Positions 1 through 64,000 of a stretch of 64,000 bases of DNA are shown here, in pieces; the first letter of the stretch is position 1, and each line of letters begins with the position of its first letter. The notes under the pieces were generated by a model. The model saw nothing but the letters and a program-made list of their open reading frames with translations, was not told the origin of the DNA and did no database searches. A program made the position numbers and the translations under genes. This stretch comes from Selaginella moellendorffii (taxonomy: Eukaryota > Plantae > Lycopodiophyta). The stretch spans positions 2,060,117-2,124,116 of the forward strand of contig NW_003314261.1 of NCBI RefSeq assembly GCF_000143415.4, given 5' to 3'.

Positions 1-298
1 TTAACACCAAGAGCAAGAGGAGTTATACCATATGCTGTGAATGCTACCATCAACTAAGTGTGGTTGTTTAATTGCAATTGCATTGCATCAAACAATTGCA
101 CCAATTGCTGCTCCAGAGTTAAAGGACGAGATTATTACTCTGCCGTGAAGATGAATAAAAAGGAAAAAACAAAAGAAGGGAAATGATAAAAAAACTAGAA
201 GGAAAGGGAGATTTAGACAATGGAAAAGTTAGATCTAAACCAAAGTCCTGAAAGGAAAGAACAAAATAAAGGAAATTGGAAAAAACTAAATTTAGACA
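1..298 (-). mobile_element. Degenerate fragment of the Ty3/gypsy family at 6057-10317 (leader plus 5' gag), reverse orientation, runs off the window edge
   Basis: The reverse complement aligns by eye to ~6303-6598, e.g. AACTCTGGAGCAGCAATTGGTGCAATTG vs AACTCTAGAGCAGCAGTTGATCCAATTG. Confidence 0.85.
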
Positions 299-303
299 AC
301 TCA

Positions 304-466
304 CTCTTGTATATAAATTATAGTTTTTGGGCTAATTGATATGCATATTTTTTGTATTCCCTTTCTATATTCCAAACACTCACATTGGTGGAGGTGAGAG
401 GTACCTTTCATTGTTCTTGAGGAGTGCTTGGATTTGGGATTTTGGTTTAAATTTAGCTTTTGTATC
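304..466 (+). mobile_element. 3' part of LTR, PBS and leader of the same gypsy family
   Basis: Matches ~6141-6302: ...TTCCAAACACTCACA (ends 384), then TTGGTGGAGGTGAG PBS and GATTTTGGTTTA leader. Confidence 0.85.
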
Positions 467-1658
467 ACAGCTCTTAAATAATAAATAAACTTAATAATAT
501 TAAGTAAAAATACTCAAATATAAAAATAAAATTAATTTAGATGAATATATTGAATTTTTAGTTTGTTGGGGAGTAGATATACCTAGAATATATTTAGATA
601 TTTTGGGATATTCTACCATCTAATAGATGTTATTCATTTAAAATAAACTTGTAGTTATAGTTATAAACCTTTCTGGTATATACTAGTCTATTCTACAGTC
701 TTATGTGATAAAATTAATCTTGTAACTATCAAATGGATAAATAAATAATATTAAAATATTATTAAGTAAACCAAACATTGCTAAATACAAATAGCATATA
801 GTATGCTTATATACTAAACTCTATTGCATATCATATTCTTCATTCTGCACATTATTTACAAGATTTGACAAATTAATAACCTATACAGCATTGCATAATA
901 TCATTCTTAAATAAAGTATTTTATTAATATCAAATCCTATATCTTTTATATTTTTAATATTAATTTTGAATTAAATATAGTTTATAATTTTGAACATAGT
1001 TGTAATTTAATACTTATATGTATAGTTATACTAAGGTCCAAGTTCTGTTTTAAAGTTTTTGTTTATATGTTAAATTAGAGTAAATATAAAATTTTCATAT
1101 CTTCCCAAAACATAATTTTATTAATTCTTGTAACTACAAGAAAGGTAATACATATACATACATATATTTATCAACTTTACATCTATAATTTCTAAAATTA
1201 GATAACTTTACAATTCATGGCAATATATGCTCTTCTAATTTCTATTACATTTGAAATTTTATCAGGTTAATATTTTGTGCATACAACCATGATACATTCA
1301 AAATGTTGCAGATTGGCTTTTATTTAAATTTCTCAACTGCAAAATTAATAGATAAGATATATGTAGCAAATTATTTTCTTATAGAATACATAATATTACT
1401 ATATTTACAAGATTAATTAATTACTTAATACCATTTCCATATTAATATAAATTTGAAAAGTTCTTTTTTATCTCTATGATTTCTTTTTTTTTTCTTTCCA
1501 GCCATATTTCACTAAAAAATGAACCTAGTACATGTAACAGAAAAACATTTTGCCATAACAAATTACTAAATATAAGTTGTAGATATTGTTTAATTTCTTG
1601 GGTAAAGCCAAATAAGTGACAAAAATTATGGAATATCAACTTAATATTATCAACTGTT

Positions 1659-1776
1659 CCAAAGAGGGAATGATGTGAGTTTGCATGCTATTATAATAGG
1701 GCCACACTCCTATATATAAGTTGAGGATTTTGGGCTAATCCAATGTGCACATTTATGCACACATTTATGACTCACA
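1659..1776 (+). mobile_element. PPT plus short related LTR (TGTGAG...CTCACA, 1674-1776)
   Basis: CCAAAGAGGGAATGA|TGTGAG mirrors CCAAAAGGGGGGGGATGA|TGTGAG at the 3' LTR (10143). The internal CTCCTATATATAAG...TTTGGGCTAAT...TGCACATTT is shared with the family LTR. Confidence 0.65.
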
Positions 1777-2033
1777 AGCGCACATACACACATACACACA
1801 CATATATATTAGTATTAGTATGTATACATAAAAAGTCCAATTACTTCCTCTATAACTTACAATTCATTAATTCATTAATGTACATTTTACAATATTACAA
1901 AAACTTTTTTTTTCTTTCGAAGATTTTCTTTTTGTACTGCTATTCTTGCTATAAGAAAGTTTTGTAATAGGAAATGAACCATCATACCTGCTCGAACTGG
2001 CCTCATTTTTCCAGTTGGCATGATCCACCAAGA

Positions 2034-3653
2034 TTAAGCTGCAGGTGATCTGACACATGCACAACAATCTCAAACCCAAACGGAGCAAAAGTGGCAAACT
2101 ACCTTGGTATTGAGTGTAATTACTGGGATCAAAGTTGGTCACAGCTTCTCCACCATTGCAACGAACAGCCGCAAGATCATATGCTCTGCATAAGATTTGA
2201 GGCAATCATATAAATCAAACTCAACACAAAGGAATGTAGATTTTCTAGCATTTTACCTCGCCGCATCTTCCTCGGTGTTGAAAAGCCCCAAGTAGATGTA
2301 TCTGGCGCAAAACCAAGAAAAGAGTCGTGAGTTAGTTATGTTTCCGGGGCCCAAACTCACTTCTTTCCAAGGAACTGTCCCATTCTTGCCTCCCACCTTC
2401 CACATTTATGCAAAGTCACCCCGCGATACTTAGAGCTGCCACGAGAAAAGCCGGTGCTCTGGCGGCGAAGTATATGCACAAACTCTTCCTTGGAGAGCGA
2501 GGACATCTATAAAAGTCAGGAGTTTCCATCAGCACTATAAACAACTCTTGAAAGTAAAGCAAGAGAAAAGAAAGTGTAACTTGCCTGCTTGATTTCCTCT
2601 TGGTAGTCACTTAAGTTGAAGTTGATGTCGGCATCCATGCCACGGAATTTAATTGCAGCCTTGTCGTAAGCTCTGCAGAATTTACAGTACGTAGGATCTC
2701 TCTATTATTTGTGCTTTCCAAGTTCGAGCGCTTGAAAAGCTTACCTGGCGGCAGCGTGAGCTGTGTCAAAGCCACCTGGGAAAAGAAATGACACCCATTA
2801 GCTAGCAGCGTCGGGAGAATAAATGGATCGAAGCTCACCGAGATAAACCTGCTTTCCCGTGTCCCTTGAAAACAAAAGACCAAGCGAGCCGAAAAGCAAA
2901 AGTGAGAGAACTTTCATGATAGCCAGGAACTTTCGCTCACCATATGTGTGATTCCCATCGTCCAGTTCGCCTGTAGAAGGTCACGCCTCGGTACTGTGAG
3001 CTCCTGGATCTCGGACCGCGTCGACTTTTCTTCGCTGGAGCTGGAGCTGGTGGAGGAGGAGGAGCACTGACTGGATCGAGCAGCTCCAAAGTAATGGCAT
3101 CGATGCAGCCGAACTGACGCTTCCCCATCATTGCCGTGCTGATCATACGACTCTCGTCCTTCCCAATGTCTGCTGCTGTTGCAAAGATCGCTGGAGAAGC
3201 GTTTGCGAAGAGTGGCTCCAAAGGGAGAAACTGGCGTGTGATGAAGAGAGGGAACTCCTCAGCTTCACTTTCAGAGCTTCCTGGATCCGCAGCAGCCACA
3301 TCCAGAAGGAGAGAAGCATCGCTCTCGCTCCCAAATTGATCGCAGGGAGTTGCCGGAGCGCAAGAATCGGTGGCCAGCAGTAGAGGGTCCTTGGAAGTCA
3401 TGCCATCTCCGGTATCCTCGGACTCGGATAAGCTGCTGGTGGCTTGCGCTGCTGGGTTGACCACACCCGAGCTGGAAGTTCCGGACAAGCACTCCTGGGA
3501 CGGCTTCTCTTCAATACTATCCAGATGTTCTTCGCTCTTCTTCTTGTCGGACAAAGCTTCTTCATAATCGGAGAACTTGCCTTTGGTCACTTGAGCTTCG
3601 GTGGTACTATAGTCATCTTCTTCCATCGCGGGCTGGAGATTTAAGTCCAACAT
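2034..3653 (-). CDS. AP2: APETALA2-like (euAP2) double-AP2-domain transcription factor, multi-exon
   Basis: N-terminal MLDLN motif. Exons give [31 protein letters not shown] / DTGKQVYLG / [10 protein letters not shown] / [11 protein letters not shown] / [45 protein letters not shown] / YIYLGLF / [11 protein letters not shown]. The 3' end is uncertain: stop at 2034 if the acceptor at 2039 is used, or 1867 if unspliced. Confidence 0.92.
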
Positions 3654-4193
3654 GATGATATCGTAGCACTTGAGCCAAGATCTGGTGAGGATTTTTAGTA
3701 CTATTTCTATGCTTTAAGCTTGGAAACCACCTATAATATAGCAAATTTTCTCTCTCGTAACTATATAGCTAATAGATAGATAGATAGATAGAGATAGCTT
3801 TAAAAGCTCTGGGTTACCAGATAGCCGCGGTTGATTCTCTAGTACCTCCCATTGGGCGCCAGAAGAAGAGAACGTTCAAACCCTGCGGAGTTCTCACGCG
3901 AGCGGTCATTGTTGACGTTGTCGTAGAGAAAACTATGAGATCACGGGATTTCGCGACCATAATTTTCCAGCGCCAAAGCGACTCAACCCCGAAATATCGC
4001 GAAATATCGATCTTCCGAGGTGGAATTCGAGAACCGTGACAAACCTATCGATTTCCAGGCGCTCGATTGTCAGGGAAAGAGAAATACGAGAAAGAAACGG
4101 TAGTACCACCGCGACGGCGCAGGCGCTGCGATTGCGCTGCGCGCAGTGGCCGCAGATCGCTGTCAAGAAAGAGATGCCCGCTCGCTCACTCGC

Positions 4194-4216
4194 CTCTCTC
4201 TCTCTCTCTCTCTCTC
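4194..4216. repeat. (CT/GA)n microsatellite upstream of AP2, possible GAGA (BBR/BPC) element
   Basis: Pure dinucleotide run ~550 bp upstream of the AP2 start. The regulatory role is inferred. Confidence 0.6.
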
Positions 4217-6056
4217 GCCTTCGTCGCTCAAGCTGGAAGCGAATCAGCTTTAAAACCAACGGGAAAGATGAGAAAAAGATGGACCGACGTGTACATACCT
4301 TCCACCGTTGAGTTAAGGTGATCTTGGCCGTGGGATGCCGATTTTACCAGTACATAGTTTATTCGTTATCGATTCTAATGAATTATTCAATGGCCTCCAA
4401 GACTTTGAAAGTTTGAAGTCATGGATTGGTACTCCAAGTTTACGCTTTTTCGATGGAAGATTAAATAGATTGCTTTAGCTATTGACACATTGAATAAGAC
4501 CTTGAGATAGAAGAGAAATATTTTAAAGGGGTTGAGCACTAGCGACTCGTGTCATTATTTTGATTCTATTCTTTACTTTCAACAAATGAACAAGAGGATC
4601 ACCGACAGATATCCATTATATATATGACCAGAATTATCACTATACTAGTATTTGCCGAGAAAATGTTGGGTGGTTGGGAAAGCCTTCCACCACCAACACT
4701 CATACTTTGTTTGTATGAGTCGAAGGTTTTTACACAAAAGTTAATGGCAATAAAGAGATAAATTACTTTTTAAAGAATATACCTAAAATATCCAAGCATA
4801 TTCTAGGATATTGCCTAAACTTTAAAGAAACATTTTCCTTAGTAAATATTTTCATGTGCTTCGGACATTACAAAATTGAAAAAACAATTGCTTTAGGTAC
4901 CTTTTACAAGGTGCACAGCCTTGTAATCTAAATATACTTGAAGTTAGTATATTAATCAAAATTTACAATGTACCAATACATCACCAAAATGGCTATGCCA
5001 TCATCCTTCTGGTGCACCCTTCCTTCAAGCTCGCTCTGCTCTCTTACCGGCATTATACCTATTGGCTTAAGGCTTTGTCCATGACTAATTGCTCTTGAGA
5101 ATCAAGTTGAGCCAGAGGAGCTCTAGCCAAAACATATATTGCTTCCCCTGCCCAATATGGAGCAATCATATGGTAAAGGGTGTAAGATAATCTGAACTTT
5201 AAATTTCATGTTACTCAAAGACTTACACATCAGGTTTTGATGTAGGCACTTCTTTCTTTGGAAGTGTGTCTGAAACCTCTTCTTTTGTAGGTTAGCATTT
5301 GGAATGGGAAAAACTAGAGCATATAATTGCTTTACCATCTTACACCCTTTTGGATAATCATATAAGCGCTACCTTGCATACTTTAGCCATGTAGATCTAA
5401 AGTTCGTTTGACCAATAAATCTAAACTTAAGTCTAGAAAACGCACGAAATTAAAATAAACCACCAATGCAAATGAAAGTAATTTTATCTTTATGCAAGTA
5501 TACCACTTACAAAAGGTATTGGAGAAATGTCCAGAAGTTATATATACACAACCTACCAAAAACTAATGCTTACTGAAATAGATAACTTATTAAACTACAA
5601 AAATATAAAAACTCAAAAGCAAACCAAGTGTTGCTACTTGTTACACAGCATAGAAAATTACTATGAGCTTCTAAATTAAATCTTAATTATTGAGAAATAT
5701 TATTTTCACTTTAGAAATTATCTTTCAAAAAAAACCATAGTTAGATTTATTCTGTTTTGAAACAATTAACCTGGTATCAGTCAATATATTCTTAATACCA
5801 TTTTCTAATTTTTCTCTACAAATTAATATTAATGTTTCTTTCTAATTATTTTTTTAAAAAAAATTAACTTCTATAAAGAGTAGACATTCATAGAACTCCA
5901 ACCCAACTAAAACCCTTTACAGACTGAGAACAATATTACTTTTCAGAGGGGATGAACACAATGGTTTTCTTATATTAATGCCATATATAGATTTAAGCTG
6001 TACTTTACCATGGATGTCTATTAAGAAAGGAAAAATTATAAGTTTAAATTTTTAAT

Positions 6057-6220
6057 TGTGAGGGCCTAAGATGCTATATACTAATATTAGCATAGTGGGA
6101 TTTTGGTAGCCGTCAGATTGGTTTCAATCCAGACTACTTGCTCCTGTATATAAGCTAGGGTTTTTGGGCTAATTGATATGCACATTTCTGTATTCCCTTT
6201 CCATATTCCAAACACTCACA
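6057..6220 (+). repeat. 5' LTR (164 bp)
   Basis: TGTGAGGGCC...CACTCACA, a direct repeat of 10143-10317 with a ~11-bp deletion. Confidence 0.93.
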
Positions 6221-6451
6221 TTAGTGGAGGTGAGGGGCATCTTTGATTGTCCCTAAGGAGTGTTTGAATTTGGGATTTTGGTTTAGATCTAGCTTTTGCA
6301 TCGTCTAGATCTAGCTTTTTCCATTTCCTTTCTTTTGTTCTTCCCTTTCAGGATTTTGGTTTAGATTTAGCTTTTTGCATTGTCTAGATCTCCCATTTCC
6401 TTTTTGTTTTTTTGTCATTTCTCTTCTTTTGCTCTTTCTTTGTCTGTCTTT

Positions 6452-7384
6452 ATGGCAGATCAGCAATCTCCTCCATTAACTCTAGAGCAGCAGTTGATCC
6501 AATTGCTTGATGTTATGCGCTTGCAATTGAACAACCGAACTCAATTGATGGCAGCATTCACGGCACGTGGTCCAACTCCTCCTGCTCTTAGTGCCAATCC
6601 TCGCGTTCGGCCAGAGTTCTTTCGAGGGAATCCTAGGGATGATGTGTACCATTGGTTTGATCACTTTACAGTGATTGCCACATATCATTCATGGGATGAT
6701 GCTCGACGTTTGCGTGAGTTTCCCACGTGTCTCCAAGGGACGGCATTGCAGTGGTACAATGGATTGAGTGCGGCCACTCATGGGGATTGGAGTGTTCTTC
6801 CAAACGTCTTCAAACGCACCTTCGGACATGCTGATGATTGTGACGATGCCTTCCAACAATTGCATCATCTTCGTCAAGGGCCATTTGAGTCGGTGATGCA
6901 ATTTGGCGTTCATTTCCGAAGTCTTTTGCTTCATGCGGAGCCCAATATGTCAGAGCGGATCAAGCTAGGAATGTTGTGGCTAGCACTTCATCAAGATCTT
7001 GTCAGCCTTGTGCATGCACTTGCTCCTGCCACTCTTGACAATGCTCTTCGCTTGGCATAACGTTATGAGACATCGCCTCTTCCACTTCTTGCTGCACGTC
7101 CTTCCGCTCCACTTCCTATGAGTGATGGTCTTGTTCCAATGGAGGTTGATGCTGCTACTGTTTGCGTCCAAGGACAAGGGCGAGGACGTGGACGTGGCCG
7201 TGATGTTCATTGCTGGGTGTGTGATGAAGTTGGTCATACTTATTGGCGTTGTCGGTGCTTTCCAGATTGGCGACCTCCATTTCCTGGATGGAGACCTTGG
7301 CGTCAGCAACGTCCCATTGGTGTTGTTGCAGTTGAAGGTCTGGACACTGAGATGCATCCGGAAAACGAGGAGTCACATGAGTAA
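6452..7384 (+). pseudogene. gag (retrotransposon capsid plus CCHC zinc knuckle), interrupted by a stop at ~7058
   Basis: PEFFRG..DVYHWFDHF..LQGTALQWY..LRQGPFESV; CWVCDEVGHTYWRC knuckle. Confidence 0.85.
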
Positions 7385-7561
7385 TGGAGGGACCTTGCGC
7401 AAATAAGTCAATGACCCCTTCATTTTTCTTTCGGGAGTATTATCAAGGGGTTCACTTAGCACCAGTTCATCTAGTGTTTACTTTCCAAGCTCGTTTTTAT
7501 AACAAGAGGTCTTCTATTATTCTTTCCATGTTGGTTTATACATGTTCGAGTTTATCTTCTA

Positions 7562-10110
7562 TTGCTCAACCTCCCTCTTCCTCACACTGCTAATCTCTTG
7601 GATCGTCTAGGGCGAAGTCATTGGTTCACCAAGCTAGATCTTGCTTCTGGGTACTGGCAAGTACCGATGGCCGAAGAAGATATTCCTAAGACTGCTTTTC
7701 ATACACCATTTAGTTTGTACGAGTTCTTAGTGATTCCGTTTGATTTGAACAATGCTCCAACAACTTTCCAGCAGATAATGGACAAGGTTCTTTGTGATAT
7801 GCTAGAGGTGACTACTAACTTCATTGATGATGTCTTGATTCACTCGGAGGGGATGTGGGAGGAGCACGTTCATAATGTTTGTAAAGTGTTGGATCGGCTA
7901 TGCGATGTTGGTTTAAAGCTGAAGCAGTCGAAGTGCGTGTTTGGGTCCAAGGATACAACTTATATTGGGTACTGTATTTCTCATAAGGGTTTGCAAGTTG
8001 ATCCTGACAAACTTGTGGCTGTTTTAAAGTTTCCTACTCCGAAGTGTGTGAATGATGTGCAGCGCTTCTTGGGCAAGGTGCAGTATCTCGGTCGTTTTGT
8101 GGATCATCTTTTTGATTGCACTACACCGTTGCGAGCATTGCTGAAGTCATCAACATCATCTTTCATCTGGTCTTCAGATTGTGAGCGGGCGTTCAGGGAT
8201 CTCAAAGAGCTATTGACGACTCCTCCGGTTTTGGCATATCCTAACTACACTTGACCTTTTATTTTGCGTGTGGATGCTTCTGACATTGGTCTTGGAGGTG
8301 TGTTGATGCAAGAGAGCTCGAGTGTGTCTGGTCAGCGCCATCCTATTATGTATATAAGCCATACATTACAACTAGTGGAAACTACTCCATGACAGAGAAG
8401 GAGTGTTTAGCAACAGTTTGGGGTTTCGAGAAACTTCATGCATATCTACATGGTTCTCAGACGTTACTTGAAGGTGATCATGCTGCTGTTACTTCATTAT
8501 TAAAGTAGAAAAACCTAGTTGGTCGTACTACTCGATGGGCTTTGAAACTTTAGATATATGATTTTGATGTTGTTCATCGCCCAGGGAGTTCTATGGCTGA
8601 TGCTAATGCCCTTTCTCGAGCTCCTCTTTCTTCTCCATTCTCTTCTCATGTTTCTGACGAGCCTGTTGTTCCAGCCTCTGTGGATTTTCTAGACGAGGAT
8701 TCTATGCCGTCGGCAGTTACTGTACTTGACGTTCAGTGTCCACAAGGCGCAGAGCAAGATCTACCTTCTCTTGATGAGGTTCACGAGGCTCAAAAAATTG
8801 AGCCGTGGATTCGAAGGCTTCGAGATGGGTTTGAAAATCCTGCATCACTTGCTGATGACTTGCCTTTCCGGCATTTACATTCTCAATATCACCTTGAAGA
8901 CGGGCTTCTTTATTTTGTGGGGACGGATCTTAATAATCATTTACGGCTGGTGGTGCCTTCTATTTTTATTCCGCGGTTTCTCCATGCCTACCATGATTCT
9001 TCTGTTCTAGGAGGGCATATAGGACATCATCATGTAACCGAGAAGTTGCGCAGGTCTTTCTATTGGCTGGAGATGGGACGTGATATTATCTGGTATGTGC
9101 GTAGCTGCGTTTGGTGCCAAGCTCATAATACTCCCCCTCAAGCTGCAGAAGGATAGTTGGGGTTAATTGTAGTTTCCTGTCCGTTTGAGTTGGTGGCATT
9201 TGATCTTATGGGACTTCCACGGTCAACTACTGGCAATGAGTATATTATTATTACTTCTGAGTACTTGACTTGTTAGGTGGAAGTTGGTGCTCTTGTGAAC
9301 GCCTTTGCAATTGCTGTTGGATACTTCCTCCTCAATCGAGTGGTGTTCCAGCATTCTTGTCTAGAGCGGATTCTTTTGGATAATGGTCCCGCATCTATGG
9401 CTGAGGCATTTCATGTTTTGACGTCTCAGTTGGGGATACGCCACACTTTCACAAGTGCTTATCATCCACAATCAAACGGTCTGGTGGAACGGCTCGTTCA
9501 GACATTCAAGGGGATGATTGCGAAGTATGTGAACTTTCAGTATTCGGATTGGGATGGTTATTTGCCGTCTCTTTGGTATGCATATATCACAGAGGTGCAA
9601 AGTTCTGTTGGTGCTTCACTATATAAACTCCTATATGGTCATGATCCAATATTACCAACAAAGCTAGGTTTACCTTCGCAATTGCCATGAGCTGCGAATG
9701 CTAGGTTGTATTTGACGAGCATTCTTCCACTTGTCCGAGCGGAGTCTGCCGAACACTTAGGCCGCGTACAAGTGGGACAACGACAATACAACTCCCATCA
9801 TCATGCACCTGCAGAGTACAAAGTGGATGATTTGGTGTTAGTTCATTTTCCCCATCTTACGGTACGTGGTTTATCTAAGGGGCTCCTTACACAGTGGAAA
9901 GGACTGTATCACGTGTTGTGGCAAGTTGGACCACAAGTGTATGAGGTTCAGCATGACATCTAGCAAGCCGATCCTCCAAAGATTGTGCATGTGCAGTGGT
10001 TAAAATGCTTCATACAAAAGGATCAGGAGCAGTTAATACCACTTACATATCCTCCGATGCATCCTCCTAATGTTCCTCTAGATACCGGCCTGTTTACAAG
10101 AGAACCTTGA
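7562..10110 (+). pseudogene. pol remnant: reverse transcriptase, RNase H, integrase
   Basis: RT FTKLDLASGYWQV, KTAF.TPF.LYEF, FIDDVLI. RNaseH VDASDIGLGGVLMQ...ADALSR. INT H..GGHIG...FYW...VRSC..CQ and AYHPQSNGLVER. Confidence 0.9.
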
Positions 10111-10142
10111 TGGTCTTCTATTATTCCAAAAGGGGGGGATGA

Positions 10143-10317
10143 TGTGAGGGCCAAGTGTACGGCTACGATGCTGTATACTAATATTAGCATAGTGGGATTT
10201 TGGTAATTGTCGGATTGATTTTAATCTAGACTACTTGCTCCTGTATATAATCTAGAGTTTTTAGGTTAATTAATATGCACATTTCTGTATTCCCTTTCCA
10301 TATTCCAAGCACTCACA
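10143..10317 (+). repeat. 3' LTR (175 bp)
   Basis: Follows the polypurine tract AAAAGGGGGGGGATGA and ends CACTCACA. Confidence 0.93.
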
Positions 10318-10613
10318 TAATTAGATTAGGATTTAACAGTTTTAATAAAAATTAATTAAAATAATTCTGCATTAGGACTCTACAATCTAATTACTTCTTA
10401 ATAATAATGTATAGTATTACTATATCAAACGAAAATTCCGCTTTTGTTCTTTTTTTGTTCTCTCCAAAGCGAAAAGAAAAAAGGAAACCGGTTCAAAAGA
10501 CATAGCTACACTTTGCCTTTTGCAAGAAAAACCAAAAAGAAAAAAGAAAATTATAAAGATAAAAAATAGACCAAAACTCACCTGTGCACCACATTTTCCA
10601 CTCGCCCATAAAC

Positions 10614-13437
10614 TTAGATAGATATCCCTTCCCTCTGTAGGGTCTGCATTAGCGCCTCCTCCTCTTCGTTCAAGAGCTTGACGCAGCTCTTCAAATCGCT
10701 CCTGGCCGAGACCATCACCTTGTCACCGCCATCTCTGGACTTTAGATCCTTGAGCACCGCCTCGAGCACCTGGCGCCGGACATACTCGTCCTGGACCTTC
10801 TCCAGAATCCCCGGCAAGATCTTCAGCTGCAAAGCTCGCGACGTCGCGAGCGCCGCAACGAGCTGGCCAATCTGTTTGGGCGCCATGGGACTGTCGATGG
10901 CGGTCTCGTCCAGCTGCTCGGCTAGAAGCATCAGCCCCGACGCGAGCTGCGCCTCCGTCACCACCCCCTGCGCATGGAGATGGTTGAAGAGCTTGAAGAG
11001 GAGCTCGCGCTCCCTGTCGCGCTTCTCCAGCGCCAGTGTCACGGCAACCTGGACGAACTGTGGATGATAGTCCGGAGACTTCATCTCCTGGATGCACAGC
11101 GTTGCCTCGGTCAAGTCCATGATGCTGAAGTACTCCTCCAGTAGCGACTCAGACTTCTTGTTCAGTATGCCCGATGATGGAGATGGCGTCGCGGCTCGCT
11201 CTTCACTGATAACCGGAGGAGTTGGAGCTGGAGTCGGAGCTGGAGCCGGAGCTGGCTTTGGAGCCGCTGGTGGCGCTTCGGCCGTTGGACCCCCGGTCCC
11301 GAGCAGCGGACTAGACTTCCCCAAGAACACCGAACTTGCCTGTGGTAGCACCCTTTGTTGTCTACCCGGGACGCGGCCGGGAATGTTTGCTGACTGATAG
11401 GACATCGCTGCCGCCGCTGCCGCCGCTTCTCGCTGCTTACTCTTCTTGGGTCCAGCCATTTCCCAAGGACCATCGGGGTCTATTCCCATTGAACGAGGAG
11501 GCCCCCCAGGCGCTCCAGGAGCACCGGGCATGGGTGCACCAGGCATCAACCGACCCGCTGGCATGAACGATGGATCCTTGTTTATGGCACTCCCGGGCCT
11601 TCCGTTTCTCGAACGTATCCCGAGTTTCTGCTCTGCTTCCGCGTGAATTTCGTTTATGGTCTTTGCTTTTATCTGGGAAAGATGGGAAGTGTTAAAAGCC
11701 TGAAATACAAGGAAACACAGCATACCTCTTCTCGTCTTGGAATCCACTTGTTGCTACGCAGATCCAATACGTCGCGGACCATGAACCGCAATCTCGAAGG
11801 CAGGTTCTTGTTGTTACCCAACTCTTTCATTCTCCGGAAATATTCGTCCAGCGACGATCGGGACTTCAAGTTTTCCTCGACTTGCTTTCCAACAGTCGCA
11901 AAAAGCTGGCAAAGTGCTTCGATATTTTCTTCAACAGGAATAGCAGTCCGATCCGGTCCAAGTAACTCCTGAAATTATGAAGAAGTTACACGTTATAACC
12001 ATAATTTCACAACTCACCATAATGCAAGCGTGCACGATCTTCTCGGGGATCATCCTTTGCTTGAAAAGCTCGCCAATAAATCGAATGTTCCCAAGTGTGC
12101 GTAGTTTAACCTTTCTTTCTTTGTCCATGCGTTCAAGTTCTTGCTCAGGCGATCGCATTTCTTTCACTTCAGCACGTAATGCAGCGGCGCCTTCAAATTC
12201 TTCCTGGCAAGTGTTCAGCAGAATCCGACGAAAGGTCGTAGGCTTCTCTCCCGGCTCGGAAGAAGGAAATTCTTGCAAGGTAGTGCTCAAATGTACACAT
12301 AGTTGTGAATACATGGGACAGAATGTCGGCTCTGCAACAGCCTTGTCGAAGATTAACGAGATAACTCCCTGCAGCAAGAAAGAAATAGGAAACAATGAAC
12401 AACAAATATATCGCCGAAATTGAGAGCCTTACCTTGAGCTTCTCAGCAGTATCAATGCCAGCTTGCAACAATTGTTCCAGCAACACGTCATACTTTTCAG
12501 GTGTCAACTTGTTCAATATTCTGAGAAAAAAAAAGTGTGAGAATCAACGCAAGAGAATCAGGAAAGCGATGGATACCCCTTGACCGTTCTAAACACCCGC
12601 TCCTCCTCAGACTGTGATCCCCTCCGGACCCAAGGATTAGCTGCCTTCACTATTGGAGGAGCTGCCTGCCGGTCGTTCTGGTAATAAACAAGCTCTTAGA
12701 GAAGATTTCTGATTTAAATGCCATACCGGAGGTGGCTGTCGCGCATTGAACTGGCTCGACGCTCTCTCTTTGGAGTAATCCACAGGCGACACCTTGTCTT
12801 CCGAGGTACTGCGTGTACGCCAATCTCTTTTATCAGTTTCCACCGGTCTCTGGGGCTGGAAAAAAAAACACTCTCCATCTTACAGAGGCATAGACAAAGC
12901 CAAACGCATTACCATTGTGTCCAGACGGCTCCATTCTTGTTCCTCGCTCAAGCTGGAATTCACCTCAGCGACCAAGCTCAAAATCTCCGATGTAGCATCG
13001 CGACAGATCTGCACAGCGATGATAAATTCCGCGATCGCGCAGCGAGCACAAGTAGCACAGACCTCTTGATACTGCAATAAATCCTCCCTTGTGTACCGCA
13101 GCTTTTCCCAATCGGCCTTCCTCGACTCCTACACAAGACAATCGGTCATATCAGGCAGAGAATGCACAGATCGGCGCTGCGATCCAGCTCCCGAGCAGAC
13201 CTAATTGCGGCGAGCATGCAACAATACCTTGGCTGGAGCGGGTCGGAAGACGAATCCGGAGGGCGTCCTCCCTCCCGGCCCCAAGAATCCTCCAGTTGCA
13301 TCGCCGGGGGCACCGTTGCTGGTCCCAAACCTCGGAAACCCTCGGCCGCCGCCAGGCCGGAGGCTCACTCCCCCCAAATCTGTGGTAGCGCCTGAGGATC
13401 CGACGAGCGACGATGGCGTTATTGACGACACCTCCAT
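10614..13437 (-). CDS. eIFiso4G: Eukaryotic translation initiation factor iso4G, multi-exon
   Basis: N-terminal SLRPGGG motif; eIF4E-binding RYTREDLL; MIF4G domain ([38 protein letters not shown]); C-terminal MA3 domain ([14 protein letters not shown]). Confidence 0.93.
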
Positions 13438-13626
13438 AGCTGAGACCACGAAAAAACAAAAACCCTTGCTCTGCAGTGTTTATATTGATGCCCCCCTCTT
13501 CTCTCACGATGGACGAAGGGCAGATAACATAACAGGGGCAATAAGGCAATAATGTGAAATCCTTTTTAGGGCACCTTAGAATATCCTCGCGCCGGCGGTG
13601 TGAGGTTCGAATCCCATTAAATGCAC

Positions 13627-15483
13627 TTAGGGCTCTTGCGTGAAGACGTTGGAGACGAGAATGTAGCCCGCGCCATTCCGGGGATGGAGATGGAGGACGC
13701 GTTTCGCGGCGTCCCCGATCGAGTGCTTGTAGAATCGCGTCGCGGCGAGCAGGCACGTCCAATCCAGCGCGTCGGGCACGAATGGCATGTTTTCGAGGAG
13801 ATCGAGCGCTTCTTCCAGGTATCCGGCCCTCGCGAGCACATCCACAACGCAGGAGAAGTGCTGCTTGATGGGATTCACCCCATAATCCATCCTCATGCTC
13901 AGGAATTGCTCGATTCCCAGGCGCGCGTCGCCGATCTGGCCGATCGCCAGGAGAACGATGATGAAACAGGGCTCTTGCGGCGAGAATCTCAGCTTCATGC
14001 GATTGAACTCCGCTAGGGTTTCGTGCGGCCGTTCGTTCTCCGCCAGACCCAGAAGCATCGTCCTCCACGAGATGAGATCCCTCTCAGGCATGGAGACGAA
14101 GATTCGCCTCCCGGATTCCAGATGCCCGTTCTGGGCATATGCCGCCACCATGGCAGTCCACGTCACCTCGTTCCTCGCCGGCATTTGATCAAACAAGATC
14201 TTTGAGGCTCCGAGATTCCCAGACTGGGAATATGCGGAGCAAACTGCCGTGTGAGAAACCACGTCCTGACCGGGCATTTTTCTCACTAGGGAATCTGCAT
14301 CTTCAAGTAACCCAGCACGGGCATATGCCGCTGCCAACGCAGTCCACGATTGGAGGTCCCTTTCAGGCATCGAGTCAAACAATGACTTGGCATATTCAAG
14401 GCGCCCAGCCTGACAATACGCAGCAACCACAGCCGTCCACGTCAGCAGGTCTTTTGCCGGCATGTTCTGAAAGATCTCGCTAGTCTCTTTCACACAGCCC
14501 AATCCACTGTAGGCTGAAAGCATAGCATTCCACGTCAAGAGGCTGTGATAGGCCATGGACTCGAAAGTGCGCCTGGCCTCTATGGTATACCCGCTTTGGG
14601 CGTAGGCTGATAACATGGTGTTCCAAGATACCAGGCTGTGTTGCGGCATATTCTGAAACATTGCCTTGGCATCTAGAATTTTTCCGCTCTGAACATATGC
14701 CGCCAGCAATGAGTTCCAAGTGACGTGATCTTGTAGTGGCATATTCCTAAACAGTGTCTGGGCCAAATCAAGATGCCCACAGCGGGCATATGCGCTTAGC
14801 ATCTCATTCCAAGTTATGAGATTGTGCTGTGGCATGGATTCGAAGACAAACCTTGCTGAGTCGGCATGTCCAAGTCGCGAGTATCCCGCCAGCATGGCAC
14901 TCCACGTAATCAGATCCCTAGCCGGCATTTGGTGAAACGTCCTCTTTGCGTCGGGCATATGCCCACTTTGGGTATACCACGTCAGCATGGCCGTCCACGT
15001 GATCAGGTCCCGCTCAGGGAAAGTCTCAAAGAAAGCCACGGCGTTTTCGAGGCAAATTTCTGCAGATAGCATGGCATTCCACGTACTCAAACTCCGCAAA
15101 GGCATTCTTTGAAAGAGGCGCTTGGCATCGGAATAATGCCCGTTTGAGGCATTTGCGCAAATCATCAAATTCCACGAAGCCAAGTCTGTCTCCGGATTCC
15201 CTTCGAATAACTTCCTGGCCTGATCCATCTGCCCGTTTCGCGAGTACGCCGCCATCAGCAGGTTCCAGCTCGCGACATCGCGCAGAGGCATGCCATCAAA
15301 CAGGATCTTGGCGTCCCTCAGATGCCCGAAGCGGGTATATGCGGTCAGCAGCGTTTTCCATGCCTGGAGATTCCATTGCCATGGACTGAAGGCTCTAAAG
15401 AGCTTGCTCGCTTGCCCTAGATCCCCAGTTCTGCAATGTGAAGCTAGCAGGGATTCCCGGGATCTGGAAGCGGCATCTGGCAT
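13627..15483 (-). CDS. PLS-class pentatricopeptide repeat protein with E domain and no DYW (putative organellar RNA-editing specificity factor)
   Basis: Intronless 618-aa ORF with ~14 tandem ~31-aa motifs (..W.AML.AY...G....A...F..MP..D), then HFSCVVDVLARAG and an E motif (MPFVPD...W..LL.A). Confidence 0.93.
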   Translation of the reverse strand: MPDAASRSRESLLASHCRTGDLGQASKLFRAFSPWQWNLQAWKTLLTAYTRFGHLRDAKILFDGMPLRDVASWNLLMAAYSRNGQMDQARKLFEGNPETDLASWNLMICANASNGHYSDAKRLFQRMPLRSLSTWNAMLSAEICLENAVAFFETFPERDLITWTAMLTWYTQSGHMPDAKRTFHQMPARDLITWSAMLAGYSRLGHADSARFVFESMPQHNLITWNEMLSAYARCGHLDLAQTLFRNMPLQDHVTWNSLLAAYVQSGKILDAKAMFQNMPQHSLVSWNTMLSAYAQSGYTIEARRTFESMAYHSLLTWNAMLSAYSGLGCVKETSEIFQNMPAKDLLTWTAVVAAYCQAGRLEYAKSLFDSMPERDLQSWTALAAAYARAGLLEDADSLVRKMPGQDVVSHTAVCSAYSQSGNLGASKILFDQMPARNEVTWTAMVAAYAQNGHLESGRRIFVSMPERDLISWRTMLLGLAENERPHETLAEFNRMKLRFSPQEPCFIIVLLAIGQIGDARLGIEQFLSMRMDYGVNPIKQHFSCVVDVLARAGYLEEALDLLENMPFVPDALDWTCLLAATRFYKHSIGDAAKRVLHLHPRNGAGYILVSNVFTQEP

Positions 15484-15962
15484 ATGCTCAATCAGTGTTA
15501 AAAGATCAAAGAAGCCGGCATTTTATTCGTCCACGTCACAAATCGTGTGCCTGGGCCCCGTACCATGTGCCATGTGTATGTTGTGCACGCTATTATGCTC
15601 TTTTCATTTTTCTTTCCTTCTTTGCAAGTGCTATTTCTCCGTTCCCTGCCACAAGCCTTCCTATCTTCTCATCTTCCATCGATAGTTTCGATTTCGTCAC
15701 ATTCCCTGCGATCTCTGGCTGTTCTTGGTGTTTGCGCGACCGATCGTCTCATCTTCCATCGATAGTTCTTTCGGATCTATCTTCCTCGATTTCATCACAG
15801 TCCCTGCGATCTCTGGCCGTGCTTGATCCAGTGGCACCGATCCTTCGTTGTGAGATTCTCGGAGCTCTAAGAGGTGTCATCTCTCACCTCTTAGTTGTCC
15901 TACACACATCGCCGTCCTGATGCTTGCTTGCAAGCGCACGGGATCCAGGAGCACCGATCTTT

Positions 15963-16047
15963 TGTGAGGCTTGCCTTTGATTCTCTGAGCTCTGGGAGGT
16001 GTGATTCCCTCACCTCCTAGCTCTGAGAATCAACAGCAAGCCTCACA
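15963..16047 (+). ncRNA. Pre-miRNA-like hairpin 1 (candidate mature UGAGGCUUGCCUUUGAUUCUC at 15965-15985, star at 16027-16047)
   Basis: TGTGAGGCTTGC pairs with GCAAGCCTCACA, TTGATTCTC with GAGAATCAA, and GGAGGTG with CACCTCC. This gives a 21-nt duplex with a symmetric 2-nt mismatch. Confidence 0.72.
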
Positions 16048-16230
16048 CACATCGGCTGTTCTTTGATCTCGTCTTGCAGGCGCGGGATCCAGGACTTGTG
16101 AGGGTTGCCTTTGATTTTCTGAGCTCTCGGAAGTGTGATTCCCTCACCACCGAGCTCTGCACACATCGAGATCTTTGGCTGTTCTTTGATCTCGTCTTGC
16201 AGGCGCGCGGGATCCAGGAGCAGCGATCTT

Positions 16231-16315
16231 TGTGAGGCTTGCCTTTGATTCTCTGAGCTCTGGGAGGTGTGATTCCCTCAGCTCCTAGCTTTGAGAGTCA
16301 ATTGCAAGCCTCGCA
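16231..16315 (+). ncRNA. Pre-miRNA-like hairpin 2 (identical 5' arm; candidate mature at 16233-16253)
   Basis: Same 5' arm as hairpin 1. The 3'-arm substitutions mostly create G:U pairs. Confidence 0.68.
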
Positions 16316-16553
16316 CGCATCGAGATCTTTGGCTGTGCTTTGATCTATCTCGTCTTGCAGGCGCGCGGGATCCATGAGCAGCGATCTTTGTGTTGATTCT
16401 GGGGGGTGTGACTCTCTCACCTCCTAGCTCTGGGAATCCTCACACATCGTGTATGCATCCCATCGCACTGGATTTTCACTGCATGAGCGTCGATCTAGCG
16501 ACTTCCCGCTAGAATATTTCTGCAGGAGCCCTAATCTAGGTTTGTGGCGAGCA

Positions 16554-17755
16554 ATGGCGCCCATTGCGAGCTCTGGCGAGCGATTCTTGTGCTGCTGGAG
16601 CGCTGCTGCGTGCCATTCGGATTATCTCCAGGTGAAAGATTCGTGATGGGGATTTCTCCTTCGTTCTTCTTCGTGCTTGTCTTAGCTTTGTCTTCCGTGT
16701 GTCTGTTTCTTTGCAGGTGAAAAGAGTGAGCTTCAAGCCTCCCGGGACCGAAGCCACCATTTTAAACAACGTGAGCTTCTCGCTTCCCGAAAAGAGGTCT
16801 ATCAAAGTTTCGAGGCTCGTGACTTTCCTAGGACTGTTCTTGCAGGCTAGGATTGATCACTGGAAGAAGCGGTAGTGGCAAGACAACATTGCTTCAGGTA
16901 TCTCTCTCTTTGTTTCTTGAGCGTTTTTTGCATTTGGTCCTCACCACTTTCACACACAGATATTAGCCGGCCTGGCGTCGCCCACACAAGGCTCCATCGT
17001 TCTAGGCGGCACCAAAGGGGACACCACAGTCAGCCTCACAGCCAAAGTGGGCCTGGTTTTCCAGTTTCCTGAGAGGTTGTACGTCTTTTCAAAGCCTACA
17101 AATGAAATTGACAACTTGATTGATCCTCGCAGGTACTTTCTCACGGATTCCATCCTGGAAGAGCTAAGCTTCGGGTGGCCAAGCAAAAAAGAGGACTTTT
17201 TCTCCAGACAACTGCTAGCAATGCGCGTGCAAGCCGCTGTAGCTGCCGTAAGAATCTCGTTTCTTCCCTCACTAAGCTTTATGGACGTGCACAGACTGGT
17301 CTCGCCAGCATATCTTGGAACACCAATCCTCGAGCTTTGAGCGATGGATTCAAGCGACGATTAGCACTCGCTGTGCAACTGGTAACCTGTGATTTCACCG
17401 CTGCTCACGAGGACTACGTTTCTTGTCCTCTTTTTGTTGCAGGTCCGCATGCCAGAGCTGCTGCTGCTGGATGAGCCGCTCGCTGGCCTGGGTATGATGT
17501 TGTTTGTGGCCACCTTGGAATTCTTTAATGCTGTGGCTGTAGATTGGCAATCACGATCCGAGATAGCGAAGCTTCTGAACAACTTGAAGAAGGAGAGGAC
17601 GTTGCTCGTTGTGAGCCATGATCTGCGGTAACTTGCGTGATTAGTGCTTGGATCTTATTTTCTTTCCTCGCAGAGAGCTGATTCGACTGGTGGACAAGGC
17701 GTGGGTTATGGATATGGGTGGGACTTTGGTTGAGCAGCTAAATTCTACTCTCTAG
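16554..17755 (+). CDS. ABCI11: ABC transporter I family member 11 (soluble plastid ATP-binding subunit), multi-exon
   Basis: VSFKPPGTE..ILNNVSFSLPEK; Walker A GRSGSGKTT; VGLVFQFPER; signature LSDGFKRRLALAVQL; Walker B LLLLDEPLAGLDW; VVSHDL. Confidence 0.88.
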
Positions 17756-17799
17756 TTCGTGGAATGTTACTCTTAAGATAAAACTATACACTGACCGAT

Positions 17800-20700
17800 C
17801 AAACCAGTGAGGCTGGCTGGGCAATTAAAAGTTTTTAGTATTGCAACGGACTTCGCAGGCTCAACTCACAACAGCGGAAAGGCTCCTCGAACCGGGCAGC
17901 AGCGGAGGACATCCACATGACTAACGCCGCCTCCCAACTCTACATTGTTACACAATGAGCCACCTGAGGTGCCGCTCATGGAACGGGAGCAGTACGAACG
18001 ATTACATCCTGGTCAGCCAAACTAGTCTTTGACCATGTGGTGTACTAAGAGTTCCTGGCCCCCTCGGGATGCATGTACTGCTTACAACACTCCTGTCGAC
18101 AAGCAGAACTCGCTGTGGTCACGACCGAGTCATGCCAGCATGGCTGCCCGACTTTGCCCAGCAAGTCCAAGAGCTCTGGAATGCACTGCCCACGACCCCC
18201 TGATATTGAGGTCAGCTGACTGATCGACATGCTCACACGGTAGCACAGGAGTATTTCTCAGTTCACTCCCACCGCCCCAACTGGATGCGTTCCTAGATTG
18301 CAACGGTGGGACAAAGAATGTGATTGAGCCCTCTGCATGAAAAAGAATTGCTAATAGTCAAGCCATATACGACACCTTCTGTGTTCTTTGCAAAGCTAAG
18401 AAACAGAAACACCACTAGAAAATTCCAGAAGCTAAATGATGCTTGATCCTTTAAGTTGCAAATGTTATGACCCAGTGCCAACAAACGAAGTATGTTATGC
18501 CTTCTTGAAGTTCTTTCACCCAAATGTGGAAGTGAAACAAAGAAATATGAAAAGAAAAATGATGAGATTATGAGTATGGAACATTTGATATTTCACCCTC
18601 ATTATACAACTGAGAAGAATATTTTATCTTCCCTCCAAGAGTTAATAACTAGTGTAAGAATGGCAAAACAAAAGGAAAAAAAAAAAGGAAAGAAAAAAGT
18701 GAAGGGGAAAATGGACTGTGAAATTCTTGAGGAGGTTATTGATGAACTAGATTTCAAACCTACTTAGTATCACATACCCCAATTAGCCAAAAATATATAT
18801 ATAAAAGAAATGATCATTACACCTGATACATCATCTTGCACTAGAAGAGTTGTTTCTTTTGCATTCTCGATATTTAATACCACTTCTTTTACAATCTCCA
18901 TAGTAACATATAATACTTTTGCCACTTTTTCACCTTCCTCCATATCTACTTGTGCTATTAGTTTTGTGTCATACAATAAAAGAGGGTTATATGGAAGTTA
19001 TCTAGTTCTGGCCATCAATCTTCTTCCTAAAAAGAATAAAGAATCTGGAATAAGAAAATCAAAATTATTAAATTATATATATAAATCCCACACTCAAAAA
19101 GCTACTTTTTACATTTTGGATCACCTAAGGTTGTAAAAGAATTTATTTAAAATAAAAGACAGTTGTTCCAATAAGAAATAGCCATAGGTGACAAATGACA
19201 AAGTTAAAGGATGAATTTTAGTGTTGAGATAGTTAACAAGCAGACTAATGTGGTAGAATTGCCATGCTGGTTAGAGGGGGAAGGACATCTAGTATAGTGG
19301 CACAAGGAGCTCATAGAGGACATAGACTAGGACTTAACAACATGGAGATTGAAGTTAATGGCTTCTTCATGAAGGAAATAAAGGATGTGCAAAACAGACT
19401 GATGGTAAATAAGGAGTTTGAGAGAGAAGAAGTACCCAAGCTATGTCAAAAATGAATTGCACTAGGGGTGGAAGTGAACTAGGTGATAGAAAACACAGTG
19501 GCATTCTAGAAGTCACTGATCCAAGAGAAATCAAAAGGTACTTTTTATCTTGTGGCAATGAATAGATTGCCAATAGGACAATGATTCCAAGTAGAGGATG
19601 CCTGAAAATGTTTGGAATATATCACATTTGAGATAATAGCACACCTCCAATGGGAGTGTGATGTGACAAAAGAGACATGGAGAATGATAGCTAAAGTGAC
19701 TAAGGAGCTTTGAAATCAAGCAAGATTTTGAAATCTACAAAGGGGATGTCACTCAATGGTTCCCAGAGGCAAGGAGGTCAAACATGGGATTGGCTTGGCA
19801 AAAGATTGGTTATTGGGGATGTTCAGATCGAGGCACTAGAGATCAATTGGGATGCCATTGGAGTAGAGATTGGACTACAATCTAGGAGGCCAGGGGATAG
19901 ATTAGGTGGGAGATATGGCATGTATCCGGGGCTTAAGCACTTTTGGGAAGCTCAAAACCAAAGGCATTTTGAGGGACAGAATGCTCAGATTTTGGTGATC
20001 ATAACAAACTAATGAGGGCTCATGTTGGTAGCTGTCCGTCTCAGGAAATGCTGTCGCAAGAATATGGCAAAAAGAAGGTGCCTAATACTTTGGCAATGGC
20101 AATGAATCCCTTACTATAAAGGGAAATATGAGGGAGGTATCAAATGGAAGTGGAGACCACTAGATATTGTAGTAAAGGAGGCAAGATAAGATGATTTGGC
20201 ATTAAACCCTTTGCGAAGGAGACAACCACAACAACCTCAATTGGAAGGCAGCAACCACCAATAGGTGGGAGATAGTGAAATGTTATAGTTGAGAGAGTAG
20301 CACCATGAAAGTATCTTTTTTATAACAGTCCCTAAGGGACATTGAGATATATATAATGCCCCAATAAAAAATAGCCCAGACCAATCCATGTATATGTGCC
20401 ATTATTGCTAGGAGATGGCAATCCATATTAATGCCCAGCCGGTGGAGCTTCATATGGGGGATGAGTATGTGATTTATGATTATGATAGTAGTGAATTAGG
20501 TACATTGGTGCAGGTGAGCTTTTGTCATATTGAGAGGCTATAAACATTTTATGTTATACAAATTGATTAATCTAGTGTTTATAAATTATAAACATATTTA
20601 TAATTATAATGATTCATAACCATGCTATAATGAGGTCCACCAAGTGCCAATTCACCTAATCCCGAGGCAATATGCAAAAACCATTGCCATCCAATGCAAA

Positions 20701-23700
20701 TATAGAAGGTGATCTGTTAGTAGGATGTTTTAGAAAAGAGACAAATTCATAAGCTTGTGGCTGTATTGGAAGCCTATTGGATGCATAGGTATTTGTAAAT
20801 GGCTTATCAATGTAATAGCTAGATCATGTTAATTCTTCCTAAAGGACTTCTAACTAATATCAAATTGCTAAAATTCTATGCTTGAGTGCCTTTGTCTAGG
20901 CATCACACCAATGCTATGATAGCCATTTAACACTAACCAGCCCTAGAATGTTCAAAAGATGAGCTCTTGCCTTGAGATAGAGCACTACAACTAGAAATCC
21001 AAGCAAGAAATCCTTGAAAGGTAAATTATACCTCCTAAGCAACTTTTACATTTCTTCCTTGCTCGTCCTTCAAGAGGATTATTTCCTTTGTTATCTCTGA
21101 GGGAGATAACACTACAGAGAACCCAAAGCTTTTGGGTTTTTAATGGAGTGAATGTTGCTCTTGCTACATGATGGTGTGGTGCATATATTAGAGGCTAAAA
21201 GCTTTAACAAGGAAAATCCAACTTTGAGAAGGACCAAATAAATATTTTTCTCCATTTTGAGGTTATTAATTTAGCAACTTTGAATGGTGGGAAAGAATTT
21301 GAATTTTTTAATTGATTTTCTTATCAAAGCAGTGATATATATCCCTATGTGGCATGGCAGTGGAGGAGGAGCCTTGTGAGGTGGACACCCCAAACTCAAA
21401 GGTGAACAATTCATACATAATAGTTCTTTGTGATATAGTGATTTCAAGTGAGGACATGGAAGTGCCACACAATAATTTCCATTAAAAGGATGCTTTAGGC
21501 AGTGAGATGGAGGTGCCACACGATTATCTCCACTAGTTAGAGGTTCCATGCAAGTTAAGAGAGAGTACTTATGTTTTTGTGATCAATTCTAATGATCTTC
21601 ACCTTGAAATATCACCATGTGTTCTGATCTAGGTTATTAATTCAAAGTGTATACAAATCAAAAGCATATTCATAAATAGTATTCTAAAAGTGGAATATAT
21701 AACACCTAGATGTTAGATGTGAATAGTAAAAGATAAGGGAGTTCTTATAGGGAATCTAGCTTTAATTGAAAATATAGAAAAACTATATACTAAAAAATAA
21801 GAATTTTGAAATATTTTGCTATTATCTCTCTCTAATTTAGAGCTCAAGCGAGAGATTACACATTATTTAATCTAGGCAATGAGTGCAGACACAAAGTCTA
21901 TTTGTCCTCAATTTACCTCCAATAACACAAAAATGGATTTCAAAATCTTATTGGATCACTCAACTTAATTATTGGTATATTGGTGGCAACAATTGCTAGA
22001 GAAGTGTTATTAGAGTTTAAGCCCCTATAAAAATTGCTTGATGACATACCCTTAACTAGATATCAAGGTCACGAGAATACCAAATTGACATATGATGTGA
22101 TCATATAAGAACTCTACTATAGAATGTTAATTTGTTATCTTGAGAGCAATAGCCTCCACCCATTTAGTATTGCCAATAATAAATAATAGTGCATATATAA
22201 AGATGTTGGAATAAAATTCAAGTGTAAAATAGACCTAAAGAAGTAATGAGATAAAAAAGAGGTTTGGGAGTGTTATTTAGAGGATTGAACTGTTAGCAAG
22301 TCATGCATCTAACAACATATAATAGCATATGCTAGACTAATAGAAACTACTAGAAAGAATGGTCTATGCTGTTGTTAATCCCACAAAATAACTACCACAA
22401 GTATAATTGTTCCTAAAAATTATATGCTTTGATCTCTAAAGCCTATTGTTATGTCACTAGCAGTTGTCAAGAGTTTATTGTTGTCAAGTTACTGCACCAC
22501 ATCTAGTAAAGATGTAGAGTGTTGTTACAACAAAGTACTAGTTGGGATTAACTATCACAAAGCAAAGGTGACGTAAAATTCTTAGAGGAGCATAATGCAA
22601 GAATAGATCCTTATATTCAACAAAACATTATTTAAAAGAAAAGCTAGCATATAAAAATAAATATAAAAAATATAGGCACACAAAGTAGAAAGTAGTAGAA
22701 GCACTCTAAGGTGTAAACTATAGGTATGGCCTTATGCTCTGTCTTAACAAAATTACATACTGATGTTTTAAACAAATAAGAGGTGAAGTGCAATGCAAGC
22801 ATCATCATGATTCGGCTAATAGAGGCAAATACTAAAGGCCAACCAATAAAAAAAGAAGATAAAAAAAAAACTAACATACATAAAGAGAATAATGTCCCCA
22901 CTGGAACATCTTAACTTCCCACCACCTTAACCATGACTCAATTGTTGTAAACAACTTACATCCATATGGCCATCTTTATGTCACCACATTTGAATCTCAT
23001 TTACTTTGCCTCATGCTTTTCTTCAAAAAGTGCAACCTACTATACAACTCTTTAAATGTTAACTTTGATAAATATGTGTTAACTCCACCTAAACCTTGTG
23101 GTGGGGTGGTTTGCCAGAGTATGATAGCTCTCATCATACCAAATTTCATAAACGAGGACATTACAACATATTGCTTAGGTATCAATTTTGATCTCCATTG
23201 ACAATACATGTCCTATTTAAGCTCTATTGCCCAACTAGTAGCATTGTAATTGATTATACAAAAGGTAGTGGTTTGATGGTTATGGTAGCATATGATTCTA
23301 GAAAATTAGTGTTTGCAATTGAAGAATATAACTTCTTCAAATGCTGTCTTAAAGATTTTTATCCTTTTTTATCAGTTGCTTCAAAGAGGTAGTTTATGGT
23401 CTTTCAAAAACTTATATATAATATATATTTAATTTTTCTTTTATATCACAAATCCCTAATAAAATGAGCTTTAGAATATATGCAATATGAGTTTTCCCCT
23501 TAATTGAGGAGTCCTATAAAAATTTCAGAAAAGTTTCCAGACCCATGCAACTATTTGTTTTGTCCAAATAAAAGTAACATATGGGACACTGAAGATAATA
23601 TATGCTTATTCTTTCAAGAGTTTTTGCTATATTTGGAGCGAGATCTTGAAGAAATAATTGACAGCGCTCTTAAAATACAAGAAGCAATCCAACTCTAATA

Positions 23701-23800
23701 GCAATATTTGAAATATTAGCTGGAAGAGGGATATCATATTCAATGATACTCAAGGCTTCAAAAGGAAAAAGCTCATAACATTTATTATGTGGAGGGAAGG
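17800..23800. other. Gene-poor, mostly AT-rich interval, probably heavily decayed TE-derived sequence
   Basis: Only short stop-riddled ORFs with no motif I can recognise. CG dinucleotides are visibly depleted, and the interval adjoins LTR remnants. Confidence 0.45.
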
Positions 23801-23898
23801 TAGAATGTTGATAAAAGTTAGAGATAGAGGTAAAGATTTATATAAGCTGAATATCCAAGTATCCATTGGTAAAGATTTATATAAGCAAAATATCCAAA

Positions 23899-24435
23899 TG
23901 TATAATAGGGATAGTGGGTAGGTTGGGCATGGCCAACCAATCTAAGGCATAGTTTAACTCCTAGTTGCGTGTTTGTCCTTGTTCTGCGTTCGGCTTGGGT
24001 CTAAGCCCAAGTTCCATTCCATGCTAGCTGGTGGAGTACCTATATCCTTGCGTTAGGCCACCAGTATGTTGAAATAGCACAAGACTTTGTTTGGCTCTGT
24101 TTTGCATGTTAATTCTAGCATTGAGATGCTAAATACTTTAGGATGTTCCAAGTTGCTTTGTGCTCTTATCCCTTCACTCCTTGGGTTATATGCTTAGGAG
24201 TCCTTCCGTGCTCCAATGCCATTGCTCCTTGGTTCCATATTTGGGAGTTTGGCACTGTTCCTTCATTTAGTAGCCTAAAGCTCTAAAACTCAAGTTCCAC
24301 ACCACTGTACTTTAGACATGTGGCATGTGACACATGGCATCTGTCACATGGCACATGGAGGGTTTAGGTTCTGCTTCCATGGTTATCCTATGGTAAATCA
24401 CCATAGAATAAAGGGTAAAAACCACATGCGCTACA
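23899..24435 (-). mobile_element. LTR-like repeat, family 2, left copy
   Basis: The reverse complement reads TGTAGCGCATGTGG...CCCTATTATACA, then TTTGGA. It is homologous to 24878-25401. Confidence 0.75.
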
Positions 24436-24522
24436 CAATCATATAATCATTCTTGAAAATATAAGATTCTATACTTATAATTAACTAAACTTTCAAAGAA
24501 ACTATGATTCTCATGGCTCTCA

Positions 24523-24674
24523 GGGAATATAGAAAATATACATATCAATTAGCCCAAAAACCCTAGTTTATATACAAGAGCGAGTGGTCTAGATTGAAAC
24601 TAACCTAATGGCTACCAAATCCCACTATGCTAATATTAATATACGACATCATAGCTGTACATTTGGACCTCACA
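24523..24674 (-). mobile_element. 3'-truncated solo LTR of the 6057-10317 gypsy family
   Basis: The reverse complement TGTGAGGTCCAAATGTACAGCTATGATG...TAATATTAGCATAGTGGGATTTGGTAGCC...GGGTTTTTGGGCTAATTGATATG matches the LTR. Confidence 0.88.
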
Positions 24675-24877
24675 ACCTTAAATTATAGGGTGGTCTAAAT
24701 ATCTTATATTCAACACTCACTAATGTAGTGTTTATCACTAGAATATTGTTCTTCTTATAAAATTATAGTAACTGTATGTTTTTAACTCTTTTTTGATTTT
24801 CTTATATATCTATATATGCATACCTTCCAAATTAGCTCTTAAGCATTTGTGACAATAATTAAGACAACTTACCAAAT

Positions 24878-25401
24878 TGTAGCGCATGTGGTTTTTACCC
24901 TTTATTTTATGGTGATTTACCATAGAATAACCACAAAGTGAAATCTCAACCCTCCATGTGCCGCGTGCCACATGCCACGTGTCCAAGGACAACAGAGTGG
25001 AACCCGAGTTTCAGGGCCTTGGGCCACTGAACAAAGGTACAGAGCTAAACTCCCAAACATGGAGCCAAGGAGCAAAGGAACTAAAGCACAGAGCAACTTC
25101 TGGGTGTACAACCCAAGGAGGAAGGGATAGGAGCATAGAGCAATTTGGAATAGTCCTAGAGTATCTAGCATCCTAATGCCAGGATTAACATGCAAAGCAA
25201 AACTAAATGGAGTTTGGCGCTATTTCAGCATACCGATTGTCTAACGCGAGGATATAAATATTCCACCAGCTAGCATGGTGTGGAACTTGGGCTTAGACCC
25301 AAGCCAGACACAGAACAAAGATAGGTATGCAAGTAGGAGGTAGACTATGCTTCAGGTTAGTCAGCCATACTCAACCTACCCACTATCCCTACTATAATAC
25401 A
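24878..25401 (+). mobile_element. LTR-like repeat, family 2, right copy (~525 bp, TGTA...TACA)
   Basis: TG...CA termini, an internal TATA-like GATATAAATA, then TTTGG (PBS-like start). Inverted homolog of 23899-24435. Confidence 0.75.
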
Positions 25402-27801
25402 TTTGGAACCCCCCTTGAGGAACACACACTTTGGGCTTTCACTCCAAGCCTCACTTAGTACCAGGAGGTAGTCTCTAGGACAAGCTTGAAACTTATTAAA
25501 TATGGAATGTCTTTAGATTGTAAATTTGGACACGGGATGAACACCATTGTGTTCAAGACAATCTCTACATTCCATAGATATGCCAAATGAGCAAATCTAA
25601 ACACTTTCTATAAATAGTATTTGGGACCAAAATGAGACTAACATAAAAGGCATGATAGCGAGGGTGTTTGACAAACATGGTAAGCTATCATCTTGCAAAT
25701 ATTGAGGGACCAAGCTCAATATCACAACGGTTCCTAATACTAGCAAGTGCAAGTTAATAAATGAGTTTCTTTAACTAAGTCAAGTATGCTTGACTAATAG
25801 CACTTAGGAATTCTATCTTTATGCTCATCTGGTCAAGTGCACACGCAAAGACCAGTTTCTCAACTAACTTAGGCTTGACTAACAAGTATTTTTCGTGACA
25901 CAAACCCATACAACCATCTCTCTTGTTTAAATAAAGGCAATATATGAGACATTAAAGATAATATATATCTACATCAAACATTTTTGCCATATATAGAGTA
26001 AAATCTTGAAAAAATTTCATATCACTTTTAGAGCATTAGAGGTACTCCAACTCTTCTACCAACATTATAAAGAAGGAATTCTTGTTTAGTTGCATTTGAG
26101 GTTGCAAATAGAGGAGCCTTGTAACAATTGTTATATGGAAGGAAAAACCGTAAAATGAAAAGGATTATTATATTGAAGTGAAAGTGAATTATTGGTTGAA
26201 TTTGGGGATGGAGGTGGAGACTTACATGAAAGCTTTCTGGGACTTGAAATAAACTTCTTTTGAACCATTCTAACACTCAAGAAGAATTAACAATAAAAAT
26301 TATTTGATAACTATAATGTTGGTATTGATTAATATACTATATTTTAATCTTGGGAATGAGGTTTTATTATAATATAGACTAAACCTTAATTATAAGTCTT
26401 GATAGCAAGGTTACATATTAATTACAATCTATTGTTAAAGATAAGTGGCTTTAGGGTTCTAAAAGCTAAAGACTAGCACATAATAAATATGTAGCTTTAT
26501 TTTAGCTTGCCATTATTTTAGTTTGCTAACTTTTTGTTTTAGATTATGAAAGTAAAAGAAACATTTTATTAATAGTGATAATGGTCTCTATATTCCCAGA
26601 CAAATAATAAGAACCAAAAGTGTAATATAGAGATTGTGGTAATGAAACAAAATTAATATTCTCACATTTCTGTATGCTAAAATTAATTATAGATTTTTTG
26701 TATTCTTTGCTTTCTATCTCTATAAAAACCACATTGAATGAATGAAAAAAAAAGTATTCTGAACTATCTATACATTTCTATCCTAATGGTCAATTTTTGA
26801 ATTAAATATTTAAATATTGAAAAATCAAAATATTAAAATCTTAAAATATACAATAGAAATTTTCAGTGGCATAGCAAATTTCAATATTCCCATATTTATT
26901 TGGGTAAAAAAAAAGATCTTTATAACCAAAATATTATGTATGTATAATACTTTTATTTTATAAAATACTTATTAATTATTTTATTGTATAGCTTACATTA
27001 GAAAAACAAAATTCTACAAACAAATAGATTCAAAATATAAATTTCTCCAAACAATTAATAATTAGATTCATGAATTTCATGTTTGCCAAGGAATAATATT
27101 TTTTTGATATGAAATTTATTTGTCAAATTTATAGTTGACTACATTGACTAACATTGATTTTAGCTGAGTTGAGCTGATCTCAATTTTGGATCATTCCCCT
27201 TGGAGTTCCATAAAAAAAATTTTTAATATTACACAAAAAATCTAATGGGTAAAAACCACTTATGTAAAATAAAAATATTTAATAAATTAAATTGGGCCAA
27301 AGGATATTTAAAGAACTTATAAAAATACTTATAGACTTACACTAGAAAATAAATCTAAAGTATTGACATCTAAAAAACTATAAATAATTACAATGTAAAT
27401 TGATGTAGTAGCTACTTTCAATTATGACCCATTCAAAGATGCCAAAGAACTCTTAAGAATAGTAATGAAAATTAAATTAGTATAGAATACAATAAACAAT
27501 CACATAGAAATACTTGCCTTTATAATTATATTTATAATAACAATGTTTTTAACCTATAACAAAGCTATGTAAAATAAAAACACTTAGATCTACAGTATTT
27601 AATTGATACTATAGTTTTAAAAAATTTAAAATTGCTCTATAAGGTATATAAAATATATAGACTGTGAGACATAAATCCCTAATCCCCAAAGTAGAGCCAA
27701 AAGGGTGTGATATGGTAGTGACCAAAGTGGAAACTAAACAAGCATAACACATTTAGATTAAAAACTCTGATTTAAAAAGTCGAGAGCAAGAGTGGAACTT
27801 T

Positions 27802-27947
27802 TCATGAAATACTTGAGGAACAAGTACAAAATGATCAATAAGTGAGTCTCTAGAAATGGGATATAAGCACTCTTACTCTCCTCATGAAATACTTGAGGAA
27901 CAAGTACAAAACGATCAATAAGTGAGTCTCTAGAAATGGGACATAAG
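27802..27947. repeat. Tandem duplication, 80-bp period (~66-bp near-identical core)
   Basis: TCATGAAATACTTGAGGAACAAGTACAAAA(T/C)GATCAATAAGTGAGTCTCTAGAAATGGGA occurs twice. Confidence 0.9.
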
Positions 27948-28684
27948 AGGATTAACACATGATATGTAGAAGTGTCAAAATTGTGCCCAAGATGGAGTCT
28001 GAGATGAAAATTTCATTAATAATTTAGGGTTTAATACATGGAGTCTGAGATGGAAAATTTAATAACTTACATGGACAATTTAATCATTGATTATTTTTTA
28101 GATACACTACTCATTTCTTTCTCTCAAAATATAAGCTTTATATCATAAATACTCAAAACTATCCATTACCATGCATAACTAATAACTTGCATTAAGGTAC
28201 TATCAACAACTATTCCCCATCAAAGGGTATAAACATCAACAAGTAAATTTTCGGCAATTACTTTAGAAGATAGTTTACTGCTATTCAAAAGTCTATATAG
28301 CTATCAATGCTTGCATTAGAGACTTGAAATAGTTTCACCACAAAAAATGGTTCTCATCTTTAATCTTTATCTAATATGTATAACATGAAGTAAAAATATA
28401 ATATATATGCATTGTGTGTTCCTTGAATATAGATGGTAGCAAATTCTAGAATTGTATGCAATTAAAATTGTAACTTTTCCAAAACAGATATATAATAGAA
28501 AACATATTATCACTTAGATTTACTATCTTTCTCACCCTTTTAGTATTCAATTTAAATTTATTAATTTATATTAATATACATAAAATTGTGTTGATTTTTT
28601 TTAAAATAAAAAATTACAAGTATTTAATAATAAGCTAACAAGTTATTATCTGATACTTTTGTTTAATTTATTGATTAAGTTTTA

Positions 28685-29188
28685 CTATTTATTTATTTGG
28701 CATATTTCTGTTGTAAATGAAAGAATATCACCTTCAAGCCATGCATTAACATTAAATTTTCTAGATGTGACATAGCTATCAGGATTATTTGGTAAAGGTG
28801 GTATAATTTCAACCCATTCTGGATACCATCCAGGTTTATGACCAGAATTATCATGTGATAAAGTCATTTCACAAATTACATCAGGTTCCTCCAAACATTC
28901 TGCTTCTAAATCTGAAAATGTTGAAAGTGTACATCTTTCAAAATCATCTCTATTTTTGTTATCAAGATTCTTAAATTCAAGAATTTTTCTAAAGTATGTA
29001 ATAAATGTTACTTTTATATTTGCATCAGTTCCAGCATCGTCTACACATGCTGTTTTAATATTTATACCATATAAACACTGCATAAAAAAAATTTAGAAAA
29101 CTAGAAAAGCATTAATTGCATTTTAAATTACCCCAATTATGCTTGGTATAAAAGAAATTAACAGGAATATAGTGATGAATGAGACCAT
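28685..29188 (-). CDS. Secreted single PLAT/LH2-domain protein, 2 exons (29188-29132, 29077-28685)
   Basis: Signal peptide MVSFITIFLLISFIPSIIG, a 54-nt GT-AG intron, then CLYGINIKTA...AGTDANI...FERCTL..F...HDNSGHKPGWY.EWV...F.V..WL. A TATA-like ACTATAAAA lies ~35 nt upstream. Confidence 0.85.
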
Positions 29189-29339
29189 CTTCTTATTCTC
29201 AACTTGAACTTGATCAGCTTTTATAGTAAACCTAAATGAAACTCTAGATTGACATATGGCAGTATCTTTGTGCTTCTAAGCTCCTTGCTTGGCAGCATTG
29301 TTTCGCGCCAAACGTGAGTTGGACAGCAGACAATGATCT

Positions 29340-29382
29340 GGAATCCGCCAGAATTCGTGTGGAATCCGCCAGAATTCGTGTG
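29340..29382. repeat. 21-bp tandem duplication
   Basis: GGAATCCGCCAGAATTCGTGT occurs twice. Confidence 0.85.
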
Positions 29383-29577
29383 CCACTGCCAGCCTTGTGA
29401 CGTTCACCGGCTAATCTTGCTATGGTAGGTGAAGTGAAAAGCCAAGCAACGCTTGTAGTTCTCGAGCTCGCTCGCTCACCCGCTTCAATCAAATCGTGTC
29501 CCCGGACCGAGGACGACTAGTTCTTTTTTGTTTCTCAAGAAAAGTTGTGAAGTTGGATCAAGCAAAACTTGCAGCGA

Positions 29578-30996
29578 TCAATCTACCTGGGATGAATTTA
29601 GCTTGGCCTTCTTCTTTGCCTCGAGAGCTGCAATCACACTCTCCAGCGCCGGCGTCTCGTGGCTCCTGTTTTGGATCAGCAGCTCGGCGATCTCTGCCGG
29701 AGTCACTTGCACCTCCCCGATGAGCTCCTCGATCCTCGGAAACAGGCGATGGTCCTCCACGTCCAAGTGCGTCCTCGCGAGAACTTTGAAAGCCGGGAAG
29801 GCGCAGTAAGACAGGCAGATGTGCATGTCCATCCTCCCGGATCGAATGAGCGCCGGATCGAGCTGGTCGATGTGGTTCGTTGTAAAGATTAAGATCCTCT
29901 CGCTTCCGGTGGAAGACCACAAGCCATCGGTGAAGTTGAGAAGCCCAGACAGCGTAACTTTGCTCTTCTTCTCGTCTTCTTCATCATCATCGTCGTCATC
30001 ATCATCGCTCTCGCCACCATCTTTCTTCTTTTTCTTCTCGCCCTCCTCCCCGGGACGCTTCTTGAGATCCAGCGAGCAGTCGATGTCCTCGATCACCACG
30101 ATCGCCTTGTTGCTGATGGCGGTGAGGTACTTCCTCAGATTCGAGTTGTTCTTCACGTCAGTGAGCTCCAGATCGTAGATGTCATACCCGGTGAAGTGAG
30201 CTATGGCGGCGATGAGCGACGACTTCCCAGTTCCTGGCGGCCCATGGAGAAGATACCCTCGCTTCCACGCCCTTCCAATCTTCCGGAAGTAGGCCTCGCC
30301 GCCCATAAAGCCGCGGAGATCGTCCATGATCTGCTGCTTGAGCTCAGGGTCCATAGCCATGCTCTCGAAAGTTGCAGGATGATCGAATGGAACCGACATC
30401 CACGGCCGCTTCCGGTACTCCCAGCCGCTAAAGTTCGTGAAGAGCTTCCTCTTGCGGTTCCTGTGCTGGACCTCCTCGGCGTTCTTGACGACGTGCTCCA
30501 GATAGCTCGGGAGGATCGACTGCGCGAGCTTCGTGTCCACCTCCAGCGTGTAAGATCGCCGCGTGCCCCAGCGCCGCGACTCGCTGTTCTCGATCACGCG
30601 TCGCGTCCACCAGAAGGAGACGCCGCGAAATCTCTCCCGGACGCTCTCGCCACTCGCGAGCGCGAAGCTGGGCTTGGCGGAGTTCTTGACGCGGACGAGA
30701 TCGAGGCGGCGGGTGGAGGCTGTCCGGGCGGAGGCGGAGGTCAGCTCCGCGACGTGGAGGTGGACGAGATCATACATCTCGTTAAGCGAGGAGCCGGCCC
30801 ACTCGTGGACGTCAATGCGGGTCTTGCTCGTCCAGAAGAGGAAGTAGAGGCGCGGGAGAAAGGAGATGGCGGCCTCGCGGAGGAAATCGCGTACCTCGCG
30901 TGGAAGGATGCCGCGGAGAAAGGCGACGAGGCCGATGAGCGAGCCGATGTAAGCGACGATGCTATCCCCGGATCCCCATACTCCTCCGCCCATCAT
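29578..30996 (-). CDS. BCS1/OM66/ASD-like plant AAA-ATPase, intronless
   Basis: AAA_assoc-like N-domain; W..VPFDHPATFESMAMD; AWKRGYLLHGPPGTGKSS; IVVIEDIDCS; VTLSGLLNFTDGLWS; LDPALIRSGRMDMHI. Confidence 0.95.
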   Translation of the reverse strand: MMGGGVWGSGDSIVAYIGSLIGLVAFLRGILPREVRDFLREAAISFLPRLYFLFWTSKTRIDVHEWAGSSLNEMYDLVHLHVAELTSASARTASTRRLDLVRVKNSAKPSFALASGESVRERFRGVSFWWTRRVIENSESRRWGTRRSYTLEVDTKLAQSILPSYLEHVVKNAEEVQHRNRKRKLFTNFSGWEYRKRPWMSVPFDHPATFESMAMDPELKQQIMDDLRGFMGGEAYFRKIGRAWKRGYLLHGPPGTGKSSLIAAIAHFTGYDIYDLELTDVKNNSNLRKYLTAISNKAIVVIEDIDCSLDLKKRPGEEGEKKKKKDGGESDDDDDDDDEEDEKKSKVTLSGLLNFTDGLWSSTGSERILIFTTNHIDQLDPALIRSGRMDMHICLSYCAFPAFKVLARTHLDVEDHRLFPRIEELIGEVQVTPAEIAELLIQNRSHETPALESVIAALEAKKKAKLNSSQVD

Positions 30997-31341
30997 CGCT
31001 AGTGATCGATCACTCCAGGTGGGAATCCATGGATCGCTTGCTCTCGCGGCGGCGATCGATCACTCACCCATGGGGCTTTTCATATATATTCCCGGTTTGT
31101 TACTTACGGGCCAAGTAAACGGATTTTCGTTGGCCGTCAACGTCAAAGCCTTTGACGGTCAAACGTGTGTCACGCGCAAGTTCCGTGCAATTCGTGGATG
31201 GTTCTAGCAAAATACTTACAACTTGGTTATTGATCTTTCGACTCACCATGAAGCACATATACTGAGAAAAAAAAAATGTGCTAGCAATGCCAAGAACAAG
31301 GAATTAAGTGCGAGCAAGACAACACTTTCCGCGGGAAGAAC

Positions 31342-31441
31342 NNNNNNNNNNNNNNNNNNNNNNNNNNNNNNNNNNNNNNNNNNNNNNNNNNNNNNNNNNN
31401 NNNNNNNNNNNNNNNNNNNNNNNNNNNNNNNNNNNNNNNNN
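31342..31441. other. Assembly gap (100 N)
   Basis: Run of N. The true size is unknown, and it hides the 3' end of the BAG6-like gene. Confidence 0.99.
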
Positions 31442-34400
31442 GCCTCAGGTACCTGTTTGAGCAGAAGAACGATCAGGGAAGAAATAAAAAATCTTACTTC
31501 CGGATTGGCAGGCTGCTGCTGCTGATGCTGGATGACGCTTCTCAGCATCGGCTGCATTATACTCCCGATATCCACATTCTGCGAGCCAGCACCACCTTCT
31601 CCCAAAGTTTGCATCATCTGCTGTGCAAGGTTGCCAAACGCAGGAGTCCTGATAATGTTCCCGATGAGGCTTGCAAAGTTGTTCTCGTTGAGCGACGGTG
31701 ACGTCGGTGGTGGCGACCTTGAATCAGTTCTAGCAGCAGGATCACTCTGACTTGAGCTCTCCGTCCGCCTTCTAGGCTGTACAAGAATTTACTGAGTGAA
31801 CAGAAAGAGATTGAAACATACCACTAGCGGACGCAAGCGGCCCAAACCCAAGCCAGCCGGAAGATTTAAGCTAGGCTGGGGAGCAGTCGGAGTAGAGGTT
31901 GTAGTAGCTGTTTGGTCGAGTGACCTGTTGGTTGCATCACGAGAATCTGTCGATGGCTGCAATAGCACAAAGTTAGCAACAAGCTTCCAAGTTTTAAAGT
32001 TAGCTCAGTACTAGTGAGGGCGGTTGAAATGGGATTGAAGAAGTCTCGCTTGGAGATGGTTGAGGTGCTGGAACACTAGCAGGCTGCTGAGGGATGGAGA
32101 CTTGTGCTTGCGCTGCAAGAGAGATAAAACAAGTTAAAACGCTTCAGTTTTAAACCAAACCAATGCAGATTACCCAGAGTAGTGGTGGGAGGAGCTGGTC
32201 CTTGTGGAAAAACTTGCGAGCTAAACGGAGCTGGTACCTGAAAATTTCCTGTTTGGAAACCAGCAAGTTGGCCGAGTGTAGCTCCCAGCATCGACGTCAA
32301 AGGATTGGATCCCATGCCCATCGTGGAGCCATTAAACTGCTGTGGATGCTGTGGAGCTCGTAAGTTTGCAAGCCCTCCAGGCCAGAGCTGGTTTAGCGCC
32401 TGTGAAACCTGTGCCATTTGTGCCGTTGGGGCAGCTTGCATAGGCACACTGGAATTAGCACCAACTGTACCTTCGTTGTCGGCTGGTGAAGCTCCAGGGC
32501 TTAAGTTCCTGGAGCGAGACGATAGCACCCGAGCGTCACCGTTATCCTGGATAACCATGATCGTCTCTTGTACCACAGCACTGGGAATACCCTGCGAGTT
32601 GTCATCTCCAACGTTTTCTTGGCCAGCACCATCTAAAACGCCCGCTGGTATTCCAGTCATAGGAACCTGTGGTTGCTGTGGTAATCCTCCCTCTTCGGTA
32701 GAAGGCGCGGCCGGAGCATTCGTTGAAGGTACTCCGGTATCACTCGTATGAATGTGGATGTTCAGGCTTCTTGGTCCTTGAGCACCTGGCCACCCCGGAG
32801 GAAACGGTGATCTTGCAGGGAAAGTACCTATCGGTTGAAAAGGCATCGGCTGCAAAATCAGTATGCACTCAGCCACAAATAAAGGTACAAATCACGAGCT
32901 TACCTGAACCATCATCTGATTTGGTCCAGTAGGAGAAACGAAAACTGCCGGACCAGAATTTACAAAGGCTTCAGCCTGTAGAAACCATGTGAAAGGTGCT
33001 CAGCGGAAGTAGCAAAGAATGAAATCTAGATGCTTACAGGCGTGGATCCCATATGCAAAGTCATGGTAGTCCTGCCAAGTTCCATCAGTAGAGCCCCAAG
33101 CTGCTGCATAATCGTCCCACTCCAAGCAGCAGCAGCTTGGACCTCTCCACGCATATTGACGTCGGCCAGTGTCACTTCGTTCTCAAGTTGTCCAGCCAAT
33201 GCCTTAACAATTCAGGTTACTATGGAGTCAAAAAAAATGGAGAGAACTTACAGCAAGAAGCACCGCAGCCTGACCAGTAAGTAGCGACTGCGCACGACGA
33301 ATGATTCCACCCAGCCCTGCCGGACTGAAAAGCGGTCTATTCACTGCAGGAGGACTTCTTTGTCCATTTGCAGAAGGTTCACCAAGAGCAGGAGGAGAAG
33401 TCTGGCTTGAGCTTTGGTTCTGAGTCTGGGGCTGGTTTGATGGCGGATTCGGAGTCTGGTTCGGAGTCTGGTCCGGAGTCTGGTTCGAAGGCTGGTTTGA
33501 AGGCTGAGCACTCGCAAGTCCTGTGAAACATGTCAATTTTTTGGAAGCTTGGAGCCAAAAAAGAAAAGAAAGAAACACACTCACCAAACATTTGTTCCAT
33601 GCGACTGAGATAAATTGCCATTGTTGTCAGTGCATCAGGCGGAACCTGAAACCCCTGGTTTCCTCCAAAGGAAAGGCCCAGGCGCGGGGCAGTAAGAGGT
33701 GTACCTTGTTGCAAGTCGGCCGGACCCATGGGAACGTTTGATCCTGGAAGGTTTCCAACAGAGCCAAGAACAGCCGAAACAATCTGTCACCATTATACAG
33801 TAAGCCAAGAACAAAAACAGAAAACTAGCGGAGGAACTCACTCTATTAAAATCAGGAATCCCTCCATCCCCGACGGTCGGAACATTGATAGTTCCAACGA
33901 CGAGACTGTGAGTGACTCCCCGGCCTTGCTGGTTCGGATCCGCTTGTCCCTGCGCACTCGCTTGATCGGCTATAGAAACTTAAGTCGTTTAGTCTCACGT
34001 TTTCCGAAAGTTCTACTCACCTTGAGCTTGAGTTTCACCGGACTGTGGTTGCGGCCTTGCCACCAAATGCAACGTATGCCCGTCTTCAACGTCTGGCCAT
34101 CATCGCTAAGAAGATCAAAAAATGTTCGCAGAAACAAAGACAAGGAACATACTGTAAGCCGATAGAAGTTGATCGTCTTTCAGCACTCTCCCGCGGCAAA
34201 TCAGCCTTTGGTCCTGCGCTGGAATTCCCACCAGTTCCTGGAGTTGCTCTTTCAAGGCAGGCACAGATATCTACGAGAGAGAGAGAAAGAAAAAAACCGT
34301 GAACATCCTCCTTGTTCTTCCAATCTAAAACCATTTTAAAGACACTTACATCCTTGTTTACTCGAACAGTGTGGCTCGCCGAGTCCAATGTCCTGATCCT

Positions 34401-34478
34401 GATCTCGACGGTAGAAGAATTGCTCGATCCCGATCCAGTTGAGCTCTCAGCTTCTCCCTCGTTTGCTCCGCTGCTCAT
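31442..34478 (-). CDS. Ubiquitin-like-domain, proline-rich BAG6/Scythe/CIP73-like protein, multi-exon, 3' end at or within the gap
   Basis: UBL domain across exons: VEIRIRTLDSASHTVRVNK / ISVPALKEQL..LVGIPAQDQRLICRGRVLKDDQLLSAY / VEDGHTLHLVAR. Also PDALTTM..YL.RM and LGALLMELGRTTMTLHMG. Confidence 0.82.
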
Positions 34479-34796
34479 TGTAGGCACTGCTGATAAGAAG
34501 GAAAAGGAAAAAATCCATATCTTTCCACCATTCGCGAGCTTAGCAAAGCGCCTACCAGGAACGCTGTGCCGGTGACCCAGAATGGATGCCGCAGTGGAGA
34601 GCGCCTTGGTCGAAAAAAAACAATGCACTGTTCTTCTTCGTCTAGGGCAAGTGAAAAATTAGGTCTGGGATTATTATGTAGGTTAAATCAGATCAAAGCC
34701 ACGTGGCAGTTCTCTTAAACCCCAGCGTTTAGGATCGACGGTGGGCGCCATTGGGCGGGAAAATTCAAACAGGTTTAGGGTTCTTGGATCCGAGTT

Positions 34797-36119
34797 ATGG
34801 CCGACGAGCCGGAATGGCTCCAGGCGAAGGCGCCGGCGGTCGTCACGTACCGGCGACGCAAGAGGTATGCGCCGCGGCTTTGTTCATTCCTAGATTCAAG
34901 ACGGGCGGATGGATTTTCAGGAAACCGGCATCCGATGAGGAGAAGTCGGATGGCTCCGACGGGGAATCCGACGTCTTGAGGCCGCTGGCGCCGTGCAAGA
35001 GCTCGAAGAATGCCGCGCTGCCGCAGCCAAAGCGGCAGCGCGGCGGCGGCGGGCAATACTTCCTGGATTTCGGGCAGTCGGATTTCTCCCAGAGCGCATG
35101 CAAGGTCTGCGGCCTCGTCTACGCGCGAGGCCAAGAGAACGACACCAAGGTTCACGAGATCTTCCACAGAAACTTCCTTCGCGGGATCCAGTTCAAGGTG
35201 AATCGATCGATGCCTGATCTCGCTTCTTACATTCTCTCGGTTCTTGCAGGGCTGGCGAAACGAGAGAGTCGCCGCTCGATTCGAGGATAGAAGCAGTCGA
35301 GTCATTGTAGTTCTTCCGCAAGATCCCGCCCAACACCACACAAAGGTATCGATCCCCTATGCTCGTGAAGTAGTGCGCTAAAACTCCATAACCAGGTGAA
35401 AGAGGTCGCCACAACCATGGAGAAAGAGATGGGCCTTCCTCCAGACTGGTTGCTAAACACCCAATACAAGGTACCTTGGAAATGGAAGGCCTCCTTTTCT
35501 CTCGTTTCTCTCATAGCGAAGCCGTCTTGCAGGTTTACCTCTATGTTGAATCGAAGAGAGTACTCGGCTGTGCCGTTGCCGAGCCGATCGACGAAGCATT
35601 CGTTGCCAGGGTCGAGAGAGATCACTGCGATAAGGGGAAAGGTACGTAAGAACAAACTGCAAACAAGTTTCTCACGCATGGCTCTTTTGTTCTACAAATC
35701 AGCCGCGAGTGTGAAGAAGGAGATGGTATTTGGCAACATCAAGTTCGTCAGAGAGGTCCAGCGCAAGATCAAAACCAGCAGCAGCAGCAGCAGCAGCAGC
35801 AGCGCGGATCTAAACAAGTCGATCTCGTATGACAACAACGCTCCGGTGGCGGCCGCGTGTGGCATCCGGGGACTGTGGGTGATGCATTCCTTCCGGAGAA
35901 AAGGAATAGCGTCTCGTCTCCTCGATACGATCAGGTAAGCTCACGTACGTAACTCCTCTCGGCCGGAGCTCATTCTGCTTGGTGTTTCTTGCCAGGGACG
36001 ATTTTGCCTTTGGATCCCAGATAAAGCTTGACAAGCTCGCCTTCTCACAGCCGACTGGAGACGGTATAGCATTCGCATCCAGCTATCTCGACACGGATAG
36101 ACTTCTCATATATACTTAG
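34797..36119 (+). CDS. CTF7: Cohesin acetyltransferase CTF7/ECO1, multi-exon
   Basis: QYFLDFGQ motif; C2H2 finger CKVCGLVY..G...D...H..FH; acetyltransferase region AACGIRGLWV..SFRRKGIASRLLDT, LAFSQPT.DG..FA..Y. Confidence 0.9.
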
Positions 36120-36259
36120 CGTTGCAAAGAGATGCAAGCGTCGATTTTGTCCGCTCGAATCATCTGTATAATCCATCGCCGGGAGAGTTTCGATCGTCAT
36201 TCCTCGGAATATGAACAAGCGTTCATGAGAAATAAAAGACAACGAACCATTTTATCTGC

Positions 36260-38182
36260 TCATGAAGGCGCTTGTGGATACACGAGCCTGTCTCGTCCAG
36301 AAACTAGCGTGGCCGACTCAATGACGTCGCCGGTTTTTAGCTGGGATAGAAGTTCACGTCCTTTGGTTGCATATCTGAAAAACCATGGATTGATTCGAGG
36401 CAGATGGAGATGAGACAAAGCTTACCCGAAAACTGCGAATTGGCCTTCTTCAAAGGAAAGTCCACCAAGCCCAGCCTGAGGTGATATAAAAGCTTAAAAC
36501 TTCGTCTATTGTAAGACAAAGAAAGTGGAAACTTACGCTTCGCCTATCATATAAGTAGAAGAAAAACTGAGATGCGGATGACAAATCTTCCGCGCTAGGG
36601 TCGTGTGCCATTGCCACAGCGCCGTATACAGATAGTGGAAGTACTGGCAGCTCGCCATCCTGAAAGAGAGAGTTGTCATTCATATATCTCTTTGAATGTG
36701 TGACTACTCACCTGAATACTCAAAGTTGTTTTGTACAGTGGCTGGAATTCCCCGGATGGCAAGATCTCCATTGGAAGGGCGTCCTGCTGAGCGCTATCCG
36801 ATAGTATCGCTTGTTCAGTTGTCCTGAGCTTGACTCCGTTGTAAAAGCCTTTTAAAACCTGGGAAGAAAACTTTAGTGACTGATAAGAACTAGATGCAGG
36901 AACCTTATCGGCGAAATTTCCAGCAGTGATGGGTGCAGAAAAACCATCAAGAACAACCTGCCAGTTTGAAACATCTCAAGAAATTTTCATAGCAATGTCA
37001 AGGAAATGAACGCAATTACCTGAATTGTTCCCTGTGGTTGAGGTCCTTGACCGGCTGCAACGGTGAAGGCCGTGTTATCACCTTTCTTCACAACCATTTC
37101 AACCAATGCTCGACCAGTAAGCCTATAGTATCAAACAAGGGGTGTTAACGAAGAATTTCCACAGGATTAAACCTGTGAAACCTGGGCAACTGTTGGTATT
37201 GTGCTGGAAGTAGATATGGAAGAGCTGGGGCCTGTTTCAGAAACCTTGGCACATAAGAAGTGAATGAACAGCGTTATCGAAAACGATCTACCTTAGGTTT
37301 TTACCTGCAAAAGCTCAATCTGAGCTATAACATCCAGGGACGAAGCAAGTCTTATTGAGACCTTGTCAGCATCTTGCTCCCCAATGCTCGCAAGCAAGGC
37401 TGGCAATCCTGCCTGAAGTCACACATTCACAAAACGAAGAAAAAGGATATGGAGAACATACTACCTTCTCATCAACTAGTGTATTGTAGAGCTCTTGTCC
37501 CGTCGCCCTCTTCTCCTCAGGTATTGAAGATATGATAGTGTCTTTGCCATCCATAACTATCTGAAAGAAAACACTCAAGACGAAGTGTATCGACAACTCG
37601 TTCGTACCTTGAGAGCTTTCTTAACATCCGATTCCATGCTACCGTATGGCTTCCTTTGTGGGATCCTGAGGAGATAGAAAATGTTTTCCAAAGGTTCCTA
37701 TGAAGAACAAAAAGTTCCAATGGAACATTGAGAGATTTTGGAGAAATATACCTGAATGGCTTTCATGGTGGGTGTGATCACAGGAATAGCTCGGCGCAGC
37801 GCTACCTCTGCAGTGCGTGGCACTTTGGTATCTGGAGAGTAGAGAATCGCATTTGCCACCGGGAAATTCCAGTCGCTAAACGGTGCTGCCACCTGCATTG
37901 CTGCGAAAATTGCTATGGCGGCCTTCTTCCAGCTCTGTGGCTCAAAAAAGGGTGAATTCGCAGCGCGTGGTGGATCTTGGAGATGTAGATGCATCGATTC
38001 CTCGCCCGCCTGGAAAGAAATCGCTCGAAATCCTTGATATTTGCACGTATTGAACTTACGGCAGCTGACCGGATCGTCGAAATCCTTGGCGCCGACACCG
38101 GCGAGAGCGACAATCCATTCCGCGGCCTGGCGCTCACCGCGGATGCTCCCACACAGACCCTAGCGCTACCGCAATGCGGCAT
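36260..38182 (-). CDS. CYP37: Chloroplast thylakoid cyclophilin CYP37, multi-exon
   Basis: Bipartite transit peptide ending ANA; ILYSPDTKVPRTAEVALRRAIP; LLRIPQRKPYGSME; VLDGFSAPITAGNF; QDGELPVLPLSVYGAVAMAH; SQFFFYLYD; GLGGLSFEEGQF. Confidence 0.92.
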
Positions 38183-38473
38183 AGCTTCGTTGTGCTAGAA
38201 AGCCTTATCCCAATGGAAAGATATTTGAATTTCTAGATTCGAACCGGGGATTTCGACAAACCCTAACCCCGTGTTCTTGGATCGAGGCCGCTCATCGCGC
38301 TGGAGCAGTGGCGCCCAAGCGGCGCCATTCCAAATTCCTGGTAGGCCGACGAATTCCTTGCTACATTCCCTCGCTACTCACACAACCGCGATTTAGCTGC
38401 ATTTCTAGATCGATCAATCGATCGAAAGAAGAGTTAAATCGTTCAATTGATCTGTCGAGAGCACAGAGAAGAA

Positions 38474-39651
38474 ATGGAGATGGCTCGGGCGAGGCGCCGG
38501 CTGGAGGCGATGCTCCAGGCCTACGTCGACACGTCACAGTAAGCATTCAAATAATCTTCCTAGAACAACTAAACTGTGTGGAAAGAAACGAGAATTTTTC
38601 AGTGTGGCTGAGGAAAATAGATCCAAAGAACACCATTCAGTGATCCTTCTTCAGGTAGATCATACTCTCCATTTTTTCTCATTCCGGTTTTCTTCTTTCC
38701 TTCATTCTTAAGCTTGCGAGCAGCTGGTACTTAATGTTTCAGTTCCTCAATAACAGTGTGCTTGGAGACGAAGAAGAGTCTACAAGCTTATCAAGAGATG
38801 GAACACTGCTGCTACAAACATCCAAAGAGTTTACCGCGGCCACCTTGGGCGAGAGAGATTCTATGCCATCAGTCGTGCCCGTGACACCAAGCTCCGAGTC
38901 GCGTACTTCAACCACAAGGCCACGACGATCCAGAGGATCTTTCGCGGGTTTTACAGCAGGAAATTCGTCCACAGCTACTACGCAAGGAAAGAGTTCCTGC
39001 TTGACGCGATGGCCCGAAACTACGAGGTGAAGACCGACATCTTTGCGAACTTCAAGCAGCAGTGGGACGCCCGGATCAACAAGGTGGCGACGAAAACCCG
39101 CGAGGAGATTGAAAAGTTCTTCAAGTCCAGTCACTACTTCGTAAGTTCTCTGGAAGCTTTTTTGGTTCCTTTTGTTTCTAAGTCTCTTCTCTTTGTTCTT
39201 GCAGCTGGGAACTGAGGCCGAAGAAGGCATGTACTACTCCCACTACCTCAAAGTTTTGGGAGAACCAAACATCATCGAGGAGAAGATCAAGGAAACGGGG
39301 AAGGCGATGAATTGCGTGGAAGAAGTGAAGCGCTTGAAGCGTCGGCCGGGGCGACCGCCTCTGTGGAGATCAAAGTACTACATCACTAGCGTCGGGCCAT
39401 ACTTCACTCGATTCGACGTGAAGAAGCAGGAGGAGAAAGAGGCGAGAGAGAACCGGCTGTTCCACCAGGACTTCATCGTCTACGCGAGGCAGCAGGACAA
39501 GATTGATATGTTCAAGGGGCCGACGATCCGGGTCCAGACAGACTACGAGCAGGGCAAAGTTAAAGATCAAAAGGGATGGACGAAGATCTCGGACAAGCCA
39601 TTCATGGTGTGCGTTCCACGGCGGCGCCGATTCTCCTGTGGTGGTTTGTAG
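38474..39651 (+). CDS. SPATA17: SPATA17-like triple-IQ-motif protein (cilia/sperm associated), 4 exons
   Basis: Spliced frame reads ENRSKEHHSVILLQ|CAWRRRRVYK..NTAATNIQRVYRGHLGRE..YFNHKATTIQRIFRGFYSRKFVHSYYARKEFL..KSSHYF|LGTEAEEGMYYS. The spacing and motifs resemble animal SPATA17. The main IQ exon is missing from the ORF track. Confidence 0.72.
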
Positions 39652-40229
39652 TCTTTGGATTTCTATAGAATGGAAAATACACTTGTTCTTAACTAAGTTT
39701 TAATGACTTTTATACTATATATGATATTAGGGTTTAGACCTGAAGAAGCCTATTTGTTGGCCAGAAAAGAAAAGGATTTTTATAAAGGAAATCAGACGGC
39801 AAGGATTAATTTGACAATATTTTTCTTTCAGCAAAATATTTATCTTCTAAATTAAAGTGGACGGCTTGGATTAATTCAAACATCTTATCTGACGTTCAAG
39901 ATTGGCAATCTGGTTCCTGACCGTTGTCTGCAGACACGATCCCGATGTTCATCTGCGACGTCTACTTTTAATATCTGACGGCCGCGCTCGCGCCACGCGG
40001 GGCAGAGGTTTTTCTTTGACCTCCTCCCTCCGGTGTCTAGGGTTTGCTTTCTTTGTTGCGGTCCCGGGGAAGGGGTCCGACAAGTGCGGGAGGGTTTGGC
40101 TGCTCGCCCTGGATCGGCGCCATTCTTCCTCTGCTAGATCGGCTCTCAGGTGTGATCTATGGCGCGCCACATTCTCCAAGGTAATGACGATTTGGTTTCG
40201 TGTCAGCTGGCTCGGCGCAATCTAGGCAG

Positions 40230-41970
40230 ATGGATGCGATCAGGAAACAGGCGAGCAAATTTCGGGAGCAAGTCGCCAAACAGCAACAGGCTCGTTTCCA
40301 TCCAGGATTGGGAGATTTGCTCACGATTTGGATTGGTGGTTCGCAGGCGGTATTCAAACAATTCTCGCAAGGATATGGCGGCTCTCAAGGGACCGACATT
40401 GTGACGAACGAGGCGGAGCAGCAGAGGCACCAGCAGCTGGAAAGATTATTTATATCTACACGCGCTGGCAAGGTATTGAGTTGTCGTTTGTTGCAACGAA
40501 GGGAATTCTTTCGATTTCTTACTCTTCTGATACTGATAGCTTTGTTGCTTTGTGTGCTGATGTGTAGCATTTCCAAAGAGAAATAGTGCGTGGAACTGAA
40601 GGATTGATCTCTACTGGATCCAAGCAGCTTGATGTTTGTAAGTGTTTCTTGTGAAAAAAATTCCAAATTGTGAGAGAGAAAAGCTTATGGTTTTTTGAAC
40701 AGCTACCAAGCTTGCGGAGGATTGCCGAAAGTATGCCGCTGAAGGACCAGCTCCGAATGGGGCCCTTGCAAAGTCGGCTACGTACTTTGGAAATGCTCGA
40801 CTCAATATTGAGAAGGAGAGAGATAGCATGCATCGAGCACTTGGTACTCAGGTAAGAAAGACATTCTTTGTGATAAGTTTTAACAAGTCTTGCAGGTTGC
40901 TGAGCCTTTGAGAGCGATGGTGATGGGAGCACCTTTGGAAGACGCGCGGCACTTGGCACAACGCTATGATCGTCTGCGCCAGGAGGCTGAAGCGCAGGTT
41001 TGGTCGGTTGTGTTCCTGCTTTTTTTCTCTTGGTACCAAAGGTGTTAATGGTCAGGGCCAGGAGGTTACTCGAAGAAGGTCGAAAGAGACCGGCCTCAAT
41101 GCAGACAACGCCTTGAAACTGCAAATGGCCGAATCGAAACTGACAGAGCTTATGGCAGCAATGACAGAGCTGGGAAAAGAAGCCGCTGCGGCGATGACTG
41201 CTGTTGAAGCTCAACAGCAGCGTCTCACATTGCAACGTCTCATTGCCATGGTAAGCATCAGTCACTGGTAATTAAAGTCCCACAGTTTTTTGCGTTTCTT
41301 TTGCCAGGTAGAAGCCGAGCGAGCTTATCATCAGCGCGTGACTGATATCCTTGACAAGCTTCACACCCAGGCAAGTTGCGACGTTCTCTTGACCGGAAAC
41401 ACAGGGCTGAGATATAATTGTTCTCCAGATGGTTGCAGAACGGTTACAGGGAGAGTCGGGCGCGTCACAACAGCTAGAGCACTCCACGTCCCCTCCTCCG
41501 TACGAGGAAGTAAAAGAGAATGGTGGCTACTCCAACGTTTATCAATCCAACTCCGACCGAAAGTCATCGTTTTTCCTGGCCGAGGTACTGGGCTCTTTTT
41601 AAAGTTATAGCTGTGCTCTAAAACGTGCCGCCCAGGTGATGCATCCTTTTGAGGCGGAATCCGAGGGAGAGCTTACGATAGCTGTTGGTGATTACGTCGT
41701 TGTTCGCCAGGTAATCTAGATGCGTTTCATGGCTCCTAGTTTTGTCATACGATTCGATCTAACTTCCAGGTTTCTACGACGGGATGGTCCGAGGGGGAGT
41801 GCCGAGGCAAAGCCGGATGGTTTCCTTCGGCCTACGTCGAGCGTCGGCAGCGTGTTCCGGCGAGCAAGGTAAGTAATGATCGATCTTCTCCTTGACACTC
41901 GTTTCTTTCGAATGGAATAATAAAAGCTTGGAGGAACTTCCAGGTCCAACCGTGCTTGTGCCCCATGTAG
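40230..41970 (+). CDS. SH3P2: SH3 domain-containing protein 2 (BAR plus SH3), multi-exon
   Basis: MDAIRKQASKFREQVAKQQQAVFKQF; LERLFISTRAGKHFQREIVRG; GAPLEDARHLAQRYDRLRQEAE; VEAQQQRLTLQRL; GWSEGECRGKAGWFPSAYVERR. The last exon is uncertain (stop at ~41894 or 41970). Confidence 0.93.
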
Positions 41971-42392
41971 GCCTTCTCGAGGAATCGATAACTTTGAGTT
42001 TGGGAGAGCTTTTCTCGCGTGATAATCTCTTGGAAGAGTGAGTACTCGGTTGTACACTGGTGCGCTTTAGCTTTTTTTTCTTCCTTCTCCTCCCCCTTGT
42101 ATTTATATATCTAATTGATTGTTTTGATGATCCAGACAGACTTAAGAGATGATACTTCTTTGGTTACAAAAATTATAGCAGAGAAAAAAAGCATACAATG
42201 TACACAAAGCCATAGCACGAATTATGCGCGGCCGCGAATGAGACATAAGAAACTTTGCCTGCTCTTACGAGAGAGATAAATATCGCCTGCCGTGAGACCA
42301 GAAGAACGCATTAAAAGAGAAGTTACGAACCAAGGAGCGATGAGGATCTTCTAGCACGGACAAAAGAACGCTCGCTCTCTCTCTGAGATCTA

Positions 42393-44221
42393 TCAGTTGG
42401 ACCAAACGTGGACAAGCCCCTGCCTGTTACCAGTGTAAATCTCGTTCCTCTCCTCGTCGTAGAACAACGCCGTCACGTCCTCGAGTGCCTCACGGACCGA
42501 GCCTCGGATGTTGGACGAGTTTGCGTGACACCGCGGGCTCACTTTGACGCTGGGATCGTCGGCTCGGATCTTTGCCAGGCACTTCCCGGTCAGGATATTG
42601 CTGATGTTGATCGAGCCTACTGCGAAAATGGAGCAGTCAGTACCACAGAAAAGAAAGAAACGATTAGAGAAACGAGAGATTGTGGTTACCTGTCTCTTCG
42701 TCGCATCCCTGGGCCTTGCAGTAGGAGATGATGAGGTCCTGCTCGCTGGTGATGTAGATGTTGTTTGTGTTACAGTCCGGGTACCACAAGAGGTGGTCCT
42801 CGAAGGAAGTGACCAGCTCGCCGCGGAAGTTCCACACGGCGACAGTGCGGTTGCGAAACGTGAGGAACAACTGGTTCTCGTACAGAAAGATGAAGGCCGA
42901 CGGTGTCATAAATTCGGTCCTGCTCACTTCCGTCAGTTGGGCGTTTCGTACCTGCGCGAACAAACCAAAAGCCGTCAGCTACAGGGATAAGCGCTTTGCT
43001 TTTACTTACGTCAAGGATTTGGAGGTTCTCGTTCTCCTGTTTCACTAGCAGCTTCTCGTTAAATTGCTCGATGAAGTCGAGCTTCTTGTTGCGGTGGAGG
43101 AGATGGTTAAACGCCTTTAGAACGGAACCATCTTCGATGGACAAGATTTTAAGAGGAACATGGCTCGCCGCTCTGTCAAATATGAGCAGCATAATGCCAG
43201 GACTGTGACCAGGAAAAAGAAAACGTCTTAAAGGAGTTCAAAAAATCACAACTTCACGCGTTACCTTATCTTAATCTCTTGGACATGCTCGTCAGATATA
43301 GAGTACAGCATGGTGTAGTTTTTGAGATCAAAAACTTTGTAAATCCTGCAAGGAGAAAAAAAAAACCATCTCAGTAGTGATTAAATGTTGCCGGAAAAGT
43401 GAGATGAGCATACCGATCCTGTGCGGAATACGTTAGCACCTTTCCGTTCACGTCGTCGAACTCCACGAAGCCGGGCCAACGCAATGATTCTGTTTCGAAC
43501 AAAGGAAATCCAGCGTCAGGCTGTCCTCTTCTAATATACCTGCGAAAAGTTAACACAAACTAGTAAAATAAAAGATGAAAGCATGGAAAGTTTTACTCGA
43601 TGGGTGTTGTCCTGCATTTTAGTGAGCTGAAATTGTCAGATGCGTATACTGAAACAGTGATGAGCGAGTCGTTGTTTTTGTTATAGAAAAGGCTTCTGAT
43701 GACTTCGTCGGAGCTGATATTGAGAAAACAGATCTTCTTATTTGTTTCTAAAAGCCCAAACGAAACAAAAAGAAAAGATTATATTTGCCAGGGAAATGTG
43801 AACGGATATGACTGCCTACCTCTGCTGAAAGCAGCACAAATGCCCGAATGCGCCAAAGCAAAAACGATGTCACGGGCAGCAACGATCTCCACGATCTTGG
43901 ACCTCTTCTTTAAGAATGGAAGTTTCAAGCATCTGTGCGCTTTGGGATCGTGGGTATCAAACTCTTCCTATTGCGAACCCCAAAGAAAAATAAAAAATGC
44001 AGCTGAGATAAGTATCTAATCCATACCTGGAGCTGGAAGTTTCGAAACTTCTCCTGGGAGCTTGTCCGATTGAACGCCCAGTTGCCCGCGCGGCTGATCT
44101 CTCGCCTCATGAGCTTTCGGACACTGTTGCCGCAGTAATCGTCAGGACGTGGTCGCTTGCCCGCTTGGATGCGCCGGCCGGACGAGGGTCTGGGGCTCAC
44201 TTGCAGCTTCTTGGAATCCAT
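42393..44221 (-). CDS. Conserved uncharacterised WD40-like/beta-propeller protein (recalled as the Arabidopsis AT2G38630/AT3G54190 family), multi-exon
   Basis: SPRP.SGRRI; EVIRSLFYNKNNDSLITVSVYASDNFSSL; LFETESLRWPGFVEFDDVNGKVLTYSAQD; DFIEQFNEKLLVKQE; EERNEIYTGN.QGLVHVWSN. Confidence 0.85.
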
Positions 44222-44652
44222 GCCTCCCCACAATCCCTAACCAAAGCACCAAACCCTCGCGGCGAGACCTCGAGCGCCAGCGGCAGGAGTAGCGCCTTCA
44301 GCCCTGCATTGTCATCGCGCAAAGGAATCGTCCCCCCAGAGCGCTAGCGCCGGAGAATCGAAGAACCGAGGAGAAAGAAGGCGCAACGCGCACTATTACC
44401 CTGCCCTAAACTCAAAAAACAACTGCAACAAGGTAAAAAACTTAGATCAAACAAATACAAACTGGGCCGTTGGATGCAACCTAGTCGGACGGCCCAGATC
44501 GAGAAATTCAAACGTCCGGCCGCCGGCGTTTTTTGAATTTCACGATTTGATCTTTACTTAGAGGGTCCAAGTGATGCATGGTTCGAATCCTTTCCCGTGA
44601 GGTCTAAGTAGTGCAAGTGGTGCATGGTTCGAATCTATTTGGGGCCGCAGCT

Positions 44653-46528
44653 ATGGCGGCACTGCGACGATGGAGGGAGCACGCTGGATCGCTCCGAAAT
44701 CTCTTCGCGGGAGCTCCGGCGCGGGGGGGATCGCAGGAATCGCCATCGCCATGGCGCCTGCTCCAGCAATCCAGGAAGGTAACGCAGATCACAGTGCCGC
44801 TGACGCCGCCCGAGGGATTCTATCGGGCCGACTGGGATTATCGCGGCCAGCGCCAGATCGTACCCCTGGCTATGGCGGTGCCATACATCGCGCCCGATGC
44901 CTGGGTCGCGCCGAATGCCACGCTCATCGGGAACGTCAAGGTGGAGGACAAGTGCACGGTGTGGTATGGGACGGTGCTACGAGGCGATCTTAACAAAATC
45001 CAAATGGGATTTTGCTCGCATATCTTCGACCGCTGTGTTCTTCACGTCGCCTCCGAGTCCCCAGTTGGTACGTTTTACTATCTTTTTATTGTTTCGTCCA
45101 TGGTTAGAATGTAGATCGCAGTGAACGGTTTCGTGAATTATTTATTTTTGGTGGTGGCTTGCTTTCGTTTGTGTTTGATTGACATAGTTCTTCTCTTGCT
45201 GCTATGATTCTTTTTTGTTTTCGGCATTCCACGGTTTGTTCTAAACTTAAAACTCTTTCCAGCATAACTCTGGATTTGCTATAGTTTTGCATCCATTCTC
45301 TCTTGCTGCTGCGATTTATCCGATGGTACTGAAAAGTTTGTCCATCCCAGGCTTGTCTCTCCGTTTGTTGCTTTTATCATTCTGTGCTTCACGTTTGTGA
45401 AACTTCCATCCCTCATTTCGCAACTCTTTTCTCCTTTTCTACATTCCTCCTTGTTTGTTCTTGTCGTTTCTCTTGCTCCTATGATGTTTTTTGCTTTTGG
45501 CATTTCAGCTTTTCGACCATCTAAACGTTTTCTCGCTTACACTCTTTCCAGCATTACTTTACGAGTTTTCCGATGATAGTCCATCCCAGGTGTTTCGCAA
45601 CTCGTTCCTCTTTGCTACATTCCTCCTTGTTTGTTCTTTGCTTTTCTTTGAGCAACTTATCTCTTTGCTTTCTTTTCTTGTGTGTTAGTTTTCGTCCATG
45701 GTTTCCGAGAATGTAGATTGCAGTGTATGGTTTGTGATTTTTTTCGGTGGTGGCTTGCTTTTTTATTCCTTAGAAAGACCTTGTTTTCAAATTTGCTATG
45801 ATTCGTTTTGGTTTTTGGCATTCCACCTTTCCGAGTGAACTTTCGTCTAAACGTTTCTCGCTTAGACTCTTTCTAGCATAACTTTGCATTTGCTAATTCA
45901 TTCTCTCTTGCTGCTACGATTTATGTGATGGTACAGCCCATCCCAGCATTGTTTGTTTTATTTTTTATCATTCTGTGCTTCATGAAAACTGTTTCGCATT
46001 TCTTTTATCATTTGCTACGTTCCTCCTTGTTTGTTCTTTGCTTTTCTTTGAGCAACTTATCTTTGTGTGCTTTTCCTTCTCCAGGACTTCCACCGCATCT
46101 CATCATCAGCCACTACGTAACAATCGGTCCCTACTGCACACTCCGGTCGTGCATCATCGAGCGCGAGTGCATCATAGGCGAGCGCTGCGTCATCATGGAA
46201 GGCTCCGTCGTGGAGACCCACAGCATTCTGGAGCCCGGCTCGGTGGTTCCTCCCGGACGCCGGATCCCAACGGGAGAGGTCTGGGCCGGCAATCCAGCGA
46301 AGTTCGTGAGAATGGTAACTTTCGACGAGACCAAGGCGTTCGTCGGCTTCGCCGAAGGCATCCGGAGCTACGCGCAGCAATACTTTCGGGAGTTTCTTCC
46401 TTACTCCACTGCCTACTTGGAGCTCGAGAAGATAGTGAAGAATGGAGGCGTCACTCTAAGCGTAAGTGGTCTCGAGTTCATCCATTTCTTTTCCGGACTA
46501 ACAGGTCTATTGGATTTTACAGCACTGA
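44653..46528 (+). CDS. GAMMACAL: Mitochondrial complex I gamma carbonic anhydrase-like subunit
   Basis: WDYRGQRQIVPL; VLRGDLNKI.MGFCS; hexapeptide repeats; VVPPGRRIPTGEVWAGNPA; FLPYSTAYLE. Contains a ~1-kb intron (45068-46084). The stop is at 46528 if intron 46462-46522 is spliced, otherwise 46608. Confidence 0.9.
45093..46070. repeat. Internal direct duplication within the gamma-CAL intron
   Basis: TTCGTCCATGGTT..AGAATGTAGAT.GCAGTG..GGTGGTGGCTTGCTTT..CATTCTCTCTTGCTGCT..TTATCATTCTGTGCTTCA occurs at ~45093 and ~45691, with a partial third copy between. Confidence 0.8.
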
Positions 46529-46711
46529 GATCGTCCCAAACTTTTCAAGCTTCGGGGTTCCAAATTTTCGTGAAGTTGGAGAAGTTTCGAAGTTCCAAAT
46601 TTTCGTGAAGTTAGGAAGGTTTCGAAGTGAATAAGGAGATAGACAATGACGACATCCCTCTCTTTCATTTCTTCCAATTTGATACCTTGTTTAGTCTTTA
46701 TTATCTATCCT

Positions 46712-47447
46712 GTGCTCATTGGTGTGCTCAGAGACGATCGTGACGACGTAGACATGGTGAGCGAGCGTAATTTTTTTTTATCGCGAGCTTTCTATTCTCT
46801 GGTTGACTTACATAACGAATCAAGGTCCGAGGAGCGCTGGAAACGCTCGTTACTGCTTTAGGCAACGCGACTCAAGATGATCACGGGCAGCTTTCTCCTG
46901 GTCTTGTGAACTGTGAACTTCTTGCAAGAGAGCAGAACATCGTTGCGTTGCTTTTGAGTTTGCTGGTAAGCTAGGAAACTTTATGGGAACTATCTTATCA
47001 AATGTCCTCAGGAGGAGGAGGATTTCTACGTCCGGTACTATGTTCTTCAGCTTCTTACGCGAGTTTCACCAGCTAGGTGAGTTGCTGTCGCAAGCTTGGA
47101 TACGCAAATCTAAATGGTGTGCACTTGAAGATTCCAAGAGGAAGTCCTAGCAACAATCACAAGACTCATGGATATGAAGCTGGAATGCGAGGTCGTAGAC
47201 GGCTGAAAAGCTCACGTAATAAACGTTTGCGGGTGATCTGGAATGAAGCACTTGTGCTTTGACAGGTGGGACCTTTGATGTATTTGAGCTTTCGTTTCTG
47301 CTTGCTATTTTTTTTTTAACAGGAGATTCAAAAGATAGTTGTTTTTGAAGGCGCCTTTGAGAGGGTGTTTCACATTGTAAAGGAAGGAGGGTCCCAGGTA
47401 GCGTTGGAGCCGATCTTTGAAGTCTAAAATACTTCTATGATATGCAA
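46712..47447 (+). pseudogene. Dead partial copy of GC6/USO1 (paralogous to 50104-50908)
   Basis: Near-identical exons and introns carrying several small deletions, and lacking the promoter and first exons. Confidence 0.92.
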
Positions 47448-49148
47448 GAACTAACCTCCTGTTAATGAGAGTACAATTTAATGATTTTCTAGCTCTTAAA
47501 CTTTCTCTAATTCTTTTGCTTATCACTAATATAAATTGTGCCACAAGAGCTTCAAGCTTTGTGTACACACTTTAGTTTCTGGTCAAGGAAGGATCTTAGT
47601 TTGAATATAAAAAATTAGGCTTCAAGGCTTCATGTTAGAGCCACTTTGGGTGAGCATGTAGAGTTCACTAAGACCTTGCAAGCTTGCCATGAGGAATCTC
47701 CTTGAGCTACATATAGCCAGTGTTGTTCTCACAAAAACTGAAGTTTTGGGCAACTTTTATTCAAGAAGAATACATATTATGCCTTATAATAATATAACTC
47801 AGAAGAGCCCAAAAAAGGATTCCTGAAATTGACAAGTTAGTAGACAAGGCAATATATTGAGGTGGATGCTTCTCCTCCAAAAGTCTTAAAGAGTTGCCTC
47901 AAGGGAAGACTTATTTGCCGTATCAAATGCTAGCAAGCCAAACTCATGGGACCCATGGATTTTGACTTGCTCCAGAGGCTGAAAATCTTCTTCATACTTG
48001 ATATAAAACTTCTCTATTTGGGAAACATGGTATAGACCAACACCTCCAACTCGGGCATTTGCAGAATCTTGGGAATCTTTGTTGTAACTTGTGATTCCAA
48101 CTAGATTCTAAGGAGATGAGTTGACATGGGAGGAGTATTCTGAAGACTCTATCCAGTTCAATTGCAAAAAATCGAAAACATTGCAATTCACCACCTCAGT
48201 GTTTGACAACAATGTAAATGAGTAAAAATTTGACTGAACATGAGGCTTTAAAATGGAGATTTTGGAGTCATGAGAGGGTGATATAGAGTTATTTATAGTC
48301 CACTTCTGCCCAAAGAAGAAGCATAGGTAGTATGGTATGCGATTGTCCATTTGGTTTGCAACATTAACAACTTGTTAGAATGCATGGGATGAATGGGTCT
48401 ATGGGCCATGAATGGCTCCAGGGACTGCAAGCAAATGAAAGCTCTTGGTTATGTAGCAATCATTTTTGTTTCACTCACACAGCAAATTTGTGGTGGGAAT
48501 CTATCTACATAAATGTAATACTTAGTCTCTCTAATCTTGGTCATCTTGTCGAAGGTAGTTGAAGGTGATGGAAAAGGCACTAAAGACTTCTCAAAAAGAG
48601 GATTGCCTACAAAAGTGGTACACATGAATTTTATGGAGGATGATTGGGGTGAAAAAATGGCCACAGAGTTAAGAATGGTGGACATGGAACCCAGAATTGA
48701 TTCAATAAATAAATTCTACCATCTATGAAAAACAAAAGCCAAAAGCTTAACCCAATTTAATAACTTTTGATCTAGAGAAATACAATAAAATCTATCCTTT
48801 GATCTTTGCTTTGGAACTCAGTACTTCACATGATAGTTGAAAAGTGAGGCATCCCACAGTGGTCACCATCGTTTGCAAAGGAATCTCGCAACCTCACCAT
48901 ACACTCAAAATCCAATTGGAAAACCCACTAGAAAATAATCTAGATATCAATTTAATCTGAGTATATCTGGGAATGTCTGGAATCATACTCATGCTCCAAC
49001 AACATCCTTTCCTGTGAAATCTTGGTGCCTTTCAGGCTGTAAATCACACAAACAATCACACCACATATACACTTCAAGCTCAAGGTGATCATCCATGGTG
49101 TACTCAGATGGCAAACAGCCGGAACGCTAGAGCAATCTTACAAAAACA

Positions 49149-49531
49149 GGGAGAGGTCTGGGCTAGCAATCCAAAGTTCCGTGAGAATGGTAATTTACGA
49201 TGAGACCAAGTCCTTTGTCCGCCATCTGGGGCTTTGCTCAGCACTTTTTGGAGTTTACTCCCCTGCATACTTCGAGCTCGAGAAGCTAATGAAGAATGGA
49301 GACGTTACTCTAAGCGTAAGTTTTTTCATTTCTCTTCCAGACTAACAAGTCTATTGAGCATTTTCATGAAGTTTTGGAGAAGTTTTGAAGTTCCAAATGT
49401 TCGTGAACTTCGGGAAAGTCCAAATTAAGTTAGAAAAGTTTCGAAGTGAATAAGGAGATAGACAATGACGACATCCCTCTCTTGCTTCTCTTTCTTCCAA
49501 GTCAAAGCATATTCGAGTTCGATACCTTGTT
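49149..49531 (+). pseudogene. Dead partial copy of the gamma-CAL 3' end (paralogous to 46272-46692)
   Basis: GGGAGAGGTCTGGGC...GAGCTCGAGAAG...ACTCTAAGCGTAAG...GAAGTGAATAAGGAGATAGACAATGACGACATCCCTCTCT is shared, with frameshifts. Confidence 0.9.
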
Positions 49532-49618
49532 AAGTCGCATCTTTACGAAGCATATTCTTCCTGACTTAAACCCTAAGCGAGGAGCTGGATCCAAGGCGAT
49601 TCTGAGAGCTGGATCGCG

Positions 49619-52600
49619 ATGAGGCCTTCTACAGCTCTCGGCATGATGGTCAAGGTGAGGTTTCTCTTCTGGGACGATCGATCCAGGAACTTTGGGCATA
49701 GATAAGGGCAATCGATAGATTTCTAGATTGTCCGGTGCCTGCATTCGCTAGGACGCGCAATTCGAGGCGAATTTGTGATGGTTTGCATCGGTGCAGGGTG
49801 TTGGGGGATTCGTTTTTGGAAGCGGAGATCATCCGCCAGAGGACGATGGGTAAGTCGACACTCTGGTTGTTCTTGAAGTGATTTTGGATTGGTTTTTCTA
49901 GCGGAGTGGAGCAATTGCTTGAGACTATCAGCAATGGTACGCTCGCTGTGGACAGGCGAGCTGCCATGGAGGAGCTTCGTGTTCTCGTGGACGAAAATCG
50001 CCAAGCACAGCTGGCCTTTGGAGCCATGGGTATTTTATTCTAACTCTAGTTCTCTATTTTGTCGACTTCGTGTTTTAAAAAGCGTTGCTTTGCAGGATTT
50101 CCGGTGCTCATTGGTGTGCTCAGAGACGATCGTGACGACGTAGACATGGTGAGCGAGCGTAATTTTTTTTTATCGCGAGCTTTCTATTCTCTGGTTGACT
50201 TACATAATGAATCAAGGTCCGAGGAGCGCTGGAAACGCTCGTTACTGCTTTAAGCAACGCGACTCAAGATGATCACGGGCAGCTTTCTCCTGGTCTTGTG
50301 AACTGTGAACTGCTTGCAAGGGAGCAGAACATCGTTGCGTTGCTTTTAAGTTTGCTGGTAAGCTAGGAAACTTTGTGGGAACTATCTTATCAAATGTCTT
50401 CAGGAGGAGGAGGATTTCTACGTCCGGTACTATGTTCTTCAGCTTCTCACGCTACTTCTGTCCGTTTCACCCGCTAGGTGAGTTGCCGTCGCAAGCTTCG
50501 ATACGTAAATCTAAAAGGTGTGCAATTGAAGATTGCAAGAGGAAGTCCTAGCAACACCGCAAGGCATCACAAGACTCATGGATATGATGCTGGAGCGCGA
50601 GGTCAGCAAGATGTAGACGGCTGAAACGCTCACGTGATAAACGTTTGCAGGTGATCCGGAATGAAGCACTTTTGCTTTTGACTCACCTTACCCGTGCAGC
50701 CAAGGTGGGACCTTTGATGTATTTGAGCTTTCGTTTATGCTTGTTTTTCTTTTTTAACAGGAGATTCAAAAGATTGTTGTTTTTGAAGGCGCTTTTGAGA
50801 GAGTGTTTCACATTGTAAAGGAAGAAGGAGGTTCGGACGGAGGGATTGTTGTCCAGGTACAAGTTGGAGCTGATCTTTGAACCGTCTAAAATACTTCTAT
50901 GATATGCAGGACTGTCTGGAATTGCTTAACAACCTTTTGCGCAATAATTCGTCCAACCAGGTATTCCTGTATGTTGGTGTTCAGTCTGACCGTCGTCGTT
51001 TGTAGGTGTTCCTTAGAGAAACCATGGGTCTAGCAAACGTGGCTTCTCTTTTGAGTTTGCGCAAAGGAGGCGGTGACGCCTCTCAGCAGAAGGTATTTCG
51101 AAGGTTATCTTATGTGCTTGGAGTCTAATTTGGATACGATGTTCGCTGTTAAGACAGTCAGTGAACTTATTATGTGCTCTGGAAACAGTTGCCTTGTTAC
51201 TAGCTGGGAGTGAAGACGTGGAGCCCGGGAAGGATGCAAACCTGGCTGCTAATAAAAAGCTTCTTGCTCAGGTACAACTTTGTCTTGCAATTATATACAT
51301 GTACTTCATCGTGCATCCATTATAGAGTGATGTTCTCAGCTATTTGTTGGGGCTTAGCGTTGAAGGCAGGATTTCGGCAGTGGCTATTCGATGCCTGGTA
51401 TGCTAATGTGGTGCCGACTACCTCTAGACTTTAACTTGATTTGGACGTGCAGGCACTAAAATGTGTCGGAGATCTTGTAAATGGCCACGCTGTCAACAGA
51501 GACATACTAGCGAACAAGCTAGTCGGTGACGAAGGTGATGCAGAACCAGCTATGGTGTGCATTCTGAGAGTGTTACTACGTACGCCCAACATAAACGAGT
51601 GTATCGCTGCTGAGTACGTGATCAAATGCTTCTGTGAGGTTGGATCTTTCTTTACTGCTGTCTAGTTATTCACGCTATTTTCTTCAGGGCAATCCAGATG
51701 GTCAGACAATGCTGGCATCGACAATTACTCCTCTACCTCAGTCGTCTAGGAAGAGAGAAGATGGTCACCATCTTTCATTCGGAAGGTTTAATTTCTCGTC
51801 GTATGGTGAAGTGAATGACGACAAGATTTACTTTTGTTGTTTCAGCATGCTGATCCAGGCGCTGGTTGGGATTGATGGCAGAAATGACTTGGAGGTACGA
51901 CCGGATTCGTCCTGACAGTTTGTATGATCTTTCTTCTGGCAGGCAAGTTGCAGAGCTGCAAGTGTTTTGTCTCACATTCTTAAAAACAACATCAAGTGCA
52001 AAGAACGGGTACACAAGATTTCAATACTTGTGATTTTCTGATAAAAGCTGGCCGACCGTGCAGGTTTTGTCAATCCCTCTGGAAATACCTTCTTCGAGGC
52101 TTGCAACTCCGGAGCTCCTGTTGCCTCGGTGCATGAGATATCTAGCTGCCGCTTCAGCTTCTGTAAGACATGAAAGCGTAGACAACGTGAGCACAGCTTG
52201 GCTGCAACCGGTCATTCTGAGGCTATTGGTGACATGGCTTGCCGAGTGTCCACCAGCAGTAGCTGCATTCCTGGAGACGGCTACTCACCTTCCGTTCCTG
52301 GTGGAGCTCATGTCCAGCAGTGGATCGCCTGTAAGTGTTCACGTAGCTGGCCTCGCTGCAGTTCTACTTGGCGAGTGTATAGTGTACAACGAAAACAAGC
52401 CGTCACCCTCATCGTCAGCTGGGACAGATGCGTCTGCAGTCCTAGAGATGGTTAATCAGAGAATCGGGCTCACAGCATTCTTTTCCAAGTGGGAGGATAT
52501 GAGACTAAGCCCCTTATTTATCGCTTCATCGACACCGACTCGACTTCCGCAGGCACTTACGAGATCTACAGCAGCTGCAGTAGCTGCTGGTGACGGATTT

Positions 52601-53516
52601 ATAGCTGCTGCTGCGTCCACTGAAGAAAAACTGGAGTTGGGATTACATTCCGGTGATGCATCTCCAGAGGCAGCTCTTCCACTATTCTACGATGCTCCAT
52701 TCGTTCAGTTCATCAACCTCTTGGAGCCGGTTGTGCGGAACCGGATCGTGGAGCTGTTTACAAACCCGAAGAGTGGGGTAGTCACCGTGGAGGTGGCGGG
52801 GTGGGAACGTGCGGAAGGCGAAAGCGAGTCGGACTACACGACGAGGCTGAAAACTGTACTTCAAACTCAGGCTCAAGAAATACAGGTGCGTTTGTTTTTT
52901 CCCACGTAGAGGTGATGTTAACACTTAACACTTGCTGCAGGAACTCTTGGCCAGAAACTCAGCACTCGCCGAAGATCTCCTCATAAACTCAAACGAAAAG
53001 GCCATAGTTCAAGACTCGTCAACTCACCGGAGCAGTGCATCTCTGAAAGCCGACGTCGATCGCTTGAAGCAGCAGCTGGAAGAATCCCAGCAGAAAACCA
53101 CCGCAGCGATCAACCAGAGACGGGAGTTGGAGTCGGAGGTGGTCTCGTACAAGCAACTGGCGTCCAAGTACGAGGCGGAGCTCCAGAGCCTTTCGAGCGC
53201 TTACAACGAGCTGGAGAAGATAAACCACGGCATGGATGGACAGATGAAGAGCATGAGAAGCGTTGTGGAAGGCAAGGGAGTGTCGCTGAAGCCATCGCCG
53301 GAGGAGCTCGAGGCGGCCCGGGAGGAAGGCCGGGCCGAGGCACAGAAGGAGAACGAGGCGGAGCTAAACGACTTGCTGGTTTGCTTGGGCCAGGAGGAGA
53401 GCAAGGTGGAGAAGCTGAGAGCTCGGCTGGAAGAGCTCGGTGAAGACGTTGGAGCGCTCTTGGAAGGGATTGGAGGTGGAGACGAGGAAGACGAGGAGGA
53501 CGAGGAGGAGCAGTGA
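49619..53516 (+). CDS. GC6: Golgin candidate 6 / USO1 / p115 vesicle tether, multi-exon
   Basis: ISNGTLAVDRRAA; QLAFGAMGFPV; EEEDFYVRYY; EVIRNEALLLL; EIQKIVVFEGAFE; EEGGSDGGIVVQDCLELLNNLLR; coiled coil; ELNDLLVCLGQEESKVE; acidic tail. The start codon is approximate. Confidence 0.93.
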
Positions 53517-53910
53517 TCTTCCAAGGTTCTTCATGAAACTCTCATCCAGATCATATCACTGGGAGTTCCAGGTACTGGATTCTACTATGGTTATTTCCTT
53601 TTCTTCTTTGGAAGGACGTTCTTCCAGATCGATTTCTCACTTACAAAGTTCCAGACGAAGCAAACTGGAAACAAAAGAACCAAAGAGTTTGAAAGAAACT
53701 TCCATTTTCTCTGTACAAACGAAGCACACTAAATTGACTGGAGGCATATTCTCTTGGAATCTTCCGCGTCATAACAATGAACGATTTGGACGACACGTGG
53801 CGGCAGCGGATTTGCCGTTGGGTGCCATTTAATAGTGCGTGTGTTTGGCATTTTAGGGTTCTGGGGACGGAACGGCCGGGTCGATGCTCTAGCTCTGTCC
53901 TTGGCCAAGG

Positions 53911-55440
53911 ATGAGCTCGGCGCCTCCCACAATCTCCGCGGACGCGATCGCCAGGCTGAAGAAGAAGGAGGATTTCCCGGATTCCAAGGTCGTGGGTGGG
54001 GCGGCGGGCAAGGAAGGCTCGTCATCGCCGGCGGCGGCTCTCCAGAACAAGACGGTATGGGCAAACTTCCCCAAGGATCTCATCGCGGGCGGGCTGATGG
54101 GCGGCGTGGCGCACACCATCGTTGCGCCCATCGAGCGCGCCAAGCTGCTGCTCCAGACGCAGGAGAGCAATCTGGCGATAATGCAGGGGCGGCATCACCG
54201 CTACAAGGGGATGATCGATTGCATCTTCCGGATCGCCAAGGATGAGGGCGTGCTCTCCCTGTGGCGGGGGAATGGAAGCAGTGTCATGCGGTACTATCCG
54301 TCACTAGCACTCAACTTTGCCTTCAAGGTGTGTAGTCTCGTTCTTTCGTTCTTTCGTGGCTTCTTTCCTTCTCTCTTCGTTTTTCTTCCTCTTTGCGCTA
54401 GAGATTCTTCCTTCTCTTCGTTTTTCTTCCGGGATTCTTGCTCGTTTTTCGGATTGTTTACGTATAGTTTCGTCTCGTCTCAGTTCCTACCGGTTCTTAC
54501 TTGCGATCCTTTCGTCCTCAGTTCTTGCGTCTAGTTTTCTTTATCCGTGGAACCTTTTCCACTCACTTCGTACCGCAAGTAGGGACTTACGGATGAAACC
54601 TTTGCTTCCATTCTTATCATTCGAGCCTCCATTTTTTCCTTGTTTATCTGCTCTTTAAGATTCCATTGTTTCTAGCAAGTTGGAACCTTTTGTTCTTACT
54701 TATGAAACCTTTACTTTCATTATTAGAATCTTTGTCATGAGCTTACATTCTTTTTCTCTGTTTACAAGCTTCGCTTTTGACTCGGACTTTCTTCTTTGCA
54801 GGACTTGTACCGATCGCTACTCATCTCGGACAAGAACGACGCACTGTCAAGAGCACCCTTCAACTTCGTGGCCGGGGCCGCCGCCGGGTGCACCAGCCTC
54901 GTCTTCGTCTATCCCCTGGACATCGCCCACACGCGCTTAGCGGCCGATATCGGGAACCGCGACGCCAGGCAGTTCAAGGGACTCCTCCACTTCATCAGGA
55001 CCATCTACCGCAAGGATGGCACTCGCGGACTCTACCGGGGACTCCCAGCGTCCATCCAGGGAATGGTCGTGCACAGGAGCGTCTACTTTGGAGGTTTCGA
55101 CACGGCCAAGGACTTGCTCTCGCGAGACTCCGAGCACCTCCCTTTCTGGAAACGCTGGCTCATGGCTCAGGCGGCCACCACCTCGGCCGGCTTGATCTCG
55201 TATCCGCTCGACACCGTCCGGCACAGGATGATGATGCAAGCCGGCCTGGAGAAGAGAATGTACGTCAACACTCTGGATTGCTGGAGAAAGATTTACCGGA
55301 TGGAAGGGGTCTCGTCCTTCTATCGTGGAGCCGTGTCAAACATGTTGCGAGGGACCGGCGCTGCGCTCATCCTGGTGCTCTACGACGAGCTCAAGTACCT
55401 GATGAACTTGACGGTGCCGCTCGACAGTGGAAACAAGTGA
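53911..55440 (+). CDS. ADP/ATP carrier-like mitochondrial carrier family protein (PM-ANT1/At5g56450-like), 2 exons
   Basis: PIERAKLLLQTQ; LWRGNGSSVMRYYPS.ALNF.FKD; YPLDIAHTRLAAD; YPLDTVRHRMMMQ. Intron at 54328-54801. Confidence 0.9.
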
Positions 55441-55713
55441 GATGATCCGGCAGCGCAGCTCTTCTCAGTTTTGTAAAAAGAAAGCAACGTCGGGAGCGAG
55501 TTTTGCAGCAGCCTACCTAGCTCCTCCTCCCGGAAAGCTCTCTCTTTGTTGATAGAAAGGGTCTGGAAGCGCGGCTATATTGTAATATAATGTTAGCATT
55601 CCATCAAACAAAAGCAAAAGGCCTTGAGCTCTACAAAGGTGGCCCTGTTTAGAGTCGTGCTTAGTAAACTGGCTATGCAAAGAAAGATGAAAAGCTTACC
55701 ACTGACCAGAGTC

Positions 55714-56962
55714 TTAAGCTCCTGCTGTTGGATCGCCGATAAGGCCCAGGAAATCGTCCTTGATCGTCCCGATGCAGAACTATGTAGCGTACAGATATTT
55801 TTAACACCAGTTTCGAGAAGCCGAGCGGAGCATGCTTACAATTTCAGTGGCGTCTACACGAGTTCCAACGATTTTAAGGCGCACCTCGCTGTCCTTTTGT
55901 ATTCGGACCTGAGGAAAAAGAAAAAAAATTTGAGGATTTCCGGAAGAGCACACACACACATGCTCACCGAGCTATCAGATGTTTCGTAGCAGGGTACATC
56001 GCCGGACTGAAAGGACATGTCATCTGGAATAAGCTGCAGGCTTTCCAAGTTATTAAGAGAAAACGAGGAAGAACAAACAAACTTGAGCAAACTTACGTGG
56101 TTTGAGACGAAAATCTGGACTGGTCCGGCTTCTGCGAAGAATCCCATCTGCGAATTCAAAAAAACGTAAGTATGAGAGATTTGGGAGAGGAGGAGGAGCC
56201 AACCTTATTGACCAGCGTCACGACCCCTTCAAGAATCTCGCCTTTGAAAGGGCGGAAGACTACGCACTGGTAGTGTATGGGAAAAGTTACGTAGCCAGTC
56301 CCGTCCCGAATGAGTCCTTTGCCAATCGTGTCCACTCCGGTCACGGCAACAACAAAGCCATGTCTTCCACTGGAAAGGGAAAAGCTAAAGTTTTAGAGCT
56401 CCAAAGAGAGATTATCCAAACCAAATGAAAAACAAGGCCAAAGATAAGAACCACAAGAAAGAAAAAACGCAACCAAAAATCTCACAGCGAAAAGCTTCCC
56501 TTTAGAGGAAAAAAAAACAGGAAAATACCGAAAAGAAAAAATCCTAGAAGGTAGAACAGAAAAGCTCCTTGCTCCTAGAAGCTAGTCCGAGAGAAAAACT
56601 TGAAGCTAGAACATAAGAAAATCCTTGCTCCTAAAAGCTAGAACAACCCGAGAGCGAAGGAAAAAAATCCTTGCTCCTAGAAGCTAGAACAACCCGGGAG
56701 GACAAAATCCTTGCTCTAGAAGCTAGAAGAGCCCGAGCAGGCCAATGCAGGCCCTCAGATTCAGCGACTATGCCTCTAGAGCGCCTAAAATACGCGATTC
56801 TTAACCTGGAAACTCTTTCCCTACTCTGGAAACGCTAGAAGCGTACCTGCAAGTGCCCTCGACGTCGTGGATGAGCTTCTCGACGAGCTTGTCTCTGAGC
56901 TGCGGCCCAAAGAATCGCGGATGGAGCTGGAGATTGCGCTCGAGGCGGATATGGAAGAACAT
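55714..56962 (-). CDS. NRPB7: DNA-directed RNA polymerase II subunit 7, multi-exon
   Basis: MFFHIRLERNLQLHPRFFG; DVEGTCSGRHGFVVAVTG; VVFRPFKGEILE; MGFFAEAGPVQIFVSNHLIPDDM; TRVDATEIFCIGTIKDDFLG. Confidence 0.96.
56540..56737. repeat. Degenerate minisatellite in NRPB7 intron 1
   Basis: About 5 copies of AAATCCTTGCTCCTAGAAGCTAGAACAACCCG-like units. Confidence 0.8.
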
Positions 56963-57193
56963 CCCTTCACAGTGAATGGAATTAGGGTTTATCACCAAAC
57001 GCGTTTTGTCCTTTTAGTAGAGAGCCGTCTAGGGTTTGATCGAGGATTTTTGGGATCGCGATCGGCATCGGCGAGCGCGAGCTCTTCCCCTCTCCATCAG
57101 AGCGTCGTGCTGCTCCAGGCGCTGCGATTCCGGTGGTATTTCCTCTTCCCCGAGCTAGATTTCCTCCGAAATTTCTGCTTTACAAGCTCAGAG

Positions 57194-59330
57194 ATGGAGG
57201 ATTGCTGCGCTGTGTGTGCCGAGCCGCTGGAGTGGATCGCCTACGGCGGTTGCGGCCACCGGGAAGTGTGCGCTACATGCACCGCTAGGCTGAGGGTCGT
57301 GCTCGATGATAAGCGCTGTTGCATATGCAAACAGGAGTGTCCATTCGTCTTCGTCACAAAGGTGAGATTTTTTCTTTGGTTTCTTCTCGATAGCGAGCTC
57401 ACAGAGTAGAGATTCTTGCGTAGGCTCTCGGGGACTATACCAAAGTGGTGTCGGACTTTAGCTCCTTGTCCACTGGCCACCAAAGTGGCAACCTTTGGTT
57501 CGAGGCGGACATTGGGGCTTACTTTGACGACGAGGATGAATACAAGAGGATCAAAGCTATGTGCCGCCTCCAGTGCAAAGTTTGCGAGGCTGCCACTGCC
57601 GCTACTCCTCCTGTCAATGGAGCTGTTCGAGCTGGCCACGTCTTTAGAAACCTGGATACTCTTCGACGCCACATCTTCTCGGCGCACAGGCTCATCATGT
57701 GTTCGCTGTGCTTGGAAGGCCGTAAGGTACTGCAACTTGGATGTTGTGTGAGTGTGCTAAAGTTTTCCTCTCCTCTTTGCAGGTGTTCATTCAGGATCAA
57801 AAGCTGTATACCAAGCCACAGCTCGAGCGCCATTCTTCTAGAGGAGATTCTGTCGTGGATGGGAATGAGGAGGAGCGAGGTGGCTTCACGGGCCATCCTA
57901 TGTGTGCCTTTTGTACCAGGAGGTTTTATAGTGACAACGAGCTCTACCACCACATGTCCACGGAACATTTTACGTGCCATCTTTGCCAGAGGTAAACGTG
58001 TCCACCTTTGGTGCGGCTTCTCATTTTCTCATTGTGTATCCAATGCAGGTTGAGGCCTGGACAATTTGATTATTATGAAAACTACGACGACTTGGAGGTA
58101 GGAAAGCTCACCTCATTGAGACGTCACTAGTGAGTGTCCTTTTTCTACAGAGTCACTTTCGGAATGAGCATGCTCTTTGCGAAGATCCTGACTGCCTTGC
58201 GAAAAAGTTTGTTGTGTTTGCTTCCGAGCAAGAATTGAAGGTGAGCGTAAGAGATTGTGTCGTCTACTTTAGACTTAAGTTACGTCGTTTAGGTTCACAA
58301 TGCCAAAGAGCATGGAGGGAGTCTGACGCGTGCTCAGCGAAACGCAGCGCTGAAGGTGAAGTTTGTCCGCATGTATTTCGTCTGCGCCGTAGCTCATGGT
58401 GTCAAATTCCAGATTCCTGTTAGTTATCAGTTTCGACGTTCTCCAGGCCAACAAGCTTCAGAGCGTGGAAGAAGCTCGTACTATAGAGGCAACCGAGGGA
58501 ATGACTTGAATGCCGAACTCTTGTCTTCGCCTCCCAGGGAGACCGTTGTCCCGCTCGCATCCGAAGACACTGATACCTCCGCTGTGGCAAACAACCCCGC
58601 GCACTTCCCCGCGCTTGCTCCATCCGAAAGTGTTGCAGCAAGCGCAAGCACTAGAGAGAACACCGACAGCGCGAGGTGGTATCGTACTGCGTTACACGGC
58701 GGAGGCCGCTCATCTCTCAACGAGTCGGCGTTTCCGCCATTACCTGGAGCAGCTCAGCCGCAGCATTCTCGGCAGCAGAGCCAGCGTCCGTTGGCTTCGC
58801 TCATCGCGGCCGGAGGGGCCGGTGGAAAGAAAGTCAAGGTTCTCAATGCAAAGCAGCGAGCTGTTCCCGAGACTCGCCCCCCCGAAAGTCGAGCGATCAT
58901 CACTCTAAATCCTTCCGAGTATCCGGAGCTGCAAGCCGGCCACTCGAGTAGTGCTCTCGCTGGGCGCGGACCTCCACTGGGTGGCCCCGGCGCTGGCGCC
59001 GGAGGTGGTGGAGGTGGACCTTCTCACTCGAGCAGCAGCAGTGCCGTGGTACGTCCTGCCAGTGCCGACGTCGTCCAGTTGAGCATGGACGAGATACGAG
59101 CTGCAACAAAAGTCTTGATAGAGGAGATACGATCCCACTTGAAAGGCAATGAAGACGAGTTCGCAAAGTTCAAGGAGGTACACTCGCAGTTTCGAAGCGG
59201 GGAACTGAGCGCCAAGTCATACTACGATCAGGTGGCGAAGCTCGGCTTGTCAAACATTCTTCCGGAGCTGGCTCGACTGTGTCCGGACCGAAGGAAGCAG
59301 GAGGAGCTGCTGGACGTGATGAAACAAGTC

Positions 59331-59361
<31 letters not shown>

Positions 59362-59954
59362 AGAAACCAAGGAATGGATACAGGGACCCGAGCGGCGACG
59401 GCGCAGCCAGACGAAGAGAAAAGCAGGCAGCAGTGGAGGAGGACGTGGAAGTTCTTTCCACGGACGGCTACCGTAGAAAGGGAGGGAGTGGGACAAGTTC
59501 GTCATTCCTGGCGTTACCTTCGTCGTTCCCTTCGTTGTCATCGTCGTCGTCGCCGTCACTCTCGGTGCTGTACAAAGCCAAAGCCGAAGCTCCTCCCGGT
59601 ACGTCGGATTGGAGCTGCGAGACGTGCACGCTGGTAAACCCGTGGAGCAGCGTCCACTGCGCTGCTTGCGGAGCTGGGAAGCCGCTCCATCAGCCGGGTG
59701 GAAACAGCAGCAGCGGTAACGATGTGATCAAAGAGGCTGTGGATACGAAGAAGAAGAAGAAGGTGCCAAAGTTTCTCAGGAACAGGCTTGGCTCAGACGT
59801 GGAGGAGGAAGAGACCAGTGCTACTAGTGCTGTGGAAGAAGTACCGGCTGGTGCTACTACTGCTAGTACGACTCGTGGGGCGTGGAGAAACGGTGGTGGC
59901 CATCGCTTGCTAGCTGTGACATCATCCTCGTCACAGAGTAATCAGGTTGGGTGA
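57194..59954 (+). CDS. HEL2: HEL2/ZNF598-like RING plus C2H2 E3 ubiquitin ligase (ribosome quality control), multi-exon
   Basis: RING CAVCAE....AYG.CGH.EVC..C..RLR.....CC.CK; GGFTGHPMC.FC..RFY; C2H2 array; FPPL motifs; C-terminal RanBP2-type finger WSCETCTLVN.....C.ACG. Confidence 0.9.
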
Positions 59955-60436
59955 GCATTTCTCTTGGTTTTTCTTTTGTTGGCATCTCTTTTTCTTCTAA
60001 TGCCACACAGAGAGAAATGAGGACGAGGGAAAAAAGAGCAAAGAAAGAGGAACCAGACAGAGCAGGCTTTTTGAAGGATCAAATTCATGCTAGCTAAAGT
60101 TCTAAAGTTCCATTGGATGGATTATGGATTGCTCGTGCTTTTTTTTGGGAGATGAAGAGAGGAGGTGGACAACGGCTGTAGGCGGAATAAAATGTTAGGA
60201 TGGGAGGAGATTTGAGAGATCGATGGGATTCTAAGGTGGAAGCTTTTCCTTTTCTAAAAGTTGATTGATAGTATATATTTTGTGTTATGTGCCTATACTT
60301 ACCTGGACGGATCATATATGTTCGCTCATAGTATATATATATATATATATTATATGTATGCCATCTTTTCTTCTAATATTTGCAACAAAAGAATGGCTAG
60401 GACCAAAGTTTGTCTTAAAATTTGGCTGTGTTTGTT

Positions 60437-62747
60437 CTACTCTTCGCTGCACAGTCCTTGGCACTTCTCCTTGCATCTCCTGAGCTCCTTGCGAAAAAAC
60501 AAAGGTAGTGTTGGTAATAAAATCAAGTTGGAGAGAGCTTTTTTGTAGAGATTCTCTTTTTCTCTTTTGTTCTTCTGTGTTTATACCTCTTTCATCTGTT
60601 CAATTTTCTCCTTGAGCTGCTTCATGTATTCCATTGCATGGTTGAGCATGTCTGCTGTGTTGGTTTGCTGGGCAAAGTTGTAAAATTATATTAAACTTGA
60701 GAAAGGAAATCCACTGAACCTTGTCCATGTTTGGGACGAGATCATGCAGGCGCTTGATTCCCTCGCTGATCTTGGTCCTGCGAACCTGCAGCCACGGAAG
60801 CCACGGAGATCAGAGGCTGAATTCATTCGTGCGCCTCGAAAACAAAAGCAGGTAATCTCTAGTTCTTCCCAATCTTTGCGCAAAGATTGGGAAGAACTAG
60901 AGGGTGGTGGAAGGAGAACGCTCTGGAAGGTGATTCTGTAATGGAGGTTGCGGAAGATCGACTTACTCGCTCTGCGACGCTGCGGGGATGAGTGGCGCAT
61001 CCCCGCCGGGCTCGCAGCTTGCAGGGCACCGAATCCTGCAGCTCCTTCCGCAGGCTGAGGTGCCGCGAGAGCACCAGCGCCGGGTGCTCCAAGCCGCACT
61101 GATCCTGCAGAAACCTCCAGCCACTTAGAACCACGAAGCCTGGCATCCAAGCACTCCAGCCATCGACTTGGAGCTAAGAAGTAAACACAAGTAAAAAAGA
61201 AAAGAAGTCACTGAAGAGGAATGGTGGCAATCAAACACCCGACAAACTTTGGTGTGAATTCGCACAAGAACACGCACGGAGGAGCCGAATCTATAATCTA
61301 TACAGAATACAAGAGGATCAAACGAGAAAGAGCGAATAACAACAAGAAAACGAAGTCCCGGAGTCTTGGTGTTTGGAGCCAAAGAGAAATTTAAGAACAA
61401 ATAAAAAGGAGAGAGTGCACTGAACCTGTAGATACGCCTCCAGATACACACACACACACACACCAGAGAATGAAGCAGTGAAATTCATGCAGGACTGACA
61501 AATATATGCTGTATAAACAAAGAACAAAGAACCACAAAAGCCAGATTTCCAGCGAAGAACACGAAGAACAATCGGACACTCACTCACCTCGTCGCAGTAG
61601 CCAATCTCCTCGGCGAATTGCTGTTGCTGCTGCTCCACCACCTGATCCGATTCTCGAAGCCGCTTCCTGCTCGAGGCCACCTGATCGTGCATGGTCATGA
61701 TCAAGGCCCCGCCGCCGCCGCCACCTCCGCCGCCACCACCGCCGCCATCCCAGCTCCCATCTCCTCCTCCTCCGCCGCCGAGCTCCACGTTAACGCCAGG
61801 AATTCTGGACGCCGAGAGGCTGTCGCTACTGGATCGCGCCAGCGGTTGCAACAACGCGGGGATGACCAAGCTCGCGGCGGCGGCAGCGGCAGCGGCGTGG
61901 TGGGCGGAGTGGTGGTGGTGATGGTGGTGGTGGTGGTGATCGCTGGGACTGGAAATGTTGCTACTCTCTCCGCCGCCGCCCCGGCTGGCCATTCCCTCGA
62001 CAAGCTTGGAGAGGAGATCGGCGGGGGAGCTCTTTTGCTTCACCAGCGCGAGCCCGCCACACTCGGCGGCGGCGGCGGCGAACAATGGATTGGTGCTGGC
62101 GGCGGTGGGATCGTCGTCGAGGTCCTGCGGATGAATCATCGCTGCCGCTCGCTGCGCATCGAATCCATGACTCGCCAGTGCTGCTGCCGCGGCCGCGGGG
62201 TCGAACGCGTGGTGATCGATCAGAGGCATGAAGTGGTGGTGGTGGAGCGATGATCCGCCCGGCGACGCCGAGGACCCGCCGCCTCTAGCCCCGCCGCCTC
62301 CTCCGCCGCCGCCGCTGCCTATCACGGCCGAGGAGGACGAGGGAAGGTTCAAATTGCTGCCTCCGCGGCTCCTCTCCAATTCGTGCGCCTGTTCTTGGTG
62401 GTGGTGGACGCGAAACGCGAGTGGGATCATCCCTCCCGCGGCCTGCTGCTGCGCGGAGGAGTGGTGAGCCTCGTATGAGTCCTGATGATCATACTGCTGT
62501 TGCCCGGCGCTGTCGATGCCTGATCCCATCCTCGCCAAGGCCACGCTTTGCATGCTACCATTGCTGCTAGAAACCCCAGCTCCTCCTCCCCCTCCTCCTT
62601 GATCCCGGGAGCCATTGCCGGTTCCTCCAGCTCCTCCAGCTCCAGCTCCAGCTCCATCCAGGCTGAAAATCTCGTTGGTGATGCTCATATTGATGTTGAT
62701 GCTGTTCATGTCTAGATGCTGGTGGGGGATGACTTGGTGGTGAGTGA

Positions 62748-62783
<36 letters not shown>

Positions 62784-63099
62784 GGGGACCAGGATCCATG
62801 AGGCTGCAAAGCAAAGATCCAGGAGCAGAATGGTACCTCATCAGGCTTTGCTGCTGCTGCTGTTGCTGCTGCTGGGATTGCTGTGTTTGCTGCTGTTGCT
62901 GCTGATGGAGATGGTGGTGGTGGTGGTGGTGATGGAGCTGCTGCTGATGGTCATGGTGAAAGATCAAGCGGCTCTCATTGGCGGCCTTGGAGGAGCGCGC
63001 GTCTACTGTAGAAGAAGTGGTAGTCGCAGTAGTAGTAATGCTGCTACCGAGACCACGATCCGCAGCAGCAGCAGCAGCAGCAGCGGCAGAAGGCTCCAT
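60437..63099 (-). CDS. bHLH transcription factor, subfamily IX (FBH/AKS-like), multi-exon, poly-Q/H/G-rich
   Basis: LMRYHSAPGSLL; LVKQKSSPADLL; VPCKLRARRGCATHPRSVAER|VRRTKISEGIKRLHDLVPNMDK|QTNTADML..A.EYMK.L; probable last exon ELRRCKEKCQGLCSEE. Confidence 0.9.
60857..60902. repeat. Perfect 46-bp palindrome in a bHLH intron
   Basis: CTCTAGTTCTTCCCAATCTTTGC|GCAAAGATTGGGAAGAACTAGAG, with no spacer and no mismatch. Confidence 0.97.
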
Positions 63100-64000
63100 T
63101 GGGTAGAGATTATATTATTTTCTTTACCCGAAAAAAAAACACACACACACACACACACACAGAAGGAAAAGAAAGAAGAAAGAGCAGTAAAAAAAAGGAG
63201 AGAGAGAAAAGGAAAGGAAAGAAAAACGCGCTCAAACTTTGAAGTGATCTTTGGAGGTAGAAACCATGGATGAGACGTCCACCGATCGGTGAAATTGCGT
63301 CTCTAGGCACCTGTGGAATCGGCCAAATTGCCCGCTGCAAATAATTCCTCGTTTTGCTTTTTTTCCTTCCTTTTGTAGCTTCTAAATGCTGCTGCTGCTG
63401 CTCCAACAAGAGAGAGATCGATCGAGTGATTCCATGACTCAAATCTACTTCTTGTCGAGGAGAAACTGAGCGAGGCCTAGTTGAAGCCACACTTAGATTT
63501 GTTCTCGAGAGTCTCGCAGTAGAAAAGGAGAGAGAGAGAAAGACCACTATGGTCACGCATCGAGTCAGTAGCCATATCCAATCCTTGTGGGACTGTTCCT
63601 CGGAATAGCTGTGAAAACAAGCCACGGATAAAAGCCCATGGGGAAAGGGAAAGAGAAGAACTGCTTCTTCTTCTTCTTCTACAAGCTCTCCTCTACGCAA
63701 TCGTATTTAAATTTCTATCAAATGGCCTACACAATCTCTACACTAGACTCTATGCGCCGCAAAGAAAACTCCTCTCCAATCCATGTTTTTCCCTGTACAC
63801 TCTAGGAGCTTCTACTACTTAGAGTTCCAAAGTTTTGATTGATCATGGAAAACATACCAAAACAATCTGACAATGGGCATCAAAGGGTCAGTAAGTGAGT
63901 GACACAACTTAGTACTGAGATTTTTTCCTTCCCTTTCTCCCTTTTTCTTAAAAAAAAAAGGCTATTTTTTTTCCTGGACTATTTTATTCCAGATTTCTCT

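Follow-up and report, generated by a model that had tools for sequence, protein, structure and literature searches.

The ~790-bp array at 15660-16450 of the window, by which we mean the whole 64-kb stretch of Selaginella moellendorffii DNA that was analysed, is the locus of a catalogued spikemoss miRNA, smo-miR1081. Its hairpins stand in tandem, two of them intact and several decayed, and it is an ordinary gene of a known kind. With high confidence, we explain the region as a whole as the smo-miR1081 locus in the form of a tandemly duplicated fold-back array, with two intact pre-miRNAs and transcription from the plus strand. The array is flanked by a minus-strand PPR gene and a plus-strand ABC_tran gene and is composed of degenerate units of ~117-158 nt.

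Layout of the array and its flanking genes

An earlier note on this DNA had described a tandem array of about five degenerate fold-back units between divergent genes, a description borne out by repeat families, inverted-repeat pairs and an alignment of the units. The repeat search returned direct-repeat families spaced 134, 134 and 139-158 nt within 15660-16450, together with four inverted-repeat pairs. Aligned with MAFFT and anchored on the GGGATCC motif, the five units are homologous, with a mean column identity of 72%, and the copies are arranged strictly head to tail at one site. Tandem Repeats Finder did not pick up the array at 15660-16450 because the units differ by indels. The genes and units are as follows:

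13627-15483, minus strand: PPR gene, divergent, 618 aa, single exon (ORF and gene call)
15660-15818, plus strand: the two leftmost units of the array, each a spacer-only remnant of ~80-98 nt (direct-repeat families D4 and D9)
15819-15935, plus strand: unit 1, decayed (unit alignment; fold -24.5 kcal/mol, z -3.0)
15936-16079, plus strand: unit 2, intact pre-miR1081 fold-back 1 (core hairpin 15963-16047; extended stem ~15934-16078)
16080-16204, plus strand: unit 3, decayed, 3' arm deleted, without a hairpin (unit alignment; fold z -0.9)
16205-16362, plus strand: unit 4, intact pre-miR1081 fold-back 2 (core hairpin 16231-16315)
16363-16450, plus strand: unit 5, decayed (unit alignment; fold -27.2 kcal/mol, z -3.2)
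16554-17755, plus strand: ABC_tran-domain gene, 266 aa, 9 small exons (gene call and Pfam hits to ABC_tran and AAA_21)

The three units that had been taken for eroded copies (at ~15848, ~16097 and ~16389) are indeed homologous to the others and have lost arm segments in the alignment. In unit 1 the miRNA and star segments are both gone and the loop-proximal stem alone is left (10 bp, 15867-15894), with a G-C to A-U double change in this residual upper stem relative to the intact units, as read from the alignment. The 5' arm of unit 3 is a variant of the miRNA with two mismatches at 16099-16119, and unit 5 has had ~19 nt of its miRNA arm deleted and keeps a residual short hairpin. The spacer-only remnants at 15660-15818 share homology with the inter-hairpin spacer and lack a hairpin; a third copy of family D4 (60%) is found in the spacer at 16302-16341. 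Local tandem duplication accompanied by decay, also part of the original proposal, is shown by the unit alignment, and allelic unit variants occur in the RNA contigs described below. An ancestral fold-back unit of ~140 nt would have been duplicated head to tail, with units 2 and 4 staying intact pre-miRNAs, and small deletions would have removed one or both arms from at least three other units plus two spacer-only remnants.

Both divergent neighbours were also found in the expected orientation, and the last unit of the array stops ~105 nt upstream of the ABC gene ATG at 16554. The PPR ORF has one exact match in public assemblies, on scaffold GL377565.1 of GCA_000143415.2 (Selaginella moellendorffii), an assembly which we take to contain both haplotypes. 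Although the NCBI assembly carries a gene call for this 618-aa PPR protein, the clustered protein collection does not contain its exact sequence, and a word search returned relatives at 37% identity or less only, labelled as Selaginella moellendorffii paralogues, with no allele among them. Just past the 3' end of the PPR gene, and tail to tail with it, lies an eIF4G-like gene (MIF4G and MA3 domains, 780+ aa, ~10600-13400, minus strand). The eight introns of the ABC_tran gene are very short (46-85 nt), all GT..AG and all confirmed by raw reads or contigs. Blocks with a GC content of 0.25-0.39 at 1-2000 and ~18000-30000, against ~0.5 in the genic parts, are probably repeat- or transposon-rich intergenic DNA. 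No tRNAs were found in the window.

Hairpin structure and identity with smo-miR1081

Folding confirmed two complete 85-nt hairpins at the positions that had been proposed for them. Hairpin 1 (15963-16047) folds at -61.0 kcal/mol over 101 nt (z -10.8) and hairpin 2 (16231-16315) at -56.1 kcal/mol over 101 nt (z -7.9), and in either case 0 of 200 shuffles fold as well. With their flanks included, the two become ~140-nt fold-backs of -87.2 kcal/mol (hairpin 1; z ~ -10.9) and -73.0 kcal/mol (hairpin 2), and both retain the same folds within an 842-nt fold of the whole array. The identical 5' arm contains the 21-mer TGAGGCTTGCCTTTGATTCTC, which matches exactly at 15965 and 16233, with 0 matches expected by chance; a near-copy with two mismatches is located at 16099, and a star-side complement with two mismatches at 16025-16045. 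What had been read as a symmetric 2-nt mismatch at duplex positions 11-12 is a symmetric 2x2 internal loop in both hairpins, the remainder of each duplex being paired and free of bulges, and in hairpin 2 two further pairs are G:U wobbles. The mature and star positions are:

15965-15985, plus strand: mature miR1081 copy 1, UGAGGCUUGCCUUUGAUUCUC, 5' arm (exact match; identical to annotated smo-miR1081, PMC5569507)
16027-16047, plus strand: predicted miR1081* of hairpin 1, GAAUCAACAGCAAGCCUCACA, with a 2-nt 3' overhang (from predicted base pairs)
16233-16253, plus strand: mature miR1081 copy 2, identical to copy 1 (exact match)
16295-16315, plus strand: predicted miR1081* of hairpin 2, GAGUCAAUUGCAAGCCUCGCA (from predicted base pairs)

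The predicted stars of the two hairpins differ at four positions, and star reads could therefore distinguish between them. Both hairpins were compared with structural criteria for plant miRNA genes (hairpin <300 nt, at most five mismatched duplex positions, at most three of them in asymmetric bulges, 2-nt 3' overhangs), which are reportedly those of Axtell and Meyers 2018, and both lie within every limit, with fold-backs of 85-140 nt, one symmetric loop and 2-nt 3' overhangs. In Rfam, the hairpins matched no family at the gathering threshold, the best match being animal mir-627, which scored 43.9 bits where 86 are required; such sub-threshold matches reflect generic animal miRNA-hairpin similarity. 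Over the whole window there was again no gathering-level match and no MIR1081 family was matched, and Rfam may hold no such family.

A resemblance of the 21-mer to smo-miR1081, raised in the earlier note, turned out to be exact identity: UGAGGCUUGCCUUUGAUUCUC is listed as Smo-miR1081.2304, identical to miRBase smo-miR1081, by You et al. (2017, Genome Biol 18:158, PMC5569507, Table S4, Additional file 4). What had been put forward as a new candidate small-RNA locus is instead an already annotated miRNA. The same study counts 283 small-RNA reads of miR1081 in S. moellendorffii and 63 reads of the same 21-mer in S. uncinata (PMC5569507), and the suggested lineage specificity consequently holds at the level of the genus and fails at the level of the species. 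One assembled transcript bears the hairpin, and five genome matches are given, two of them within genomic hairpins (PMC5569507). Degradome/PARE fragments on Smo11377 (F-box/LRR) are attributed by the authors to miR1081-guided cleavage (PMC5569507, Fig. S8A), and miR1081 star reads were not found in the supplements searched. For the first description of Selaginella miRNAs, that paper cites Axtell, Snyder and Bartel 2007 (ref. 29 of PMC5569507). Most of the other annotated single-locus miRNAs in the same table map twice (PMC5569507), which fits an assembly holding both haplotypes, and five matches, two of which are here, fit a tandem locus with unequal unit content per haplotype. Judged by this low genome copy number, the locus is very probably the annotated MIR1081 gene itself or an allelic copy of it. 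Outside the locus, no cis target site of miR1081 or its star with a penalty of 7 or less was found in the window; targeting of PPR or ABC by miR1081 in cis was rejected, no site at this penalty lying in their mapped extent.

The differences between the two intact hairpins are unevenly distributed. Across the 5' arm and loop they are identical at 52/52 positions, and all seven differences fall in the 3' 42 nt (the star side), for which the chance under random placement is ~0.004, (42/94)^7. Four of the differences are at paired sites, three being changes from G-C to G-U or from U-A to U-G that pair in plus-strand RNA and would give C-A mismatches in minus-strand RNA. The fold of hairpin 2 is -56.1 kcal/mol on the plus strand versus -45.1 kcal/mol on the minus strand (11 kcal/mol weaker), in line with wobble changes that keep plus-strand pairing only. 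The fourth change, C to G at 16281, breaks one upper-stem pair in hairpin 2. Identity of the miRNA arm and wobble-preserving drift of the star are evidence that both copies have apparently been maintained as plus-strand RNA hairpins.

It could be argued that just one of the intact-looking hairpins works, the other being a young pseudogene, in which case the array would be a relic in decay and not a source of miRNA from several copies. Three of the five hairpin units are already dead, hairpin 2 has one upper-stem pair broken and folds less stably by 5-14 kcal/mol, and two genomic hairpins were counted among five matches in a two-haplotype assembly (PMC5569507); against this, the miRNA arm is perfectly conserved between both copies, the star-arm changes preserve pairing by wobble on the plus strand, both duplexes satisfy the structural criteria and each hairpin has its own specific RNA contigs, and we hold such a reading to be unlikely.

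RNA from the array and its neighbours

Transcription was assessed in three RNA runs available as contigs (X1, X2 and X8) and in 12% of X24, a stranded RNA-seq run available as raw reads. X1, X2 and X8 are RNA, as their contigs hold GT..AG-spliced ABC exons; X2 and X8 come from two studies that are independent of each other and other than that of X1. In X1, hairpin 1 (15983-16083), unit 3 (16055-16206) and hairpin 2 (16251-16372) each have specific contigs of low depth, and the X1 contigs tile 15983-16481 in pieces, with breaks at the repeated 52 nt, where 31-mers lose uniqueness. No contig bridging both hairpins was present among the X1 records, which break at these shared 52 nt. One X1 contig ends in a tail:

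~16481, plus strand: poly(A) addition site, 73 nt upstream of the ABC ATG (nine unaligned A at the end of X1 contig 16343-16481; one run only)

X2 (record 9) and X8 (record 17) each hold one contig that covers 16251-16628 and is then spliced at least four times through the coding exons of the ABC gene. Some of the RNA, at any rate, passes without interruption from hairpin 2 to the ABC gene, whether by read-through or because the ABC mRNA has a long 5' UTR, and the joined array-ABC contigs could derive from overlapping transcripts. The poly(A) tail at ~16481 and the contigs joined to spliced ABC exons uphold the plus-strand transcription that had been postulated for the array. In the 12% of X24 that was read, there are zero reads over 15972-16475, which is expected of a rapidly processed or weakly expressed pri-miRNA, yet offers no positive support. 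The first mate of the ABC reads in X24 is always on the minus strand, and their coverage starts at ~16500-16560.

On the other side of the array, a few X24 reads over 15636-15971 have the orientation opposite to that of the ABC reads and represent minus-strand RNA, and a 1842-nt X1 contig (record 1) extends from the PPR coding region through to 15957. Apparently the 5' UTR of the PPR mRNA is ~470 nt or longer and lies in antisense overlap with the decayed left units of the array. If extended past 15985, this 5' UTR would carry a perfect miR1081 site. Minus-strand coverage ends just short of the predicted miR1081 slice position at 15974/15975, with few reads involved.

Several contigs depart from the window in the array itself. 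An X1 contig has a 21-nt insertion behind 15823, an X8 contig skips 88 nt to give a form without 15736-15823, and contigs of both X2 and X8 join 16019 to 16160 via CTCA, corresponding to a unit with a loop of the unit-2 type and without a 3' arm. These structural variants probably represent the other haplotype or other accessions with different unit content.

A more elaborate model would treat the array as a haplotype-variable polycistronic unit coupled to both neighbours, in which read-through would produce ABC isoforms with a long 5' UTR that are decapitated by DCL1, and the antisense PPR 5' UTR would be cut by miR1081 if it reaches past 15985; we regard this model as improbable. It is very doubtful that the hairpins serve chiefly in cis, as elements of an ABC isoform with a long 5' UTR, in which structure or cropping by DCL1 would set the translatable mRNA and of which miR1081 would be a by-product. 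The X2 and X8 contigs do run from within hairpin 2 past the ATG into spliced coding exons, and the last unit is only ~105 nt upstream of that ATG; however, ABC coverage in X24 starts at ~16500-16560 with none over the array, so that the long isoform is minor in X24, the poly(A) end at 16481 separates the array from the ABC gene in X1, and miR1081, itself conserved in another species, has a target in trans that degradome data support (PMC5569507). Finally, the units could be taken, as multiplied long inverted repeats, for copies of a dispersed MITE or a generic siRNA-producing repeat instead of a miRNA gene, a reading that the earlier note had named in its high-copy form as speaking against its proposal and that we reject on copy number as highly improbable, as there is no further copy in the 64-kb window and there are only five matches genome-wide, where other single-locus miRNAs mostly map twice (PMC5569507), the copies stand head to tail at a single site, and a discrete 21-mer was recovered from two species (PMC5569507).

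In our preferred explanation, a tandem smo-miR1081 locus with two intact pre-miRNAs, the plus-strand transcript would either end at the poly(A) site at ~16481 or read through into the ABC_tran gene, and DCL1 would excise a 21-nt miR1081/miR1081* duplex from each intact hairpin. The processing route is probably loop-to-base because an imperfect stem of ~16 nt and a small loop lie above the miR1081 duplex and an internal loop is only 2 bp below it; the structural rule for this route derives from work in Arabidopsis. The 5'-U 21-mer would presumably be loaded into an AGO1-type protein and would then guide cleavage of the F-box/LRR mRNA.

The locus among known plant miRNA genes

To our knowledge, the miRNA catalogue has one MIR1081 entry. 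The array shares with this smo-MIR1081 of miRBase the mature 21-mer, the species and the 5'-arm position on a stable hairpin; it differs in that one haplotype has two intact copies together with decayed ones, which adjoin the ABC gene and are partly co-assembled with it. Tandem homologous plant miRNA hairpins are known, e.g. the MIR395 clusters and the tandem MIR166 of Medicago, and these likewise display head-to-tail duplication, several copies of one mature miRNA and possibly a shared primary transcript. Unlike those clusters, the array described here is very compact (period ~134-158 nt), most of its units are dead and its unit content varies between alleles.

miRNA hairpins within or just upstream of protein-coding transcripts are also known (host-gene or read-through miRNAs), and the contigs joining hairpin 2 to spliced ABC coding sequence are similar to these. 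In contrast to an obligatory host gene, the array has a separate poly(A) end at 16481 and ABC coverage in the raw reads starts proximally to the gene, suggesting that the array and the ABC gene are two adjacent units with leaky termination. In the literature searched, we found no description of the tandem layout with two live and several dead units, of its allelic variation or of the junction with the ABC gene. The kind of miRNA and this member of it are both already known, and the layout, the allelic variation and the ABC read-through are small additions at the level of annotation.

For the annotation of S. moellendorffii, the single catalogue entry smo-miR1081 stands, on one haplotype, for a tandem row of hairpins of which two are intact and several dead, and a possible read-through into the neighbouring ABC gene is flagged; the importance of this beyond annotation is small, and it opens no long-standing question. 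The locus provides a small lycophyte example of miRNA gene birth and death, in which the miRNA arm is conserved, the star arm drifts by wobble changes only and the units vary between alleles.
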